From: an uncultured Candidatus Saccharibacteria bacterium | GTDB taxonomy: Bacteria; Patescibacteriota; Minisyncoccia; UBA6257; 2-01-FULL-56-20 | DNA length: 64,000 bases | Assembly (NCBI GenBank): GCA_964361095.1 | Contig: CAYHZA010000006.1 | Location: forward strand, 1,828 to 65,827 | Direction of reading: 5' to 3' | Shown here: positions 1 through 64,000 of the stretch, one piece after another | How positions within the stretch are numbered: position 1 is the first letter of the stretch | Layout: every line of letters starts with the position of its first letter | The notes under the pieces: model-generated | The model's input: only the letters and a program-made list of their open reading frames with translations | Told to the model about the DNA's origin: nothing | The model's database searches: none | Translations under genes and position numbers: made by a program

Positions 1-447
1 AACGGATACGTGAATCTCGTCGATATCAAAACATTCCCGTCAAAACTTATCGCGCTTGAAGAAAAGATCCATCCGCAGCCGTATCCGGGATTGAATATCG
101 ACAACCTTCCGTTCTTTGTGCCGATCGCGACACAGGCAAAAGGAACCACATTCATTCACGATTGGGTATATGAAGAACGAGCCATCTACTATATTGAGCT
201 TAAAAAACTCGGCGCGAATATTATTCTTGCCGATCCGCACCGAGTATACATTGAAGGCCCCACGGAACTGAATGCCGCGGAAGTCATCTGCCCGCCCGCG
301 CTCCGTCCCGCGGTAATTGTGCTGATAGCGATGCTCGCGGCGCGCGGCACCTCCGTGCTTAGGAATGTCTACTCAATCAATAGGGGATATGAGGACTTGG
401 CAAAACGGTTAAACAGGCTTGGAGCGAGGATTAGGGTGATTCGTTGA
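1..447 (+). CDS. murA: UDP-N-acetylglucosamine 1-carboxyvinyltransferase, C-terminal portion (5' end lies outside the window)
   Basis: ORF 10..447 translation matches the MurA C-terminus (..GTSVLRNVYSINRGYEDLAKRLNRLGARI..). There is no start codon at the window edge. Confidence 0.85.
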   Translation, partial: NGYVNLVDIKTFPSKLIALEEKIHPQPYPGLNIDNLPFFVPIATQAKGTTFIHDWVYEERAIYYIELKKLGANIILADPHRVYIEGPTELNAAEVICPPALRPAVIVLIAMLAARGTSVLRNVYSINRGYEDLAKRLNRLGARIRVIR

Positions 448-534
448 CGCGTGGGTAAGGCATCAAGTATCATATATCGAGTGTCACAAGCAGTTTTTCA
501 CATAAAACTTGACGCTTGTCACCTGTCACTTCTC

Positions 535-1542
535 ATGTTCACACGAAAAATCGGTATTGATTTAGGCACGGCAAACACCGTTGTTTTTGTTCCGGGTAAG
601 GGTTTTATTATTAACGAGCCGACGATTGTCGCCTTAAGCAGGCCGGAAAACACAGTGCTCGCGGTCGGGTTTGAGGCGAAGGAGATGATCGGCCGGACAC
701 CCGAAGAAATCGTCGCGTATCGCCCGTTAAAGGACGGAGTGATCGCCGATTACTATATTACGAAGGCGATGCTTTCGTATTTTATCTCGAAAGCAGTCGG
801 CCGTTTTAATGTTTTCAAACCCGACGTCGTCATTTCTGTTCCCGCCGGTATTACGCCGACGGAGCGGAGGGCGGTCGTAAACGCCACGCGCGAGGCCGGC
901 GCGCGGGAGGTATATGTCGTTAAGGAACCTATTTTGGCATCCCTCGGGGCCGGCATTCCCATCAACGCTCGTTCGGGTAATATGATCATCAATATGGGCG
1001 GCGGTACTTCGGAGGTCGCGGTGATCGCTTTGGGCGGAATCGTATCGTGGACAAGCTTGCGCGTCGCGGGCAATAAATTCGATCAGGCAATTTCAAATTA
1101 CGCAAAGAAGCGGTACGGGCTTGCGATCGGAGAGCAGACATCGGAGATGGTAAAAATAGAAATTGGCGCCGCCTGCACCGTGAAAGACAAGATGGAGTAT
1201 CAGCTTCGCGGGCGGGACCTCGTCGGAGGCCTGCCTAAGGATATTATTATCAACAGCAACGAGATCGCCGAAGCGTTAAATCCGTATCTCGTGGAGATCG
1301 CGAGCTCGGTGCAAAGTGTTTTCAACGAAACGCCTCCGGAGCTCGTCGCGGACATTATGGAGAAGGGAATTATCTTGTCCGGCGGAAGCGCGCAACTTCA
1401 TTTTCTCGAGGATTTTTTCAAAAAATATCTCGGCGTGGCGAGCTACGTCGCCCGCGACCCGCTCTTCTGCGTGGCAAAAGGCACGGGTTTGATCTTGAAC
1501 CATTTGGAAACCTACAAACGCACGCTCCTCAATAAAAGATAA
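535..1542 (+). CDS. mreB: Rod shape-determining protein MreB (actin-like ATPase)
   Basis: IGIDLGTANT phosphate-1 motif and MreB-like sequence throughout. ATG at 535 (MFTRKIGIDLGT) is preferred over the ORF-track start at 451. Confidence 0.9.
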   Translation: MFTRKIGIDLGTANTVVFVPGKGFIINEPTIVALSRPENTVLAVGFEAKEMIGRTPEEIVAYRPLKDGVIADYYITKAMLSYFISKAVGRFNVFKPDVVISVPAGITPTERRAVVNATREAGAREVYVVKEPILASLGAGIPINARSGNMIINMGGGTSEVAVIALGGIVSWTSLRVAGNKFDQAISNYAKKRYGLAIGEQTSEMVKIEIGAACTVKDKMEYQLRGRDLVGGLPKDIIINSNEIAEALNPYLVEIASSVQSVFNETPPELVADIMEKGIILSGGSAQLHFLEDFFKKYLGVASYVARDPLFCVAKGTGLILNHLETYKRTLLNKR

Positions 1543-1599
1543 GGGCTTGGTTGAAAAATTTGAACCTATGGTGTAAAATTTTTTCATTACCAAACCTTA

Positions 1600-1703
1600 C
1601 CCAGCCCCACTTTTGCTAGTGACGTTGTATGATAAAAAAATAAATTGGTGTCTTCAGCACATGGAGTGTAGCTCTTGCAATTATAAGCAAAAGTGGAGCT
1701 GGG
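1600..1703. repeat. Long-range imperfect inverted repeat in the mreB-holB intergenic region (18-nt arms, 17/18 complementary, ~68-nt spacer); possible structured RNA or regulatory element
   Basis: CCCAGCCCCACTTTTGCT at 1600-1617 pairs with AGCAAAAGTGGAGCTGGG at 1686-1703. Confidence 0.4.
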
Positions 1704-1745
1704 TGCTTGATTTTATGAACTCGCTTCGCTTCGTATAAAATCGGC

Positions 1746-2588
1746 ATGATTATCGGCCACGAGGATTTCCTTCTTAGTTTCGCAAAACTCGCCGATCGCG
1801 GGGAAATAAGTCATGGGTATATTTTCTGGGGACCCGAGCGCGTCGGGAAAAAAACCGTGGCGCTTGAGCTCGCGCGGTATCTCGAAGAAAAAAAGTTTTC
1901 CGAAAGCGATATCCTAAAAAATAAGGGGAGCATTTTAGGGGATTGCCGTGTGGTCTCGCCCGATGAGACAAAAAAAATAGGGATCGACGCCGCGCGCGAC
2001 ATAAAGTATTTTCTTTGGCAGAAACCGAATCGGAGTGAGTATCGTACCGTTGTGATCGACGACGCCCACCTTTTGACCGCGGAAGCCCAGGACGCTCTCT
2101 TGAAGATCGCGGAGAATCCTCCTGCCTCTACATTGCTCATCGTTATTGTGCGTAATCCCGAACTTCTGACGCCGACGTTAAATTCTCGGCTCCAAAAAAT
2201 TTATTTCGCGCCGGTCGGTGAAGAGAAAATACGGGAATGGCTTATCAAGGAATTTCATCTCGCCGCCGCAAAATCTACGGAAATCGCGAAGTGCTCTTTG
2301 AATACCCCGGGGCGGGCTTACGCCTTGCTCTATGACGAGAAATTTCAAAAGATAAGAGACGCGGCTCGCGCTTTTTTAAAAGTTTCGAGAAGTGAGCGAA
2401 AAAATTTCATTAAAGAGCTTCTTCTCGACGATGCGTTCAATTTTGAGGAATTTTTGGACGCTCTTATCGCGGAACGAGTCGAGGCAAAAAATTTCGGCGA
2501 TTGGCACGACCTTCTCGCATTACGAAAAAACGCGGCGTATGTTAATCTGAATCCGAGGCTTCATCTTGAAGCGTTATTTTCGAAATAA
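1746..2588 (+). CDS. holB: DNA polymerase III delta-prime subunit-like AAA+ clamp-loader protein
   Basis: N-terminal Walker-A-like GPERVGKKT and the delta-prime architecture; 280 aa. Confidence 0.7.
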   Translation: MIIGHEDFLLSFAKLADRGEISHGYIFWGPERVGKKTVALELARYLEEKKFSESDILKNKGSILGDCRVVSPDETKKIGIDAARDIKYFLWQKPNRSEYRTVVIDDAHLLTAEAQDALLKIAENPPASTLLIVIVRNPELLTPTLNSRLQKIYFAPVGEEKIREWLIKEFHLAAAKSTEIAKCSLNTPGRAYALLYDEKFQKIRDAARAFLKVSRSERKNFIKELLLDDAFNFEEFLDALIAERVEAKNFGDWHDLLALRKNAAYVNLNPRLHLEALFSK

Positions 2589-2590
2589 TC

Positions 2591-3142
2591 ATGGAAACAT
2601 ATATTAAAGAGCTGGCCGATTATTTTCGGGCGGCGGTGGAAGAATTTAAAACCGAGATCGCGGGCGTTCGGAGCGGCAGACCGACGACCCAGCTCGTTGA
2701 GAATATCCAAGTGGAGTATGCGGAAGGAATGTACCCGATAAAGCAGCTGGGTTCCTTGGGCATCAAACCACCTCGGGAAATCACGATTACGGTATGGGAC
2801 CAAAACGCGGTTACCGCGGTCCTCAAAGCTATCCAAGACGCAAAGGCGGGGATGAGCGTTCAGAATGAAGGAAATGTTGTCCGGTGTTTTTTACCGCCTT
2901 TGTCGCAGGAGCGCCGCGACGAATTTACGAAGTTGGTTAAAAAGATGTCGGAAGGAACGAGAATTCGGATACGCGGAAATCGCGACGATGTGATAAAAAA
3001 AATAAAGGCCGCGGAGGGAGCGAAGGAGTTAAACGAGGACCAGGTTTTTAAGGGAAAAGAACGGATCCAAAAGCTTGTTAATGAGACCAATAAGCAGATA
3101 GAGACAATGGTGGAGGGGAAGGTGAGGGAGTTAGAAGAGTAG
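2591..3142 (+). CDS. frr: Ribosome recycling factor
   Basis: Full-length match to the RRF family (..VRSGRPTTQLVENIQVEYAEG..). Confidence 0.92.
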   Translation: METYIKELADYFRAAVEEFKTEIAGVRSGRPTTQLVENIQVEYAEGMYPIKQLGSLGIKPPREITITVWDQNAVTAVLKAIQDAKAGMSVQNEGNVVRCFLPPLSQERRDEFTKLVKKMSEGTRIRIRGNRDDVIKKIKAAEGAKELNEDQVFKGKERIQKLVNETNKQIETMVEGKVRELEE

Positions 3143-3176
3143 AGGACTTCGGGATGCGCTTTGTACGAAATGAAAA

Positions 3177-3199
3177 GCCGCCTGGGTTGCCCGGGCGGC
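3177..3199. terminator. GC-rich hairpin between convergent frr and a small minus-strand ORF
   Basis: GCCGCCTGGGTTGCCCGGGCGGC forms a 9-10 bp stem. There is no strong U-tract. Confidence 0.4.
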
Positions 3200-3224
3200 T
3201 GGTCTAGTGTTGGGCCTTTTCGCA

Positions 3225-3407
3225 TTACTTCTCCTCGATTGCGGCTACGATTCTCCATGCAGCAGCCCAGATGCCGAAAATAAGGGCATATGCGAAGAGC
3301 GTGATCCCAAAACCGAGAAAATAGGGCCTGCCAACCACTGTGCCACCGAATGCGGCAAAGAAGAAGGCGCAACCCAAAAATATAGAAGCCTTCGCCCTGG
3401 AATCCAT
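3225..3407 (-). CDS. Small hydrophobic protein (two predicted TM helices)
   Basis: 60-aa ORF with two hydrophobic stretches and no recognisable homology. Confidence 0.3.
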   Translation of the reverse strand: MDSRAKASIFLGCAFFFAAFGGTVVGRPYFLGFGITLFAYALIFGIWAAAWRIVAAIEEK

Positions 3408-3520
3408 CTTGGAGCCTCCTCTATGTCAAACAGTTGAAATAACTGATACTGATTGAATTATATATCAAATATGATACATTGTCAAGTTGTGTATTTTCTT
3501 ATATTTGTTACATTGATTGG

Positions 3521-4804
3521 ATGCTCACCGCGCTTATCGTCATTATCGGTCTTTCGCTTCTGATCCTTGGCCACGAGGCGGGACATTTTTTCGCCGCGAA
3601 ATTTTTCAAACTCCGCGTGGACGAATTCGGCTTCGGTTTTCCGCCGCGGATGTTCGCGAAAAAAATAGGTGAAACCGAATATAGCGTGAACTGGCTCCCG
3701 TTCGGCGGATTCGTAAAGATCGCCGGAGAAAACGACCAGTTTGACAAAGAAACGGGAAAAACGCTTACCGATGAGGAAAAAGCCCGCGTTTTTTACTCAC
3801 AGCCCGCCTTACAGCGAAGCATTATTATTTTGGCCGGTGTTTTTGTGAATTTTATTTTCGCATGGTTTTTGTTTTCTCTCGTGCTTATGGCGGGAACGCC
3901 TTCGTTTCTCGCGATAACGTCCGTCTTGCCCGGTTCTCCTGCCGCATCGGCGGGAATTATGAATAACGATATTTTAAAAAACTTTCGATCGGTTGCCGAA
4001 CTCGAGAAAGCTTTTGAAGCAAAGAACACGCCGGTAGAACTTGAAATACTTCGGGAGACAAAGAGTATAAAAATTCCGTTCGTTCCCGCCGCGACCACGC
4101 GCGAGGTGCGTTCCGCGATCGTAATTGAAGATATCCAATCGAATTCACCGGCGGAGGAGGCGAAACTGAAAAAGGGTGATGTGGTACAGGGCTTCTTGGA
4201 AACAAGTGATTTTATTTCGTTTGTGAACGCGCATCGCGGAGAGGTGATTACGCTCCAAGTGCTTCGCAAAAATGAGATTATAACGATTACACCCCATCTG
4301 CGAAGCGATATTCGCGAAGGAGGTCTCGGTATACTTCTCTCCGAAGGAGAACTCTTCAGCGCAGAGGGACTTTTGGTCAAAAAAGGCGGCATTGAACCGC
4401 AGGGATTTTTTTCGGCGATTGGGGACGGATTAGGCCAAACGCTTGAAGTGGCAAAACTTACCCTCTCGGGTTTCTATGAGCTCATTAAGGGATTGTTTAC
4501 TCGGGGAAAACTTATCGAAGGAATTGTCGGACCGATCGGCATCTTTTCATTCGCGGCAGGAGCCGGCCAGATTGGCTTTTCGAACCTGATCTACTTGCTC
4601 GCGCTTATTTCCGCGAATTTGGCGATGATAAACCTTATTCCGTTCCCGGCGCTCGACGGGGGACGCTTCTTCCTCATCCTCGTCGAGAAGATAAAAGGAT
4701 CGCCGATTTCGGTAAAAACCGAGTCGGTTATCAATACGTTCGGATTTGTGTTCCTTATTTTCTTAATGATCATCGTTGCGGTCCGCGACATCATTAATTT
4801 GTAA
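3521..4804 (+). CDS. rseP: RseP-like site-2 zinc metalloprotease (M50 family) with PDZ domain
   Basis: HEAGH zinc motif in the first TM helix, an internal PDZ-like region, and the C-terminal LDGG motif (PFPALDGGRFF). Start assigned to ATG 3521. Confidence 0.8.
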   Translation: MLTALIVIIGLSLLILGHEAGHFFAAKFFKLRVDEFGFGFPPRMFAKKIGETEYSVNWLPFGGFVKIAGENDQFDKETGKTLTDEEKARVFYSQPALQRSIIILAGVFVNFIFAWFLFSLVLMAGTPSFLAITSVLPGSPAASAGIMNNDILKNFRSVAELEKAFEAKNTPVELEILRETKSIKIPFVPAATTREVRSAIVIEDIQSNSPAEEAKLKKGDVVQGFLETSDFISFVNAHRGEVITLQVLRKNEIITITPHLRSDIREGGLGILLSEGELFSAEGLLVKKGGIEPQGFFSAIGDGLGQTLEVAKLTLSGFYELIKGLFTRGKLIEGIVGPIGIFSFAAGAGQIGFSNLIYLLALISANLAMINLIPFPALDGGRFFLILVEKIKGSPISVKTESVINTFGFVFLIFLMIIVAVRDIINL

Positions 4805-4985
4805 GATTTTATTGCGTTTTTCCTCTAACCCCCGTTACCACTGCCCTATAGCCGTGGTTTTAATCTATACTCTTCGGGTTTTGATAGAATGTATCCACAG
4901 GTTCAAATCTAAGGATTTCTGGTAACGGGGTAAAACGGCATAAGCATTTTAGTTCTCTCGACGGTTGTTCTATACTTAAGGAAGA

Positions 4986-6488
4986 ATGACCCTCTTAATC
5001 AAGAGCGTTCAAGTTTTAGGTTCGCCGTTAAAGCTCCCCGAAAGAGTTGATGTTTTTATAAACGGCGACCGGATATCCGCGATAGGAAATTTTCCCGACA
5101 AAAAAGCCGACTTTATATTTGACGGCCAGGGAGCGTATCTTGCGCCAGGTTTTATTGACGTTAACACCGATTCGGACCATTACCTCTCGCTTTTTGACGA
5201 TCCCGCCCAAGGTGATTTTTTGTCCCAAGGCGTAACAACGATTGTCGGGGGGAATTGCGGATCTTCTCTCGCCCCGCTTATTTATGGGAGTCTTGAGTCG
5301 GTTCAGAAGTGGGGGAATATCAACAAAGTAAACGTTGATTGGCACACGATTGCCGAGTTTTTAAAACTTATCGAAAAGCGGCCGCTGGGCGTTAATTTCC
5401 TCACACTCGTTGGACACTCAACTATCCGCCGCGCCTTGATCGGCGGAACACTGCGCGATCTTACGAAAAATGAACTCGGTGTATTTTCCGAAACCTTAAA
5501 ACGCGGTCTCGGGGAAGGCGCGAGTGGATTCTCGACGGGTCTTGGGTATGTGCACAGTCATCAAACACCTTACGCGGAGATTAAATTGCTCGTGAATATA
5601 GTTCGTGAAAGCGGGGGAGTTTACAGTACTCATCTGCGGAACAACGGCCCCGAACTCAAAGCGTCGATTGACGAAACGATACGCGTTTCTGAAGAGACGG
5701 GGGCAAAAGTTCTCATAAGTCACTTTCTTCCCTTGAAGGGCGTGGAAAAAGAATACGAAGAAGCCCTTGAAACCATTGAGCGTCTTCCGGGCGATCGGGA
5801 TTTCCATTTTGATATATATCCCTTTGATACAAGCGTTATACCGCTCTATAAATTTCTTCCGGACTGGGTTCAAAACGGAGGCATTGAAGTAATGGTGAGT
5901 AATGTTCTTGATAAATGGCTTGAGCCGCGCATCGTAAAAGATCTTCCCAAAATAGCTCCTTACGATTTTATAATTGGACAAGCTACGGATAATACGGCGT
6001 TCGTCGGAAAATCGCTCCGCGATCTTATGGAATTATATTCTCTCCAAGATCCCCGCGAAGCGTTGATGAAGCTTATGATAACGACAAAACTGAGAGCGTC
6101 TATCCATTTTAAAAATATCAACACAAGCCTAGTGAATAAAGGGCTGATACATAGACGTTCGTTTATTGCTTCGAATTCAGCAAGTACGAAAGAGGGAAAG
6201 GGCGTGAAAAAACTCGAACGAACAACCTCGACGTTCACTAAATTTCTTTCCCTTGTTCAGGATGAAAAAATAATGTCGCTCGAGGATGCGATTCGAAAGA
6301 TAACGCTTTTGCCGGCGCGCAAATTTAACGTGGAGCGTCGCGGAGAAATAAAAGAAGGAAATTTCGCGGACCTCACGTGTTTTCGGGGGAGTGAAATTAA
6401 GTTGACGGTTGTGAACGGTCAAGTCGCGTATATGGACGGCATGATCCACGACAAGTCGGCCGGCCGGCCGCTCCGAAGCCATGGCTAG
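4986..6488 (+). CDS. Amidohydrolase-superfamily protein, D-aminoacylase (N-acyl-D-amino-acid deacylase)-like
   Basis: N-terminal ..APGFIDVNTDSDH.. corresponds to the amidohydrolase GFIDVHTH region, but the two His are replaced by N and D. Overall length and motifs fit the D-aminoacylase family. Confidence 0.65.
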   Translation: MTLLIKSVQVLGSPLKLPERVDVFINGDRISAIGNFPDKKADFIFDGQGAYLAPGFIDVNTDSDHYLSLFDDPAQGDFLSQGVTTIVGGNCGSSLAPLIYGSLESVQKWGNINKVNVDWHTIAEFLKLIEKRPLGVNFLTLVGHSTIRRALIGGTLRDLTKNELGVFSETLKRGLGEGASGFSTGLGYVHSHQTPYAEIKLLVNIVRESGGVYSTHLRNNGPELKASIDETIRVSEETGAKVLISHFLPLKGVEKEYEEALETIERLPGDRDFHFDIYPFDTSVIPLYKFLPDWVQNGGIEVMVSNVLDKWLEPRIVKDLPKIAPYDFIIGQATDNTAFVGKSLRDLMELYSLQDPREALMKLMITTKLRASIHFKNINTSLVNKGLIHRRSFIASNSASTKEGKGVKKLERTTSTFTKFLSLVQDEKIMSLEDAIRKITLLPARKFNVERRGEIKEGNFADLTCFRGSEIKLTVVNGQVAYMDGMIHDKSAGRPLRSHG

Positions 6489-7590
6489 CAAATTAGGAAA
6501 AAAAGGCCATAGCCCTGATTATGTTATCCTCTCTCTTATTTTTATTTTGGTGATTTTTGGCTTGGTCATGCTTGCGAGCGCTTCATCGGAACTCGGGAAG
6601 AAGAATTTTAACGATACATACTACTATATAAAGCATCAACTTTTGTATGGTCTTTCTTTCGGGATCCTCGGATTTTTTCTCGCTTCAAAACTTTATTATC
6701 GTTATTATCAAAAATTCGCGGTTGTTCTCTTGCTTCTGAGTTTAGGGGCTTTGGTTTTAGTGTTTACGAGCTTCGGTCATACCGCGGGCGGAGCCGGAAG
6801 ATGGTTAAAACTCGGCCCCATCATTTTCCAACCCGCCGAACTTTTAAAACTTACCTACATTATCTATCTCGCGGCATGGCTCTCAAACTCGCGAAAAGGG
6901 AGGGAGGGAAATTTTTTTGAAGGATTTATGCCGTTTCTTATTATCACGGGACTGATCGGCGGTCTTCTCGTGCTCCAACCCGCGACGAGTACGGTTGTGA
7001 TTCTCGTAAGCGCGGGGTTAGGAACTTATTTTTTAAGCGGAGCGAAATTAAAATTTATTGCGCTCGTGGGACTTTTGGGAATCGCGGGGTTTGCCCTTCT
7101 TATTTATCTTACGCCTTATCGGTTGGCTCGCATTGAAGTTTTTTTTAATCGCGATCAGGATATCGAAGGAAATGGCCATCAAATCAATGAGGCGTTGATT
7201 ACCTTGGGTTCCGGCGGGCTTTGGGGGAGCGGGTATGGACAGTCAACCTCCAAGTTCGGAAGACTTCCCGCGTCCGTTAACGATTCCATTTTCGCCGTAA
7301 TCGGTTCCGAACTTGGATTTGTCGGGGCAGGAACCCTTGTGGTACTTTTCGCATTTCTTTCGTTGCGTATTCTTTGGCTCGCGAAAGATTTTCGGGATCA
7401 CTTCGGTCAGCTGGTTCTTGTTGGTTTCGCAATTATCATCGGTCTTCAGGCATTTGTAAACATGGCGGCAATCTCGGGACTCCTGCCGTTGACCGGTATT
7501 CCTCTTCCGTTTATTAGTTTCGGCGGCACCGCGCTCGCGGTATTTTTGACGATGGGTGGTATTATTAATAATATTTCAAAACATTCGTGA
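6481..7590 (+). CDS. ftsW: SEDS-family peptidoglycan glycosyltransferase (FtsW/RodA)
   Basis: Polytopic membrane protein carrying the conserved SEDS motifs. Confidence 0.85.
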   Translation: MASKLGKKGHSPDYVILSLIFILVIFGLVMLASASSELGKKNFNDTYYYIKHQLLYGLSFGILGFFLASKLYYRYYQKFAVVLLLLSLGALVLVFTSFGHTAGGAGRWLKLGPIIFQPAELLKLTYIIYLAAWLSNSRKGREGNFFEGFMPFLIITGLIGGLLVLQPATSTVVILVSAGLGTYFLSGAKLKFIALVGLLGIAGFALLIYLTPYRLARIEVFFNRDQDIEGNGHQINEALITLGSGGLWGSGYGQSTSKFGRLPASVNDSIFAVIGSELGFVGAGTLVVLFAFLSLRILWLAKDFRDHFGQLVLVGFAIIIGLQAFVNMAAISGLLPLTGIPLPFISFGGTALAVFLTMGGIINNISKHS

Positions 7591-8816
7591 GCGTGACCAT
7601 GGGGCAGATAAAAAAGAAAAATATTAGAATTCTTTTAACGGGTGGCGGAAGCGGGGGACATGTCTATCCGCTTCTTTCGGTTGCCAATTCGTTGCGCCGT
7701 ATTGCAGAACGGGAAAATATAAAGCTTGAACTTTTCTATATGGGACCTGCAGATCAATTTAGCGATCTTTTGCGCGAAGCGGGCATATCCGTAAAAAAAA
7801 TTATGGGAGGAAAGTATCGCCGTTATCCGTCAGTCGCGAATATTTTGAGCCCGTTCCAATTTATTATTGGTGTTTCTCAGGCGCTTTTTAAAATGCTGTT
7901 TCATATGCCGGATGTTATTTTTTCAAAAGGTGGCGCGGGGGCGTTTGGAACGGTTCTTGTTGGTTGGTTTTACCGCGTGCCGATCGTTATCCACGAGTCG
8001 GATGTTGTTCCGGGATTGAATAACGCGTTCTCAAGTCTTTTTGCCCGAAGGGTGCTCGTGGGTTTTGAAAAGGCTACCGAGCGATTCAACGCCTCTAAGG
8101 TTCTTTTCGTCGGAAATCCGACGAGGCCCTTAAAATCTATTCATATGTCCTCCGAAGATGCTAAAGATAAGTTGGGATGCAATCCTCAAAAACCGGTTAC
8201 GCTGGTCATAAACGGCTCTCAGGGCGCGAGGCGCATTAATGATTTTTTTCTTTCCTATATCGGAGAACTAAGTGAAAAAACTCAAGTTATTTTGCAGACA
8301 GGGAGAGCGAATTTTGAAGAAGTAAAAAGACTCGCGGCGGCTGTTTCTCCCAAAGGGAGTGTGCTGAGCGCTAAGCCGGAGATGAGCGAGGCGGAGTTAC
8401 ATCATAAAATGGAGTCGCCGGATTTTTTGAATCAAAAACAAGAAAAGAGTTTTCAAATTACCCCCTACCTTGATGAAGATTTCGAAATAGCGATGGCCGC
8501 CGCCGATCTTGTGGTCGGTCGCGCGGGAAGCGGATCTATCGCGACGGTCGCGGCGTTCGGCAAGCCCGCGATTTTTATCCCTCTTCCCGAATCGGCGAAT
8601 GACCACCAGCGTCAAAACGCCTACGAATATGCAAAAACGGGAGCGGCTTTAGTCGTCGAGGAAACAAATCTTATCCCCAGTATTTTTTTGGGACAGCTGA
8701 AGGATGTTATTGAGCATAGCGAAAAACGCGCCGCAATGGCTCTTGCCGCGAGTAAATTCCAGAAAAACGATGCCGCAGATAAAATTGGAGAAGAAATATT
8801 TCGCGTACTTCTTTAA
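7587..8816 (+). CDS. murG: Undecaprenyl-PP-MurNAc-pentapeptide UDP-GlcNAc transferase MurG
   Basis: ILLTGGGSGGHVYP N-terminal motif and a C-terminal GT28 domain. It overlaps the ftsW stop by 4 nt. Confidence 0.85.
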   Translation: MSVTMGQIKKKNIRILLTGGGSGGHVYPLLSVANSLRRIAERENIKLELFYMGPADQFSDLLREAGISVKKIMGGKYRRYPSVANILSPFQFIIGVSQALFKMLFHMPDVIFSKGGAGAFGTVLVGWFYRVPIVIHESDVVPGLNNAFSSLFARRVLVGFEKATERFNASKVLFVGNPTRPLKSIHMSSEDAKDKLGCNPQKPVTLVINGSQGARRINDFFLSYIGELSEKTQVILQTGRANFEEVKRLAAAVSPKGSVLSAKPEMSEAELHHKMESPDFLNQKQEKSFQITPYLDEDFEIAMAAADLVVGRAGSGSIATVAAFGKPAIFIPLPESANDHQRQNAYEYAKTGAALVVEETNLIPSIFLGQLKDVIEHSEKRAAMALAASKFQKNDAADKIGEEIFRVLL

Positions 8817-8872
8817 GTGAACTAAGGCGGAGGCTCTTAAAATTAGCCCTCATTGATGGTATAATCGACAGA

Positions 8873-10357
8873 ATGACTTCTGCCCCGAGAAGGCAAGTTC
8901 GAGTTCGCATAGCCCCAAGTCCTACTGGGTTTTTTCATCTTGGGACGGCGCGAACCGCTCTTTTTAACTGGCTTTTTGCCCGTCAAAATGACGGTGTTTT
9001 TGTTTTGCGTATCGAGGATACCGATCCGACGCGTTCGGAAAAAAAATACGAGAAAGATATCTTCCAATGTCTTCAATGGCTTGGTCTTTCTTGGGACGAA
9101 GGACCGGACTGGGAGGATAGGGAGGGCAAGAAAAACGGCGCGAAAGGAGAGTACGGACCGTATCGTCAGAGTGAACGAACGGCGATTTATAAAAAATATC
9201 TTGAACGAATTTTATCGGAAAAAAAGGCTTATTATTGTTACTGCGAAAAAGAAGAGTTGAAGGCTGAGGAGCAATCGCTCCTTGCCCAAGGTCTTCCGCC
9301 GAGATACAGTGGCCATTGCCGGCAATACGAAGATAAAGCGTCCGAAGGGAGATCACCGCAGGTAATACGTTTTAAAACTCCAGAAATTAAGGTTGAGTTT
9401 AAAGACATGATTCGAGGTACGGTAACGTTTGATGCCGCTCTTTTTGGCGATATGGTAATCGCGAAAAACCTTGAATCACCGCTCTATAACTTTGCGGTTG
9501 TCGTTGACGACCACGAGATGAACATTACCCACGTGATACGAGGTGAAGATCATATCGCGAATACTCCAAAGCAGATCTTGATGCAACGCGCGTTCGGCTT
9601 TGAGGAGCCGCTCTACGCGCATTTGCCGCTTATTTTAGGACCGGATCGGGCTAAACTTTCGAAACGATACGTAGAAACCTCTCTTGCCGATTATGAAGAA
9701 CGAGGATTTCTTTCGGAAGCGACAGTAAATTTCCTTGCGCTTCTCGGGTGGCACCCGCAAGACAATCAAGAAATTTTTACTCGAGAGGATTTGATTAAAA
9801 AATTTGACGTGAAACGCGTTCAAAAGGGTGGTGCTATTTTTAACGAAGAAAAACTCGATTGGGTAAATGCCGAGCATATCAAAGCATTGAATGAAAAAGA
9901 AATTACCGAGCACCTTCTTCGTTTTTTTGCGGGGAAATCATTCGGAAAGTCTTTTCTCAAGAGGGATTTGCTCAAAAAAATCGTGCATATAGAAAAAGGC
10001 CGCCTTAAGAATTTTGCCGACTTTTTTGAACTTGCGGGCTTTTTTTTCGATCTTCCCGAATACGACAGCCAGCTTCTCTTGTGGGATAAAGAAACAAGAG
10101 TCTCGACCGAACGTATATTACAAGAGGTGCATAATCATTTGGAAACAATGGAACATGGCGAAGTTAACCGTGAATCTCTCGAGGCAAAATTTCAAGATCT
10201 TATTTTAAAAGAAGGGAAGGGGAGAGTCCTTTGGCCGCTCCGCGTTGCCGTTTCCGGCCGCGCGGCGTCTCCGGATCCGTTCGATATCATCGGAGTTCTC
10301 GGCATTGAAGAGAGCACGGATCGTGTTCGAATCGCTCTTAAAAAACTGAAGGCATAA
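8873..10357 (+). CDS. gltX: Glutamyl-tRNA synthetase
   Basis: Class-I HIGH region (SPTGFFHLGTART) and a KLSKR (KMSKS-type) motif. Confidence 0.9.
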   Translation: MTSAPRRQVRVRIAPSPTGFFHLGTARTALFNWLFARQNDGVFVLRIEDTDPTRSEKKYEKDIFQCLQWLGLSWDEGPDWEDREGKKNGAKGEYGPYRQSERTAIYKKYLERILSEKKAYYCYCEKEELKAEEQSLLAQGLPPRYSGHCRQYEDKASEGRSPQVIRFKTPEIKVEFKDMIRGTVTFDAALFGDMVIAKNLESPLYNFAVVVDDHEMNITHVIRGEDHIANTPKQILMQRAFGFEEPLYAHLPLILGPDRAKLSKRYVETSLADYEERGFLSEATVNFLALLGWHPQDNQEIFTREDLIKKFDVKRVQKGGAIFNEEKLDWVNAEHIKALNEKEITEHLLRFFAGKSFGKSFLKRDLLKKIVHIEKGRLKNFADFFELAGFFFDLPEYDSQLLLWDKETRVSTERILQEVHNHLETMEHGEVNRESLEAKFQDLILKEGKGRVLWPLRVAVSGRAASPDPFDIIGVLGIEESTDRVRIALKKLKA

Positions 10358-10363
10358 CTATCG

Positions 10364-11749
10364 ATGAAAAAATCACTGCAAAAAATAATATCGGCGCTCT
10401 TTCTCGTTCTTTTGCTTCCGTTCAACATGCAATCCGCAGGGGTGGCAAATGCGGCTTCTTCAACCCAAGAGATCAGTTCTTCGACGAAAAGTCATGTTTC
10501 GTCCACTATCGATCTTTTGCGTGAGACACTACAACGCCAAATCGAAGAACGGGCGAAGGAGCTTGAACAGGTGAATCGGGAGTTAACCACCACCCAGAAA
10601 AATCTTACTGAGACGAAAACCGATCGCTTAAGCTTACAAAAAGAATTGGATCGTCTTCAGTACACCACGAATCAATTGAAGTTAAACATTCAATCCGACG
10701 AGATTACGGTCCAAAAACTGAATCTTGAAATTCAAACATTAACGTTTGATGTTCAGGATATTCAAACATCCGTCAAGGAAAAACGTTTGGCGATTATTGA
10801 GCTTTTGAGAGCGCTTCAAAAAATGGATCAGGCGAATTTTCTTGTTATTCTTTTAAGAAGCGACAGTTTGGCGGACGGGGTCGCCGAAGCACAGGCATTG
10901 AACGATTTGAATTCAAAACTTACCGTCGACGTGGAGAATCTGAAACGGTTTCAGGAACAACTTTCGGTAAAACTCAAGGAGTTCGATCAAAAACGCGCGC
11001 AAACCAATCGGCATCAGCGCGATCTGGAAAATCGAAAAGTCATTATTCAGGACCAAAAAAATGAACGGCAGAATCTTTTGGTGGTGACAAAAAACAAGGA
11101 AAGCGTTTATGAAAAACAGGTTACGGAACTTCAGAAGCGCCAACAGGAAATTGCCGATGAAATCGAATCGATTGACGCGGAGTTGCGGTCAAAAATCGAC
11201 TTAAGCTTATTGCCGGTCGCAAAACCGGGAATTTTAGGCCTTCCGGTTGAAGGAGTCGCGATGATTACGCAGAGATACGGCGCGACTGATTTTGCGAAGA
11301 GCGCTTATCGGGGGAAATTGCATAATGGCATAGATTTTCGAGCGGTGGTCGGATCTCCGATTATCGCGGCGGAAGCGGGAATAGTTGTCGGAGTCGGTGA
11401 TCAGGACGCGTATTGTTATCGCGGGGCATACGGAAAATATATCGCCATAAATCACGGCAATAACCTTACGACCCTCTATGCGCATCTTTCGAGGCAAGTC
11501 GTAAAGAAGGGACAAAAAGTGGAACGCGGTGAACTGGTAGGCTATTCCGGGAGAACCGGTTACGCGACGGGTCCACATCTTCACTTTACCGTGTTTGCCC
11601 AGCCGACGTTTTACATGGGGCAAAGCCGGACATGCGGCTTAATGCCCTTTGGAGGTGATTTGAATCCCATTGGATATCTGAATCTCGAGGTTCCCGCCGC
11701 GGCTACGGTTGGGGCTACATCAACACCGTCATCAACGACTTCGCGATAA
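10364..11749 (+). CDS. Secreted coiled-coil protein with C-terminal M23 (LytM) metallopeptidase domain, EnvC-like
   Basis: Signal peptide, a long heptad-repeat region, then an M23 domain with HNGIDF..D and HLHF catalytic motifs intact. Confidence 0.75.
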   Translation: MKKSLQKIISALFLVLLLPFNMQSAGVANAASSTQEISSSTKSHVSSTIDLLRETLQRQIEERAKELEQVNRELTTTQKNLTETKTDRLSLQKELDRLQYTTNQLKLNIQSDEITVQKLNLEIQTLTFDVQDIQTSVKEKRLAIIELLRALQKMDQANFLVILLRSDSLADGVAEAQALNDLNSKLTVDVENLKRFQEQLSVKLKEFDQKRAQTNRHQRDLENRKVIIQDQKNERQNLLVVTKNKESVYEKQVTELQKRQQEIADEIESIDAELRSKIDLSLLPVAKPGILGLPVEGVAMITQRYGATDFAKSAYRGKLHNGIDFRAVVGSPIIAAEAGIVVGVGDQDAYCYRGAYGKYIAINHGNNLTTLYAHLSRQVVKKGQKVERGELVGYSGRTGYATGPHLHFTVFAQPTFYMGQSRTCGLMPFGGDLNPIGYLNLEVPAAATVGATSTPSSTTSR

Positions 11750-11785
11750 TTAGACGAAGAAATGATACAATCAGAATAAGAAGAG

Positions 11786-12274
11786 ATGAGGAAATATTTT
11801 TTGATCTGCGCGTTCCTTGTACTCATTGGGTTTTTCCCGGTCCGCGTGTTGGGAGTTGGACCGGAAAACTACCCGTTGAATGCGGAGTTAAATGTCCAAG
11901 ATATTTTTCGCGGCATTACCGCCCCGCTCGACACTTTTTTTGACAGCTTGAGTAAGGTCGGAGTTACAACTATTAGCGTAGGGGATAGCGGTTTGGGAAA
12001 TAGTTCCTCGTGGAATATCGGTGAATTTTTTCTTGGACTAGACCATCGTTTTCAGGAAATTACCGGCATTAGCGTCCTGCAATTTCTGAAGGCAATTATA
12101 GGGATCGTTATCTGGCTCCTTAATCTTTTTATTGATCTTTTTAAATGGCTTTTTTCTCTGGTAAACCCCCACACCACGGGTTTACACCCATGGCTTTCTG
12201 GCTTACGCTTCGCGTTTTTTAACCATTCATCTCCGTCTTCACAGGCGAGGCTTTCTGGTGTGGGGGTAAACTGA
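11786..12274 (+). CDS. Hypothetical secreted/membrane protein
   Basis: 162-aa ORF with a signal peptide and a hydrophobic C-terminal segment; no recognisable homology. Confidence 0.4.
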   Translation: MRKYFLICAFLVLIGFFPVRVLGVGPENYPLNAELNVQDIFRGITAPLDTFFDSLSKVGVTTISVGDSGLGNSSSWNIGEFFLGLDHRFQEITGISVLQFLKAIIGIVIWLLNLFIDLFKWLFSLVNPHTTGLHPWLSGLRFAFFNHSSPSSQARLSGVGVN

Positions 12275-12302
12275 AGGCGTAATTTCGGACTCGTATATCT
12301 TT

Positions 12303-12950
12303 TTGGAAACTATGCGTTTTTATTTTTTTCTTCTTTTTCTGCTTATTGTTTTAATCTCCGCTAATCTTGGGTTTCGGGCGGTTTTTTCGTCCAGATCGGA
12401 TATGTCCCTACGGCGCTCCGGGAATTATGAACTCGCCTCGATAGATTTTAATTTTTTTTCCTCTGATGTGAAAAACCATATTTCTCAGGGATACGGCAAG
12501 ACGCCGTTTTCGATGCTTCGGTATCCCGGAGGTTGGCACAACGGGATAGATATTGCATCCCGAAACGGTTCTCCCATCATTTCCGCAAGCGACGGCGACG
12601 TGTTTGCGATTGGAGATCAGGACAAATTCTGCTTTCGTAAGGGTTACGGGAAATTTGTTATCGTGAAGGATAAGAATAAAGACATGTTTTTGTTATATGC
12701 GCATCTTGGCACGATTAAGGTGAAACAAGGAGATGCTTTAAAGCATGGACAGGTAATCGGTCTTGTGGGAACAACGGGCTTCGAAACGGCGCCGCATCTG
12801 CACTTTTCGGTATTTGAAGAAAAAAACTTTTCGATGAAAAATAAAAACGGTTGCGGACCAAGTCCCAACGGCAACGATACAAGTCCGTTTAAATATCTTG
12901 ATGCCTTGGACGAGACAACGGCGGTGTATATGTCGCATAGATTGACGTAA
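12303..12950 (+). CDS. M23 family metallopeptidase (membrane-anchored)
   Basis: GGWHNGIDI..D and APHLHFSVF motifs. It is a paralogue of the C-terminal domain of the 10364..11749 protein. Confidence 0.75.
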   Translation: METMRFYFFLLFLLIVLISANLGFRAVFSSRSDMSLRRSGNYELASIDFNFFSSDVKNHISQGYGKTPFSMLRYPGGWHNGIDIASRNGSPIISASDGDVFAIGDQDKFCFRKGYGKFVIVKDKNKDMFLLYAHLGTIKVKQGDALKHGQVIGLVGTTGFETAPHLHFSVFEEKNFSMKNKNGCGPSPNGNDTSPFKYLDALDETTAVYMSHRLT

Positions 12951-13053
12951 GATACGTCATAGGTATGTTTACATATTTACTGTCGGGAAATATACCTTGT
13001 GCGACAGGTGTGATTATTAAAAACCTCCCTTATTTCCTATCCCCCATTTTCTT

Positions 13054-14427
13054 ATGACAAAGAAGCTCCACGTTCATTTTGTTGGTATTGGAGGTATCGG
13101 AATGAGTGCCTTAGCGCGTTGGTTTTTGGCAAAAAACTGGGCTGTATCGGGGTCCGATCTTGCGGATAGTGAAATACTGAAGGAACTCCGTAAAGAAGGC
13201 GTAAAGGTTAAAATTGGGCACAAAAAGAGCAACCTGCCTGCTCACCTCCTTGAACCTAAGGCAAAGCCGACCAGTATGGTGATTTATAGTAGCGCTATCA
13301 AGCCCGATAACCCCGAATTAAGGGAGGCAAGAAAGTTTGGAATAAAACCGATGAGTTATGCGGAAACGATCGGATGTTTGACAAAACCGTATAAAACTAT
13401 TGCGGTTGCCGGAAGCCACGGCAAAAGCACTACGACCTCATTGCTGGGTCTTATTGTTATTCGCGCGGGGATGAATCCTACGATTATCGTCGGCACGAAA
13501 CTTAAAGAATTAAGAGGAAAGAATTTTCTCTCCGGAAAGAGCAATGTACTTGTACTTGAGGCAGACGAGTGGAAAGCTGCGTTTTTGCACTACTCCCCTT
13601 TTATCGCGATTGTCACGAACATTGATCGCGAACATTTGGATTTTTATAAAGATCTGAATGCAGTTAAAAAATCTTTTCTGCAATTTTTAAAAAATACGAA
13701 ACCGGAAGGATTTCTCGTCTTAAACCGCGATGACCGCAATGTCCGTTCGCTTTCTCCCGAGATTAAAAAGATTGCCACTCAAAATAATCTTCGGGTTATT
13801 TGGTTTTCGATACAAGAGGATAAGGCTCTTGTACGAGAAATTAAAAAAATAATAAATATTCCCGGCGAGCATAATGTTTCAAACGCGCTCGCGGCGTGTA
13901 CGGTCGCCATCCGATGCTTGGGGATAAAAAAGGCCGTCGCTTTAAAAACTATCGGCGCGTATCGCGGGGCGTGGCGCCGATTTGAATATAAGGGGAAATA
14001 CGACGGCGCCCTTATATTCGACGATTACGCGCACCATCCGACGGAGATCAAGGCAACCCTCAAGGCGTTCAAGGAAAAATACCCGAAGAAAAAATTACTC
14101 TGTGTTTTCCAACCGCATCAGGCAAAACGTCTCCAAGCGCTTTTCCGTGAGTTCCAAGATTCATTTTCCGATGCCGATGAGGTGTTGATTTTTCCGAGCT
14201 ATCAAGTCGCGGGACGGGATGAGCCGTCTTCACGTTTTAACGCGCGGGCGCTCGTTGCCGCAATCCAAAAACGACACCCGCATAAGCTTATTTTTTATCT
14301 CGCAAATCCGCGTGATCTGAAGAAAAAAATCCATACACTCCCTTCCCCTCTTCGCTCGAAGGTTATCGTAATGATGGGCGCGGGAGATATCGTATCTCAT
14401 ACATCTTCTCTTCTCAGACGCCCATAG
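13054..14427 (+). CDS. murC: UDP-N-acetylmuramate--L-alanine ligase
   Basis: HFVGIGGIGMSALA N-terminus and the Mur ligase central and C-terminal domains. Confidence 0.9.
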   Translation: MTKKLHVHFVGIGGIGMSALARWFLAKNWAVSGSDLADSEILKELRKEGVKVKIGHKKSNLPAHLLEPKAKPTSMVIYSSAIKPDNPELREARKFGIKPMSYAETIGCLTKPYKTIAVAGSHGKSTTTSLLGLIVIRAGMNPTIIVGTKLKELRGKNFLSGKSNVLVLEADEWKAAFLHYSPFIAIVTNIDREHLDFYKDLNAVKKSFLQFLKNTKPEGFLVLNRDDRNVRSLSPEIKKIATQNNLRVIWFSIQEDKALVREIKKIINIPGEHNVSNALAACTVAIRCLGIKKAVALKTIGAYRGAWRRFEYKGKYDGALIFDDYAHHPTEIKATLKAFKEKYPKKKLLCVFQPHQAKRLQALFREFQDSFSDADEVLIFPSYQVAGRDEPSSRFNARALVAAIQKRHPHKLIFYLANPRDLKKKIHTLPSPLRSKVIVMMGAGDIVSHTSSLLRRP

Positions 14428-14462
14428 CACTCTCCCCGCGTTGTGGGCTATAATGGACCGAT

Positions 14463-15230
14463 ATGTTTGACAGCTATAAGGATATTGGGAGTTTTAAAGA
14501 ATCGAGCGGATATATCATAGACGGAGTTTGGTATCCTCGCGTAACAAAAATCATCTCCATAAAAGCGAAACCCGCGCTTTTACGTTTTTATGGTGAGGCG
14601 GTGAATTTTAGAGCGGCGCAGAATGTTACCGAAAAATCTGCGGCGGAAGGAACGCTGGTGCACGAAGCCGCTGAAGCAATTCTTTTGGGCAAGGATCCCG
14701 AAGTTGACCTTTCCATAAAACCCTCTATAGACGCTTTTCGAATATTTTTCGAAGAGCGCAATATTCAGAGCGCGCCGGAATGGGTGGAGCGCAGAATTTT
14801 TCATACCGATCATCGTTACGCGGGAACCATCGACGCTTTGGCGCTCATTGACGGGAAATTCGGCGTTTTGGATATCAAAACTTCACAGGGCATTTATCGC
14901 GATTATAATCTTCAAACCGCGGCTTACATGGAAGCACTAAAAGGAGATTTTCGACACCTTCAAACCCGTTGGATATTGCGTATCGATCAGATTCAGCGTT
15001 GTATGAATTGCAGTACGACACTCCGTACAAAAGGTGGCCGTGAAAAGATAAAAAATGGTTTTGGAGGCGGTCTTTGTTCGGTTCGTGAACACAGCTGGGG
15101 TGAAACGGTGGGCGTGGTGGAACTGCAGGAATTCCCCTACTGGCAAAACGACTTTGAGGCGTTTCTTGGCGCGAAGAAATTGTGGGAATGGGAAAATGAC
15201 TATTGGTTGAAGAAGGTCGGGTATTTATGA
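14463..15230 (+). CDS. PD-(D/E)XK superfamily nuclease (RecB/Cas4-like core) with C-terminal Cys cluster
   Basis: Motifs GTIDAL, LDIKTS (D-x-K) and QTAAY (QxxxY), followed by CxxC...C. Confidence 0.5.
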   Translation: MFDSYKDIGSFKESSGYIIDGVWYPRVTKIISIKAKPALLRFYGEAVNFRAAQNVTEKSAAEGTLVHEAAEAILLGKDPEVDLSIKPSIDAFRIFFEERNIQSAPEWVERRIFHTDHRYAGTIDALALIDGKFGVLDIKTSQGIYRDYNLQTAAYMEALKGDFRHLQTRWILRIDQIQRCMNCSTTLRTKGGREKIKNGFGGGLCSVREHSWGETVGVVELQEFPYWQNDFEAFLGAKKLWEWENDYWLKKVGYL

Positions 15231-15316
15231 TACAACTAGTATTAGTATCGTTTCGTTGTCGCGTTTTGGGGAAGGTTTAAAAATACACCGTTCGATTCTC
15301 ATGAGGGAGGTGCCGC

Positions 15317-15685
15317 ATGGAGTTCACAAAGAATTCGGTTGATGTTCAAAAAATCACACTCGCGGAGATCTCGAATGAGAACGATCTGGTGCTTCGGATT
15401 AAAATGGGCGGTGGTGACATCCTTCACCTTGCGCCGATCAAAGTGAGTGCGGGAGAGTTCGCTCTCGCCGAAAACGACGATCCGGCTTTTTTCTGTGTTG
15501 TGAATCTTCCCGTAAACGGCTCTGATTCTTTATTTGAGGTGAACGGGTGCCTCAACTATTTGGCAAGGAATGGCATAAAGGTTTCCCAATTCCCCATCAA
15601 AAAGATTTCAATTGCGCGTGACGGAAATGAGGCGGAACATCTCCGTTTCGTCGCGGAAGAATCCCCGTGGGATGCGGATAGTTAA
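15317..15685 (+). CDS. Hypothetical protein
   Basis: 122-aa ORF with no recognisable homology, followed by an intrinsic terminator. Confidence 0.4.
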   Translation: MEFTKNSVDVQKITLAEISNENDLVLRIKMGGGDILHLAPIKVSAGEFALAENDDPAFFCVVNLPVNGSDSLFEVNGCLNYLARNGIKVSQFPIKKISIARDGNEAEHLRFVAEESPWDADS

Positions 15686-15702
15686 CATCCATAACAAGGC
15701 TT

Positions 15703-15737
15703 GCCAGTTCACCTAAAGAACTGGCCTTTATTTTTTT
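15703..15737 (+). terminator. Rho-independent terminator (8-bp stem GCCAGTTC/GAACTGGC followed by a T-run)
   Basis: Hairpin followed by CTTTATTTTTTT. Confidence 0.7.
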
Positions 15738-15744
15738 AAAAAAA

Positions 15745-15765
15745 AGCCCCTATGACGCAGGGGCT
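15745..15765 (-). terminator. Second hairpin (AGCCCC/GGGGCT) sharing the A/T tract; would terminate minus-strand transcription
   Basis: Hairpin immediately 3' of the A-run as read on the plus strand. Confidence 0.4.
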
Positions 15766-16147
15766 GTAGATGACATGCTCAAAACAAGAAGAAGGTGCCG
15801 GCGAAGCTGACCTAATGTCTTTATGGTATTGGGGAATTCCTTCCGAAAGCGGCACTTTCGGCAGAAGAGCTCCGAATATGTCTCGGAAATATCTTGGTGG
15901 ACAAAACTCCCGCCGCAAACATCATGGAATCCGACAACTCCATTGGGGATTTTTGTCCGATCCCCGCCCACGATATTCGTCACAATGAGCTTGATCCCAT
16001 GTTCGCTAAGCACCATAGCTTTTACCATCTCCCCTCCTCCCGTAAGGCAAGTGATTATAACGGATGATTTGCTGGTCTTATTATTACAATAAATTTAGTT
16101 TTTCGCAAGAAAAGTCTGATTTGGTATACTTTGTAGTAAGCGGTTTT

Positions 16148-16414
16148 ATGAAAATTACTCTACAAGAGCTTTCGGCTCCGGGATGCGTGCACTGCGCCGA
16201 GTTTGAGCGCTTTTGGCATTCGATCGAAAAGGATTTTCCGAACGTGGAATATAAAAAAATCGACATCACAACTCCCGAAGGAACGGATCTTGTTCGTAAA
16301 CATATGATTTTCGCCTCGCCGGGGATCGTTATAAACGACGAAGTTTTTTCCACAGGCGGAATTAACAAGGATAAATTTGTGGCGAAGTTGAAAGAATTAT
16401 CAGAAAAAAATTAA
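16148..16414 (+). CDS. Thioredoxin/glutaredoxin-like protein (CxxC)
   Basis: PGCVHC active-site motif; start assigned to ATG 16148 (MKITLQEL). Confidence 0.6.
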   Translation: MKITLQELSAPGCVHCAEFERFWHSIEKDFPNVEYKKIDITTPEGTDLVRKHMIFASPGIVINDEVFSTGGINKDKFVAKLKELSEKN

Positions 16415-16490
16415 AAATCAAATATCAAAATGCAAAATAACAAGTCAAAACCTAAAAATCTTTTTAGTGTCACTTTGATTTTTGATTTTT
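16413..16490. promoter_or_regulatory. Inverted pair of a 17-nt AT-rich motif TTTGAT(A/T)TTTGATTTTT (copy 1 on the minus strand at 16413-16430, copy 2 on the plus strand at 16474-16490, 43-bp spacer) upstream of doxX
   Basis: Read directly from the sequence. A third copy lies at 22651-22667. Confidence 0.5.
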
Positions 16491-16503
16491 GCACTTTACA
16501 CTT

Positions 16504-16905
16504 ATGAAATTTTTGCAAAAAATTTCGGCAGAATGGGTTCTCCGTATTTTTTTTGCGTGGATGTATTTGTATTCGGGAGTTGATATTATCCAAAATCCCA
16601 AAAGCTGGACGTGGGCAGTGCCAATCTGGTTCAACAATTTCATAACGCAATTTATGCCGATTGAAACGTACATGAGAATCCAAGGAGTCGGCGAAATTAT
16701 TTTCGCGCTCGCATTCCTCGCGTGGTTTTTAAAACCCGTTTTTTTGAAATATATCGCTCTCCTTGCCTCCTTCGAGATGGCGGGCATTTTATTCTTGGGG
16801 AAAACCGGCATTGACTCCATTACCTTTCGAGATATTGGCCTCTTGGGTGGATTAATCGCGCTTGCTATAATATTTAGAGATAGATCCAAGGCAACTATTC
16901 AATGA
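16504..16905 (+). CDS. DoxX-family membrane protein
   Basis: Four predicted TM helices and a DoxX-like N-terminus (RIFFAWMYLYSG). Confidence 0.55.
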   Translation: MKFLQKISAEWVLRIFFAWMYLYSGVDIIQNPKSWTWAVPIWFNNFITQFMPIETYMRIQGVGEIIFALAFLAWFLKPVFLKYIALLASFEMAGILFLGKTGIDSITFRDIGLLGGLIALAIIFRDRSKATIQ

Positions 16906-19163
16906 ACGAAGAATCCGGCTCGCGAAAATTTTTGATAGGCGCTCTTTTCGCCATTCTCGCTATTATAGTTTTCGGGCTTGTTTGGTTTTTCTTAGGCAGT
17001 GGCTCGGCTTCGCCGGTGGGTTTCGGATGGTACTTGTTCAGTTTCGCGGCGGGGCTTTCGATGATCGTACTCCCCTGCACGCTCCCCTTAGCATTTGTGA
17101 TCGTCCCGCTTTCCATGGGAAAAGGACCGATCAGGGGTTTTATGATCGCGATCGCGTTTGGACTTGGCGTAGCGGTTACGTTAAGCATGTATGGAATAAT
17201 CGCGGCGATAATCGGTAAAGTCGCGATTGGTTCTTTAGGGGCGCCGCTTGAGGTTGTAAAAAATTGGCTCTATTTTATCGCGGGAGCATTCGCGTACCTC
17301 TTTGCATTAGGCGAACTTGGCCTCGTGAAGTTTCGGATGCCCTCCTATAGTGGGGCTTTTCCGGGATTTATCCAAAAACAACAAGATATTTTTAAGGCGC
17401 TTCTTCTTGGACTTTTTTTGGGAAATGTGGGTGTTGGGTGCCCGCATCCGGCAACGCCAGTGATACTTACAAGAATTGCCGTTTCCGGAGATGTTTTTTA
17501 CGGCTGGCTTCTCTTTTTTGTCCATGCGACCGGAAGAATTTTGCCGCTTATCTTTTTGGCAATTTTAGGAATCTTGGGCGTGAACGCGCTAAGTAGTCTC
17601 GTAAAACATAAGGAAAAAATTGCGCGCGCAACCGGTTGGGGAATGGTTTTTGTTGCGGCATTTATTCTCGTGCTCGGGCTCTTCTCGCATGATTGGTGGG
17701 TCACATCCGGCCAGCATACTTATCTCGAGGAATTAACGGGCGAAGAACACTATCTGAATATCATCGCGAAGAACCTTGGCGCGGCAAGCGTTCACCAACA
17801 CGGTTTGCCACCGGCAGATAACACCGGTCTTTTTGGCCTGCCGCTTCCGCTCGGAACCTGGACGCTTTTATTCCTCTGGGTACTCCCCTTTTTCTGGTAT
17901 TACTATAAGAAGAAAAAAAATATTGCCGCTATGACGGAGTCACCGGAAAAACAAAGCGAGCAAAAAACACTCCCCTATCTTTTTTGGAACTTCGTCACGA
18001 TTTCCTTGATTCTCGTGTTGGTTTTTGGATACATCCTTCCGAACCGTTTTCTCCAAAATGCCACAATGGAAACTGATCATCATGATCCTGCGCCAAGGAG
18101 TTCTCCTGGTATAATGATGGAAAACCACGCGAGCGGAACGATGGATATGATGTCTATTGACCGCACAGGGCATACCACACACTACCAAGAAGAATTGAGT
18201 CCGGACGAATATAGGGAAAAATATGGAGAAGAACAAGAGGGTGTGGCGGTGAATTTCAACGCGACGCCGGAGTCGCCGACGGTCGGCGAGGAGGTGAAGT
18301 TCGATTTCTATGTGAATGAAAAGCCAAAAGGCACCCCGATTCCGGAATCAGACCTCGGAGTCCAGCATACGAAAAAAATGCACGTGATTGGCGTGCGCCG
18401 TGATCTCAATGAGTTTCTCCATATTCATCCGGTTGCGCCGCAAGAGACTTCCGCTTACTTAAAAACTGTTTACGTATTCGACAAGCCCGGAGATTATAAG
18501 ATATGGTCGGAGATAAATTACCAAGATGTAAACCTTGTTTATGGACATCCGATCCTTACGGTAAGTGGCGAGGGACCCACATCGGAGCTTGCAAAAGAAA
18601 TAACTACGAATCAAATTGTTGGAGACAAATACCAAGTTGCGATCGATTACCACGATGGGCTCTCCGTGGGAGAGAATAATCATATTGATTTCTCGATCAA
18701 AACCCTTACGGGGAATGGAGTTGTATTAGGTGATTTTCTTGGAGCGAAGATGCATCTATCGGTTATTTCCGAAGACCTTGCGCAATTTATTCATACACAT
18801 CCCAATGATCATGGAGGGATGCAAATGGACGACGGCCATGGCCATAGTTCTCTTGTGCCTGTCGCGCGTGCCAACGGCGGTGAGGAAAGTGTGCCGCAAG
18901 ATCATGTCGGTTTTACGGTACCGTTTGCGAAAGAGGGATTTTATAAGATGTTTGCCCAATTCCGTCCGGCGGATGCCACGCTTTCCGTAGACGACGCTTT
19001 GGTCGCGGAATTTTGGATAAACGTTTCAAAAGCGCAGGAGAAAAAACCGGAAGGGATTTCTCCGTGGTGGCGAAATTTGCTCGTTTCTATCGCCGCGATC
19101 TTAATTTTGAGCTGGGTGGTAAAAAAATTTATCACGGTTCCGCTTGACTTGAAAAAACAGTAA
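16902..19163 (+). CDS. Fusion protein: CcdA/DsbD-like thiol-disulfide transmembrane transporter, Met/His-rich linker, and two periplasmic His-motif (HxHP) beta-sandwich-like metal-binding domains
   Basis: LPCTLPL and GCPHP Cys motifs in TM helices. Then METDHHDP...MMENH...MDMMSI. Two repeats contain LHIHPVAP and IHTHPNDHGGMQMDDGHGH. Confidence 0.55.
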   Translation: MNEESGSRKFLIGALFAILAIIVFGLVWFFLGSGSASPVGFGWYLFSFAAGLSMIVLPCTLPLAFVIVPLSMGKGPIRGFMIAIAFGLGVAVTLSMYGIIAAIIGKVAIGSLGAPLEVVKNWLYFIAGAFAYLFALGELGLVKFRMPSYSGAFPGFIQKQQDIFKALLLGLFLGNVGVGCPHPATPVILTRIAVSGDVFYGWLLFFVHATGRILPLIFLAILGILGVNALSSLVKHKEKIARATGWGMVFVAAFILVLGLFSHDWWVTSGQHTYLEELTGEEHYLNIIAKNLGAASVHQHGLPPADNTGLFGLPLPLGTWTLLFLWVLPFFWYYYKKKKNIAAMTESPEKQSEQKTLPYLFWNFVTISLILVLVFGYILPNRFLQNATMETDHHDPAPRSSPGIMMENHASGTMDMMSIDRTGHTTHYQEELSPDEYREKYGEEQEGVAVNFNATPESPTVGEEVKFDFYVNEKPKGTPIPESDLGVQHTKKMHVIGVRRDLNEFLHIHPVAPQETSAYLKTVYVFDKPGDYKIWSEINYQDVNLVYGHPILTVSGEGPTSELAKEITTNQIVGDKYQVAIDYHDGLSVGENNHIDFSIKTLTGNGVVLGDFLGAKMHLSVISEDLAQFIHTHPNDHGGMQMDDGHGHSSLVPVARANGGEESVPQDHVGFTVPFAKEGFYKMFAQFRPADATLSVDDALVAEFWINVSKAQEKKPEGISPWWRNLLVSIAAILILSWVVKKFITVPLDLKKQ

Positions 19164-19179
19164 GCCAACTCCATAGAAA

Positions 19180-19677
19180 ATGAATAAATATTTTATTTTG
19201 GGATTGGTCGGTTTTCTTATTATTGCGGGGGGTGTTTCGTATAAGGTATTTCTCCGGCCGGCGAGTTCCGAGCCCGTCACGACGGGCGAGGTTAAAGAAT
19301 TTACCGTTACGGCAGAAAAAGACGAGTGGCGTTTTACACCCGAAAACATAGAGGTGAATCGTGGCGATAAAATTATCATGACGGTGGTAAATGAAGACGA
19401 CTATGACCACGGTATCGCGATTGATGCTCTCGGGGTTTCTCAACGAATGCCGGCAAATCAAACCATTAAAATAGAATTCGTGACAACCCAAGCAGGAGAT
19501 TTTCCTTTCTACTGTTCTGTTCCTTGCGGCGAGGGCGAAGTTCATGGTGTGAAACGGACGCACTTTGATATGATAGGCACGATTAAGGTGCGCGATTTAG
19601 TGAGGGAAGATAAGAATCCCCTGCCGACGGATACAAACGGGATTCATATTAAAGGCGAGTTAGATATCAATTTATAA
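19180..19677 (+). CDS. Membrane-anchored cupredoxin-like copper protein
   Basis: N-terminal TM helix and a C-terminal FYCSVPCGEGEVHG...HFDM ligand pattern (Cys/His/Met, CuA/type-1-like). Confidence 0.55.
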   Translation: MNKYFILGLVGFLIIAGGVSYKVFLRPASSEPVTTGEVKEFTVTAEKDEWRFTPENIEVNRGDKIIMTVVNEDDYDHGIAIDALGVSQRMPANQTIKIEFVTTQAGDFPFYCSVPCGEGEVHGVKRTHFDMIGTIKVRDLVREDKNPLPTDTNGIHIKGELDINL

Positions 19678-19689
19678 GATCCAATTTTT

Positions 19690-22068
19690 ATGGCCAAGTA
19701 TGTTCTTAAAGTAAAGGGAATGCATTGCGCTTCCTGCTCGGTGCTGATCGACAAACTGATCGGCAAGCAGGAAGGCATCACTTCGATCAAAACGAGCTAC
19801 GGCGCGGAGAAAACGTCTATTGAATTTGATGAGTCAAAGATCTCGCTTGAAAAAATAGATGAGTTTATTCATAAACTTGGCTATGACTTGATCCGTCCCG
19901 ACGAGGCATCCGCCACTCCCGAGGAAGAAGAGGCGAAAGACAGACGCATTATCAAAGAGGCACAGCGGCGCGTTATCGCCGCATTTGCGCTCGCTCTCCC
20001 GATTATCATCTATTACATGGCGCTGCATATGTTCAATTTGAAACATGTGCACGCGATCTATGGCATCGATCTGAACTACATTTACTGGGTCCTCTCGACA
20101 CCCATCCAGTTTATTATCGGCTGGTCTTTCTATAAGAATTCATTCACTTCGATTCGCGTGGGATCCGCGAATATGGATGTACTGGTGGCTCTCGGAACTT
20201 CCGCGGCGTATCTTTACTCAACGATAGGGTTTCTTTTCTTCAACATCGACCATCCGTTCTGGGAGTCCTCCGCCGCCCTTCTTGCATTTATTCTCTTAGG
20301 CCGCTATTTTGAGGCGGTCGCGAAAGGCAGGGCATCGAGTGCGATCAAAGAACTTCTGAAACTTGAAGCGAAAGACGCGCATGTCTTGCGTGATGGACAG
20401 GAGATATTGGTTCCCATCGACCAACTCAAAGAAGGCGACATCGTTGTGGTTCGTCCGGGCGAAAAGATTCCTGTTGATGGCATAATCATTGAGGGAAAAA
20501 GCCATATAGACGAAAAGGTGGTAACCGGTGAATCATATCCGGTTACGAAGACCGTGGGCGACGAAGTAATTGGCGCGACCATTAATCAGGAAGGACTTCT
20601 AAAATTTAGGGTTACAAAAGTCGGGAAAAATACCCTCCTCTCGCAAATTGTCCAAATGGTTGAAGAAGCGCAAGCATCGAAGGCGCATATCCAAGACCTG
20701 GTGGATAAAATTTCCGAATATTTTGTTCCCGCGGTAGTCGTCATTTCTATTTTTGTATTTGTCGGTTGGTATTTCGTGGCGGGACTTCCCTTTCGCGCGG
20801 GATTGATCCGCACGATAGCCGTGCTCGTGATTTCCTGTCCGTGCGCGATGGGACTTGCGACTCCCACCGCTTTGATGGTTGGCATCGGCCGCGCGACAAA
20901 ATTCGGCATTATTTTGAAGGGTGGCGAGGCGCTTGAGAAGGCCTACCAAATTGATGCCATCGCCTTTGACAAAACCGGCACGCTTACGATCGGAAAACCG
21001 ACGGTAACGGAGTTTATACTTCTCGATCCAAGCGTTGATCATAAAAAAGCGTTAGCCGTTATTGGGGCACTTGAAATGGGATCCGAACATCCACTCGCTC
21101 GGGCAATCGCCGAAAAAGCAAAGCAAGAGCTTGGTGAAAAAAATCTTCCCAAAGTTTCTAATTTCGAAGCCGTCGCGGGATTGGGTGTTAAAGGAACAGT
21201 AGAAAAAAAGGCCGCTTTCGTTGGAAATCAGGCCTTTATAGAGGGTTTGGGAATGAAAACCGATAAGTACGCGACGGAAGTCCAAAAGCTTCAGGGTGAG
21301 GCAAAAACAGTCGTTTTCGCGGCATATGGGAAGAAGATTATAGCCATTTTGGCACTTGCCGACACCCTAAAGCCTTATGCTCAAGAAGCCATTCGAGAGT
21401 TAAAAAAGATGGGGAAAGAGGTCATCATGATAACCGGTGATAACCCAAAAACCGCCGAAGCGATTTCAAAACAGATAGGCATTGACAGGTTTTACGCGCA
21501 AGTTCTGCCGCAGGACAAAGCACAGCTCATTAAAAGCATACAAGAAGGAAAAGATTCAACGACGAATGGCGTGAAATCGGGAAGTAAAAAAGTGGCTATG
21601 GTGGGCGACGGCATCAATGACTCCCCTGCTCTCGCGCAGTCGGATTTGGGTATTGCGATTGGTTCCGGCACGGATGTTGCGATCGCGACGGGAGAAATTA
21701 TTTTAGTCAAGGACGATCTCCGCGATGTCGTAACCGCGATACAGCTGTCGGGAAAAACAATCAAAAAAGTCTGGGGTAATCTCTTCTGGGCGTTCGTCTA
21801 TAATGTAGTCGCGATTCCCGTCGCCGGAGGTATCCACCTTCTTGTGACCCAAAGCTCGCTTGGGGTTGCCGCGCCCTGGGTATTAAATACGGTAAGCGCT
21901 ATGGGCGGGCAGGCAGGACAAGTATTCCTTAATCTCTCACAGGCAACGCTTCGTCCGGAAATCGCGGGGTTCGCGATGGCGTTGAGTTCCATTTCAGTCG
22001 TTTTGAACTCCCTGCTTTTGCGGCGTTATACTCCGCCAATTGAGAGATCAATAAGTGTGGTAAAATAA
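19690..22068 (+). CDS. copA: Copper-translocating P1B-type ATPase
   Basis: N-terminal HMA domain (GMHCASCSV), CPC motif ([11 protein letters not shown]), DKTGT, and the [10 protein letters not shown] hinge. Confidence 0.92.
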
Positions 22069-22072
22069 ATGT

Positions 22073-22213
22073 ATGGAAAAAATAACATTAAATATCACGG
22101 GTATGCACTTTGGGTCGCTCGTCGCTATACAGCAACTCGCTCCTTCAAAACCCTCGGTTTTGAATTCGTCCTTCGACTTCGCTCAGGACTCATTCCTACA
22201 CGGGGAAAACTAA
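22073..22213 (+). pseudogene. Degenerate partial duplicate of the copZ 5' end (46-aa ORF with the metal-binding CxxC replaced by FGSL)
   Basis: MEKITLNITGMHFGSLVA.. against CopZ MEKITLNISGMHCGSCAI... The DNA is near-identical over the first ~35 nt. Confidence 0.4.
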
Positions 22214-22250
22214 CCTTTTCCCCGACCCCCTTTTGCCCGCAATGCATTCC

Positions 22251-22259
22251 TGATATAAT
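22251..22259 (+). promoter_or_regulatory. Extended -10 element TGaTATAAT lying 6 nt upstream of the copZ ATG (would give a leaderless copZ mRNA)
   Basis: Sequence match to TGnTATAAT; there is no Shine-Dalgarno sequence between it and the ATG. Confidence 0.35.
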
Positions 22260-22265
22260 TTTTAC

Positions 22266-22472
22266 ATGGAGAAAATCACATTAAATATATCAGGAATGCA
22301 TTGCGGCTCCTGCGCGATTGGAATTCAGATGCTCGTCTCCGGAATGGATGGGGTGAAATCCGTGAATGTTGATTATGAAGGTAAAAAAGGAGTCTTTGAG
22401 TTCGACTCCTCGAAGGTTACCAAAGAACAAATTATCAAAGGTATTGAGGAGTTAGGGTACAAGGCAACTTAG
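22266..22472 (+). CDS. copZ: Copper chaperone CopZ (HMA domain)
   Basis: GMHCGSCA metal-binding motif; 68 aa. Confidence 0.85.
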   Translation: MEKITLNISGMHCGSCAIGIQMLVSGMDGVKSVNVDYEGKKGVFEFDSSKVTKEQIIKGIEELGYKAT

Positions 22473-22598
22473 TTAATCGTTTTTCTCAATAATAATCGGC
22501 GCGTGATTGAATTCACGGTTCGCCAAATAGCCAAGTCCAAAGCTTAAGGTGGCGACTAGAAAGATAATCAGAGTAAAAACAATCTCCCTCTTATGCAT
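22473..22598 (-). CDS. Putative 41-aa membrane-anchored peptide (below the ORF-track size cut-off)
   Basis: MHKREIVFTLIIFLVATLSFGLGYLANREFNHAPIIIEKND. Convergent with copZ and has no homology. Confidence 0.2.
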   Translation of the reverse strand: MHKREIVFTLIIFLVATLSFGLGYLANREFNHAPIIIEKND

Positions 22599-22650
22599 CA
22601 CTACATAATCCCTAATTTTCATTTTTTAACTTTAAATTGTAATTTTGAAC

Positions 22651-22667
22651 TTTGATATTTGATTTTT
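22651..22667. repeat. Third copy of the 17-nt motif TTTGATATTTGATTTTT (identical to the reverse complement of 16413-16430)
   Basis: Exact 17-nt match. It lies in the 3' intergenic region between convergent copZ and the exonuclease gene. Confidence 0.5.
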
Positions 22668-22677
22668 GATCTATGCC

Positions 22678-23397
22678 CTAGAACTGCAAGTAATTTTCCC
22701 ATTTTTCGTAAAGCGCGCGGGTGGCGCGCAGGTCGCCCACGTTATACTTCGCTATTTCTAAGTATTTCTTCTTCTTAAAAAGTGGTCCTACATCGTCTCC
22801 TGTTACGCCGCTCACCTTAGGGCTTTCTATTCCGAATGCCCGCGCCCAGAGGTGCAAGCTCCCCTTCCGTCGAGTCGCCCCATAGAACGAAAGTTGTTCC
22901 AGAAGATCAATATGAAGCGCTTCGGGATTATGCTGATAGAGATACCGTCCGCGCATAAGGTCTTTGGTCGGTCGAATACCAAAAATTGCCGAACGAATCA
23001 TCAAAAACGGAATATCGAATCCCCTTCCGTTAAAGGTGATAAAGACCTGATAGTGCTGCGCGGCTTCCCAAAAACGCTTCAACATCTCCTCTTCTGTCAT
23101 CGGCTTAAAGGTAACGCCGTCTTCTTTTGTTTCTTCTGTTTTTTGACCCGGGGATTGATAATACACAGCGCCCTCATTTTTGTAATAATCGAGCATGCCG
23201 ATCGCAACGATCTGTCCCGTTAAAGGCGAAAACCCAAGGCCGCTTTTCAGGTCTTCGAGAGCTAATTTGTACTCTTCCTCGTCGTCGGATTCTTTCTTAA
23301 TCCAGCGGGTAAGATTTTCTTTAGTCGCCTTATCCAATGCGTCAAAATCCTCTCCGATCGTTTCAATATCCAAAATAAGCTTTTGCTGGGTTGACAT
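22678..23397 (-). CDS. DEDD-type 3'-5' exonuclease, RNase H-like fold (PolB-exonuclease/YprB-like)
   Basis: LILDIETIG (Exo I D-x-E) and FNGRGFDIPFL motifs. Start assigned to ATG 23397 (MSTQQK), not the ORF-track start at 23448, which runs into the palindrome. Confidence 0.55.
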   Translation of the reverse strand: MSTQQKLILDIETIGEDFDALDKATKENLTRWIKKESDDEEEYKLALEDLKSGLGFSPLTGQIVAIGMLDYYKNEGAVYYQSPGQKTEETKEDGVTFKPMTEEEMLKRFWEAAQHYQVFITFNGRGFDIPFLMIRSAIFGIRPTKDLMRGRYLYQHNPEALHIDLLEQLSFYGATRRKGSLHLWARAFGIESPKVSGVTGDDVGPLFKKKKYLEIAKYNVGDLRATRALYEKWENYLQF

Positions 23398-23449
23398 GAT
23401 TGTGAACTTTACACTTATATTACTATACTTAAAAGAGAAAGCGAACAAT

Positions 23450-23481
23450 CACCGAGCACATAAAATTTTATGTGCTCGGTG
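23450..23481. promoter_or_regulatory. Perfect 32-bp palindrome CACCGAGCACATAAAATTTTATGTGCTCGGTG in the divergent exonuclease/rpmA intergenic region
   Basis: Exact reverse-complement symmetry, about 20 nt upstream of a TTGACA -35-like hexamer for rpmA. Confidence 0.5.
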
Positions 23482-23534
23482 CTCTTAATTCTAGATAGAT
23501 TTGACAGTTTCTCTCAAATCTATAGAATTAAGGC

Positions 23535-23807
23535 ATGGCACATACTCAATCAGGTGGTTCAACTAAATTAGGACGCGACTCGCGCTCCAAACGACTCGGC
23601 ATAAAACTCCAAGACGGACAGCCGATCAAGGCCGGTCAAATTATTCTTCGACAGCGCGGGACGAGATATCTTCCCGGTACGAATGTTGTTCGCGCCGGCG
23701 ATGACACGTTATACGCGAAAAAAGGCGGCGTAATAAAGTTTTCTTCAAGAATAAAAATAAGGTTTGACGGCAGACGACGGGAGGCTACGGTTGTTGCTGT
23801 AATATAA
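23535..23807 (+). CDS. rpmA: 50S ribosomal protein L27
   Basis: [16 protein letters not shown].. L27 signature. Confidence 0.92.
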
Positions 23808-24234
23808 CGAGAAGCGTAGCTTTTACGTCTTTTTTAAGATCCAATTCGATCTTGTGCTCACCCAATTCTTTAAGAGGGTGATCGATTTTCGCATCTATCC
23901 GTTCCGTGGTGATGAGCTTATTCTCGCGCAGTGATTTTAAGATCATATCTTTTGTGATCGATCCGAATGTTTTCCCTTCTGCGTTTGTTTTTACGAAGAA
24001 TGTGATTGAACGCTCCTTGAGCCGTTCGGCAAGCGCGAGAAGATGTTTTTTTGTTTCCCCGCCTTCTTTTTCAAGTTTTGCTTTCAGGTTTGTAAGCTCT
24101 TTTGTGGCTCCCGGCGTTGCCGGTTTTACTAATCCTCGCGGAATCAAAAAGTTTTTGGCGTGACCGTCCGAGACTTCTTTCGTGTCGTATTTATTCCCCA
24201 GTCCTTTGATATCGCAAAGTAAAATTACCTTCAT
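23785..24234 (-). CDS. rplI: 50S ribosomal protein L9
   Basis: [32 protein letters not shown].. L9 N-domain plus C-domain. Confidence 0.9.
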
Positions 24235-25472
24235 AATCCTAAAACGGAAATTTCTTTTCTTAAAAGTTCGATCGCTTTTTCAAGCTGCGGATCGCGCTTA
24301 TTCTTTATGTCTTCTTCGGATAGTTTGACGGGAACGTCCGGAGCAATCCCCTCTTCTTCCAATATTTTTCCGCTCGGCAAAACCCAGTGGGCAACGGTAA
24401 TTTTAACCGAAGAACCGTCCCGCAGTTCTTCTATTTCTTGAACCACACCTTTCCCGAATGTTTTTTCTCCGATAAGCTTGATCTTGCGGTTGTCGTGGAG
24501 GGCGCCCGCTAAAATTTCCGACGCCGAAGCGGAACCTTCATTAATAAGAATGACCGTCGGCATTTTTACGAGCGTTCCGTTTCCGTCAGCCTTAAAGACA
24601 TCAGTCGGTCCGCGAGGCCCCTCTTCGCTTACCACGAGTGTTCCCGGCTCCAAAAACCATCCGGCGAGGTCAACCGCGACCGAAAGAAATCCTCCGGGGT
24701 TGTTTCGTAGATCAAGAATAATGCCTTTTGCCTTTGCCGCCCGGGCATTGCTTACCGCCTGCGCGAATTGCGGAAGCGCGACGGCATTAAAACTGTGGAG
24801 CTGGATATAGGCAAAGCTATCTTTCATCTCAAAATCCAGTGTTGGAACGATAATTCTACTGCGAACTATCTTGAATTCTTTAGGCTCTTTCCACTCTTTG
24901 CGTAATACAAGAAGTGTTATAGTGCTACCCTCCGGTCCTCGTATGAGATTAACCGCTTCTTCCACCCCGAGACCGTCCGTAATGTCGCCATCGATTTTTA
25001 AAATAAGATCTCCCGCCATTAATCCCGCGCGGATTGCCGGTGTGTTCTTAAGGGGAGAAACGACGGTCAGAATTTCGTTACGAATACCGATTTCTGCTCC
25101 GATGCCTCCAAAATTGCCGCGTATGTCTTCTTGAAACTTTTTGGCGTTATCGGGAGAAAAAAATTGGGAATAAGGATCTTGCAATGAACTTATGAGGCCC
25201 TGAATCGCTCCTCGGGTCTTTTGTTCAGCGGTTACTTCTTTGTTCTTCAAGTATTTATCATCAACAAGGTTCCAAACTTCCCAGAATAAACTGAAGTCCG
25301 AAGTGTTTGACGGTTTCCCCTCTTCGATATTTGCGACTCCTTTTACCGTAATTGTTTCGGGTATACTCCTTCCGATTTGATACCCGAACGAAAAAACACT
25401 TATTGAAAAAAATCCGATAAGCAGTGTCCACGAAGCGACAAGGATCACTCGACGTTTTGAAAGTGGGCTCAT
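24231..25472 (-). CDS. ctpA: Carboxyl-terminal processing protease (S41) with PDZ domain
   Basis: S41 motifs (GIGAEIG.., ..RNNPGG.., GKGVVQ). Start assigned to ATG 25472 (MSPLSKRR). Confidence 0.85.
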   Translation of the reverse strand: MSPLSKRRVILVASWTLLIGFFSISVFSFGYQIGRSIPETITVKGVANIEEGKPSNTSDFSLFWEVWNLVDDKYLKNKEVTAEQKTRGAIQGLISSLQDPYSQFFSPDNAKKFQEDIRGNFGGIGAEIGIRNEILTVVSPLKNTPAIRAGLMAGDLILKIDGDITDGLGVEEAVNLIRGPEGSTITLLVLRKEWKEPKEFKIVRSRIIVPTLDFEMKDSFAYIQLHSFNAVALPQFAQAVSNARAAKAKGIILDLRNNPGGFLSVAVDLAGWFLEPGTLVVSEEGPRGPTDVFKADGNGTLVKMPTVILINEGSASASEILAGALHDNRKIKLIGEKTFGKGVVQEIEELRDGSSVKITVAHWVLPSGKILEEEGIAPDVPVKLSEEDIKNKRDPQLEKAIELLRKEISVLGL

Positions 25473-25536
25473 ATTTATAGTATTGTACGTCACAATCGCG
25501 CCTTTGTAAAATAAAGAAATGGTATAGAATAAGAGC

Positions 25537-25806
25537 ATGCAAGGTAACGAGGGATATCTCAAAAAACTTCAAGAAAGAAGGCTTGAATCAAAGGTATACA
25601 AGGAGTTTCAGCTTATCGGGCTTGAGATTGCGGAGGCGCTTCACGATCTGAGTCACAAGGCGCTTTATATTAAACTCGCGAAAGAACGGGATAGCCGTGA
25701 TTTACTGCGTAAAGCGAAAGAGGTTTCCGAAAACCCGAACGTAAAAAATAAAGGCGCGTATTTTATGCGAATCATCATGGACGAATCGAAAAAAAATGCC
25801 AAGTAA
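25537..25806 (+). CDS. Hypothetical small basic protein
   Basis: 89-aa ORF with helical, charged composition. Confidence 0.3.
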   Translation: MQGNEGYLKKLQERRLESKVYKEFQLIGLEIAEALHDLSHKALYIKLAKERDSRDLLRKAKEVSENPNVKNKGAYFMRIIMDESKKNAK

Positions 25807-26323
25807 AATTTGGACGATTAAAAATAAAAAAGAGGAGCGGTTCTTGCGAGAGAAAACCAACGTTTTTGAATTTCCTAAATATCATAAAGAAGTTCAAGAA
25901 TTGGTAAAAACTATGCGAGAAACAATGAAGGAAGCGAATGGCGTAGGACTTGCGGCGAATCAAATAGGTCTTACGATGAGAGTTTTCGTAGCGCAAGTTC
26001 CCGATCCGAGTGGAAGTTTAAAATTCTACTCGCTTTTTAACCCGCGCATCGAGAAAACTGGCGGCGAAAAATTATTGCTTGAGGAGGGTTGTTTAAGCGT
26101 GCCGGGTGTATACGGAAAAGTAGAACGCTATGAGCGTGTCACGTTAAGCGGTTTTGATAAAAACGGTAGGTCGGTGAAGATTAAGGCGTGGGGGCTTCTC
26201 GCGCACGTTTTTCAACACGAAGTTGATCACTTAAACGGCGTGTTATTTATTGATAAGGCAAAGGAACTCTATGAAGTTTCTGCCTCCGATCGTATTGCGG
26301 CAAAAAACAAAGCTACTCGATAG
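25796..26323 (+). CDS. def: Peptide deformylase
   Basis: GVGLAANQIG, EGCLSVPG and HEVDHLNG motifs. Confidence 0.9.
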   Translation: MPSKIWTIKNKKEERFLREKTNVFEFPKYHKEVQELVKTMRETMKEANGVGLAANQIGLTMRVFVAQVPDPSGSLKFYSLFNPRIEKTGGEKLLLEEGCLSVPGVYGKVERYERVTLSGFDKNGRSVKIKAWGLLAHVFQHEVDHLNGVLFIDKAKELYEVSASDRIAAKNKATR

Positions 26324-26325
26324 AA

Positions 26326-27168
26326 ATGCGTTATATATTCTTCGGCACGCCGGAATTTGCCGCGATTATCCTTAAAGCGCTTTGCGTGGCGGGATTTCCG
26401 CCCGTGGCAGTTGTTACGAATCCCGACCGGCCGTTCGGGAGAAAAAAAATCATCACTCCCCCGCCATCAAAGCGCGTAGCGCTCGAATGGAATATTCCCG
26501 TTCTTCAACCCGAGAAGATTGACGGGAAATTTATCGAAAAAATTCAAGAGATAAACCCTGAATTTTTTATCGTCGCGGCATACGCAAAAATTCTTCCGCA
26601 AGCGCTTATTGATCTCCCGCCAAAAAAAGCAATCGGCGTCCATCCCTCGCTTCTTCCCAAATTGAGAGGAACAACGCCTATCCAGAGCGCTATTCTTCAC
26701 GGATTGGATGAAACGGGGGTTACGCTCTTCCTTTTAGACTCAAAAGCCGACCATGGGCCGATCTTGGCGCAAAAACGGCTTCCGGTGGGGGGGCAAAGCT
26801 ATCGAATTCTCGCTCATACACTCGCTCTCGCCTCGGGCGATCTTTTGGTTGACACTCTCCCTCGGTGGGAAAAAGGAGAAATTCATCTGATGATTCAAGA
26901 CGAAACGAACGCAACAACGACGAAAAAATTTTCCTCCGAGGACGGGTATGTGCCTATTGAAGTGTTGGAACGCGCCGAATCAGGAGAGGAAATTCTTGCG
27001 TCTCAAGTCGAGCGGAAGATCCGCGCGCTGAACCCCGAGCCGGGAGTGTACACCATGCGGGAGGGGGGACGCATTAAATTACTTGAAGCAATGCTCGAAG
27101 GAAAAAAATTAAAACTCCTTACCGTACAGCGAGAAGGCAAAAAACCGGAACCATTTCGAGGACTATAA
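26326..27168 (+). CDS. fmt: Methionyl-tRNA formyltransferase (short form, 280 aa)
   Basis: N-terminal formyltransferase domain (MRYIFFGTPEFA.., HPSLLP..) and a reduced C-terminal domain. Confidence 0.85.
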   Translation: MRYIFFGTPEFAAIILKALCVAGFPPVAVVTNPDRPFGRKKIITPPPSKRVALEWNIPVLQPEKIDGKFIEKIQEINPEFFIVAAYAKILPQALIDLPPKKAIGVHPSLLPKLRGTTPIQSAILHGLDETGVTLFLLDSKADHGPILAQKRLPVGGQSYRILAHTLALASGDLLVDTLPRWEKGEIHLMIQDETNATTTKKFSSEDGYVPIEVLERAESGEEILASQVERKIRALNPEPGVYTMREGGRIKLLEAMLEGKKLKLLTVQREGKKPEPFRGL

Positions 27169-27169
27169 A

Positions 27170-29230
27170 TTACGCTTCGCGCTCGATTTCCCAAATCTCT
27201 TTTCCGATATACTTTTCGACGATTTCGAGATCTCGGAGAATTTTTTCTTCTTGGGACCGTTCCCGTTCGGAAAAAGAACCCGACTCTTTCGCCTTTTGGA
27301 TGAGCAAAAGTTCGGCGCGGATATCGCGGGAGAGAACGGCAAATCCCCGCTTGATCGATTCTTCGGCTTCTCGTATGTCTTCGAGTAATTTCCGGTGTTT
27401 TTTCTTTGCCTGTCGCCGATGATACAGTGCGAAGCAGATAAGGATAAGAAGCACAAGAAGAAGCGCAAGCGCGATCATAAAGTACACCGCTTCATAGCTT
27501 AAGCGCGAGGTTCCAAGCTGTAGCGCCGCCGCGGACACCGTAAGCCGAATCTGCGGGCTCGGAGGGCTTTGCACTTCCCCTACCCTCGCTTGCGCCCACA
27601 GCGAATATATGCCGGCGGAAAGAAGCTTCGAATGCGTGTAAAACCACTCTCCGTTTTTGTCTGCGGTTACGTTCATGCTTACGGTTTCGCCGCTCTCGTA
27701 ATTTTGAAGATAAAGAACGATCTGGCTGTTGGGAATCACCGCCACGCCCCCGACGTAGAAAATCTCACGATTGGTAATATTTTTTGAAACCTGCGTGATA
27801 ATCGGCGGGGATTCGAGGTTATTCGCGTTTTGGGCATACACTCCCGCAAGCGGAATAACGAACGAGATACCGAAGTAAAGAAAGAAAATAAAAATTCCTT
27901 TGTACTTTTCCCGAAGCGATGTGAGCTCCTCAAGCTTCTTTCGTATTTCTTCGGGCAGTTCCCCGGCGCGATGTTTTGCATCCACGCGCGTATGGCGTCG
28001 ATAAGACCGGTAAACAAGGAATACGGCGAAAATAATCGCGAGTATCCCTATTCCCCATACGACCGCCCAGGGAAGCACAAAATTTCCCCATAGCGTGAGT
28101 CCTTTGGTTTGCACAACGCTAAAAAACGACGTTGTAATTACCAAACGCTGTATTTCCTGGACATAGTTTCCCGCCTTGTCAAACGCGCGAACGAAGACGT
28201 CGTATTCGCCAAGCGAAAGTTCGGGGATATACGGGCTATTTGCCTCGATAAAAAAATTTTGCGCAGTGCGATTTTCGATATTTTCTCCTTCGGGAAGGGT
28301 GAGTCCGACGATCTTCAACTCATAATGGTCGAGTCCCGAAAGCGCGTCCGTCGTCTGAAAATTTATGACCGGCTTTCGAGTGACGGTGCGCGCTTTCGGA
28401 TTTATTTCAATGGTGAAATGCGCGGGCGGCGTCCCGTCGATCTTCAGCGAATAATGGGTAACGCCTCCCCAGCTGCCGCTCCGCAGAGCCTTGATATGAA
28501 AATAATAGATGTCATCGGAGAGATTTTTATACGATTGCGTTGTTTTTTGTCCTTCGGAAATATCGTCGGGGATGTCGATGGGCTGGTTATTCACTACGTA
28601 GCTGTATCCTTGCACGGGCTCATCGCTCCCCCATTGAAGACCGACATTCCGATTCGAATACCACTTTTCCTGGTCGGAATGCGTTGGAGAACTTACCGCA
28701 GGGCCGGCCGGAGGCGGAAGCGCAAGATTATAAATGCCCCCCGTTGTCTGTCCAAGAACGTCTGTCCCCCTCCCGTCGTTTAGGAGCACACGAGAAGTAT
28801 CCTCGAAGCGAATCACCGCGGTGCCGACGGAAACGACACGGAACGTTATTTCGGAGATGAGGCCGGCATTCGTGTTGATGCCCGGATTCGGGATAGCCCC
28901 CTGGAATTTTATGCTTCCCTTCCGATTATCGTACGTTGGTTGGACAACCCATACACCGACAAACGATTTTCCGGCACTTGGAGAAACAACCTGAAGTTTA
29001 TCAGAGGGGAATTTTAAATCGGCTTGGATCGCGTTGATGCTCTGGCTGTTTGTATTGACAAAAATGGAAACCGTAAACGTACTGCCAACAACGTATGTTC
29101 CGGAACTTGGTCCGACGAATAACGACGCGGGAGACGATTGGGCATGCGAACTAAAAAAAACGAAGAAGAGAAAGGTAACTCCAGCGGGGATAAAAATAAA
29201 ATTGGCACAATTTTTTTTTACAATGTTCAC
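27170..29230 (-). CDS. Surface protein: signal peptide, cohesin-like domain, FN3-like domain(s), three TM segments, cytoplasmic coiled-coil tail
   Basis: N-terminal domain (..LKFPSDKLQVVS..) is paralogous to the 30153..31445 protein. FN3-like ..YDVFVRAFDKAGN..; C-terminal charged heptad region. Confidence 0.6.
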   Translation of the reverse strand: MNIVKKNCANFIFIPAGVTFLFFVFFSSHAQSSPASLFVGPSSGTYVVGSTFTVSIFVNTNSQSINAIQADLKFPSDKLQVVSPSAGKSFVGVWVVQPTYDNRKGSIKFQGAIPNPGINTNAGLISEITFRVVSVGTAVIRFEDTSRVLLNDGRGTDVLGQTTGGIYNLALPPPAGPAVSSPTHSDQEKWYSNRNVGLQWGSDEPVQGYSYVVNNQPIDIPDDISEGQKTTQSYKNLSDDIYYFHIKALRSGSWGGVTHYSLKIDGTPPAHFTIEINPKARTVTRKPVINFQTTDALSGLDHYELKIVGLTLPEGENIENRTAQNFFIEANSPYIPELSLGEYDVFVRAFDKAGNYVQEIQRLVITTSFFSVVQTKGLTLWGNFVLPWAVVWGIGILAIIFAVFLVYRSYRRHTRVDAKHRAGELPEEIRKKLEELTSLREKYKGIFIFFLYFGISFVIPLAGVYAQNANNLESPPIITQVSKNITNREIFYVGGVAVIPNSQIVLYLQNYESGETVSMNVTADKNGEWFYTHSKLLSAGIYSLWAQARVGEVQSPPSPQIRLTVSAAALQLGTSRLSYEAVYFMIALALLLVLLILICFALYHRRQAKKKHRKLLEDIREAEESIKRGFAVLSRDIRAELLLIQKAKESGSFSERERSQEEKILRDLEIVEKYIGKEIWEIEREA

Positions 29231-29265
29231 GGTCTTCCTTTATGATGTCTCTTAATTTGTGGAAC

Positions 29266-30153
29266 TCAAGACTGTTTTCGAATTCTTCCTATCCGATACA
29301 TAAGAAATAATAAAAGAACGACGGCAATAAGCAAAATCGGAAAAAAGTTTTTAAGAAAAATCGGCCAGTAGTAAATTACTTGAGCGGCTTGATTCTCGAA
29401 ATTATCGGCAACCCGAAATCCTACCGCCCAGGCATTCGAAGGAATCGCCGCGGGATTATCGACAGGAGTCCACTCGCTCCAAAAAATCCATGTGCGATAG
29501 CGCGCCATTGCCTCCTTCACTCCCGAGCCGTTATCCCTTACAAGGAAGCTCAGAAACTGTTGATTCGGATTAAGGGGATCTTCTTCTAAAGCTAAAAAAC
29601 TGATCTCTGGTGGATTGATATCTTTTTTCTCCGTGATTTGAACAGGAGTTCCCTCGGAAATTGAAAGAGAGGCACTCTCCCGTTCTAAATCCGTTTTTGT
29701 TCCTTTCCCGTTCGCCATATAGGCCTCAGCTGTTTTAAATACGAGAGTCGCTTTGCCTTTTTGAATCGCCTTGAAACGGATGGTCAAAAGCTTTCCTTGA
29801 GACCCCGTGAACTCATGTAAGCTCCCTCCGACAATCTCAATCTCGCCCGGCTTGTTCAGATTGGGCTGGTTTTGCCAAACATCGATGATTGAATTGCTGT
29901 TATTGATTTCTTCCGCAAGAAGGGCGTCGGGAGAGTAAGCAACTACGATGTTATATGCATTGAGCGAAATATCGGAATCAATAAAAACGTTTGCCTCGAA
30001 TTCAGAATCTACGGAAATTGTCGCGGGGATATCAATGTAAAGCTTAGATGTCGCACCCATCGAAAAATTAGTTCCCCAAAGGAAAAAAATGGCAAGAAAA
30101 CAAAAAAGTAATAACGAAAATCTAATTTTAGTACCGAGAATTTTCTCCTTCAT
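29266..30153 (-). CDS. Secreted cohesin-like domain protein with C-terminal TM anchor
   Basis: Signal peptide (MKEKILGTKIRFSLLLF..), a beta-sandwich region (..TLVFKTAEAYMANG..), and a C-terminal hydrophobic anchor. Start at ATG 30153 overlaps the upstream stop (TAATG). Confidence 0.5.
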   Translation of the reverse strand: MKEKILGTKIRFSLLLFCFLAIFFLWGTNFSMGATSKLYIDIPATISVDSEFEANVFIDSDISLNAYNIVVAYSPDALLAEEINNSNSIIDVWQNQPNLNKPGEIEIVGGSLHEFTGSQGKLLTIRFKAIQKGKATLVFKTAEAYMANGKGTKTDLERESASLSISEGTPVQITEKKDINPPEISFLALEEDPLNPNQQFLSFLVRDNGSGVKEAMARYRTWIFWSEWTPVDNPAAIPSNAWAVGFRVADNFENQAAQVIYYWPIFLKNFFPILLIAVVLLLFLMYRIGRIRKQS

Positions 30154-31445
30154 TATTTTTGTACTATCCCAATTTGTTCCACTGTTTCGAACGTATGCTC
30201 GACTTTTCGATGCCACCGCCATAAAACGCGGACCGCATACCCGAGCGCAACAAGAAGCAAAAAACCAAATAAAACAACATAGGGCCAGGGGAAAAAATAT
30301 CCGCCCGCCAAGAGAATGCCCTTTCCGTCTAATATTTGAACAAGAGTATTCGCAATTTCCAGATCCTCTTTAGCTTCTTGAAAATTACCCGCCTCATCAT
30401 AGGCTCTTACGATAATCTGGTATCTTCCCAAGTCAAGCGACTCGGAATAGGGGGAGGCGGCTTCTATGAAAAACTCCTGACCAAAATTTGATGCGATTTT
30501 AGCGCTCAACACCTTAAGCTCATAGTGATCCATTCCAGAAATGGAATCTGTAGTTTCAAAGTTGATAACCGGATTTCTGCTTGCAGTTTTTTTACTTGGG
30601 GCAATTTGAATGCCAAATTTCGCCGGAGAAGTACGATCTATCTTTATGGCATAGTGGGTAATTCCTCCCCAGATGCCGCTTTGAAGCGACTTAATGTGGA
30701 AATAGTGAACGCCATCCGGAAGATCATCATACGTGGCAACTGCGTTGGGACCCTCTGAAACATTATCCGGATCATCGTTTATAGTGCTACTTAAAAGATA
30801 ACTATATCCCGAAACATCCCTAGGACCATCCCACCGCAATACAACATGATCGATATCATACCACTTTTCTTGATTCGGGTTGGTGGGAGAGGTTACCGAA
30901 GGACCCGCAGGTGGTGGAACAGTAAGGTAATACAGCCCGCTCGCCTTTTTCGTCAAAATATCGGTAGCGAGCCCGTCAGCGAGAAACACATGCGAAGTGT
31001 CCAGAATTTTTATCGGCGCCACTCCAACATTCATCACTCGAAAGGTAATTGTTGAAATAACCCCCGACTCGGTATTGATTCCGGGATTGTGGATGCCCCC
31101 TTGAAAGTTAAGCGTGCCATTCCTATTTGAATATGACGGCGGTGACGCCCAAATATCGATGAACGACTTTGCAATGGTAGTCGGCGAAACAACTTGTAGC
31201 TTATCCGGCGGGAAACTGAGATTTATCTCAAGGGCATTCACAAACTGATTGCCAGTGTCAAGATATAAGGAAACAGTGAACGTGCTCCCAACAGAAAAAC
31301 TCCCGCTTGAAGGGCCCAAAAAAACAGAGGCCGTTCCTCTTCCCTGCGCCAAGACCACATGTGGAAAAAAGAAAAAAAACCCCCATATCATAAGAATGAA
31401 CGCGGGAAACAACGAAAGAAATAAGACCTTATTTTTGATTATCAT
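30153..31445 (-). CDS. Surface protein: cohesin-like domain, FN3-like domain, C-terminal TM anchor
   Basis: Paralogue of the 27170..29230 N-terminal half (..LSFPPDKLQVVSPT.., ..YQIIVRAYDEAGN..). Confidence 0.6.
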   Translation of the reverse strand: MIIKNKVLFLSLFPAFILMIWGFFFFFPHVVLAQGRGTASVFLGPSSGSFSVGSTFTVSLYLDTGNQFVNALEINLSFPPDKLQVVSPTTIAKSFIDIWASPPSYSNRNGTLNFQGGIHNPGINTESGVISTITFRVMNVGVAPIKILDTSHVFLADGLATDILTKKASGLYYLTVPPPAGPSVTSPTNPNQEKWYDIDHVVLRWDGPRDVSGYSYLLSSTINDDPDNVSEGPNAVATYDDLPDGVHYFHIKSLQSGIWGGITHYAIKIDRTSPAKFGIQIAPSKKTASRNPVINFETTDSISGMDHYELKVLSAKIASNFGQEFFIEAASPYSESLDLGRYQIIVRAYDEAGNFQEAKEDLEIANTLVQILDGKGILLAGGYFFPWPYVVLFGFLLLVALGYAVRVLWRWHRKVEHTFETVEQIGIVQK

Positions 31446-31507
31446 ACGTGGAGGTGGTTCTTCTTATTATATACCTTTTTACCCAAAAGGATGTGGGGAA
31501 AAAACCG

Positions 31508-32428
31508 CTATGTAGTCCAATAGTAGAGAAGAATAGAAACATCAGCCATACTGACCGTACCATCGCCGTTAAAATCGGAACGCGCGACAGATTTATCTCG
31601 CCGCCCATAGTAGTAAAGTAAGATTGAAAAGTCTCTAATATCAATCCGCCGATCTCCGTTTAAATCTAATGTATCGAGAATATTCGAAACCGATGGCGGT
31701 CGCTCAGTAATTCTAGGGAGCGGTGGGCGGAGCGGCGGTCCTCCGCCGGTCGGTGGGACTTGAACAGTTCCTCCCTGTGGCGGCGGAGCGGGCGGTGTAA
31801 TTTGCGCTTGCGCCGAAAACGTCGGATAACGCGTGTAGGAATCAAGAACGGTTCCGGAAGAATATATCATTCGGAAAAACCAATCATTGGTCGTCGCGGC
31901 GGAGTTATTTTTTATCACCCAATCCCATTCTCCTCGTTGGCTGGCTGGAATCTCATTCGGCGTTTCGGCCGTCGGATTTGATTCCGAATACGATTCGCCA
32001 ACATTCGAATTCCCCAAAACCGGAGCGACGATTATCTGGCCATCGGAGACCCCCGGATTATCAGAAAAAATCCAGGGAGTGGACGTAGTAACATCCGCCC
32101 ACCCCGAAGAAGTAGTTGCTGAATATTGAAGCTTGAATATGGCTCCGGCGGGAAGCGCGAGAATTGTATCTTGGAGATTTATTCTCAAGCGAACCGTAGT
32201 TCCCGCGGCGGGTACAGTCGTTTCTGTATTCTCCGAATCAAGCGCGGTTCCGGGCGTAAGCGAGTCCGCGTTTGAGTACCACCGAAAATCACTTTGCGTA
32301 AGAGTGATAGTTGGGGCAGTAGTGACTACGCTCGTAGTTATCGGCGCGGCAAGGGCATTAAAAAAACCAAACGTGATGACAAAACTTATAAAAATTATAA
32401 AGATCTGATACCATTTCATTCCCAACAT
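31508..32428 (-). CDS. Secreted protein with Pro/Gly linker and C-terminal type-I-like dockerin (two Ca-binding repeats)
   Basis: DLNGDRRIDIRDFSILLYYY and DFNGDGTVSMADVSILLYYW repeats; linker PPAPPPQGGTVQVPPTGGG. Confidence 0.6.
   Translation of the reverse strand: MLGMKWYQIFIIFISFVITFGFFNALAAPITTSVVTTAPTITLTQSDFRWYSNADSLTPGTALDSENTETTVPAAGTTVRLRINLQDTILALPAGAIFKLQYSATTSSGWADVTTSTPWIFSDNPGVSDGQIIVAPVLGNSNVGESYSESNPTAETPNEIPASQRGEWDWVIKNNSAATTNDWFFRMIYSSGTVLDSYTRYPTFSAQAQITPPAPPPQGGTVQVPPTGGGPPLRPPLPRITERPPSVSNILDTLDLNGDRRIDIRDFSILLYYYGRRDKSVARSDFNGDGTVSMADVSILLYYWTT
31741..31796. repeat. ~56-bp DNA segment encoding the Pro/Gly linker; near-identical copy at 39015-39070
   Basis: ctccgccggtcggtgg(g/a)acttgaacagttcctccc.. 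with about 4 mismatches between the two copies. Confidence 0.6.
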
Positions 32429-32432
32429 TCAT

Positions 32433-33380
32433 TTATCTCTGCATTCTGCGCTTTCTTCTTTTGAGCACCATTCGAATGAAGATAATAAAAACAAATAAGG
32501 AGAAACCTATCGCGTAGTAAATCCAATTGTCTTGGAGTGATCGCAAGAAACGTTCCCGAGGATTCGAGAGTGTTCCCTCCTTCAAAACATTGAATATCGC
32601 CCGCTCGCTTTTTATAACCTTCTCTTCTTGATAAAAACTTACGCTTGCCCAATACTGCCCCAAGCCGAGATGAAAATTGATCGGAAACTCAACGACATAT
32701 TCTTTTGTCGCAAAGGGAGGTGTTTCCGGAAAGTCTTTGCTTTTGGGAACATAGGCAAGCCGTACCGCGCCAAAATTGTCAAAAAGTTCGAATGTGGCCG
32801 CGTCAAACGCTTCGGGTACGTTGCCGTCATTCACAAATTTTACGTATGCTCGCGGAGCCCATCCCTCCTCAATGTCGAGAAATTTTACCAGGGCGACATT
32901 AAAATTCCGATAGATATCGTTTCCCACCGTCACATTGATAGCTATCTGCACTCCGAGCGCGATGGCAACCTGACCACCCTCCGTTGTCGGACCGGCGGTG
33001 AAACGTAAATTTCCATGATACACCCCGAGAGCGGCATCTTTGGGTACATCTATTTCGATAGTTAAAGGAAATTGGCGCACTCCTTTTGGAATAATAACTT
33101 CTTTTCCTCCGTTCACCACGAACCAATTTCTAATCCGTTCGTTTACCTCGAGATTTGTTTGTATTTTTACATCATTATCGGGTTGATCTTGAACCAAATA
33201 AACCGTTTGCGAATAATGAGCGCCGGGAACCAAGTGGCTTTCGTTTAAAAACGGAGGAGAAATACCGAATGCCGCGTTTGAAACATGAGGATAAAAAATA
33301 AAAGCCCCAAGCAAAAAGCCGGAAGCGACAATAAAATAAAGAAGGCTAATATTTCGAAAGCCCCTATTCATCTCATTCAT
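32433..33380 (-). CDS. Secreted two-domain protein with C-terminal TM anchor (unknown function)
   Basis: Signal peptide, beta-rich domains, and a terminal hydrophobic helix followed by KRRKRR. Confidence 0.5.
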   Translation of the reverse strand: MNEMNRGFRNISLLYFIVASGFLLGAFIFYPHVSNAAFGISPPFLNESHLVPGAHYSQTVYLVQDQPDNDVKIQTNLEVNERIRNWFVVNGGKEVIIPKGVRQFPLTIEIDVPKDAALGVYHGNLRFTAGPTTEGGQVAIALGVQIAINVTVGNDIYRNFNVALVKFLDIEEGWAPRAYVKFVNDGNVPEAFDAATFELFDNFGAVRLAYVPKSKDFPETPPFATKEYVVEFPINFHLGLGQYWASVSFYQEEKVIKSERAIFNVLKEGTLSNPRERFLRSLQDNWIYYAIGFSLFVFIIFIRMVLKRRKRRMQR

Positions 33381-33459
33381 TATATCATATCAATATTGAC
33401 TTAACAAAACAATAAAACCCCCGGTAATCTAGGGGGTTTTATTGTTTTGTTTCAAAGTT

Positions 33460-34434
33460 CTATGGCTGGAAAAGCGAGGTGAAAAGAGTAACACCCGTAT
33501 ACGTACCCGTTGGTGTACCGGCAAGAACTTCAAGTCCCCAGAATGTTACCTTTGCGACATTCGAAGTACTTGTGGGCGAAGTCAAGAGAAAACCCGTTAC
33601 CGTTACTGCCGATGCGGTAAGTTGAGTGGCGCCACCCGGAAAGGTAAATGTTGATGTGGCAAAGCGCTGGCTACTCGTTGCGATCGCATTTGATCCCGAA
33701 GTCAGCGTTGCTGTCGCCGAGAGTTGAAGCGTCGTCGTTGAATTCCCGGCGTTCGTTGATGTCGCTGTTTGGTTTGATGCTCCGGACGTACTGCTTGCGG
33801 AAAGCGTTCCATAATTTATCGAAGATGTTGTTACATTTATTGCGGTTAAGGTGAGAAGTTCAACTCCAGCGGAATCGGTACTACCCGTGGCATTACTCGG
33901 ATCTCTAAATATTACCGTACCAATCCAATTTTGCGAAGCAAAGGTCGAGGAAGCATCGGTTGCCTGCGCGAAGTATTGTACCGCAACAGTAGTCGTTGTA
34001 TTTGTTGTTCCGCTCGAACAGGTACTTGACGCGGTAAAGGCGGTTGCCACATAACAATTTGCCGCGTCCGGAGTCGCAGAAGCCATACACGTTGATGAAG
34101 TTATTCCGGAGCGGTACAACAAAACCGTTGTACTCGCATTAATACTGGTAATGTCTCCGCAACCGTTATTGTCGCTGATGGTCGCGTTGATGCTTACGTT
34201 TGTCGTGGTATTCGCTGTAAGAACAATACTGCTTGCGGCATTTAAGACGACACTGGTAACCGTTGGGGCCGCGTTGCCAACAATGACGGTACTTGACGCC
34301 GTTTGCGTGGTACCCGCGGCGAAAATAGTATTCGGAATCATAGGGAGAAAGTTAAAAACAGTCCCGAAAAACCCTACGATTAAAATAGCTAAACCTATGC
34401 CGAATCCCAAGTACTCAACTTTCAATTTGTTCAT
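33460..34434 (-). CDS. Thr/Ser-rich secreted protein; C-terminal ~180 aa paralogous to the C-terminus of the 1395-aa protein
   Basis: Shared ..DATDASS.FAS.NW...V...D.S...GS....GVE...L.AI.VTTSSINYG.L..SST.G..NQ.. block. Confidence 0.5.
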   Translation of the reverse strand: MNKLKVEYLGFGIGLAILIVGFFGTVFNFLPMIPNTIFAAGTTQTASSTVIVGNAAPTVTSVVLNAASSIVLTANTTTNVSINATISDNNGCGDITSINASTTVLLYRSGITSSTCMASATPDAANCYVATAFTASSTCSSGTTNTTTTVAVQYFAQATDASSTFASQNWIGTVIFRDPSNATGSTDSAGVELLTLTAINVTTSSINYGTLSASSTSGASNQTATSTNAGNSTTTLQLSATATLTSGSNAIATSSQRFATSTFTFPGGATQLTASAVTVTGFLLTSPTSTSNVAKVTFWGLEVLAGTPTGTYTGVTLFTSLFQP

Positions 34435-34526
34435 ATGACTTATTTATTATAAGTATACCAAAAACGATTTGAATCGTACTGTGCATAACTAAACCCCGTT
34501 AGAGAAGCAGGGTATTGAAATAGACT

Positions 34527-37500
34527 TTAAGGACTAAACACCGCGGTAAAAGTATTGACACCCGTGTATGTTCCCGTCGCTTTCCCTGTAGAAACTTCAA
34601 TCCCCCAGTATGTGGGACTAGAAACGGTATTGGTGCTCGTTGGCGATGTTAATAAAAATCCGGAAACGGCTGTGGCGGCGCTGCTCAATACTTGTTCGAA
34701 TCCACCGAACGTAAACGTGGAAGTCGCGTAATGTTGAGAGCTTGTGGCAATTGAATTCGATCCCAGGGTAAGCGCCGTACCACTTATCTTGAGCGTTGAT
34801 GAGGAGTTGCCCACGTTTTTAATGGAAAGAATTTGGTTCGTTCCGCCGGTGGTACTCGAAGGAGTGAGCGAACCGTAGTTGATACTGCTTGTCGTTACAT
34901 CAATCGCGAGAAGCGTACTCATCTCAACACCACTCGCGGTTGTAGAGGCAGTCGCATTACTTGAGGCATCAGTAACGGTTATCCGCGCGAGCCAATTCTC
35001 GCCGCTATAACTCGAACTCGCGTCCGTCGCATCGGCAAAGTAATAAATCTCCGCGGAACAACTTACCGTGCTTGTGGAATCCGTAAAACTACAGCTTGAA
35101 CTCGCGAGTTGATAACAATTTGAATTATTCGCCGGACAATTCGCGGTACCGCCCGCCCCCGAGCGATAAATCGTTGAGGTCGCATAACGAATATCTCCCG
35201 CGCCGTCGGGATCGCTTGTCGAAGCTCGGGCGATAATGGTCGTCGTTGCGGCAGGAGTAAGAATAATCGCCGTACTTGAGTTTATAGTAACTCCGGAAAC
35301 GGTAGGAGCCGAACCTCCCGCGGGAGCGGTGTATTTCCCTAAAATCACATCGCGGTATACCGGGAGCGACGTGGCCGAGCTCACGGTATAAGTAACACTA
35401 TGCGTGTGACTAGTATCTGCGGCATTTGCGGCAGTACCACTTTTGTTGACTGCATTACCGGAATTGCTTGCGATGTTGGCAAATGTTGTAGAGGCCGTAT
35501 GATTGTGCGTACTGCTCCCGCCCGTGGAACCAAAAGAACTCGCTCCTTTAAGAAATTTTCCGGCATAGGCGCTTCCCGATGTCGAAACGATGCTCCAATT
35601 CGACGGAAGCGATGCGTTATCAAAGAGTGCAATCAAGCCGTCGGGAATCGAAGAAGTTGCGCCAAGTTGGGCAAAAACCACGGTGATAAAAGGCGGCGTA
35701 TTGTTGTCGGCACCAATCGTGCTGGCGGCCGGTATTGTATGATCGTGGAGGTGCGGGTCGGTGTTCTTTCCATTACCACTGTCGTCCAATCTCCCCGCAG
35801 AGGCGCCGGAGGTAAGAGCTGCGGTAGTTGTGGGATTATGCGTGGATGCGCCACCAGTTAGGCCGTCGGCATCACCCCTAAGATATCGCTGGACATTCAG
35901 CGGGGAAATACCGTCACCGTTGAACGCGGAGTAAGAAGACCAGCCGGAAGGGAGAGAAGCTACGGCAACGTCGAAAATGCCGATTGTTCCGTTCGGAAGC
36001 GTAGTGGTCGCGGCGCTTATGAATTTCAGATTTCCAAATATAGGCCGGATGTCTTCTGAAGCAAGCGTTGGATTCCCCCATGTATGTGTGTGCGCTTCGG
36101 TAGCCGAAAACGTACCTATGGCGGCAGTGTTGATTCCGATGCCTGTACCTTGGGTATATGACGAAAACGTAAGCGTGTGTGTTACGTTATCCGCGCTTGA
36201 GGACGCGGAGCCGTAGGTCGAACTCGCCCGCGGAAACACGCCGAAAAATGGATCGGTTGCCACGCACGAAATACATGTCCAACCATTTGGAATTGTCGCG
36301 CCGTCCCAGAGTAATATAACCTCACCCGCCGCGTCGGCGGCTATCTGCCATTTTCTTGATTCTTGCCATGACCCGATTTCCAAGGCCCCTAGTTTATACA
36401 ATTCCGGGCTTACATTGGGCGCTTTGAAAAAATAATTCAGTTCGGCGCTCTCCCCTGCTTTAACATTGACGTTCCACGTAATTGTCTGATCGTGTATTCG
36501 ATTTTCTTTTTTTGAATTCAACTCGTTCGTGATATTAAACGAAAGCGGCACGATTTCACGTATCTCACCCGCGTAATCTTCGTTCGCGACGATATGCATC
36601 GTCATTTTGTAAATTGCCGGAGGGAAAATTCTTGTGGGACCGATACGCTCCACGCTAAAACGCGGCGCTTGCTCCACGCGGAAGATGTCCGTGATCGTGC
36701 GCCCACCGTTAGGCGTTCTCGCGGAAACAGAAACCTCGTACGTTCCCGATTCGTCGGCTTTTATGGAAGCGGAGTAATCCGGTTCATTCGTTACCGTTTC
36801 CGGGCCACATGACAGATTCCGTTTAATTTTTTTATTTGCGGTCGAAAGAAAAATAGTTCTGCCGGATGGCGCTTTGATTTGCGTCTCGATATTCGCGTTG
36901 CATATCGTGTGTCCCTGATCGTCCAATACTCCAAAACCAATGCGTGCCGTATCCCCTATCGCATAGATAGATTTATTAAAATTTACCGCGAGTACGCCCC
37001 ACGTAAAGTCGTTTTCCGTGAAGTAAATGACGCTATTTTTTAATATCCAAAGTCGAAGCGTGTAGCGCCCGGGATGGAACTCACGCTCCGGCTCGGGGAT
37101 ACTAATTCGGAGCTGGTTATTTACATTGAGTAGTATCGGTTCTATATTCGTTTCTTTCCCGTCAGGCCCGATAATGCGCGCGATGATGGGATTGCTTAAG
37201 GTCGGCAAATTACCCGGCGATAGATTTGACTGTGCTTCCGCCGAATTTCGAAAAAGATTTAAAAAAAAACCAAGCCATGCAAAATGGCTTTTCTGCGGGC
37301 GCGCGTATGACGCGGGGCCTTGCGATTGCGCGGGCGGCGAAAAAGAAGATTGTATCGTGGAACTGGGAATCGGCAAGTCGTCGAGGTTTAAATCAAACGA
37401 GGGAGTTTCGCTTGGTCCGAAATCTTTTTGATTGGGCCTCGTCGGGAGGGGTTTTTTACCGTCGGGAAGAGTGATAATACGGGGCGTGTTTTCGAGTGAT

Positions 37501-38714
37501 CCGTTCTCTTCGATTGGTTGGATAGTGGTTTCGCGCGAAAGTAGAGGCGGCAAATCGTAGTGAACTTCAACTAACATTCCGTCAAGATACGCCTTTGGAA
37601 TTTCGCCGATGGTTGTGGGAATACCCTCGACGCTGATTTGCAAACGCCGCAACTCATCCCATGAGCGCACCGGTAACGTCACCGTATAATTCCGCCAATT
37701 TGATTCGTTGACCTTCGCGAGTTCAACCCACGTCTCACCGTCAAAACTATAGTTAATTTTTAGGAAATTATCGTCAGGTGTAGTGTCATTTATGATGGGT
37801 TCAACTTCAGATTGCGGTGTCGGATTTTCTTTGGTTGAGGATACCATTCCTTCGTCCTTATCTTCTGGCGGCACTATTTTTGTTTCTTCGGAAATGGGAG
37901 ACGAGGATACTTCGGACTGGGGCACTAATTTCTCTTCGCGGTTTTCAAGTTCTTGCGCCAAAACTTGATTCAGAAGCGGGCGAAAAATCGAAAAACTTTT
38001 CCGAAGCGGAAGATGAAGATAACTTTGTGGCGCGCTATTTTCTGCGGGAGGAGCGGGTTCCACAATCTGACTTGTTGTTTGAGCTTCCTCGGTGGGCGGA
38101 GGACTCGGCAACGGCTCCGGAGGAGCAACCTCTTTTTTTAGAGGACCTTCACTTGGAGTTTGGTCAGTACTCGTTGCGATTGGCGGCAGCGGATCATTAC
38201 TTTCCGTCGTAGTTGCCGGCACGGGCAGATCTATGACAGGTTCAGGTGTTGTTGATACGGGAATCGACACGGGAGATGGAGATCCTCCGCCCTGCGACTG
38301 AGATTCTCCAACGTGCCAGACGAGCGTTAGGCCAACATTTTTAATTTCTCCCTCGCCTTCATAATCTTGTGGTACAAAATTGCCGCAAAATATGTTTTTT
38401 GCTTCTTTCGTGTAAATACTTGAATTCGCTTGCGTGAACAGCTGGCCATCGGACCCGAATGTCTCCGGCTGACTTTGCGCGTTTTGCGGATTTTGCCAGT
38501 CGCCAAGACAGGTTTCTGGATAAAAATCGGAAACGTCGGCTCTTATAAAAATACTGTTTAAAACAAAGGGTGAAAATAAAAGTGCCAAAACAATAACCGT
38601 AATCGTAAGAAGCCGAGAGGTATCACTGCGGATTGAGCTTCGAAGGATTTTGAAGCGATGAAAAGAAACACCTAAAAATTTCCCCAAAAAATTCCGTTTG
38701 CGCGAGGAATGCAT
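34527..38714 (-). CDS. Giant (1395 aa) membrane-anchored surface protein: Pro-rich stalk, multiple beta domains, H-x-H motif domain, shared C-terminal domain
   Basis: N-terminal signal-anchor. The central ~450 aa is paralogous to the 594-aa protein (WDGATIPNGWTCISC.., spaced HTHTW / HLHDH / SHTHS motifs). Confidence 0.6.
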   Translation of the reverse strand: MHSSRKRNFLGKFLGVSFHRFKILRSSIRSDTSRLLTITVIVLALLFSPFVLNSIFIRADVSDFYPETCLGDWQNPQNAQSQPETFGSDGQLFTQANSSIYTKEAKNIFCGNFVPQDYEGEGEIKNVGLTLVWHVGESQSQGGGSPSPVSIPVSTTPEPVIDLPVPATTTESNDPLPPIATSTDQTPSEGPLKKEVAPPEPLPSPPPTEEAQTTSQIVEPAPPAENSAPQSYLHLPLRKSFSIFRPLLNQVLAQELENREEKLVPQSEVSSSPISEETKIVPPEDKDEGMVSSTKENPTPQSEVEPIINDTTPDDNFLKINYSFDGETWVELAKVNESNWRNYTVTLPVRSWDELRRLQISVEGIPTTIGEIPKAYLDGMLVEVHYDLPPLLSRETTIQPIEENGSLENTPRIITLPDGKKPLPTRPNQKDFGPSETPSFDLNLDDLPIPSSTIQSSFSPPAQSQGPASYARPQKSHFAWLGFFLNLFRNSAEAQSNLSPGNLPTLSNPIIARIIGPDGKETNIEPILLNVNNQLRISIPEPEREFHPGRYTLRLWILKNSVIYFTENDFTWGVLAVNFNKSIYAIGDTARIGFGVLDDQGHTICNANIETQIKAPSGRTIFLSTANKKIKRNLSCGPETVTNEPDYSASIKADESGTYEVSVSARTPNGGRTITDIFRVEQAPRFSVERIGPTRIFPPAIYKMTMHIVANEDYAGEIREIVPLSFNITNELNSKKENRIHDQTITWNVNVKAGESAELNYFFKAPNVSPELYKLGALEIGSWQESRKWQIAADAAGEVILLWDGATIPNGWTCISCVATDPFFGVFPRASSTYGSASSSADNVTHTLTFSSYTQGTGIGINTAAIGTFSATEAHTHTWGNPTLASEDIRPIFGNLKFISAATTTLPNGTIGIFDVAVASLPSGWSSYSAFNGDGISPLNVQRYLRGDADGLTGGASTHNPTTTAALTSGASAGRLDDSGNGKNTDPHLHDHTIPAASTIGADNNTPPFITVVFAQLGATSSIPDGLIALFDNASLPSNWSIVSTSGSAYAGKFLKGASSFGSTGGSSTHNHTASTTFANIASNSGNAVNKSGTAANAADTSHTHSVTYTVSSATSLPVYRDVILGKYTAPAGGSAPTVSGVTINSSTAIILTPAATTTIIARASTSDPDGAGDIRYATSTIYRSGAGGTANCPANNSNCYQLASSSCSFTDSTSTVSCSAEIYYFADATDASSSYSGENWLARITVTDASSNATASTTASGVEMSTLLAIDVTTSSINYGSLTPSSTTGGTNQILSIKNVGNSSSTLKISGTALTLGSNSIATSSQHYATSTFTFGGFEQVLSSAATAVSGFLLTSPTSTNTVSSPTYWGIEVSTGKATGTYTGVNTFTAVFSP

Positions 38715-38797
38715 CTTTTATATTTTAGCATTTTTTGAAGCAAAAAAAACGCCGATTGCTGTTCATAAACCGCAGAAAAGGCGGGGGGCGCCTATCG

Positions 38798-39331
38798 TTA
38801 TGCTATCCAGTAGAACATAAGGACTGACACATCGGGGAAATCAACCGTTTTATTTCCGTTCAAATCATACCTCGAAATTTTAGGCCCAAATTCTTCGTAG
38901 TAAAAAAGCATAATAGAGAGATCCACGATATTACACCGCCCATCGTCATTAAAATCGCATTTCTTTATTATCTCCGGAGTTATTACCGGTTTCTGGGCTT
39001 TCGGAGGAATTCCACCTCCGCCGGTCGGTGGAACTTGAACAGTTCCTCCCGATGGCGGCGGAGCCGGCGGAGTTAGAGGAGTAGCCGGTGTCACGGCCGG
39101 AAAATTTAAAAAGCCACCACGCAAGACGAAGGACGTGCTCGTGGAAATTCCGGTTCCCGGCTGGCCGATGCTTGTACGCAAATTAAACCCGCTTGAAGTT
39201 GCGCCGCTTCCGCCCACGTCAATAACTCCCGCTTCTATTTTAAAATTTGTCGAAGTCGCGGAATCGGCAAGGACTAAAAACGGGAGGCCAAGCAGAAAAC
39301 CGATTATAAAGACGGTAATTCCTTTTTCCAC
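38798..39331 (-). CDS. Small secreted protein with Pro/Gly linker and C-terminal dockerin
   Basis: DFNDDGRCNIVDLSIMLFYY and DLNGNKTVDFPDVSVLMFYW repeats; linker PPAPPPSGGTVQVPPTGGGG. Confidence 0.6.
   Translation of the reverse strand: MEKGITVFIIGFLLGLPFLVLADSATSTNFKIEAGVIDVGGSGATSSGFNLRTSIGQPGTGISTSTSFVLRGGFLNFPAVTPATPLTPPAPPPSGGTVQVPPTGGGGIPPKAQKPVITPEIIKKCDFNDDGRCNIVDLSIMLFYYEEFGPKISRYDLNGNKTVDFPDVSVLMFYWIA
39015..39070. repeat. Second copy of the ~56-bp linker-encoding DNA repeat (see 31741-31796)
   Basis: Sequence comparison by eye. Confidence 0.6.
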
Positions 39332-39337
39332 CGTTTC

Positions 39338-39820
39338 TTATTCGCCATTTTGGCTTAAGAAATTTTTTATCGATTGCACTACTTGTGAATTATCCTTGAG
39401 ATTCTCCCAGAATATAATGGCGCTTCTTGGTACATACATCATATCCTCTGGCCCGTGCAGTTCGCTTCCCAGTTTTACCAAACTTAAATCGGGAACTGCT
39501 CCCCCGCCCTGCTGGAGCGCTTGGCTCGCCCGCAAGTAAAAAATATTCTCAAGGGCGACATATTCCTTGGTTACTTCTTTAAGGTTTCCGAAATATACCT
39601 GATCGTTATTTAAAAAGACCGCCTGCCATTTGTTTTCGTCAATCTTTGGAAAAGTTTTTACGAGAAAGAAAAGGTCTCCAACTTGAAGAATAAGAATAAG
39701 GAGTAGCAAAATAAATACAGCTCCAAAACCCTTTTTGGATCGAGATCGTTCGCCCTCCGGCGCCCCTGCGTTCATAAGATCTTCTGGAGAATTTTTTCTA
39801 AGGTTATTAATGCTATTCAT
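39338..39820 (-). CDS. Membrane-anchored hypothetical protein
   Basis: Charged N-terminus, one TM helix, and a ~110-aa extracytoplasmic domain. Confidence 0.45.
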   Translation of the reverse strand: MNSINNLRKNSPEDLMNAGAPEGERSRSKKGFGAVFILLLLILILQVGDLFFLVKTFPKIDENKWQAVFLNNDQVYFGNLKEVTKEYVALENIFYLRASQALQQGGGAVPDLSLVKLGSELHGPEDMMYVPRSAIIFWENLKDNSQVVQSIKNFLSQNGE

Positions 39821-39858
39821 ACAATTAATATTATCACATCGCCCCGCGCCTGTCAGAC

Positions 39859-42800
39859 CTATGGAGCAGGCGAAAATTCGCCCGGAGATTGTGGAATGTC
39901 CCCTGGCTCGGTAGGTAATTCCTCGGGAACCACTCTCAGGCTTGGATGAAGTATTGGAGATTCCACAGGTGGGGTTGAAGAAGGAGTGGAAGTGGAAGTG
40001 GAAGTGGAAGTCGATATCGGATCTTCGCCTGCAGGATTTTCGCCCTGTGTTTCTCCGTCATTATTGTGAGCATTTTCTGAATTCGATCCGCATACGCCCG
40101 GAAGCGTCTTCAAAATCCCGTCTTCAACCTGAACGCAATATGGATTCTTTGTTTGTACATCGAAGATCGTAAAACCAACAGGCGTCTCGGGAGAACCGAT
40201 TGTCAGTTTCTCTACCGTAAGTTCGCGCATTGAATAAGCCATTAAAGGATCAAGGTTGTAGTTATTAATAATTGAGGTGTTGATCCCTCCCTGTCCGTAA
40301 CCCACATATCCCTGGAGATTACTTCCACCGAGGACGTTTGTTTTCCATTGGGGACTCATAAATGCGAGCACTCTACCTGTGTCGGCGATCGATGTTCCCC
40401 TAAAAGCTTCCATTGCGATCGCGACAACCTTTCCGGAATTCGTTGCTTTCATCGCATAGCCCAGCGTGTCCGACGAAGTCAAATAATCACCCGGCTCAAT
40501 CGGCCCGTTCTGCCCAGTCACTTTTACCGGCAAACGCCCCGCGAGCGCCATGATGATAGAGCCGCGCCCGTCATCACCGCCGCCCGCGACAAGGCCTGCC
40601 GTTTCCGTTACCACTCCCACAAGTTTTTGATCGTACGCCACTCTCGATTTTTCAAATTTCCCCGGTTTCGCAACCGATATGGAAAGGAGGTCTCCCGCCC
40701 CGTAATCTTCGGCGGGACCAACGACTTGGACGAATTCGCCAATGTCCGCCTGCCCTCCATAGATCGAACCGCGCGCGATAATTGAGTTCGCGGTGGTTGA
40801 GCCGTCGGCAGAGGCAAAAAATGCGACAGTGTCCGTTGTGCTTGCGGCCGTCGGCACTGTGCAGTTATTTTTTGCGCAAACTGTAAGCGTGCTTGTTGCG
40901 CTAAATTGCGTCGAAGTTGCAATAGCGATAGTACCCGAGGCGATAACAACCACAGAACTCGACGCCGTAGAACTCCCCACAATAAGCGACGTTCCGAAAT
41001 ATCCCGTGCGAAAGATTCTACCCACCGTTCCAAGGTCAAAAGCATTCGTAAACGAAGGAACGGTATCCAAACTTGTCGAGGAAAGCCGAAGCGTTGAGGT
41101 GTTGTTGATTCCGAAAATAAGCGTAGAGGACGCTACATTCGTCCCCGAACCTCCTTGCGCGATAAAGTTTCCTCCCTTCGTAAACCCAAGAGAATCAGTC
41201 GCTCCCATCGCGCCGCCAAAGGTCAATTTCGGGCCGACATTCGCGGTATTCGCCGCGTTCGAGATAAACATCGTTCCCGCCCTGCCGAGAATCAAGTCCG
41301 CGGTGTTTGTCGCGTTGTAACTCGGAGTGATTTGCGCGCCGATTGCGTTCATAGATTTGACCGGTGATGTTTGGAGGTTTCCACTAAGCTGTAACCCCCG
41401 TAGTGTTCCCCAAGCCGCGCTTGAGGCGTGGATTGACGTAAGCCCCGTCCCTTTGAAAAGGGAAAACGAAGAAAACGAACCGAGAAGCGGCGAGGAGTTT
41501 GGATTCCCCGAAATAGATACTTCGTGTCCGGTAAAAGTACCCGCTACGCCTGTTCCGCCTCCATCGGTGGACTCAAAACCATCAACGAATATAAGCCCAT
41601 AGTTTCCCCCGGTGATGACAGCGCTTGCTCCTATATCCGTGTCAAGCGTCGCGTAAAGTCTAATCCCATTACTCCACCCGCCCTCTGTATCTGAATAATC
41701 TTCACCAATGGCTAAAATCGTTCCGTTCGGGTTGGGTTGGTTCCCAGAAAGAGATGAACCTTTGCCGATAAGCAACCTGCCATTCACTACCGCTCCCTGT
41801 GTAGAGCCGGAAGGGTATGAGGGATAAAGTTGTAAAATCGTAGTCCCCGAAGCGTCTTTGAGGTTCAATCTTCCGAATACCTGCGAAGAACTGCTCCTTG
41901 ACCACTGGAGAGAGTCATCAGCTCCGTTAGTCGTGAAGGTCAGCGTATCTCCGAAAATAGTCGAGGTGGAGGTGAGATACGCAAGATTTGCCGCGAGCGT
42001 ACCCGTAAGCGTAGTCGTCGCTCCCGTAATCGTGGAAAGAGTGGAAGCTCCAGAAATATTCAGCGACGCTCCTTGAAGAAAGCCGCTTGCGGTAAAATTG
42101 GTCGAGGAAACATTTGCGAGCGTGGATTGGCCGGAAATATTGAGGGACGTGCCCTGTAGATACCCCGAGGCAGTAAGATTTGTTCCGGAAGCATTTGTGA
42201 ATCCCATGGTCGGAAATATTCCATAGCCCGATGCGGTGATATTTGTTGAGGAAACCGCCGCAAGAGTTGACTGTCCGGAGACATTAAGCGCCGCTCCCTG
42301 GAGGTAACCAGAAACAGTAAGGTTGGTTCCTGATGCGTTCGTGAAATTCAAGGTTGGGAAAGTGCCGTAGCCGGTAACGGAAATGTTGGTAGACGAAACA
42401 TTGGTGAGCGCGGCGTTCGTGGAGTTCAAAGTCGGAAATGTCCCGTAGCCAAAGACGGTAATATTGGTCGAAGAGACGTTCGTCGAGGAAACAGTAGTAA
42501 GGGCAAGAGACGTTCCCGTAGCGTTCGTGAACGTAATCCCGCTTAACGTCGTGATCCCTCCGACATTTAATGTGTTTGAAAACACAACGGCACCCGCGAA
42601 TGTGGAACTCCCATTCGGAAGATTAATGCCGCCCGACGGATCGAGCTGTAGCACATTATTCGCCGAAGTCCCCGCATGCGCTCCGTCAACTGTGTCGGCG
42701 TTAATCGCGAATCCGGAAGCAACAATTGACTGGCGGGGGGTAAGCGTCTCGAACGCCGCCGTGCTCGTACTATAGACTTCAATTTGAAGGTAATAAATCG

Positions 42801-43155
42801 AGGAGGTATTGAAATCCAAATTCAGCGCCGAAAACCCCTGGTTCGTATCGCCAATCCGAGCGTCGAACACCCCGCTTGTTATCTTGTGCGTGGTCGAAGC
42901 GGGCGCGCTCGCGGGCCAAAGCCGGGTTCCCAATCCCACAGTTGAAGTGCTCCAAATGGAAAACTTGAAATCAAAGTTTGTCCCTGCTGAACTTCCTTGG
43001 AGATTCCCGCTCGCATCCTCAAGCCTGCCCTGATAATTGATGATCTGCGGCACTGCTGCATATGCGCGAACAAAGAACGCCAACGCAGCAAATGCAAATG
43101 CAAAAGAAAGTAACTGAAAAAATGGCCTGTCCTTGAAACGTGCCATAAAGTTCAT
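39859..43155 (-). CDS. Giant (1098 aa) secreted Thr/Ser/Asn-rich repeat protein (fibre/adhesin-like)
   Basis: Signal peptide; ~15 degenerate tandem repeats of the form TNxSxTNxTxSGY..; C-terminal STSTSTSTPSSTPP Pro-rich tail. Confidence 0.6.
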   Translation of the reverse strand: MNFMARFKDRPFFQLLSFAFAFAALAFFVRAYAAVPQIINYQGRLEDASGNLQGSSAGTNFDFKFSIWSTSTVGLGTRLWPASAPASTTHKITSGVFDARIGDTNQGFSALNLDFNTSSIYYLQIEVYSTSTAAFETLTPRQSIVASGFAINADTVDGAHAGTSANNVLQLDPSGGINLPNGSSTFAGAVVFSNTLNVGGITTLSGITFTNATGTSLALTTVSSTNVSSTNITVFGYGTFPTLNSTNAALTNVSSTNISVTGYGTFPTLNFTNASGTNLTVSGYLQGAALNVSGQSTLAAVSSTNITASGYGIFPTMGFTNASGTNLTASGYLQGTSLNISGQSTLANVSSTNFTASGFLQGASLNISGASTLSTITGATTTLTGTLAANLAYLTSTSTIFGDTLTFTTNGADDSLQWSRSSSSQVFGRLNLKDASGTTILQLYPSYPSGSTQGAVVNGRLLIGKGSSLSGNQPNPNGTILAIGEDYSDTEGGWSNGIRLYATLDTDIGASAVITGGNYGLIFVDGFESTDGGGTGVAGTFTGHEVSISGNPNSSPLLGSFSSFSLFKGTGLTSIHASSAAWGTLRGLQLSGNLQTSPVKSMNAIGAQITPSYNATNTADLILGRAGTMFISNAANTANVGPKLTFGGAMGATDSLGFTKGGNFIAQGGSGTNVASSTLIFGINNTSTLRLSSTSLDTVPSFTNAFDLGTVGRIFRTGYFGTSLIVGSSTASSSVVVIASGTIAIATSTQFSATSTLTVCAKNNCTVPTAASTTDTVAFFASADGSTTANSIIARGSIYGGQADIGEFVQVVGPAEDYGAGDLLSISVAKPGKFEKSRVAYDQKLVGVVTETAGLVAGGGDDGRGSIIMALAGRLPVKVTGQNGPIEPGDYLTSSDTLGYAMKATNSGKVVAIAMEAFRGTSIADTGRVLAFMSPQWKTNVLGGSNLQGYVGYGQGGINTSIINNYNLDPLMAYSMRELTVEKLTIGSPETPVGFTIFDVQTKNPYCVQVEDGILKTLPGVCGSNSENAHNNDGETQGENPAGEDPISTSTSTSTSTPSSTPPVESPILHPSLRVVPEELPTEPGDIPQSPGEFSPAP
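41955..42545. repeat. Degenerate tandem coding repeats (period ~39 nt/13 aa, with a higher-order ~117 nt unit) inside the 1098-aa gene
   Basis: Repeated ..SSTNITASGYG.FPT..FTNASGTNLT.SGYLQG..LN.SGQSTLA.V.. units in the translation. Confidence 0.55.
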
Positions 43156-43304
43156 CTATTTTATTATATATTAACACGCGAAAAACTGTGGCGGAAGGGT
43201 GTGCATAAATCAAGCCGCATAGCAGTAATTAGCAGTTAGAACTTAGCCAGTAGAAAACTCGGAAATTTATTTGATCTACGCCCCCTCAACTAAGGTGAGA
43301 TACT

Positions 43305-43366
43305 TTCTTAATTTTCATTAGGCCTTTTGCCTGCCTGCCGGTAGGCAGGGCTATGAAAATTAAGAA
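43305..43366. other. Two-tier hairpin (14-bp perfect outer stem TTCTTAATTTTCAT/ATGAAAATTAAGAA enclosing a GC-rich inner stem) between the 594-aa and 1098-aa genes
   Basis: Read directly from the sequence; there is no adjacent U-tract. Confidence 0.45.
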
Positions 43367-43481
43367 ATACATCGAACCATTATTATTGGCTACTATCTAC
43401 TTTTATTTGACTTTTTATTTTTTGGCATTTTTTAGAGATTAAAAAACCGGCAGATGTGAATAAAATCAATTTTCTTGCTCT

Positions 43482-45266
43482 TTAGCCCCCCGCGATCTGT
43501 TTTAAGAGCGATGAAAGGAAAGTATTTATGATTTCGAGAAGTTTAATATAGAATTGCTGAATTTTATCTTCAAATTGTCGGTATTCGGTAGGAGAAAGAA
43601 TTTTTGCTGATCCCGGAGTTGAATTTATGGGTAAGGGAATTTCATTCGAGATTTCTGGTGGTCGTGGTGATACCGGCGAAAGAGAGCCTCCATACGAAGC
43701 CGGTACGCCGATGGGAATTGTCGCAGGTGTCGGAGCTGGCGTTGGAGATGAAATGGTGTTTACTTCAACGCCGGATACCGTAGTTGAACCGTATATATTC
43801 CCGGCACTGTCGGTTACTGTTATAGTCGCAAGCCAATTTTCCGAAGAAAAATTTGAACTCGCATCGGTCGCTTGTGTCGTATCGTCAAAACTCGCGGTAC
43901 AGCGCACCGTACTCGTGGAATCGGTGAACGCGCAGCTTGAGCTCGCGAGTTGATAACAATTTAAATTACTCGCCGCGCATGTTGCGCCGACAGCCGATCG
44001 ATATATAGTAGAGGTGGCATAACGTATATCCTCCACTCCATCGGGGTCGCTTGACGATGCACTTACGGTAACGGTGGTGGTCGCGTTGGAAGTTAAATTG
44101 ATATCTTGCCCACTATTCAAAAGAACACCGGAAACTGTTGGATCTTGATTCGTATATTGTCCTAAAATCACGTCGCGATATACGGGAAAAGAATTTTCCG
44201 CGCTGCTTGAAATGGCATAGGTCGCGCTATGGGTATGCGACCCAATGGCGGCGTTTACGTCGAATGTATCTTGTATCACATTCGTGGTAGCGCTTGGCAA
44301 GCCGCTTGTGATCGCAGTGCTCGTGTTGTGGCTGTGACTGCTTGATCCGGCAATTGTCCCGAACGCATTCGATCCTTTTAAAAGCCTTCCGGCGTACGCG
44401 CTCCCAGAAGTTGAAACTATGCTCCAGCCCCCGGGCAACGACGAGTTATCGAAGAGCGCGATCATCCCATTGGCGGGCGTTGATGTTGTTCCCAGCTGAG
44501 CGAACACAACCTCGATCGAAGGCGGCGCGTTGCTGCTTTCCGTAAGGCTCCCGGAAATCAGTATGTGTGTATGCGAAGTCGTGCCAATGTTCGCATTCGT
44601 AAGGGTAGTGTTGGTGCCCTCGCTTCCGACTGCCGATCCCGAAGTGACCGCGCCGCGAGAATGGGTATGCGTTGAAGCGCCTCCTGTCGAGGTCGTTTGT
44701 GCGCCTCGCAAGAAGTTTCCGTTCAGTGCGGAATAGTACGACCAATTTGTCGGCAACGAGCTCGTGTTTGATACGTTAAAGATCCCTATGACTCCGTTGG
44801 GCAATGTGGTTGTCGCCGCCTGGATGAATTTGAGATTTTTAAAAGGCGGCCGCACATCGCCGGTTCCTATCGAGGGGCTGCTCCAAGTGTGTGTATGGAA
44901 TCCACTCGCTACGTTCACCTGAGAATCGGTTGAGATCTGAGTGGTGCCACCGAAATCAGCGCTTGAGAAGGTAAGCGTATGGGTTACCGTATCGGTTCCC
45001 GAAGAAGCATTCGCGTATGAAGAACTTGCGCGAGGAAATACACCGAAAAACGCATCTGTGGCTGAGCAGGAAATACACGTCCAGCCAGTGGGAATAACAT
45101 CCCCTTCCCACATGAGAATAAGGTCCCCTGCGGAACCATGCGCCTCTTGGGGAGGCGACTGGATAGGAAGCTTATTGTCTTTCTGATAGAAAAAGAACGC
45201 AGCAGACGCAAAAACGAAAATAAAAATCAGGAAAAGAGCGGCATGGAAAAATCTTCTTGATTTCAT
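43482..45266 (-). CDS. Secreted 594-aa protein paralogous to the central and C-terminal regions of the 1395-aa protein (H-x-H motif family)
   Basis: Signal-anchor, LILMWEGDVIPTGWTCISC.., and five spaced motifs (HTHTW, STHTHS, SHTHIL, SHSHNT, SHTHSA). Confidence 0.6.
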   Translation of the reverse strand: MKSRRFFHAALFLIFIFVFASAAFFFYQKDNKLPIQSPPQEAHGSAGDLILMWEGDVIPTGWTCISCSATDAFFGVFPRASSSYANASSGTDTVTHTLTFSSADFGGTTQISTDSQVNVASGFHTHTWSSPSIGTGDVRPPFKNLKFIQAATTTLPNGVIGIFNVSNTSSLPTNWSYYSALNGNFLRGAQTTSTGGASTHTHSRGAVTSGSAVGSEGTNTTLTNANIGTTSHTHILISGSLTESSNAPPSIEVVFAQLGTTSTPANGMIALFDNSSLPGGWSIVSTSGSAYAGRLLKGSNAFGTIAGSSSHSHNTSTAITSGLPSATTNVIQDTFDVNAAIGSHTHSATYAISSSAENSFPVYRDVILGQYTNQDPTVSGVLLNSGQDINLTSNATTTVTVSASSSDPDGVEDIRYATSTIYRSAVGATCAASNLNCYQLASSSCAFTDSTSTVRCTASFDDTTQATDASSNFSSENWLATITVTDSAGNIYGSTTVSGVEVNTISSPTPAPTPATIPIGVPASYGGSLSPVSPRPPEISNEIPLPINSTPGSAKILSPTEYRQFEDKIQQFYIKLLEIINTFLSSLLKQIAGG

Positions 45267-45312
45267 AAGGTAAGAAAAAAATCCTACTCTAAGTATAGCA
45301 AAAACAATAAAC

Positions 45313-45921
45313 TTACGAGGCGTGCTTCGCGAGGAGGTCGTATTCTTTTATGATGTTGTTTGCAAAACCCCAGTCAAGGTTTTTGAAAAAGGCGTCGAGA
45401 TACGGCTTTCGGTCAATGCCATAGTCCATCGCGTAGGCGTGTTCATAGACATCGAGAACAATAACGGGAATCGCTCCCCAGACGGCGCCTACATTATGTG
45501 AATCCGAGCCGTAGTTATGGAGACGATTATCGCGGAAATCAAAGGCAAGAATCGCCCATCCGCGGGCGCAGATAGCGGTTGTAACCATATCCAATTTCCA
45601 CTCGTCCAAAGAGTCAAAATCTTTCTCTATCATTTTTACCAACTCCCCTTTCGGTTCTCCGTCGCCGGACAGATGCCCAAAATACACTTCGTGCAGTTTC
45701 ATTCCGTTTACGGCGAATGTCTCCTGCCGCTTCAGCTCGCCAATCATGCTATAAACCCCATTCGCCTCTGATTTATCGGCGCCGTCGATTTTTTCTTGAA
45801 TCTCGTTCGTTTTTTTAACGTATCCTTCGTACAGCTTAAAATGCGCCTGTATCATTTTGAGCGTCAATCCGGGCCGATCTTTGTCGATTTTTAATTTATC
45901 TGCCTCAAATGGTTTATGCAT
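45313..45921 (-). CDS. sodA: Fe/Mn superoxide dismutase
   Basis: ..DVYEHAYAMDYG.. C-terminal signature and an N-terminal helical domain. An alternative start at 45960 would overlap the palindrome. Confidence 0.8.
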   Translation of the reverse strand: MHKPFEADKLKIDKDRPGLTLKMIQAHFKLYEGYVKKTNEIQEKIDGADKSEANGVYSMIGELKRQETFAVNGMKLHEVYFGHLSGDGEPKGELVKMIEKDFDSLDEWKLDMVTTAICARGWAILAFDFRDNRLHNYGSDSHNVGAVWGAIPVIVLDVYEHAYAMDYGIDRKPYLDAFFKNLDWGFANNIIKEYDLLAKHAS

Positions 45922-45948
45922 GCGAAATTTTAATAAATTAAAACTTTG

Positions 45949-45980
45949 TGCCGAACGCATAGAACACTATGTGTTCGGCA
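45949..45980. promoter_or_regulatory. 32-nt imperfect palindrome TGCCGAACGCATAGAACACTATGTGTTCGGCA upstream of sod; half-site related to the 23450-23481 palindrome
   Basis: 13/14 arm complementarity. Shared CCGAnCnCATA half-site with the 23450-23481 palindrome. Confidence 0.45.
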
Positions 45981-46021
45981 TTCAATAATTTAAGTTTATT
46001 CATATGTAATCTTCCGAAATA

Positions 46022-46765
46022 TTATTCTAGTGACGTAATAAAAATCTTAACTTCTCCGGTTGCTTTATTCACGATAGCTCCATCAGAGGATCCATCCTGG
46101 ATGTTAGTACTGGGCGAAAGATCAAACCTGTAATAATCATCGGGATTCTTTAAGGTAGGCCACAGATCTTTTACCAACTTGATGGTAGCGTAGGTCCGGT
46201 TTGTTTTTTTTAGGTAATCTTGCAGAATTTTTAAAGCTTGTTCTTCGGTAAGCATGGATGTTTTTGAGTCACTAGTCTTGGTTCGATATTCAACAATTAT
46301 CTCCTGTTTGTCATTGAGAATCAACTTCTCGAATTCCGTGCTCTGCTTCCCGTTCACCGTCATCACGACTTCGTGAGCATCATCCGCTGATTTGTCGAGT
46401 AGTTGGATCGAAGAAAACGGCTTGCCCCAGAGCGTAAAGAAATCTCCCAGTGTAAAATCTTGCGGAAAGTTCGGTTCGATATGAATCTCGCCGGAACTAT
46501 CGTGCGTATGAAGCGCGCGCTCGCACCCGATTACCCCAAGACCGATGGTTGGAGACACCGCGATATCTTTTCCATCAATCATAATTTTTATATGCGGATG
46601 GATATGAAGATTTTCCGGAATTGGCAGAGTCGGATTAATACATGGCACGTTACCCGTTCCGTCCGGTCCGCTTCCTGAGGGGAAGAAATTTTTATACCCC
46701 AAAAGAAGAACTCCCGCCGTGACGGCGAGAAATACATATATAAATGTTTTGTTTGGTTTTTGCAT
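46022..46765 (-). CDS. Secreted His-rich protein (HIHPH / HTHDSSGEIH motifs), putative metal-binding
   Basis: Signal peptide; motifs resemble the HxHP repeats of the 16902..19163 protein. Confidence 0.5.
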   Translation of the reverse strand: MQKPNKTFIYVFLAVTAGVLLLGYKNFFPSGSGPDGTGNVPCINPTLPIPENLHIHPHIKIMIDGKDIAVSPTIGLGVIGCERALHTHDSSGEIHIEPNFPQDFTLGDFFTLWGKPFSSIQLLDKSADDAHEVVMTVNGKQSTEFEKLILNDKQEIIVEYRTKTSDSKTSMLTEEQALKILQDYLKKTNRTYATIKLVKDLWPTLKNPDDYYRFDLSPSTNIQDGSSDGAIVNKATGEVKIFITSLE

Positions 46766-46964
46766 GCTTCAATATTTTAACACAACTATGCCGCTAAAAA
46801 AGACTAGCCAGTCCTTTGTTAAAAATCCTGGTCCTCGCTATCCATTACGAAAACCTCCACACTACGAGTACAAGAGCGCCTATCAAAATAAAAAGAGGGG
46901 CACTCTCAATCGGCTTTTCGCAGCATATTTGACATTTTCTCGGTAGTCGCTAAACTTACATTGT

Positions 46965-47165
46965 ATGAGTATCGATTTAGCCGTAAAAAGAAATTTAAAA
47001 AACAGGAAAGTTACCGTTCAAATAGACGCAGATAAGCTGGAGCGGCTTGCGGCGAGTTTTGGGTTTCTTAACCCTGATTTTCTTAAGAGCTTGGATCGAG
47101 CAGAAAAAAACTACGCAGCAGGCAGATACCGCAAAATCAAATCCTTGCGGGATGTGAAGCGGTAA
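46965..47165 (+). CDS. Putative type II antitoxin
   Basis: 66-aa ORF immediately upstream of, and abutting, a RelE/ParE toxin gene. Confidence 0.45.
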   Translation: MSIDLAVKRNLKNRKVTVQIDADKLERLAASFGFLNPDFLKSLDRAEKNYAAGRYRKIKSLRDVKR

Positions 47166-47438
47166 ATGCTTGAGATTTTTGCCACCAACGAATTTGAGGA
47201 ACGATATCGGAAACTTCCGGTGATTGTTCGGAAGAAGGCAGAAAAACAGGAAATTCTTTTTCGCGAAAATCCTTTTTATCCCTCCCTCCATACCGAAAAA
47301 CTGGAGCCAAAAGGAAAACAAGTGTGGAGTTTTCGTGTTGATAAAAAGTATCGGATATTCTTTCGATTTTTAGAGGAAAATAAAGTTTTATTTCTCACCG
47401 TTGGCCCGCACGATTGGATTTATAAGTTGAGATTTTAA
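47166..47438 (+). CDS. RelE/ParE-family type II toxin
   Basis: ..WSFRVDKKYRIFFRF.E.NKVLFLTVGPHD.IY.. RelE/ParE signature. Confidence 0.65.
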   Translation: MLEIFATNEFEERYRKLPVIVRKKAEKQEILFRENPFYPSLHTEKLEPKGKQVWSFRVDKKYRIFFRFLEENKVLFLTVGPHDWIYKLRF

Positions 47439-47745
47439 GCGTGTCCGCGCAATGGGCGTAAAAAGAATTACGTAATATATTGCGTAACTCAAATTTTAGT
47501 TGGCAAAAATAAAAACAAGGAGTGCGAAGAAAAAATCGGAGATAAAAAAAGCGCCGTGTCCGATTGGCAAAAAGCCGAAAATGGCGTAAAATATTGAAAA
47601 TTGCCGGCTTGCCCGCCGAAACTTTAGTGAAGGCGGGGTCGCCCGCCTGCCCTCCTGCTGAGGGTAAAACGGCCGGCAGGTCTAACGGCCCCGAAACATT
47701 CTTCGAATGTAACGGGGTAAATAGTCCATCGGCCAGCACAAAGTT

Positions 47746-47763
47746 CCGCGCAAAGCTGGGGGA
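47746..47763. repeat. Left arm (CCGCGCAAAGCTGGGGGA) of a perfect 18-bp inverted repeat; right arm at 48222-48239
   Basis: Exact reverse-complement match. A 13-bp inner inverted repeat (47776-47788 with 48119-48131) and a 10-bp direct repeat CTTGCCCCGC (47772-47781 and 48152-48161) are nested inside. Confidence 0.7.
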
Positions 47764-47788
47764 TCGTCTAACTTGCCCCGCCAAATTT

Positions 47789-48139
47789 ATGCCATGTTAT
47801 ATTTATATTCTATGTAATAAGGTTGGAAAACACTATGTAGGTATAACCAAGCTAGACCCAGAAAAGCGCCTATTACGACATAATCGGGGCGAGGTATATT
47901 CGACAAAATTTGGTATACCGTGGCAGGTCGTGTATTTTGAAAAACATAACAATTACCGCGAAGCCCGAGAAAAAGAAAAACAAATAAAAAGCTGGCATGG
48001 CGGCAATGCATTCAAAAAGTTTCTGCACATTACTGCGGGGTCGTCTAGCGGTAGGACATCGGCCTTTGGAGCCGAGTACCCTGGTTCGAATCCAGGCCCC
48101 GCAGCAATGCGCAGAAACAAATTTGGCGGGGTGAAGTAG
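47789..48139 (+). CDS. GIY-YIG nuclease-superfamily protein (YhbQ/UPF0213-like); the reading frame has no stop before running through the tRNA-Gln gene
   Basis: YIYILCNKVGKHYVGITKLDPEKRLLRHNRGE....YFEKHNNYREAREKEKQIKSWHG. The true C-terminus is uncertain. Confidence 0.55.
   Translation: MPCYIYILCNKVGKHYVGITKLDPEKRLLRHNRGEVYSTKFGIPWQVVYFEKHNNYREAREKEKQIKSWHGGNAFKKFLHITAGSSSGRTSAFGAEYPGSNPGPAAMRRNKFGGVK
48035..48103 (+). tRNA. tRNA-Gln (anticodon TTG)
   Basis: Acceptor GCGGGGT/..CCCCGC, anticodon arm TCGGC-CTTTGGA-GCCGA (U33, anticodon UUG), T-arm CCTGG-TTCGAAT-CCAGG. CCA is not encoded. Confidence 0.6.
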
Positions 48140-48277
48140 GACAGCGGCCTTCTTGCCCCGCTAAAGGCGGGGTGGAGACGTATCCCGCCTATGGCGGGAC
48201 AAGTCGGGGTTCGAATCCCTGTCCCCCAGCTTTGCGCGGGAAAACCGTGAATTGGGGTTCGATTCCCTGCCCGGCAG
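48116..48277 (+). other. Two tRNA-like 3' fragments (T-arm plus acceptor-3'-like: CGGGGTTCGAATCCCTG-TCCCCCAGC at 48205-48230; TGGGGTTCGATTCCCTG-CCCGGCAGC at 48253-48278) and GC hairpins. No complete cloverleaf could be folded.
   Basis: Manual folding. tRNA 5'-like fragments (GCGGGGTCG at 47633; GCTGGGGGATCGTCTAAC at 47755) lie upstream of the GIY-YIG ORF. Confidence 0.45.
48222..48239. repeat. Right arm (TCCCCCAGCTTTGCGCGG) of the 18-bp inverted repeat
   Basis: Exact reverse complement of 47746-47763. Confidence 0.7.
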
Positions 48278-48279
48278 CT

Positions 48280-48336
48280 GATTTGTAAGCGTACAAATCA
48301 CGTCGAAACGAGTACGCTTTCGACGCTCATTTTTAT
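48280..48336 (+). terminator. Tandem hairpins (GATTTGTA/TACAAATC and GTCGAAA/TTTCGAC) followed by a T-run
   Basis: Stem-loops followed by CTCATTTTTAT. Confidence 0.55.
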
Positions 48337-48359
48337 AGTATCGAGGTAGACCACAACAC

Positions 48360-48827
48360 ATGAAAGCTTTCATTAACAAAACCCACCACTTTCTTACTAA
48401 GAATAAGGTTGTTGTTGTTTTAATTATCGTCTTATCCGTCGTTGGTACGGCATATACTTTTTTACAAAAAAGTTCGCCCTCAGAAACTTATAATGTTACA
48501 TCAAAAAATCAAGAAGGGGGTATCACGGCTGGTAAGATTGTTGTTGAGGGTGCGACGCCACGACACCTCAATACAGAACACATTGCTGAATTGAATAAAT
48601 ATTTGCCTCCGAGTAGAGAGATGGAAATACAGATTTGGTATTTAATGGGAAATGCAGAGGCTCAACAATATGCTTCAGAAATTAAATCATATCTAGAATC
48701 GCAGGGTTGGAAAGTTGATCCATTTCTGGGGAGTTTTAATTTGTTTGAACCAGTAGTTGGCGTACACGTTAAGAATCTCGGAAAAGAAGGTAAGTGGAGA
48801 TTTGAAGTAGGGAGCATGCCTCAGTAA
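48360..48827 (+). CDS. Membrane-anchored hypothetical protein
   Basis: N-terminal TM helix and a 120-aa soluble domain; no homology. Confidence 0.4.
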   Translation: MKAFINKTHHFLTKNKVVVVLIIVLSVVGTAYTFLQKSSPSETYNVTSKNQEGGITAGKIVVEGATPRHLNTEHIAELNKYLPPSREMEIQIWYLMGNAEAQQYASEIKSYLESQGWKVDPFLGSFNLFEPVVGVHVKNLGKEGKWRFEVGSMPQ

Positions 48828-49024
48828 CGCCCCAACCGAGACCCTCCTTCGCATTATCCCTCGCATTGCTCGGGATCTTCGCTCCGCTACGAGCTACGGA
48901 CGGGCAAAACGGGTCAGCGCATAGCGAGAGACCGAAAAGGGCCAGTTTGATCTATAGAGTCGCCCAAATAATACGCATACCGTTAAAAATTTGCAGTTTA
49001 TCTGTTTCATGTTATCGTAAAAAT

Positions 49025-49243
49025 ATGAACACTATTACTATTCCTAAAAAAGTAGCGGCACGAGGCGATCTTGTGGTTATACCCCGTAAGGATTATGAGG
49101 CACTTTTGGAATTAAAAAGACTCAAGGAATTTTCTCCAACTGTTGCGCAAAAAAAGGCGCTCGTTAGAGCCGAACAAAATTTCCGAAAAGGGAAAACCCT
49201 CGCGTATCATGAGCTTGCCAAAAAACTGGGGTTTACGCGTTGA
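49025..49243 (+). CDS. Putative AbrB/MazE-like antitoxin
   Basis: MNTITIPKKVAARGDLVVIPRKDYE.. swapped-hairpin-like N-terminus; overlaps the downstream toxin gene. Confidence 0.45.
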   Translation: MNTITIPKKVAARGDLVVIPRKDYEALLELKRLKEFSPTVAQKKALVRAEQNFRKGKTLAYHELAKKLGFTR

Positions 49244-49478
49244 TCCTGCTGTTTTTAAAGCATTGAAGGGAATACCTCGGCGCGACGTCGAGGTTATTCT
49301 TGAAGCAATCCGGCTTTTGCCAATTAATCCTTATTTCGGAGATATTCAGAAAATGAAAGGCGAAAGCAACGTATGGCGTCGCCGCGCGGGGTCTTATAGG
49401 ATTTTCTATAAAATTGATGGTATCAACAAGATCATTCTGGTATTTCATTTTGAGCGAAGAACTTCGAAAACTTATTAA
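49209..49478 (+). CDS. RelE/ParE-family type II toxin
   Basis: ..NVWRRRAGSYRIFYKIDGINKIILVFHFERR.. RelE signature. Start at ATG 49209 overlaps the antitoxin 3' end by 35 nt. Confidence 0.65.
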   Translation: MSLPKNWGLRVDPAVFKALKGIPRRDVEVILEAIRLLPINPYFGDIQKMKGESNVWRRRAGSYRIFYKIDGINKIILVFHFERRTSKTY

Positions 49479-49501
49479 AAGCCCCGACCGAGATTGATTC
49501 C

Positions 49502-51082
49502 ATGGAAAAAACTCCGACAAAATCAAAATCCATAAATAGCATGCCGCAAGGTAATGTCATTTTGCGCTTCAATAAGGTTTCCTTTGAATATGGCAAAAAT
49601 CCCATCTTAAGCGAGACGGATTTTTCTATCCGCGAAGGGTCGAAAATTACGCTCATGGGGCAAAACGGGGCGGGCAAAAGCACGATCTTCCAATTGATCA
49701 TGGGCAACCTACAATCCGAATCCGGCGACGTCATCGTCACCAAGGGACTCACGATGGCAACCGCGCGCCAAGTCATCCCCCGCGATGAAATGGAGCTCAC
49801 GGTAAAAGAGTTTTTTGAGAAAGCGTTTATGACCCCTTCGACAGATTCGACAAGCACTTCGGCCGTGAGCTCAGTGCCGAACGGCTCACTGCGGGCAGGC
49901 TCAGGGCGAACCTCGCAGGTTCGAAAAATCTATGATATCGAGCCGCGCATAAAAAAAGTTTTGAGCGTTGTGCATCTCGTGGTCCCCTACGAAAAAATAT
50001 TAAGCAAGCTTTCCGGTGGCCAGCAAGCGCGACTGCTTCTCGCGCAGGCGCTGATACAAGACCCCGATATACTCCTCCTCGACGAACCGACGAATAATCT
50101 TGACAAGCAAGGCATCGCCCACCTTACGCAATTTTTGGTCGACTATCCGAAAACATGCATTGTCATCTCCCATGACGCGGGTTTTTTGAACTCTTTCACG
50201 CATGGCGTTCTTTATCTTGATGTTTTTACGAAAAAAATAGAACAGTATCAAGGAGATTATTTGGCGGTCGTCGAAGAGATCAAAGCGCGGCTTGAGCGCG
50301 AACGCATGAAAAACGTGCGGCTCGAACGCGACATTCAGAACCGAAAAGAGCAGGCAAGTTTTTTCGCGCAGAAAGGCGGCCATATGCGCGACGTCGCCCG
50401 TAAGATGAACGAAAAGATAGAAGAGCTTGAAGGCGATATCGTTGAAGTGCGGCGCGAAGATAAAACAATCAGGAGTTTCGCGATTCTCTGTCAGGAAGAC
50501 ATCAGCGGCCGCATCCTTGAGTTGAAATCCGTTTCTATTATAAAAGACCACAAGCCCACGGCAAAAAAAGTAAATGTAATGCTGAAGAAAAAGGAGCGTT
50601 TGCTCCTCGTAGGTCCGAACGGCATCGGGAAAACAACGCTTCTTGAAACACTCGCGAGCGGTCACGCCAAGGGTGAACACGTCACGCCGGGCATCCGCAT
50701 CGGTTACTATCGCCAGGATTTTTCGACGCTGGATTTTGAGGAAACCGTATATAAGACACTCTCGAACGCGATGCGAAGCGGAACGGAACAAGAACTTCGC
50801 TCCTGCGCCGCCGGATTCCTTTTAGACGCGGAGATTCTCAAAGCAAAAATAGGTGCTCTTTCCGAGGGTCAAAAGGGGCTTGTCGCATTCGCGAAGCTAT
50901 CGCTTGAACGGCCGGGTCTGCTTATTCTCGACGAACCGACGAACCACATCAACTTCCGCCATATTCCCGTAATCGCGCACGCCCTGAATCGCTATGAAGG
51001 AGCAATGGTTCTCGTAAGCCACGTTCCCGATTTCGTAAAACAGATAAAAATCGACCAGGTGCTTGACCTTGAGGCTCTTTAG
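49502..51082 (+). CDS. ABC-F family ATPase (two ABC domains, no TMD; translation-associated)
   Basis: Two Walker A sites (GQNGAGKST, GPNGIGKTT) and two ABC signatures (LSGGQQARL, LSEGQKGLV) flanking a charged linker. Confidence 0.85.
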   Translation: MEKTPTKSKSINSMPQGNVILRFNKVSFEYGKNPILSETDFSIREGSKITLMGQNGAGKSTIFQLIMGNLQSESGDVIVTKGLTMATARQVIPRDEMELTVKEFFEKAFMTPSTDSTSTSAVSSVPNGSLRAGSGRTSQVRKIYDIEPRIKKVLSVVHLVVPYEKILSKLSGGQQARLLLAQALIQDPDILLLDEPTNNLDKQGIAHLTQFLVDYPKTCIVISHDAGFLNSFTHGVLYLDVFTKKIEQYQGDYLAVVEEIKARLERERMKNVRLERDIQNRKEQASFFAQKGGHMRDVARKMNEKIEELEGDIVEVRREDKTIRSFAILCQEDISGRILELKSVSIIKDHKPTAKKVNVMLKKKERLLLVGPNGIGKTTLLETLASGHAKGEHVTPGIRIGYYRQDFSTLDFEETVYKTLSNAMRSGTEQELRSCAAGFLLDAEILKAKIGALSEGQKGLVAFAKLSLERPGLLILDEPTNHINFRHIPVIAHALNRYEGAMVLVSHVPDFVKQIKIDQVLDLEAL

Positions 51083-51096
51083 AAAAGCCTACGACA

Positions 51097-52041
51097 ATGT
51101 CGAAATCTATCCACATTCTTGTTACCGAACCGGAATATTTTACTCCCGAATCATTGCGGAGCATGGAGAAGGTTGGCAAAGTTATCGCGAAACGAATGAC
51201 GCGGAATGAGCTACTCCGAGCGATCGAGAATGTGGATGTTCTTGTTGTTCGCATCGAAACTAACGTAGATAGAGAACTATTGCGACACGCGAAGCGACTT
51301 CGGTGCGTTGTTTCTACGACAACAGGATTAAACCATATTAATGTACGCGCGCTGGAACTGAGTAAGATACTTCTTTTTTCTCTCCGAGGAACACATTCCG
51401 TTTCCACCGCCGAACATGCGCTTGCCCTCCTTTTTTCGGCAGCCCGTAACATACCCACCGCACACACTCATATAAAAGATGGCGGTTGGACAAGATGGAA
51501 ATATATCGGTACCGAGTTAACAGGTAAGACGCTGGGGATTTTTGGAATCGGCCGTGTCGGCACCGAGATTGCAAAGCGCGCCCGTGGCCTCCATATGAAC
51601 GTGATTGCCTATGATCCTTATGTCAAAAAAAACGAAATAGCGCGTCGTGGCGCAACAAAAGTCGCGAGAATAGCTTTTATTAAAAAGAGCGATTTTATTT
51701 CCCTGCATGCACCCCTTACCAAAGAAACAAAAGGATTCTTCGGGCAAAAAGAAATTCATATGATGAAACAATCGGCAATTCTTATCAATACCGCCCGAGG
51801 CGCAATTGTGGAAGAGAGAGCACTCCTTGAAGCGCTTAAGAATCAACGTATCCGAGCGGCGGCAATTGATGTATATCAGGAAGAACCCCTGCCATCTTCA
51901 AGTCCCCTTCTCCGCTATGCGAGAAAACACCAAAATCTAATCCTTACTCCTCATATTGGCGCGTCAACCGAAGAAGCATTACGCAATGCAAGCGCATTCG
52001 CCGCGAAAAATATTAGACGTTTTTTCGGATTACATAAATAA
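51097..52041 (+). CDS. D-isomer-specific 2-hydroxyacid dehydrogenase (SerA/GhrA-like), NAD-binding
   Basis: GIFGIGRVG Rossmann motif and a catalytic His/Glu region (..TPHIGAST.E). Confidence 0.8.
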   Translation: MSKSIHILVTEPEYFTPESLRSMEKVGKVIAKRMTRNELLRAIENVDVLVVRIETNVDRELLRHAKRLRCVVSTTTGLNHINVRALELSKILLFSLRGTHSVSTAEHALALLFSAARNIPTAHTHIKDGGWTRWKYIGTELTGKTLGIFGIGRVGTEIAKRARGLHMNVIAYDPYVKKNEIARRGATKVARIAFIKKSDFISLHAPLTKETKGFFGQKEIHMMKQSAILINTARGAIVEERALLEALKNQRIRAAAIDVYQEEPLPSSSPLLRYARKHQNLILTPHIGASTEEALRNASAFAAKNIRRFFGLHK

Positions 52042-52158
52042 AACAACAATATCCTATCTCCATCTCGGACCGAGGTCTGTCAATAATTCCCTTCCTTATA
52101 CCCCATAAAAAGTCCTCCGCTTGTCCACGCGAAACGCCAATGCTACGCTGAAAGCGTA

Positions 52159-53148
52159 ATGAATCCTGAGACAACAACCAAACGGAGCCCCATTGTTCTT
52201 ATGTGGAAATTCGCGGCCGTTGAAGCTGTCGCGTTCTTCCTTTATTTCGTGGCGACCCTCCTTGGAAATGCAAAGTATGAATTCTACGACCAGCTCTCTT
52301 TTTCGAACTTTCTCTCTTACCAAGCGGCAAAAATGCTTTTCTTGTCCGGCGCCCAATTCGCTCTCACGGTCTACGCATTCCTCTCATGGTACTACGAAGA
52401 TTACACGATCCGACCGGGCTCAATACAGCACTCGCGCGGTGTCATTTTTAAAAAAGAAAAAAATTTTCCAACCGACAGCTCTACGTCGATCACTATTTCA
52501 TCCGGTCTTTTGGGAAAACTTCTCCACTATGGCTCAATACGTATAAAAAATGGCGTATCCTTGTTGGTACTACCTCACATCTCGCGACCGGAACGGATCG
52601 TAAAAGCCATCCGACAAGAATACTCAGCGGACGAAAATGCCTTCGCCGAAAAACCAAACATAGATCAGCTCCTCGCCGAAAACGAACACAATCAGCTGGA
52701 ATTCAAGTCATCCCTCCGATTCGACTATAAAGCGGGGCAGGCTAACCGGGACATCGAGAAAGCCGCGATGAAGACGATCGCAGCTTTTATGAATTCCAAC
52801 GGCGGATATCTAGTGGTCGGCGTAAGCGACACTCGCGCACCTCTGGGACTTCGCAGCGACTACATGACCCTCCAAAGAAAAGACAGCGACGGATTCGAAA
52901 ATCATTTTACCCAATCCTTCAATAGTATGATCGGCCCCGAGTTTCGCAACCTCGTAAAACTGTGGTTTCACAATATTCGCGAACACGACCTCTGCGCTAT
53001 TCAAGTACTCCCCAGCCCGCGGCCGGTTTATCTTAAAGCCGACAACAACGAACAATTTTATATGCGGACGGGAAACATTTCGACCGCCTTGAAATTGAGC
53101 GAAATAGAATCGTACGCGCGTTCCCGTTGGCCACAACGGGCAAGTTGA
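52159..53148 (+). CDS. Membrane protein fusing a bacterial PH (YdbT/bPH_2-like) domain to an AlbA_2/Schlafen-like domain
   Basis: Two N-terminal TM helices. The C-terminal ..HNQLEFKSSLRFDYKAGQANRDIEKAAMKTIAAFMNSNGGYLVVGVSD.. is typical of the AlbA_2 core. Confidence 0.5.
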   Translation: MNPETTTKRSPIVLMWKFAAVEAVAFFLYFVATLLGNAKYEFYDQLSFSNFLSYQAAKMLFLSGAQFALTVYAFLSWYYEDYTIRPGSIQHSRGVIFKKEKNFPTDSSTSITISSGLLGKLLHYGSIRIKNGVSLLVLPHISRPERIVKAIRQEYSADENAFAEKPNIDQLLAENEHNQLEFKSSLRFDYKAGQANRDIEKAAMKTIAAFMNSNGGYLVVGVSDTRAPLGLRSDYMTLQRKDSDGFENHFTQSFNSMIGPEFRNLVKLWFHNIREHDLCAIQVLPSPRPVYLKADNNEQFYMRTGNISTALKLSEIESYARSRWPQRAS

Positions 53149-53162
53149 GATAGTATAATCAC

Positions 53163-53444
53163 ATGAAAAATAATATCATTAAAAGTGCGCTCTTAAATGC
53201 GTTCGCAACGGCTCTCTATATTGCAGGGGTGGCTTCGTTCCTCTTCTACGCGCCCAAGGTATTCCAACCAGAGAAAGCTGATACGATGCTTGCTCCTATG
53301 GTGATGCTTATGCTCTTCGTATTTTCAGTGGCTTTTACCGGCTCATTAATATTCGGCCGACCGATACTTTGGTACATGGACGGAAAAAGAAAGAAGCCCT
53401 TTCTTTGCTTTTCTACACGCTGGGGATATTCTTCGTCATCATGA
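53163..53444 (+). CDS. Small membrane protein (2 TM)
   Basis: Hydrophobic 93-aa ORF with no homology. Confidence 0.3.
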   Translation: MKNNIIKSALLNAFATALYIAGVASFLFYAPKVFQPEKADTMLAPMVMLMLFVFSVAFTGSLIFGRPILWYMDGKRKKPFLCFSTRWGYSSSS

Positions 53445-53999
53445 TAACAACGCTCTCTGTGCTGTACGTTGCTACGTAAAAAATAGCGCCCGCAAAATTT
53501 TAAAAAGCAAAAAACAGACTAACTTTTAAAAGTTGGAATGAGGAAATCTATCCCCCCGAAAAGTCTTATTTCGAAATTTGCTTATAGAGCCAGACGCCGA
53601 GGAGAATAAGATCGATCATTATCACGAGCCATGTGATAATGCCGAAACTCCCTCCTCCCGCCATGGATCCGTACCCATCCATCATGGAACTATTATAGCA
53701 CGGGAAAATAAATCAAAAATACCCGCGTCACCTTTATCCCACAAATAAAAAAGAAAAAGGGCCGCACCACGGTGCAAGCCCTTATTTGATTTCTTGAAAT
53801 TGAAAACCTTTTCATCGCTTTGCGTCTTCGCATCCAACTAATCTTAGACCAAGACTAATCACCAGTGATTGTCCGGTCATAGTTGTCGAGCGTCGTAACG
53901 CCCGATCTTCCCAAGGTTTGACCAAGGATAAGTTCCTCGTCTCTCCCGGAATTTGATGTATCTACCGCAAAGTTCGGAAAAAAATCATCACGTAAAAAC

Positions 54000-55094
54000 T
54001 TACGACACTCTGCCCGCCGCGGGAAGACCCTGACCATCCAGATTTTCTTCATTCCGAACGGCGCGAAGACGTCGCGATTTCTCGTAGACACACTTCGTCG
54101 CGAGGTGACTCTTCATGTTGTCCGGATGAATCTTCATCTCCGGACAATCGGAATTGGGACATCCGAGCTCGAGATTCACACTCGCATTCTTTGCAGTTCT
54201 CCATGCTCGAGTCACGGGGCAAGAACGCCATTCTTCATTGAAGAGGACTCGATAGTCCGGCACCTTGAATATTCCCGAATCGCTTTCACTCTCGGTAGAT
54301 ATTACGGGAATATTGGACATAGCCCCGACCTCCACATGTTCACGGGCGCATGGCGTACCTCGATACTCAATAATCTTCTTGCAAACAAAATGTTGCTTCG
54401 CAAAAAAGTGGTACACCGCACCCGTAGCACCAACCCCGCCAAGTACGGCGAGAAAGATATACCCCCAAAAAACAAAACCCATGCTCTGTTCCCCGCTCGA
54501 AGCAGTATTCTTCTCCGCGCGTAAAGCGGCATTTTCCGCAACGAGCTTGTCTCTTTCGGAATTGATCACGTGAAGTTTCGACTCCGCATCCTTCCTCGCG
54601 GCAATCGCCGTTTCGAGTTCTTTGATTAAACCGGATGCCGGCTTTTGTGCCGTCGCGATCTCCGTCCGTAGATTTTCGTTTACTTTCTCAAGCTCGATAT
54701 TCCGAGCGCGAAGCTCGTTGATCTCTTCCGAATCCCTTGGAGAAATACTCTCAATATGTCGCGGTGCTCTTGTCGCGCTGAGACGAACACGTTCTTTCTT
54801 TATAATCTCACGTGATTTTGCGACAATCTCTGGAGGTGGTATTTCAGCACAGATTTCCGGATACACGACGGTCGTTCCTGCTTGAAGCTTCGCGACTCTG
54901 TCGAGCGTGATATTGCTCTGTTCCATTGAGAACGAGAGCCAATCAAGATTGCACCCTGCATTCACGATGACCTGCGAGGGACCCGGCTGGCTGACACTGG
55001 TGTAACCCTCAACAAGCGCGATCTCTTCTGCCTGCACGGACATGCTGACAACTGCGAGAACGAACACGATGACGAACATCTTCACGAGTTTCAT
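54000..55094 (-). CDS. Bitopic membrane protein: secreted N-domain, coiled coil, TM helix, cytoplasmic Cys-rich domain
   Basis: Signal peptide, heptad region, hydrophobic helix, C-terminal C...C(x5)C..C cluster. Appears GC-richer than its neighbours. Confidence 0.5.
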   Translation of the reverse strand: MKLVKMFVIVFVLAVVSMSVQAEEIALVEGYTSVSQPGPSQVIVNAGCNLDWLSFSMEQSNITLDRVAKLQAGTTVVYPEICAEIPPPEIVAKSREIIKKERVRLSATRAPRHIESISPRDSEEINELRARNIELEKVNENLRTEIATAQKPASGLIKELETAIAARKDAESKLHVINSERDKLVAENAALRAEKNTASSGEQSMGFVFWGYIFLAVLGGVGATGAVYHFFAKQHFVCKKIIEYRGTPCAREHVEVGAMSNIPVISTESESDSGIFKVPDYRVLFNEEWRSCPVTRAWRTAKNASVNLELGCPNSDCPEMKIHPDNMKSHLATKCVYEKSRRLRAVRNEENLDGQGLPAAGRVS

Positions 55095-55367
55095 TGTCCT
55101 GCTCCTTGCCCCAGAGGGGCGGAAAGTGGGAAATCAAGAAAGTTGCCGAAGCGTTAGCGTCTGTTTTTACGATGATAAATTATCAAAACTTCAACAGGGC
55201 CCTTATAGAGCCATCTGTGATACTGCGGATAACATACACTATTTTATAGAATTGTCAACCCCCCGTTAGAAGCATAGCTTCTCACGGGGTAAACCCCATT
55301 TAAGATGACTCTTCTTAAAAATCGTGTTATAATATAAAATCTACAATACATCATCCTTTTTTCTTCC

Positions 55368-57116
55368 ATGCAAAACCCAACACTCCGCGTTCTTAGCTTA
55401 CTCAAAGACCATAAGAAAAAGGTCTTCATTTTGGTTTGCTTCGTTATTTTTGCCTCATTCTTCGACATAACTGTTCCTTTTATTTCGCAAAAGCTTATCG
55501 ATAACCTCATTTCTTTTTTTGAAAACGGCGGCGCTTCCCCTGTGGGAATTTTGATTTTTTCGGCGATCGGAATCCTTATAGCAACCGTACTAAGCCGTAT
55601 TATCGAATCCATTTACGCCTATCATGTTTTTAAAACAGTCACAAAAATTGAGGATAAAATCCGTAACGAAACGTTCGAAAAATATCTTCGTCTACACGTG
55701 CTTTTCCACCACGGATCTTCAAGCGGCCAGATCATCGGACGGATTGATCGCGGTTCTGCGGCAATTTATATTATTCTATATGAGATTTTCGGCTATAACT
55801 TACTCCCGCCGCTTACGATTTTCACAGGCGTCCTTATAGCACTCCTCTTTAAAAACCCTTGGATTGCGCTCGTCACCTTTCTTCCTCTTCCCTTCTACAT
55901 TATAGCTATACAAAAACTTACGAAAAAAATATATGAGATCGAAAAAAGAGCCAACGAAGAGTCCGAAGCGGTAAGTAAAGAAGCGTACGATGTTGCCGGT
56001 AACGTCCTTACGGTAAAAAAGTTCTCTCAAGAACACGCCGAAACCGAAACACAAGCTCGTCTTCAAGCGCAAGTGCGAAGCACGCAATACAGCGCAGAAC
56101 GACTTTGGATCATCATCGAAAATATTCAAACTCTGGTCGCTACGACGGGAAGAATCATCGTCATTCTCGTCGGCGGATTTTTTGTGATACAAGGACGAAG
56201 CACAATCGGCGAGTTCGTTCTCTACGTTACGCTTCAAAATATGGCATACGCGCCGCTTGCGCAACTTTCGGTCATCTTTCCGCGTCTTCGGCGAAATACC
56301 GCGCGCGTGGAGCGACTCTTCGCAATCCTTGATGAACCGATTCATATCACCAATAAACCAAACGCTCTCTCACTTCCGCCGTTTGAAAAAGCAATTGAAT
56401 TTAAAAACGTTTCGTTCCGTTATTCCAAAAAGGGATCATGGGCGGCAAAAAATTTGAATCTCGTTATACCCGTCGGGAACACCGTCGCCTTGGTCGGAAG
56501 AAGTGGCAGCGGAAAAACCACATTCATCAATTTACTCCTGCGGTCATACGACCCGCAAAAAGGATCTATTTGCGTTGACGGACATGATCTTCGGGACATT
56601 GAGCGCGAAACCCTTTTAGCACAAATCGCGGTTGTTCCTCAAGAGGTAGATCTCTTCTCGAGAAAGATTGCCGAAAATATCGCCTACGGCAAACCGAACG
56701 TTTCTCGGAAAGATATCGAACGCGCGGCAAAAACAGCACTCGCACATGATTTTATCGTAAAAGCAGAGAAGGGGTACGATACAGTTGTAGGCGAACGGGG
56801 CATTAAGCTTTCAGGAGGAGAACGCCAGCGCGTCGGAATCGCCCGCGCCGTGCTCCGTGATCCAAGAATTCTTATCCTCGACGAGGCGACAAGCCACTTG
56901 GATACGGAAAGCGAACAATTAATAAGCCGCGCCACAAACGCCCTCATTAAAAATCGCACAACCATTATCATCGCCCATCGTCTCTCCACAGTGCTTCACG
57001 CCGACGCAATCGTGGTTTTTAGAAATGGTGAAATCGAAGCCGTGGGAACACACGCGAAACTTCTCAAATCAAGCCCAACCTACAAAAAGCTTTATTCGCT
57101 GCAATTCAGCGATTAG
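55368..57116 (+). CDS. ABC exporter, fused permease-ATPase (MsbA/lipid A exporter-like)
   Basis: Six-TM N-domain; Walker A GRSGSGKTT, signature LSGGERQRV, Walker B ILDEATSHLD. Confidence 0.85.
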   Translation: MQNPTLRVLSLLKDHKKKVFILVCFVIFASFFDITVPFISQKLIDNLISFFENGGASPVGILIFSAIGILIATVLSRIIESIYAYHVFKTVTKIEDKIRNETFEKYLRLHVLFHHGSSSGQIIGRIDRGSAAIYIILYEIFGYNLLPPLTIFTGVLIALLFKNPWIALVTFLPLPFYIIAIQKLTKKIYEIEKRANEESEAVSKEAYDVAGNVLTVKKFSQEHAETETQARLQAQVRSTQYSAERLWIIIENIQTLVATTGRIIVILVGGFFVIQGRSTIGEFVLYVTLQNMAYAPLAQLSVIFPRLRRNTARVERLFAILDEPIHITNKPNALSLPPFEKAIEFKNVSFRYSKKGSWAAKNLNLVIPVGNTVALVGRSGSGKTTFINLLLRSYDPQKGSICVDGHDLRDIERETLLAQIAVVPQEVDLFSRKIAENIAYGKPNVSRKDIERAAKTALAHDFIVKAEKGYDTVVGERGIKLSGGERQRVGIARAVLRDPRILILDEATSHLDTESEQLISRATNALIKNRTTIIIAHRLSTVLHADAIVVFRNGEIEAVGTHAKLLKSSPTYKKLYSLQFSD

Positions 57117-57200
57117 TGACCGGCACAAGAAAAACCGAGGCTTTTCAAGTCGAGAGCCATAAACCTCCGGTTTTGGTATAATAGAAGCAAGGAATAAAGC

Positions 57201-57659
57201 ATGAAGGTAAAACACGTCCTCGAAAAAAACGTAATAACGATACCCCATACGGCGACATACCGTGAGGCCGCCGAAGTACTGCATAAAAATAATCTAAGCG
57301 GCGCGCCCGTGATTGGAGAAAAAAACCGTCTCGTTGGGATGCTCTCTGAAAAGGATCTCTTTAAAGTCCTGTATCCTTTTTATCAAAGCTACTATGAAAA
57401 TCCGGAACTCTACCTTGATTACGAAAGCAGAGAAACAAAAATTCGTGAAATCGAAAACGAACCGATTATCGGAATGATAACGAAAAATGTAGTAACGATA
57501 GATCCCGAAGCTCCGATTCTCCGCGCCGGAGCAATTATGCTCGCGAAGGGCATCCATCGACTACCCGTCGTGAAAGACAATAAACTTTTAGGCATCGTAA
57601 CTCGTGAGCATATTTACAGCGCCATCTTAAAACGCGAGCTCAATCTGGATGGCGAATAA
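57201..57659 (+). CDS. CBS-domain pair protein
   Basis: Two CBS repeats (..VITIPHTATYREAAEVL.., ..VVTIDPEAPILRAGAIM..). Confidence 0.8.
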   Translation: MKVKHVLEKNVITIPHTATYREAAEVLHKNNLSGAPVIGEKNRLVGMLSEKDLFKVLYPFYQSYYENPELYLDYESRETKIREIENEPIIGMITKNVVTIDPEAPILRAGAIMLAKGIHRLPVVKDNKLLGIVTREHIYSAILKRELNLDGE

Positions 57660-58914
57660 CGTAACAAGAAGTAAGATACAAGGAAGTTTTCCCGTTGGTT
57701 TAATCTTTGCAATCGTCGCGGGGGTTCTTTTGGGTGGTTTATCTTATCTCGTCATTCTTAATGTTGTTCCCCAGACGCCGGAGATTAAAGTTTCAAATGA
57801 CACTCTTTCGGCCACTCCCCTGTTAGTAAATGAGAAATTAAACGTTATCGAAGAGCATCCGCTCAATCCAATCGCGTCGCCTTTAAAAATCAGCCTCGCA
57901 ACCTCCACGAATAACATCCCCTTGCCTCCCCCGAATGCAATCCTATGCAACGACGCGTATTGGGACAAATGCGCGACAGATCAAGAGTTTTTCTGCCCCA
58001 AAACCGGCGCCGCAGTCTGCATTCAAAAAGATATCCCAAAAATAATCGCCCCACGCGAGATAACCGCGAAGGGCCTCGTTGCGCTCCTCTGTCACTATAA
58101 TTCAAAAAATCCATCCATAACCGCGCCCTATACTGACAGCGACGGCAATATATTGAACAAGGCAAGTGGAGCAATCGTAAGCCCCGAAGGATATATCCTC
58201 ACTGCCCGCCATACCGTAGATCCGGAATGGTCAAACATCGCCTACGGAGCATCCACGCCCGCATGGAAGCAGACATTAAACGAAAATATAGTCTTTGACT
58301 ACTGCGAAATCGGAATACCGCCCTCCGAAACACTCCCGAGCGTCGCCGATATCGTAAAAATTAATCCTCAACTCGCCGTGCCGCATCCCTTCCCTTACAT
58401 CGCAAAACTCGCCTTTGTACCACCGCAAAACGACTTGAGCGATCTTGAATATCGTCAACTCGACTTCGCAGTGTTAAAAATATCCGGCCCGCGACCGAAT
58501 TGCGAGCGATTTAATCTTTGTTCCCTTCCTAAAGCTTATCCCTATAATCCCCTCCTTTTGAGCGAAACCTCTCCAAGAAACCAACAGGTCATTAACTTCG
58601 GCTACCCGACGGAACTTATAAATTCTTCAGGGGGAGCATTCACTAATTTCTTCCTTAAGGGAGCCGTGGGGAACATCAATGAATATTACAGCGGAGATAA
58701 GGTATTCAAAGATAGAACTTTCTTATTCGAGTTTTCGGCAAATGACATAATGCATGGCCGATCAGGATCTCCTGTTTTCTATAAAGGATACATAACAGGC
58801 ATCACGTTTTCGGGCAATGCAAAAAATGTTACGATCGATTACGCGGTGGGAGTGCAAGCACTCTATGAAATTCTAAAAAACAATAAACTTGAAAGTACCG
58901 TACGAGCGGAATAA
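57649..58914 (+). CDS. Membrane-anchored trypsin-like serine protease (S1 family)
   Basis: N-terminal TM helix; His in ILTARHTVDP, Asp in LDFAVLKI, Ser in MHGRSGSPVF (a GDSGGP variant). Confidence 0.6.
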   Translation: MANNVTRSKIQGSFPVGLIFAIVAGVLLGGLSYLVILNVVPQTPEIKVSNDTLSATPLLVNEKLNVIEEHPLNPIASPLKISLATSTNNIPLPPPNAILCNDAYWDKCATDQEFFCPKTGAAVCIQKDIPKIIAPREITAKGLVALLCHYNSKNPSITAPYTDSDGNILNKASGAIVSPEGYILTARHTVDPEWSNIAYGASTPAWKQTLNENIVFDYCEIGIPPSETLPSVADIVKINPQLAVPHPFPYIAKLAFVPPQNDLSDLEYRQLDFAVLKISGPRPNCERFNLCSLPKAYPYNPLLLSETSPRNQQVINFGYPTELINSSGGAFTNFFLKGAVGNINEYYSGDKVFKDRTFLFEFSANDIMHGRSGSPVFYKGYITGITFSGNAKNVTIDYAVGVQALYEILKNNKLESTVRAE

Positions 58915-58977
58915 CAGAGATTAAAGTATATTTTTAACAAAAAAACCGGCTCGTATTAAAAATAAATACATTGATCC

Positions 58978-60537
58978 ATGAAAAGAATAAGAAAAATGAT
59001 TCGCGAGCGCATGCTGCTCACTTCAATTGTCGCCGTAGTTGTTTTGACCGGAATTTACTTTATTTTTTTTCGGTCGGAAGATGCCAAGATTCCCACACTT
59101 AAGGTAACGCGCGGAACCATTACCCAAGAAATAAGCGTTACCGGAAAAACAAAACCGGTGCAAGATGTTGACTTGGCATTCGAAAAAAGCGGAAAAATAA
59201 CACTGGCGAACGTTCGCATCGGCGACAAAGTCGTTCCCGGACAATTATTGGTGCAACTTGATACCGCGGAACTTGCCGCTCAACTCCTTGAGGCACAAGC
59301 GAACGCATTGACACAAAAAGCGAAACTGGACGAACTAAAACGCGGCACGCGGGCGGAAGACATAAAAATCAAAGAATCGGAGCTCCGCAAAGCGGAACAA
59401 GATCTGGCGAATCATTATGCCAATGTCGACGATACCGTGAACGAATCCTATGCCAAAGCAGATGATGCGATCCGCAAACAAACAGACCTTCTTTTCACAA
59501 ACGACGAAGAACTCAATCCGCAACTTTCATTTTCGACGAACAATACTCAACTTAAGATAAACGTAGAACAGGGACGTTCTACCGCTTCACAAGGATTAAA
59601 CATGTGGAGAAAAACGATCGACGCCCTGAATGTCCTAACCTCACCCGATAATCTTACAACCGCGCTTCGGGAAGCAAAGCAACGCCTGAATCTCCTCCGA
59701 GATTTCTTAAATGACCTTATGGACGTAGTGACGAACGCGAACGGTATTTCTCAAACGACACTCGATACGTATAAAACAAATATCGCGACCGCGCGAACAA
59801 ATATCAACGGAGCGCTTTCAAGTGTCGCATCACTGGAACAAACAATCGCCTCACAGAAAATAACAGTTGAAAAAATTAGGGATGAACTAAATCTAAAACT
59901 CGCGGGATCGGCTCCCGAAGAAATCCGGGCGCAGGAAGCCCAACTCGCCCAAGCGGAAGCGAAGGCTCAAACCATTGAAGCACAGCTCGCGAAAAACACG
60001 CTCCGATCTCCTATTTCCGGCATTATAACAAAACAAGACGCGAAAGTCGGCGAAATCGTCGGCGCGAATAATCCGATAGTTTCCATAATTTCGGGCAACA
60101 ACTTTGAAATCGAAGCGAATATACCTGAGGCGGATATCGTAAAGATTAAAGTCGGGAACACCGCTCGAATCACGCTTGATGCCTACGGTTCGGAAGTAAC
60201 ATTTGAAGCATCCGTAGTAAAAATAGATCCCGCGGAAACGATTGTCGAAGGGGTGACGACTTACAAAACAACGCTCCAGTTTGGAACAAAAGACGAGCGC
60301 GTCAAATCACACATGACGGCAAACATAGAAATTCTTACCGCCCGCAAAGAAAATGTTATCGCAATTCCCCAAAGAGCGGTCGGAACAAAAGATGGCGGAA
60401 AATTCGTCCGAATCGTTCGCCTCGAAAAAACAGAGGAAGTGAAAATAGAAACTGGTCTTCAGGGATCAAACGGTACCGTAGAAGTTACCATGGGTCTGAA
60501 CGAAGGAGATGAAATTATAACTTCTCGCAATGAATAG
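58978..60537 (+). CDS. HlyD/MacA-family periplasmic adaptor (membrane fusion protein) with long coiled coil
   Basis: N-terminal TM helix, biotinyl-lipoyl-like hairpin, extended coiled coil, C-terminal beta-barrel region. Confidence 0.75.
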   Translation: MKRIRKMIRERMLLTSIVAVVVLTGIYFIFFRSEDAKIPTLKVTRGTITQEISVTGKTKPVQDVDLAFEKSGKITLANVRIGDKVVPGQLLVQLDTAELAAQLLEAQANALTQKAKLDELKRGTRAEDIKIKESELRKAEQDLANHYANVDDTVNESYAKADDAIRKQTDLLFTNDEELNPQLSFSTNNTQLKINVEQGRSTASQGLNMWRKTIDALNVLTSPDNLTTALREAKQRLNLLRDFLNDLMDVVTNANGISQTTLDTYKTNIATARTNINGALSSVASLEQTIASQKITVEKIRDELNLKLAGSAPEEIRAQEAQLAQAEAKAQTIEAQLAKNTLRSPISGIITKQDAKVGEIVGANNPIVSIISGNNFEIEANIPEADIVKIKVGNTARITLDAYGSEVTFEASVVKIDPAETIVEGVTTYKTTLQFGTKDERVKSHMTANIEILTARKENVIAIPQRAVGTKDGGKFVRIVRLEKTEEVKIETGLQGSNGTVEVTMGLNEGDEIITSRNE

Positions 60538-60556
60538 TTTCTCTTAACACATCTCT

Positions 60557-61276
60557 ATGCCCTTACTAGAGGTTAGGAATTTAGAAAAAAACTACAAAGA
60601 CGGAGATACAGAAACCCCGGCGCTTCGCGGGGTTTCTTTTACTATTGAATCCGGAGAATTTCTTGCGATTATGGGACCTTCCGGATCTGGAAAATCAACA
60701 CTGCTCCATATCTTGGGTCTTCTTGATAAGCAAAGTAGTGGAGAATACCTCTTCGATAAAAAAGGATGGGATGATTATGAAGAAGATGAAATCTCGCATA
60801 TTCGCAATAAAAAAATGGGCTTCGTCTTCCAGGCATTCAACCTTCTGCCGCGCACCACGGTATTCGAAAACGTTGAACTACCGCTTCTTTATTCAGATGT
60901 TCCGGAATCCTCATGGAAAAAACGTACACTCGACGCGATCGAAGCAGTCGGCCTTTCTCACCGAGCATATTATGAATCTTCCCAGCTCTCGGGCGGCGAA
61001 AGACAACGAGTCGCCATCGCGCGCGCCTTAGTACGCGATCCTCAGATTATCTTCGCGGATGAACCAACCGGCAATTTGGATTCAAAATCGGGCGGAGTAA
61101 TTATGAAAATCCTCCGCGAATTGAATGAATCGCAAAATCACACGATCGTGCTTATTACCCATGAAACGTACACCGCCGAACATACCAAGCGCATCATCCG
61201 CCTCATGGATGGAAAAATGGTAAGCGATGAACCCGTACAAAAACGCCGGAGTATTAATGACCATAATTTAAAATAA
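60557..61276 (+). CDS. MacB/LolD-type ABC ATPase
   Basis: [35 protein letters not shown]. Confidence 0.85.
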   Translation: MPLLEVRNLEKNYKDGDTETPALRGVSFTIESGEFLAIMGPSGSGKSTLLHILGLLDKQSSGEYLFDKKGWDDYEEDEISHIRNKKMGFVFQAFNLLPRTTVFENVELPLLYSDVPESSWKKRTLDAIEAVGLSHRAYYESSQLSGGERQRVAIARALVRDPQIIFADEPTGNLDSKSGGVIMKILRELNESQNHTIVLITHETYTAEHTKRIIRLMDGKMVSDEPVQKRRSINDHNLK

Positions 61277-61277
61277 C

Positions 61278-62516
61278 ATGACCTTTCGACACAGTTTAAA
61301 AACAGCGCTTCGGGGATTGAAAACAAACAAGTCCCGCTCCGCGCTTACGATTCTGGGAATCGTGATCGGCATCACGGCGATTATTTTAATTATGTCCATG
61401 GGACAAGGAGCCCAAGACCTCATATTAGGCCAGATTCAAGGCTTAGGTTCAAAAACAATCGTCGTAATTCCCGGTCGTGAACCTCGGGGACCCAGCGATG
61501 CCGCGCAAATCTTCAGCGACTCCTTAAAAGAACGCGACATTGAAGCACTCACTCGCACAGAAAACGTACCAACCTTAAAACAGCTCATGCCGATTATCTT
61601 TGGGGGTCAAACCGCCTCGTATCTCGGTGAAACATACCGACTGACGATCTTTGGAGCATCGGAATTCATCAGTGAAATGTTCGATCTTTTCCCGGAAGAA
61701 GGATTGTTCTTCGGCGAAAATGAGATCCGCGGCCGCGCCAATGTTGTGGTCATCGGCTCGAAAGTTAAAGAGGAACTCTTTGGAACCGATGAGGCGCTCG
61801 GAAAAGTGATAAAGATCAAAGACAGAAGTTTTAGGGTTATCGGCATTTTGCCGAAAAAAGGGCAGGTATCATTCTTCAATTTTGACGAAGCAGCCATCGT
61901 TCCCTATACGACCGCACAGCAGTATGTTTTTGGCATCAAATATTTCCATCGCTTTATTATCGAGGCCGATACCGAAAAAGACATTCCGGATACGGTTCGG
62001 GACATTGAACTCACTCTGCGGGATACTCACGGTATTACCGATCCCTCAAAAGACGACTTTTTCGTGGAAACACAGGCCGATCTCGCTAATCGTCTTGGCG
62101 TGATTACGAGCGTGCTTACATTATTCTTGGTTTCCGTTGCCGCGATATCGCTTCTCGTCGGTGGAATTGGAATCATGAATATTATGTTCGTATCCGTTAC
62201 CGAACGCACGCGGGAGATCGGCTTACGCAAAGCAATCGGCGCGACAAATCACGACATCCTCATGCAATTTCTCCTTGAGGCAATTCTCCTCACCGCGATA
62301 GGCGGGGTAATCGGAATCCTTCTCGGCGCAATGTTCGCGTTTACCGCCGCTATTATTCTCACAAACGTCGTCGGCTTGAACTGGACATTTACATTCCCTA
62401 TTTATGCGGCACTCTTGGGACTTGGCATTTCAACACTTATAGGCCTCACATTCGGGCTCTATCCCGCGCGCCAGGCGGCGCGAAAAGATCCCATCGAAGC
62501 GCTTCGTTACGAATAA
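61278..62516 (+). CDS. MacB/FtsX-like ABC permease (4 TM with large extracytoplasmic loop)
   Basis: MacB-type N-terminus (..LRGLKTNKSRSALTILGIVIGI..) and a C-terminal FtsX-like domain. Confidence 0.8.
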   Translation: MTFRHSLKTALRGLKTNKSRSALTILGIVIGITAIILIMSMGQGAQDLILGQIQGLGSKTIVVIPGREPRGPSDAAQIFSDSLKERDIEALTRTENVPTLKQLMPIIFGGQTASYLGETYRLTIFGASEFISEMFDLFPEEGLFFGENEIRGRANVVVIGSKVKEELFGTDEALGKVIKIKDRSFRVIGILPKKGQVSFFNFDEAAIVPYTTAQQYVFGIKYFHRFIIEADTEKDIPDTVRDIELTLRDTHGITDPSKDDFFVETQADLANRLGVITSVLTLFLVSVAAISLLVGGIGIMNIMFVSVTERTREIGLRKAIGATNHDILMQFLLEAILLTAIGGVIGILLGAMFAFTAAIILTNVVGLNWTFTFPIYAALLGLGISTLIGLTFGLYPARQAARKDPIEALRYE

Positions 62517-62573
62517 AAACCGAACAATCATTTCCGAGTGCGCGGTAGGATATGTAATCCCTCAAACAAAAAA

Positions 62574-63482
62574 CTAATTTCTAAGATACCGCCTCACTGC
62601 GATAAAGCTCGAAAGGCTTCCGATCAACACTCCAAAAAGCAGTTGATATCCGAGAAGAATAAAAAAGTTATTGAAAAAGTACTGAAAAAGGTTAAATCCC
62701 GGAACAAATACCTTAAAGTAAGGCGACGCGATAAAAGTGATGGGAGTCGCGATAAAAATACTGAAGAGCGCGGCTAAAACGCCGGCAATAATACCTTCAA
62801 CGACATAGGGACCCCTCACCATGCTGTTTGACGCGCCCACAACACGCATAATACCGATTTCATCGCGATCGGAGTAAATAGCGAGCCGTATCGTGTTGAA
62901 AACCACAAGACCCGCGACAATCGCCATAAGTATGGAAAGCGCGAGACCGCCTCGATTTACGCTGTTAATAATCGAAGCAAGCCGTTCGATCACCAGCTGG
63001 TTCTTCGTATAGCTCACATCATCGATAAACGCGCTTAAGTTTGGACTTGATAAATATTGCGCGATATTCGCATATTGATTTGCCGCATGGGCCTTGATGG
63101 TAAGCGAAGGTTTAAGCGGGTTTTCGTTCAATTGTTCGGCCGCCTGGATAATCGCTTCATCATCCTTATGGTTTTCTTTCAAAATTTCGAGCGCTTGGTC
63201 GCGGGAAATATACGCAACCTGTTTTACTTCCGCCAGGTTCTCAAGCGCTTGTTTTACGTTTAAAATATCGTCTTCCGAAGTATCTTCTTTGAAATAGACA
63301 CTGATATCAATTTTATCCTGAATGGATGCCGCGGCTTCTTTCGTTACCACGTTAAAAAGAATAAGCCCGACCGAAACGGAAAGCGCCAGAACCATAATAA
63401 TAACCGTGGTAGTCGAAAGCCAGCCGTTTCTCCAGAAGTTTTTAAATCCGTAGTGGACTATGCGTGAGATGATGGTGAGCAT
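62574..63482 (-). CDS. ftsX: Cell division ABC permease FtsX
   Basis: FtsX topology and motifs; located immediately downstream of ftsE on the same strand. Confidence 0.8.
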   Translation of the reverse strand: MLTIISRIVHYGFKNFWRNGWLSTTTVIIMVLALSVSVGLILFNVVTKEAAASIQDKIDISVYFKEDTSEDDILNVKQALENLAEVKQVAYISRDQALEILKENHKDDEAIIQAAEQLNENPLKPSLTIKAHAANQYANIAQYLSSPNLSAFIDDVSYTKNQLVIERLASIINSVNRGGLALSILMAIVAGLVVFNTIRLAIYSDRDEIGIMRVVGASNSMVRGPYVVEGIIAGVLAALFSIFIATPITFIASPYFKVFVPGFNLFQYFFNNFFILLGYQLLFGVLIGSLSSFIAVRRYLRN

Positions 63483-63575
63483 TGTTGTTTAGGGTTTAAG
63501 GTGTAGTACTTAGGGTTTATTAAGAATAACGAACGCATCTTAAATGTATAATCGCTACTGGCTATTGGCTAATTC

Positions 63576-64000
63576 CTAAACCAAAATATACCGTCCCTTT
63601 TCTTCATCGCGGATCACCCGACCGTGATCCAAGCTAATAACGCGTTTTTCAAGACTGTTGACGATTTCGTTGTCGTGCGTCGCTAAAATCACGGTTGTTC
63701 CCAATTGATTGATCTTTTGAAGCAATCCGATGATTTCCGACGTATGGAACGGGTCGAGGTTACCGGTCGGTTCGTCGGCGATAATCACCTCGGGACGATG
63801 CACCATAGCGCGAGCAATAGCCACACGCTGTTTCTCGCCGCCCGAAAGTTCGTGCGGAAAATTCACGAGCTTATTGCTTAATCCGACCATATCTAAAACC
63901 TGTGGAGTAAGTTCCGCAATTTCTTTTTGCGCCCTCCCTGCAACCTCAAGAGCAAACGCTACATTCTCATAGGCATTTTTATTGGGAAGAAGGCGGAAAT
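63576..64000 (-). CDS. ftsE: Cell division ABC ATPase FtsE (5' end beyond the window)
   Basis: [32 protein letters not shown]; the reading frame continues to the window edge. Confidence 0.85.

Follow-up and report, generated by a model that had tools for sequence, protein, structure and literature searches.

The window, that is, the whole 64,000-nucleotide stretch of DNA analyzed here, contains a single promoter-to-terminator unit (approximately nucleotides 47564 to 48336) in which three tRNA-Gln layers with three different sequences are nested. From the outside inward, the order is layer 3, the relic of an older cassette, layer 2, the present cassette, and layer 1, and the older layers are interrupted further by small GC-rich hairpins. 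The conserved cassette comprises a left arm, a GIY-YIG nuclease gene, a leader/trailer helix bearing an intact tRNA-Gln, and a right arm; the nuclease is its only protein gene. The features of the unit are as follows.

47564 to 47592, + strand: promoter-like site (TTGGCA-17-TAAAAT; 10 of 12 matches in a consensus scan)
47602 to 47734, + strand: 5' part of the layer 3 tRNA-Gln relic, outermost and oldest, read from the sequence
47608 to 47637: GC-rich hairpin in the acceptor stem of layer 3
47642 to 47680: GC-rich hairpin at D-stem position 10/11 of layer 3
47687 to 47721: GC-rich hairpin at the D-loop site of layer 3
47735 to 47756, + strand: older-cassette relic, the last ~20 nucleotides of a deleted GIY-YIG ORF, forming a leader strand (..AAAGTTCCGCGCAAAGC)
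47757 to 47772, + strand: layer 2 tRNA-Gln 5' fragment, positions 1 to ~17 (acceptor TGGGGGA, TC, D-stem GTC, D-loop TAAC)
47773 to 47788, + strand: left cassette arm (TTG-CCCCGCC-AAATTT), abutting the ATG and pairing with the right arm
47789 to 48139, + strand: GIY-YIG nuclease ORF (likely start ATG at 47789, stop TAG at 48137 to 48139)
48019 to 48033, + strand: leader strand of the 15-bp leader/trailer helix, coinciding with the final codons of the nuclease domain
48034 to 48105, + strand: layer 1, intact tRNA-Gln with anticodon UUG, the cassette cargo
48105 to 48118, + strand: trailer strand of the leader/trailer helix, with pairing beginning at the discriminator base
48119 to 48136, + strand: right cassette arm (AAATTT-GGCGGGG-TGAAG)
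48137 to 48229, + strand: layer 2 tRNA-Gln 3' part (D-loop end TAG, D-stem GAC, anticodon arm, T arm, acceptor)
48152 to 48172: empty mini-hairpin at anticodon-loop position 33/34 of layer 2
48183 to 48199: empty mini-hairpin of opposite orientation in layer 2
48229 to 48239, + strand: layer 2 trailer (GCTTTGCGCGG), complement of 47746 to 47756
48254 to 48278, + strand: 3' part of the layer 3 tRNA-Gln relic (T arm plus acceptor 3' strand CCCGGCA-G)
48279 to 48336, + strand: terminator-like end (two hairpins, then a U-run), recognized by eye; weak fold score (z = -2.1)

The promoter-like site ends ~10 nucleotides before the outermost tRNA-Gln relic (47602) and is presumably the original tRNA-Gln promoter driving the whole unit; it is only suggestive, since one site was found and 1.9 were expected. 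The terminator-like end was not listed by the consensus scan. Toxin-antitoxin pairs flank the locus.

A sequence-only reading of this DNA had drawn attention to three repeats, all of which were recovered and are beyond chance: an 18-nucleotide inverted repeat (47746 to 47763 and 48222 to 48239; 100% complementary, arms 458 nucleotides apart), a 13-nucleotide inverted repeat (47776 to 47788 and 48119 to 48131; 100% complementary), and the 10-nucleotide direct repeat CTTGCCCCGC (47772 and 48152), which has no other copy in the 64 kb. In 300 shuffles of nucleotides 47400 to 48500, the longest perfect inverted repeat measured 8 to 15 nucleotides (median, 9), and 18 was never reached. A further inverted repeat that had been missed (48019 to 48040 and 48097 to 48118; 22 nucleotides, 91%) is an extension of the acceptor stem of the intact tRNA. 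Folding of nucleotides 47740 to 48245, which the same reading had suggested as a check, yielded a strongly structured RNA (z = -10.7 versus shuffles).

The frame of the nuclease had been described as lacking a stop codon until 48139, and it is indeed open from 47564 to 48139. Translation likely starts at the ATG at 47789; the in-frame sequence upstream corresponds to tRNA and hairpin. The nuclease domain occupies ~81 to 84 codons (47789 to ~48040) with no stop before the tRNA, and the frame continues through the tRNA, trailer, and right arm. The tRNA-encoded tail is kept in 99 nuclease homologues, and some homologue ORF calls also begin with a translation of the outer tRNA fragment and left arm as an N-terminal extension. 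The ORF matched PF01541 (56.7 bits versus a cutoff of 22.6; E = 3e-15; residues 3 to 71). Among 26 aligned homologues, residues H31, N32, and E63 never vary, and Y6, Y16, and R27 hardly do; we take Y6, Y16, R27, H31, and E63 to be catalytic-type residues, on the analogy of I-TevI and UvrC. In the AlphaFold model, residues 1 to 84 have pLDDT values of 83 to 95 and the tail (residues 85 to 116) has values below 50. Foldseek searches with this model retrieved the UPF0213 structures 1zg2 (E = 2e-4) and 1ywl and Slx1 (6seh; root mean square deviation, 2.5 A). The domain match, conserved residues, and predicted fold place the ORF in the GIY-YIG nuclease superfamily. Only the ~81- to 84-residue catalytic domain folds in the model, and a separate DNA-binding domain is absent. 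No named family was matched in an NCBIfam search. A homing-endonuclease match in PHROG was weak (E = 0.005) and no relatives were found in viral contigs, so that no vector is known; a phage origin of the cassette was rejected on these two results.

The intact tRNA-Gln claimed at this locus was confirmed by ARAGORN (Gln/UUG at 48034 to 48105) and by RF00005 (63.4 bits versus a threshold of 29). It is the sole tRNA in the window, and its CCA is not encoded. Across 23 loci, the four cloverleaf stems of the cargo tRNA are 99 to 100% paired with compensated changes. Both partners vary in 14 of the 15 pairs of the leader/trailer helix, and 89.9% of cells are paired, values reached in 0 of 500 shuffles; the excess of G-U over A-C combinations (28 versus 10) favors pairing in the sense RNA. 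The helix formed by the arms measures 10 to 18 bp, shows compensated changes, and often covers the ATG. The arms are 355 to 368 nucleotides apart in 14 loci with a full-length ORF and 228 to 306 nucleotides apart in three truncated loci. The suggestion that the ORF lies in a loop of a large structured RNA thus stands as to the structure, the long-range arm helix and the leader/trailer helix both covarying; we read this structure as the architecture of the cassette transcript and not as a separate RNA gene.

The partial tRNA copies reported around the locus are present. Of these, layer 2 is the outer tRNA-like unit with widely separated acceptor strands. The separation is real, but the unit starts at T47757, from where TGGGGGA pairs with TCCCCCA (48222 to 48228), and the remainder of the 18-nucleotide repeat is a leader/trailer extension. 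The 3' part has the T arm CGGGG-TTCGAAT-CCCTG, the acceptor strand TCCCCCA, and the discriminator G, and the anticodon stem has decayed. When the insertions are removed, ARAGORN calls the outer pieces tRNA-Gln(ttg). A reading of layer 2 by eye as a class II tRNA or tRNA-Sec was rejected, as the long "variable region" consists of two inserted hairpins. The older-cassette leader strand pairs with the trailer at 48229 to 48239 within the 18-nucleotide perfect repeat; this trailer complements 47746 to 47756 and shows that a cassette once carried layer 2 as its cargo tRNA. Nucleotides 47744 to 47770 are 74% identical to 48021 to 48047 (the ORF end and tRNA start of the intact cassette), and 48208 to 48242 are 77% identical to 48083 to 48117. 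The layer 2 trailer sequence was found again in one related locus (L084).

The 5'-like fragments noted at 47633 and 47676 and the 3'-like fragment at 48253 to 48278 are also real, but they belong to a third, outermost tRNA-Gln relic. The 5' pieces of this layer 3 read TGCCGG-G-TC-G-TCTAAC-TAG-TCC-A-TCGGCC; when joined, they match positions 1 to 31 of the intact tRNA at 25 of 31 positions, two of the six nonmatches being gap columns. Its 3' part is 85% identical to the layer 2 T arm and acceptor, and its CCGGCA is complementary to TGCCGG at 47602. The CCTGCC..GGCAGG hairpin occurs at the same D-stem position in L009.

We compared ~50 related loci; 27 loci were found via protein similarity. The resident tRNA-Gln gene is interrupted in its D loop, with the cassette placed between positions 16/17 and 18. 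In 22 of the 27 protein-found loci, the sequence TC(G)TCTAAC|TTGCCCCG is located 25 to 70 nucleotides upstream of the ORF, so that relatives carry the same cassette, with a conserved left arm, at the same tRNA-Gln D-loop position, and in ~17 the right arm follows ~335 nucleotides after the start codon. The same insertion point and arm sequences recur in very different genomic neighborhoods and lineages. The cassette is present in many Patescibacteria, ultra-small bacteria of which dozens carry it at this one site, and relatives occur in Bacteroidota, Omnitrophota, and other phyla. Distant nuclease relatives also abut tRNA genes, beside hairpin-disrupted copies: the tRNA is tRNA-Pro in Chitinophagaceae, with tandem ORF-tRNA* arrays, and tRNA-Ser, -Ala, -Arg, or -Trp elsewhere. 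Arm motifs are confined to the tRNA-Gln locus in the 64-kb window, which led us to discard a dispersed palindromic (REP/MITE-like) repeat as the identity of the mini-hairpins; in other loci, the motifs occur only within or beside disrupted tRNA copies. Nearly all members of the mini-hairpin family were perfect in a count of G-T versus A-C mismatches, and the scan also caught unrelated hairpins. An origin of the arms from tRNA-Gln acceptor strands was dropped because the same CCCCGCC/GGCGGGG core occurs in the Chitinophagaceae tRNA-Pro elements.

The cargo tRNA differs from the interrupted tRNA in ~14 of 31 loci, and in several of these the differences are compensated, an argument for a cassette that brings its own tRNA. 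In L004, L040, L018, L009, and L012, outer copy and cargo tRNA are identical; in the window, L007, L010, and L069, the outer copy is a different, internally compensated tRNA-Gln. Outer copies have decayed in the window, L002, and L017, and some lack whole segments; tRNA stems are also split by some of the hairpins (T-stem 52/53, acceptor 6/7, D-stem 10/11). The ORFs form a decay series that leads from an internal deletion (L025) through the last ~50 codons only (L040) and the ~20 nucleotides before layer 2 of the window to an ORF-less relic (L084). We consider it probable, with reservations, that the locus is a tRNA-Gln unit invaded repeatedly, and we propose at least twice, by a selfish homing-type cassette of nuclease and tRNA. 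Of the first explanation offered in the sequence-only reading, a tRNA gene with an intron-like or homing-type insertion carrying the GIY-YIG ORF, the homing-type part agrees with the shared D-loop site, with the outer pieces that rejoin as a tRNA-Gln, and with a cargo that often differs from the resident.

A second explanation in that reading was repeated integration and excision at a tRNA attachment site; we considered it in the form of an integrase-driven island or prophage that uses tRNA-Gln. tRNA genes are classical attachment sites, and the flanking toxin-antitoxin pairs would suit such an island. However, no integrase-type or recombinase match was obtained in the 15 ORFs scanned (~39.9 to 57.1 kb), where the neighbors are housekeeping genes. 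The tRNA fragments are nested, with 5' halves and D-loop junctions and no direct repeats of the tRNA 3' end, and the structure recurs in ~50 loci with the GIY-YIG gene as the only cargo gene. This explanation is close to refuted, and we accord it minimal probability.

The intron-like part of the first explanation leads to another alternative, a new type of bacterial tRNA intervening sequence. The arms and mini-hairpins would be excised at the RNA level, for instance by an RNase specific for double strands, whether or not religation follows, leaving a functional outer tRNA-Gln; the cargo would sit in the intron loop, as homing-endonuclease genes do in group I intron loops. Such a view would account for outer "exons" that are identical to the cargo despite one to four insertions (L012, L018, and L009), for precise insertion boundaries with perfect or compensated stems, for the G-U bias as selection on sense RNA, and for joined exons that fold as tRNA-Gln. 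Patescibacteria are, moreover, rich in tRNA and rRNA introns (PMC13011429, PMC11270868). However, Rfam searches of the whole window at gathering thresholds and of nucleotides 47400 to 48500 at E <= 10 returned tRNA only, so that the group I intron search recommended in the sequence-only reading gave no match and group I or II introns, ribozymes, and RNase P were all rejected. A group I intron is also contradicted by the position of the cargo-bearing insertion, which is in the D loop (16/17 to 18) and not in the anticodon loop. A tmRNA, suggested by the split acceptor strands, was not called by ARAGORN, and RF00023 gave only 9.7 bits, on the T loop. The exon-intron junctions of a bulge-helix-bulge would show two 3-nucleotide bulges with a 4-bp helix between them. 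By eye, the junctions CTTG-CCCCGCC...GGCGGGG-TGAAG form instead a continuous stem with a 1-by-2 internal loop. No protein-only tRNA splicing pathway is known in bacteria, which also counts against this alternative, as do the hairpins within stems and the decayed outer copies, including the broken anticodon stem in the window. Since an intact copy is always supplied inside, the outer tRNA copy is not required to work. We regard an intervening sequence as very unlikely.

It could also be argued that the locus is at present immobile and vertically inherited, the nuclease being a domesticated structure-specific repair or processing enzyme cotranscribed with tRNA-Gln. The partial tRNA copies and palindromes would then have arisen where a highly structured locus prone to recombination underwent local duplication, slippage, and gene conversion. 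The nearest structural relatives, UPF0213 and Slx1, are not homing enzymes; the tandem tRNA* arrays (L071, L085, and Chitinophagaceae) resemble local amplification; and the strongly conserved cassette geometry is expected of a functional operon. Exact copies of both flanking proteins led to no empty allele with matching flanks, all contigs with these proteins being identical to the window or ending inside the locus, so that no occupied/empty polymorphism was seen among them. Domestication is nevertheless difficult to reconcile with cargo and interrupted tRNAs that differ while each is internally compensated, with the same insertion point and arms across very different neighborhoods and lineages, with the ORF decay series and ORF-less relics typical of selfish elements, and with three different tRNA-Gln sequences nested in one window. 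We consider it unlikely.

Under the preferred reading, the cassette appears to be a previously undescribed selfish element, one that disrupts an essential tRNA gene while providing a substitute. Its insertion splits what is the most conserved stretch (TCGTCTAAYGGTAGGAC) of the resident tRNA-Gln and would kill the resident gene, the function of which the cargo tRNA would take over; the insertion would therefore be tolerable to the host, which may become dependent on it. The nuclease would cut an uninterrupted tRNA-Gln gene, or a hairpin within such a gene, and recombinational repair would copy the cassette from the occupied allele, i.e., by homing. As the cargo tRNA is itself an uninterrupted target, a later cassette could enter it, which would produce the nesting of layers, while old ORFs would be deleted and old tRNA copies would gain GC-rich hairpins of the arm sequence family. 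In the sense transcript, the start codon lies within the arm helix and the ORF end within the leader/trailer helix, and tRNA processing would leave an mRNA without a stop codon; together, these would hold nuclease expression low.

Several observations fit the homing-type cassette less well. Self-immunity is unexplained because the cargo tRNA retains the presumed target intact, unless very little nuclease is expressed or a hairpin is what it really targets. The closest relatives by structure (Slx1) are structure specific and not sequence specific, and all assemblies of this population carry an identical locus, with no empty allele among them. Outer copies with three to four hairpin insertions and no point substitutions (L012) would require hairpins to be gained very rapidly, gene conversion, or selection acting on the "exons." Finally, some loci have an empty D-loop hairpin upstream of the ORF or tandem tRNA* copies downstream, and these arrangements are not derived cleanly by one model.

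A bolder version, which we put forward tentatively as possible though doubtful, is that a structure-specific GIY-YIG nuclease and the palindromes CTTG-CCCCGCC-loop-GGCGGGG-TGAAG make up a new class of mobile element that inserts into the loops of hairpin DNA and addicts the host by essential-gene replacement. The targets would be the D, anticodon, and T arms of tRNA genes and the loops of the element's own hairpins. With the resident essential tRNA disabled and the only working copy inside the element, the host could not lose it. The nuclease would be throttled by the buried start codon and by the stop-less ORF ending in the tRNA, and the same logic would apply to tRNA-Pro, -Ser, -Ala, and -Arg in Bacteroidota, Omnitrophota, and other phyla.

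If the homing-type interpretation is true, the cassette represents a widespread, previously unrecognized selfish element of cellular genomes that enters an essential RNA gene by bringing a spare copy, and it would offer a natural route for horizontal tRNA gene replacement. For annotation, it accounts for GIY-YIG "proteins" of ~116 residues in the candidate phyla radiation (CPR) that end in a translated tRNA, as well as for the tRNA-Gln pseudofragments and assembly breaks at such loci. The 81-residue nuclease may recognize tRNA-gene or hairpin DNA, and the nested covarying helices with the stop-less ORF-tRNA fusion suggest a testable form of expression control via tRNA processing. Experiments are possible, as relatives are present in cultured organisms (Rhodohalobacter sulfatireducens WB101, loci L066/L067, and Chitinophagaceae isolates).

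In the literature outside subscription journals, we found no published description of a GIY-YIG/tRNA-Gln cassette in CPR bacteria. The cassette resembles tRNA-targeting integrative elements in that an essential tRNA is the target and its function is preserved by an element-borne sequence. However, those elements integrate by means of tyrosine or serine integrases and carry a duplicate of the tRNA 3' part alone, whereas the cassette lacks an integrase, is inserted within the D loop, and contains a complete tRNA. As in the disrupted tRNA genes (split, multi-intron, and permuted) of archaea and red algae (reviewed in PMC3978253), short helical inserts are found at several noncanonical positions. 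Inserts in Thermoproteales are thought to transpose between tRNA genes. The archaeal and red-algal inserts are cut at a bulge-helix-bulge by the splicing endonuclease and religated. In the cassette no such motif is apparent by eye; it resides in a bacterium, its interrupted tRNA copies undergo decay, and it provides an intact one.

An RNA gene interrupted by a long-range helix, with a nuclease ORF in the helix loop, is a feature shared with intron-encoded GIY-YIG homing endonucleases (I-TevI type) and with group I introns of bacterial tRNA genes, those of Patescibacteria included; this phylum is known for tRNA and rRNA introns (PMC13011429, PMC11270868). Compared with group I introns in tRNA genes, the cassette has no intron fold, is located in the D loop and not in the anticodon loop, targets tRNA-Gln rather than the Asn and Asp tRNAs described for these introns, and brings a complete replacement tRNA where the introns rely on splicing. 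Terminal inverted arms, which the cassette has, are not among the features of classical homing-endonuclease genes, and its protein lacks the DNA-binding domain that I-TevI and Seg enzymes have; both points, like the lack of relatives in viral contigs, weigh against the homing-type reading. By sequence and fold, the nuclease is best matched by UPF0213 (YhbQ) and Slx1. Slx1 cuts branched and stem-loop DNA, and cutting of this kind would fit the constant association of the cassette with hairpins. Neither a tRNA link nor mobility is known for UPF0213 and Slx1, and Slx1 works with Slx4 and carries a RING domain.

The nearest known case is SegB of phage T4, a GIY-YIG homing endonuclease that recognizes the conserved T-psi-C motif of tRNAs, spreads itself with neighboring tRNA genes, and can amplify tRNA-containing segments (PMC2330249, PMC13096335); the colocalization of SegB and tRNA genes in phages is the subject of a section in PMC13096335. 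The free-standing SegB gene in the T4 tRNA cluster and the cassette gene have in common that a GIY-YIG gene is embedded among tRNA genes. However, SegB is phage borne and larger, has a DNA-binding region, and lies between tRNA genes, whereas the cassette lies inside one and is set apart from SegB by its terminal inverted arms, stop-less tRNA fusion, leader/trailer helix, mini-hairpins, and nesting.

The tRNA-Gln sequences of the locus form three nested layers: an intact cargo tRNA carried by a cassette (layer 1), the tRNA-Gln copy that this cassette interrupts (layer 2), and an outermost relic (layer 3).

Features of the tRNA-Gln locus (window coordinates)
47602-47734: layer 3, 5' part, TGCCGG-[hairpin]-G-TC-G-[hairpin]-TCTAAC-[hairpin]-TAG-TCC-A-TCGGCC
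47746-47763 and 48222-48239: perfect 18-nt inverted repeat
47757-47772: layer 2, 5' piece, TGGGGGA-TC-GTC-TAAC (acceptor strand, positions 8-9, D-stem, D-loop start)
47772 and 48152: 10-nt direct repeat, CTTGCCCCGC
47776-47788 and 48119-48131: perfect 13-nt inverted repeat
47789: ATG of the GIY-YIG nuclease ORF
48019-48040 and 48097-48118: 22-nt inverted repeat, 91%
48034-48105: layer 1, intact tRNA-Gln(UUG)
48137-48229: layer 2, 3' piece, TAG-GAC-A-GCGGC-CTT..., T arm CGGGG-TTCGAAT-CCCTG, acceptor strand TCCCCCA-G
48254-48278: layer 3, 3' partner, T arm and CCCGGCA-G (repeat family D1)

Both perfect inverted repeats described in the sequence-only reading were returned by the repeat finder, and the direct repeat has no other copy in the 64 kb. 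The repeat finder also returned the 22-nt inverted repeat missed by that reading, which lengthens the intact tRNA's acceptor stem. When the 1.1-kb region was shuffled 300 times, perfect inverted repeats reached a maximum length of 8 to 15 nt and never 18 nt. ARAGORN and Rfam concur on the intact tRNA-Gln(UUG) (63.4 bits versus a threshold of 29), which is the sole tRNA of the whole window. The folding that had been proposed for 47740 to 48245 gave an RNA 10.7 SD more stable than shuffles, with the nested helices present. Rfam matched no tmRNA or ribozyme, and ARAGORN found no tmRNA.

The ORF contains a GIY-YIG domain (PF01541, E = 3e-15), and its frame is open through the tRNA (47564 to 48139). 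An ORF without a stop codon ahead of the tRNA is present in 28 of 32 Patescibacteria loci, and the K-x-W motif lies 38 to 39 nt from the first tRNA base in 26 of the 32 and at most 60 nt from it in the others. AlphaFold predicts a confident domain for residues 1 to 84 (pLDDT, 83 to 95) and an unstructured tail for the tRNA-encoded residues 85 to 116. The earlier description of an ORF that reads through the tRNA is thus literally true, and the tail is a by-product of a stop-less gene abutting a tRNA and not a second domain. The closest proteins by fold and sequence are the UPF0213 proteins (1zg2 and 1ywl) and the structure-specific nuclease Slx1 (6seh; rmsd, 2.5 Å). I-TevI and the Seg enzymes, which are not the closest matches, carry DNA-binding domains, whereas the cassette protein has none.

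A protein search with the nuclease yielded 99 homologues (E values down to 1e-75), most of them ~116 residues long and retaining the tRNA-encoded tail ..AAGSSNGRT..FG..YLGSNPSPAA..FGGVK, in which residues from the anticodon stem vary as covarying tRNA-Gln stems predict. Some homologue ORF calls start with ..RDRLTCPAKF, the translated outer tRNA fragment and left arm. For comparison, 68 related loci were fetched from species-representative genomes, the closest ~26 of which are from Patescibacteria (L numbers below denote these and other compared loci and contigs). This comparison with relatives, which had been suggested for recognizing inserted segments, identified the insert as a conserved cassette: the D-loop junction TC(G)TCTAAC followed by TTGCCCCG lies 25 to 70 nt 5' of the ORF in 22 of 27 loci, and GCGGGGTGAAGTAGG lies ~335 nt past the start codon in ~17 of 27. 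The cassette consists of, in order, a left arm (TTG-CCCCGCC-AAATTT, with the ATG immediately 3'), the nuclease ORF, tRNA-Gln, and a right arm (AAATTT-GGCGGGG-TGAAG, with TAGGAC, the remainder of the interrupted D arm, immediately 3'). The arm-to-arm distance is 355 to 368 nt in 14 loci with a full-length ORF and 228 to 306 nt in three truncated loci. The arms pair as a 10- to 18-bp helix, often including the start codon, and the inner part of this helix covaries (AAATTT, AAAATC, AATTTT, TAAAT, and AAATTC). Typical Patescibacteria cassettes also occur in L003, L016, L018, and L048, from bins labelled Gammaproteobacteria or Deltaproteobacteria in their record titles; these labels probably reflect mis-binning or mislabelling and not true hosts.

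A second helix surrounds the cargo tRNA. Its 5' strand, the 15 nt immediately ahead of the tRNA, encodes the end of the nuclease, and its 3' strand is the 15 nt starting from the discriminator base; across 23 loci, 89.9% of cells are paired, with two-sided changes in 14 of 15 pairs. None of 500 shuffles attained the observed values, and slid controls collapsed. The non-Watson-Crick cells are G-U (28) versus A-C (10), favoring selection on the sense-strand RNA over selection on DNA. The stems of the cargo tRNA are 99 to 100% paired in these loci, with compensated changes.

The tRNA-like unit that had been seen as split around the ORF is a tRNA-Gln gene: when the outer pieces are joined by conceptual removal of the insertions, ARAGORN calls tRNA-Gln(ttg). 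The 11 remaining nucleotides of the 18-nt inverted repeat, CCGCGCAAAGC / GCTTTGCGCGG, form a leader/trailer helix prolonging the layer 2 acceptor stem and share homology with the intact tRNA's own leader and trailer (repeat families D2 and D4). The further tRNA-like fragments noted upstream (47633 and 47676) and at 48253-48278 fall within the layer 3 relic. With its three hairpins set aside, the 5' part of layer 3 matches tRNA-Gln positions 1 to 31 at 25 of 31 positions (gap columns account for 2 of the 6 non-matches), and its second hairpin (CCTGCC...GGCAGG) occupies a D-stem position shared with L009. Only ~20 nt (47735-47756; repeat family D4), resembling the end of the nuclease ORF, separate the relic from layer 2. 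An old cassette may first have invaded the host gene (layer 3); the present cassette, bearing layer 1, would then have entered the cargo tRNA of the old one (layer 2), whose ORF would have been lost by deletion. A promoter-like site stops ~10 nt upstream of layer 3, and two hairpins and then a U-run lie downstream of it; the whole nested locus is plausibly transcribed as a single unit.

In L004 and L040, the interrupted copy and the cargo tRNA are identical; in L018, L009, and L012, the interrupted copy differs only in having extra hairpins. In the window, L007, L010, L069, and others, the interrupted copy is a distinct tRNA-Gln, the stems of which carry compensated changes of their own. The acceptor strands are TGGGGGA/TCCCCCA outside and TGCGGGG/CCCCGCA inside in the window, and TGCCGGG/CCCGGCA outside and TGCGGGA/TCCCGCA inside in L007; the acceptor heptamers are unlike in ~14 of 31 distinct loci. 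Since a duplicate decaying at random would not preserve paired stems, the two tRNAs had separate functional histories where they differ, and this is evidence that the cassette brings its own tRNA. All stages of ORF decay were found, including an internal deletion (L025), retention of only the last ~50 codons (L040), and an ORF-less tRNA with trailer and disrupted copy (L084).

The interrupted copies hold 20- to 30-nt mini-hairpins of one family, CTTG-YCCCGC(C)-loop-(G)GCGGGR-T(G/A)AA(G), inserted in both orientations. Their stems are perfect, yet the copies differ by compensated changes (TCCCGCC/GGCGGGA, CACCGC/GCGGTG, TCACGCC/GGCGTGA, and CTCCGCC/GGCGGAG). The sites are anticodon-loop 33/34, T-stem 52/53, the T loop, D-stem 10/11, and acceptor 6/7, often immediately 5' of (T)GG; none was found elsewhere in the 64-kb window. 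Family members also lie in the loops of other hairpins (L084, 1540-1740; L087; L095/L023; L070/L072/L074), which suggests that the loops themselves are insertion sites. A metagenome scan for the empty D-loop hairpin yielded 28 further loci, and these include other arrangements. One is a 5' fragment with empty hairpin and TAGGACA, then ORF, and then tRNA. In L071, L073, L085, and L094, the order is ORF, tRNA, trailer, and disrupted tRNA with empty hairpin, up to twice in tandem. The tandem units of L071 (1800-2110), L085 (60-350), and L073 (1260-1450) each comprise tRNA-Gln from ~position 4 to the 3' end, with an empty hairpin in its D loop, and a ~22-nt trailer; they lie 3' of the ORF-tRNA-Gln pair, with no tRNA fragment 5' of the ORF, a layout that does not follow from simple D-loop insertion. 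The mini-hairpins may derive from cassettes by internal deletion, from mobilisation in trans, or from repair.

Two other origins had been considered for the locus. An intron-like insertion would place the ORF in an intron of the tRNA gene, and the covariance-model search with Rfam found no group I or II intron. Integration/excision scars at a tRNA attachment site were not borne out by the gene content, with no integrase among the ORFs scanned (~39.9 to 57.1 kb); the neighbours are a superoxide dismutase, an ABC-F ATPase, a dehydrogenase, and two toxin-antitoxin pairs. These pairs lie on both sides of the locus (46965-47438 and 48866-49478): in one, a 66-aa ORF precedes a HigB/RelE-like toxin (PF05015, E = 2e-7), and in the other, an antitoxin-like ORF overlaps a ParE-like toxin (PF05016, E = 1e-6). 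An ORF ~4 kb downstream (52159-53148) with a Schlafen AlbA_2 domain (PF04326, E = 2e-18) and a bacterial PH domain has, as far as seen, no connection to the cassette. The window is identical to a 71.7-kb contig from Hainich groundwater, and short-read assemblies of the same population (independent Logan and ENA contigs L098-L106) break within the locus at 47637, 47716, 47760, 48204, and 48250 because of its internal tRNA and hairpin repeats; metagenome bins therefore probably under-represent or truncate such cassettes.

Distant nuclease relatives adjoin tRNA genes in 21 of 36 loci outside Patescibacteria. In Chitinophagaceae, at least one unit of ORF and disrupted tRNA-Pro lies behind a normal tRNA-Pro; in the disrupted copy, CCCCGCC-NNN-GGCGGGG, with a core identical to the Patescibacteria arms, replaces the D arm, and the ORF terminates within the tRNA. 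Tandem arrays occur in L027 (2534-3316), L037 (2730-3700), and L031, each unit being preceded by a terminator-like hairpin and its tRNA copy still being called tRNA-Pro by ARAGORN. tRNA fragments (5' or 3') and hairpins lie beside the ORF in Omnitrophota (tRNA-Arg), an unclassified bacterium (tRNA-Pro), and Bacteroidota (tRNA-Ser, with the T loop filled with hairpins). In a Bacteroidota locus, L056 (2439-3420), partial copies lie after tRNA-Ser genes; their T loop is filled with ~130 nt of stacked hairpins, and one such copy sits directly 3' of a related GIY-YIG ORF. The relatives beside tRNA-Ser in L066, L067, and L064 are flanked by inverted repeats (CAACTACGCTAAAGCTTCGTTG / CAACGAAGC..GCGTAGTTG in L064); L066 and L067 are from Rhodohalobacter sulfatireducens WB101, a cultured Balneolaceae isolate and a possible experimental system. 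No nuclease relatives were found in viral contigs.

What the sequences establish is the layout of the cassette, how widely it is conserved, the helix covariation, the derivation of the fragments from tRNA-Gln, the mismatch between cargo and resident tRNAs in part of the loci, and the graded loss of the ORF. Beyond this, we infer that the nuclease, the sole protein encoded by the cassette, could make the break through which the cassette enters tRNA-Gln genes by copying. With the cargo tRNA present, the disruption would be tolerable, and the host may become cassette dependent; since the cargo tRNA also offers a target, nesting would follow. Nuclease expression may be restricted jointly by the two helices, one (the arm helix) over the ATG and one over the end of the ORF, and by the absent stop codon. 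The weak points of such a homing mechanism are that the nuclease lacks a DNA-binding domain, that the presumed target sequence is kept in the cargo tRNA, that some interrupted copies are hairpin-rich yet without point changes, and that no empty allele with matching flanks was found among contigs with exact copies of the flanking proteins.

No published description of a GIY-YIG/tRNA-Gln cassette was found in the literature searched, the coverage of which was limited. The group I introns reported in a recent survey of Patescibacteria tRNA introns are in tRNA-Asn and tRNA-Asp, and neither GIY-YIG nor tRNA-Gln is mentioned there. Of the described systems, T4 SegB comes closest: it is a GIY-YIG homing endonuclease within a tRNA gene cluster, the tRNA T-psi-C motif forms part of its site, and it spreads and amplifies tRNA gene segments (PMC2330249; PMC13096335). 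We rate the cassette as belonging with homing-type GIY-YIG genes linked to tRNA genes, and as new the insertion inside a tRNA gene, the replacement tRNA cargo, the inverted arms, the stop-less ORF-tRNA fusion, and the hairpin family.
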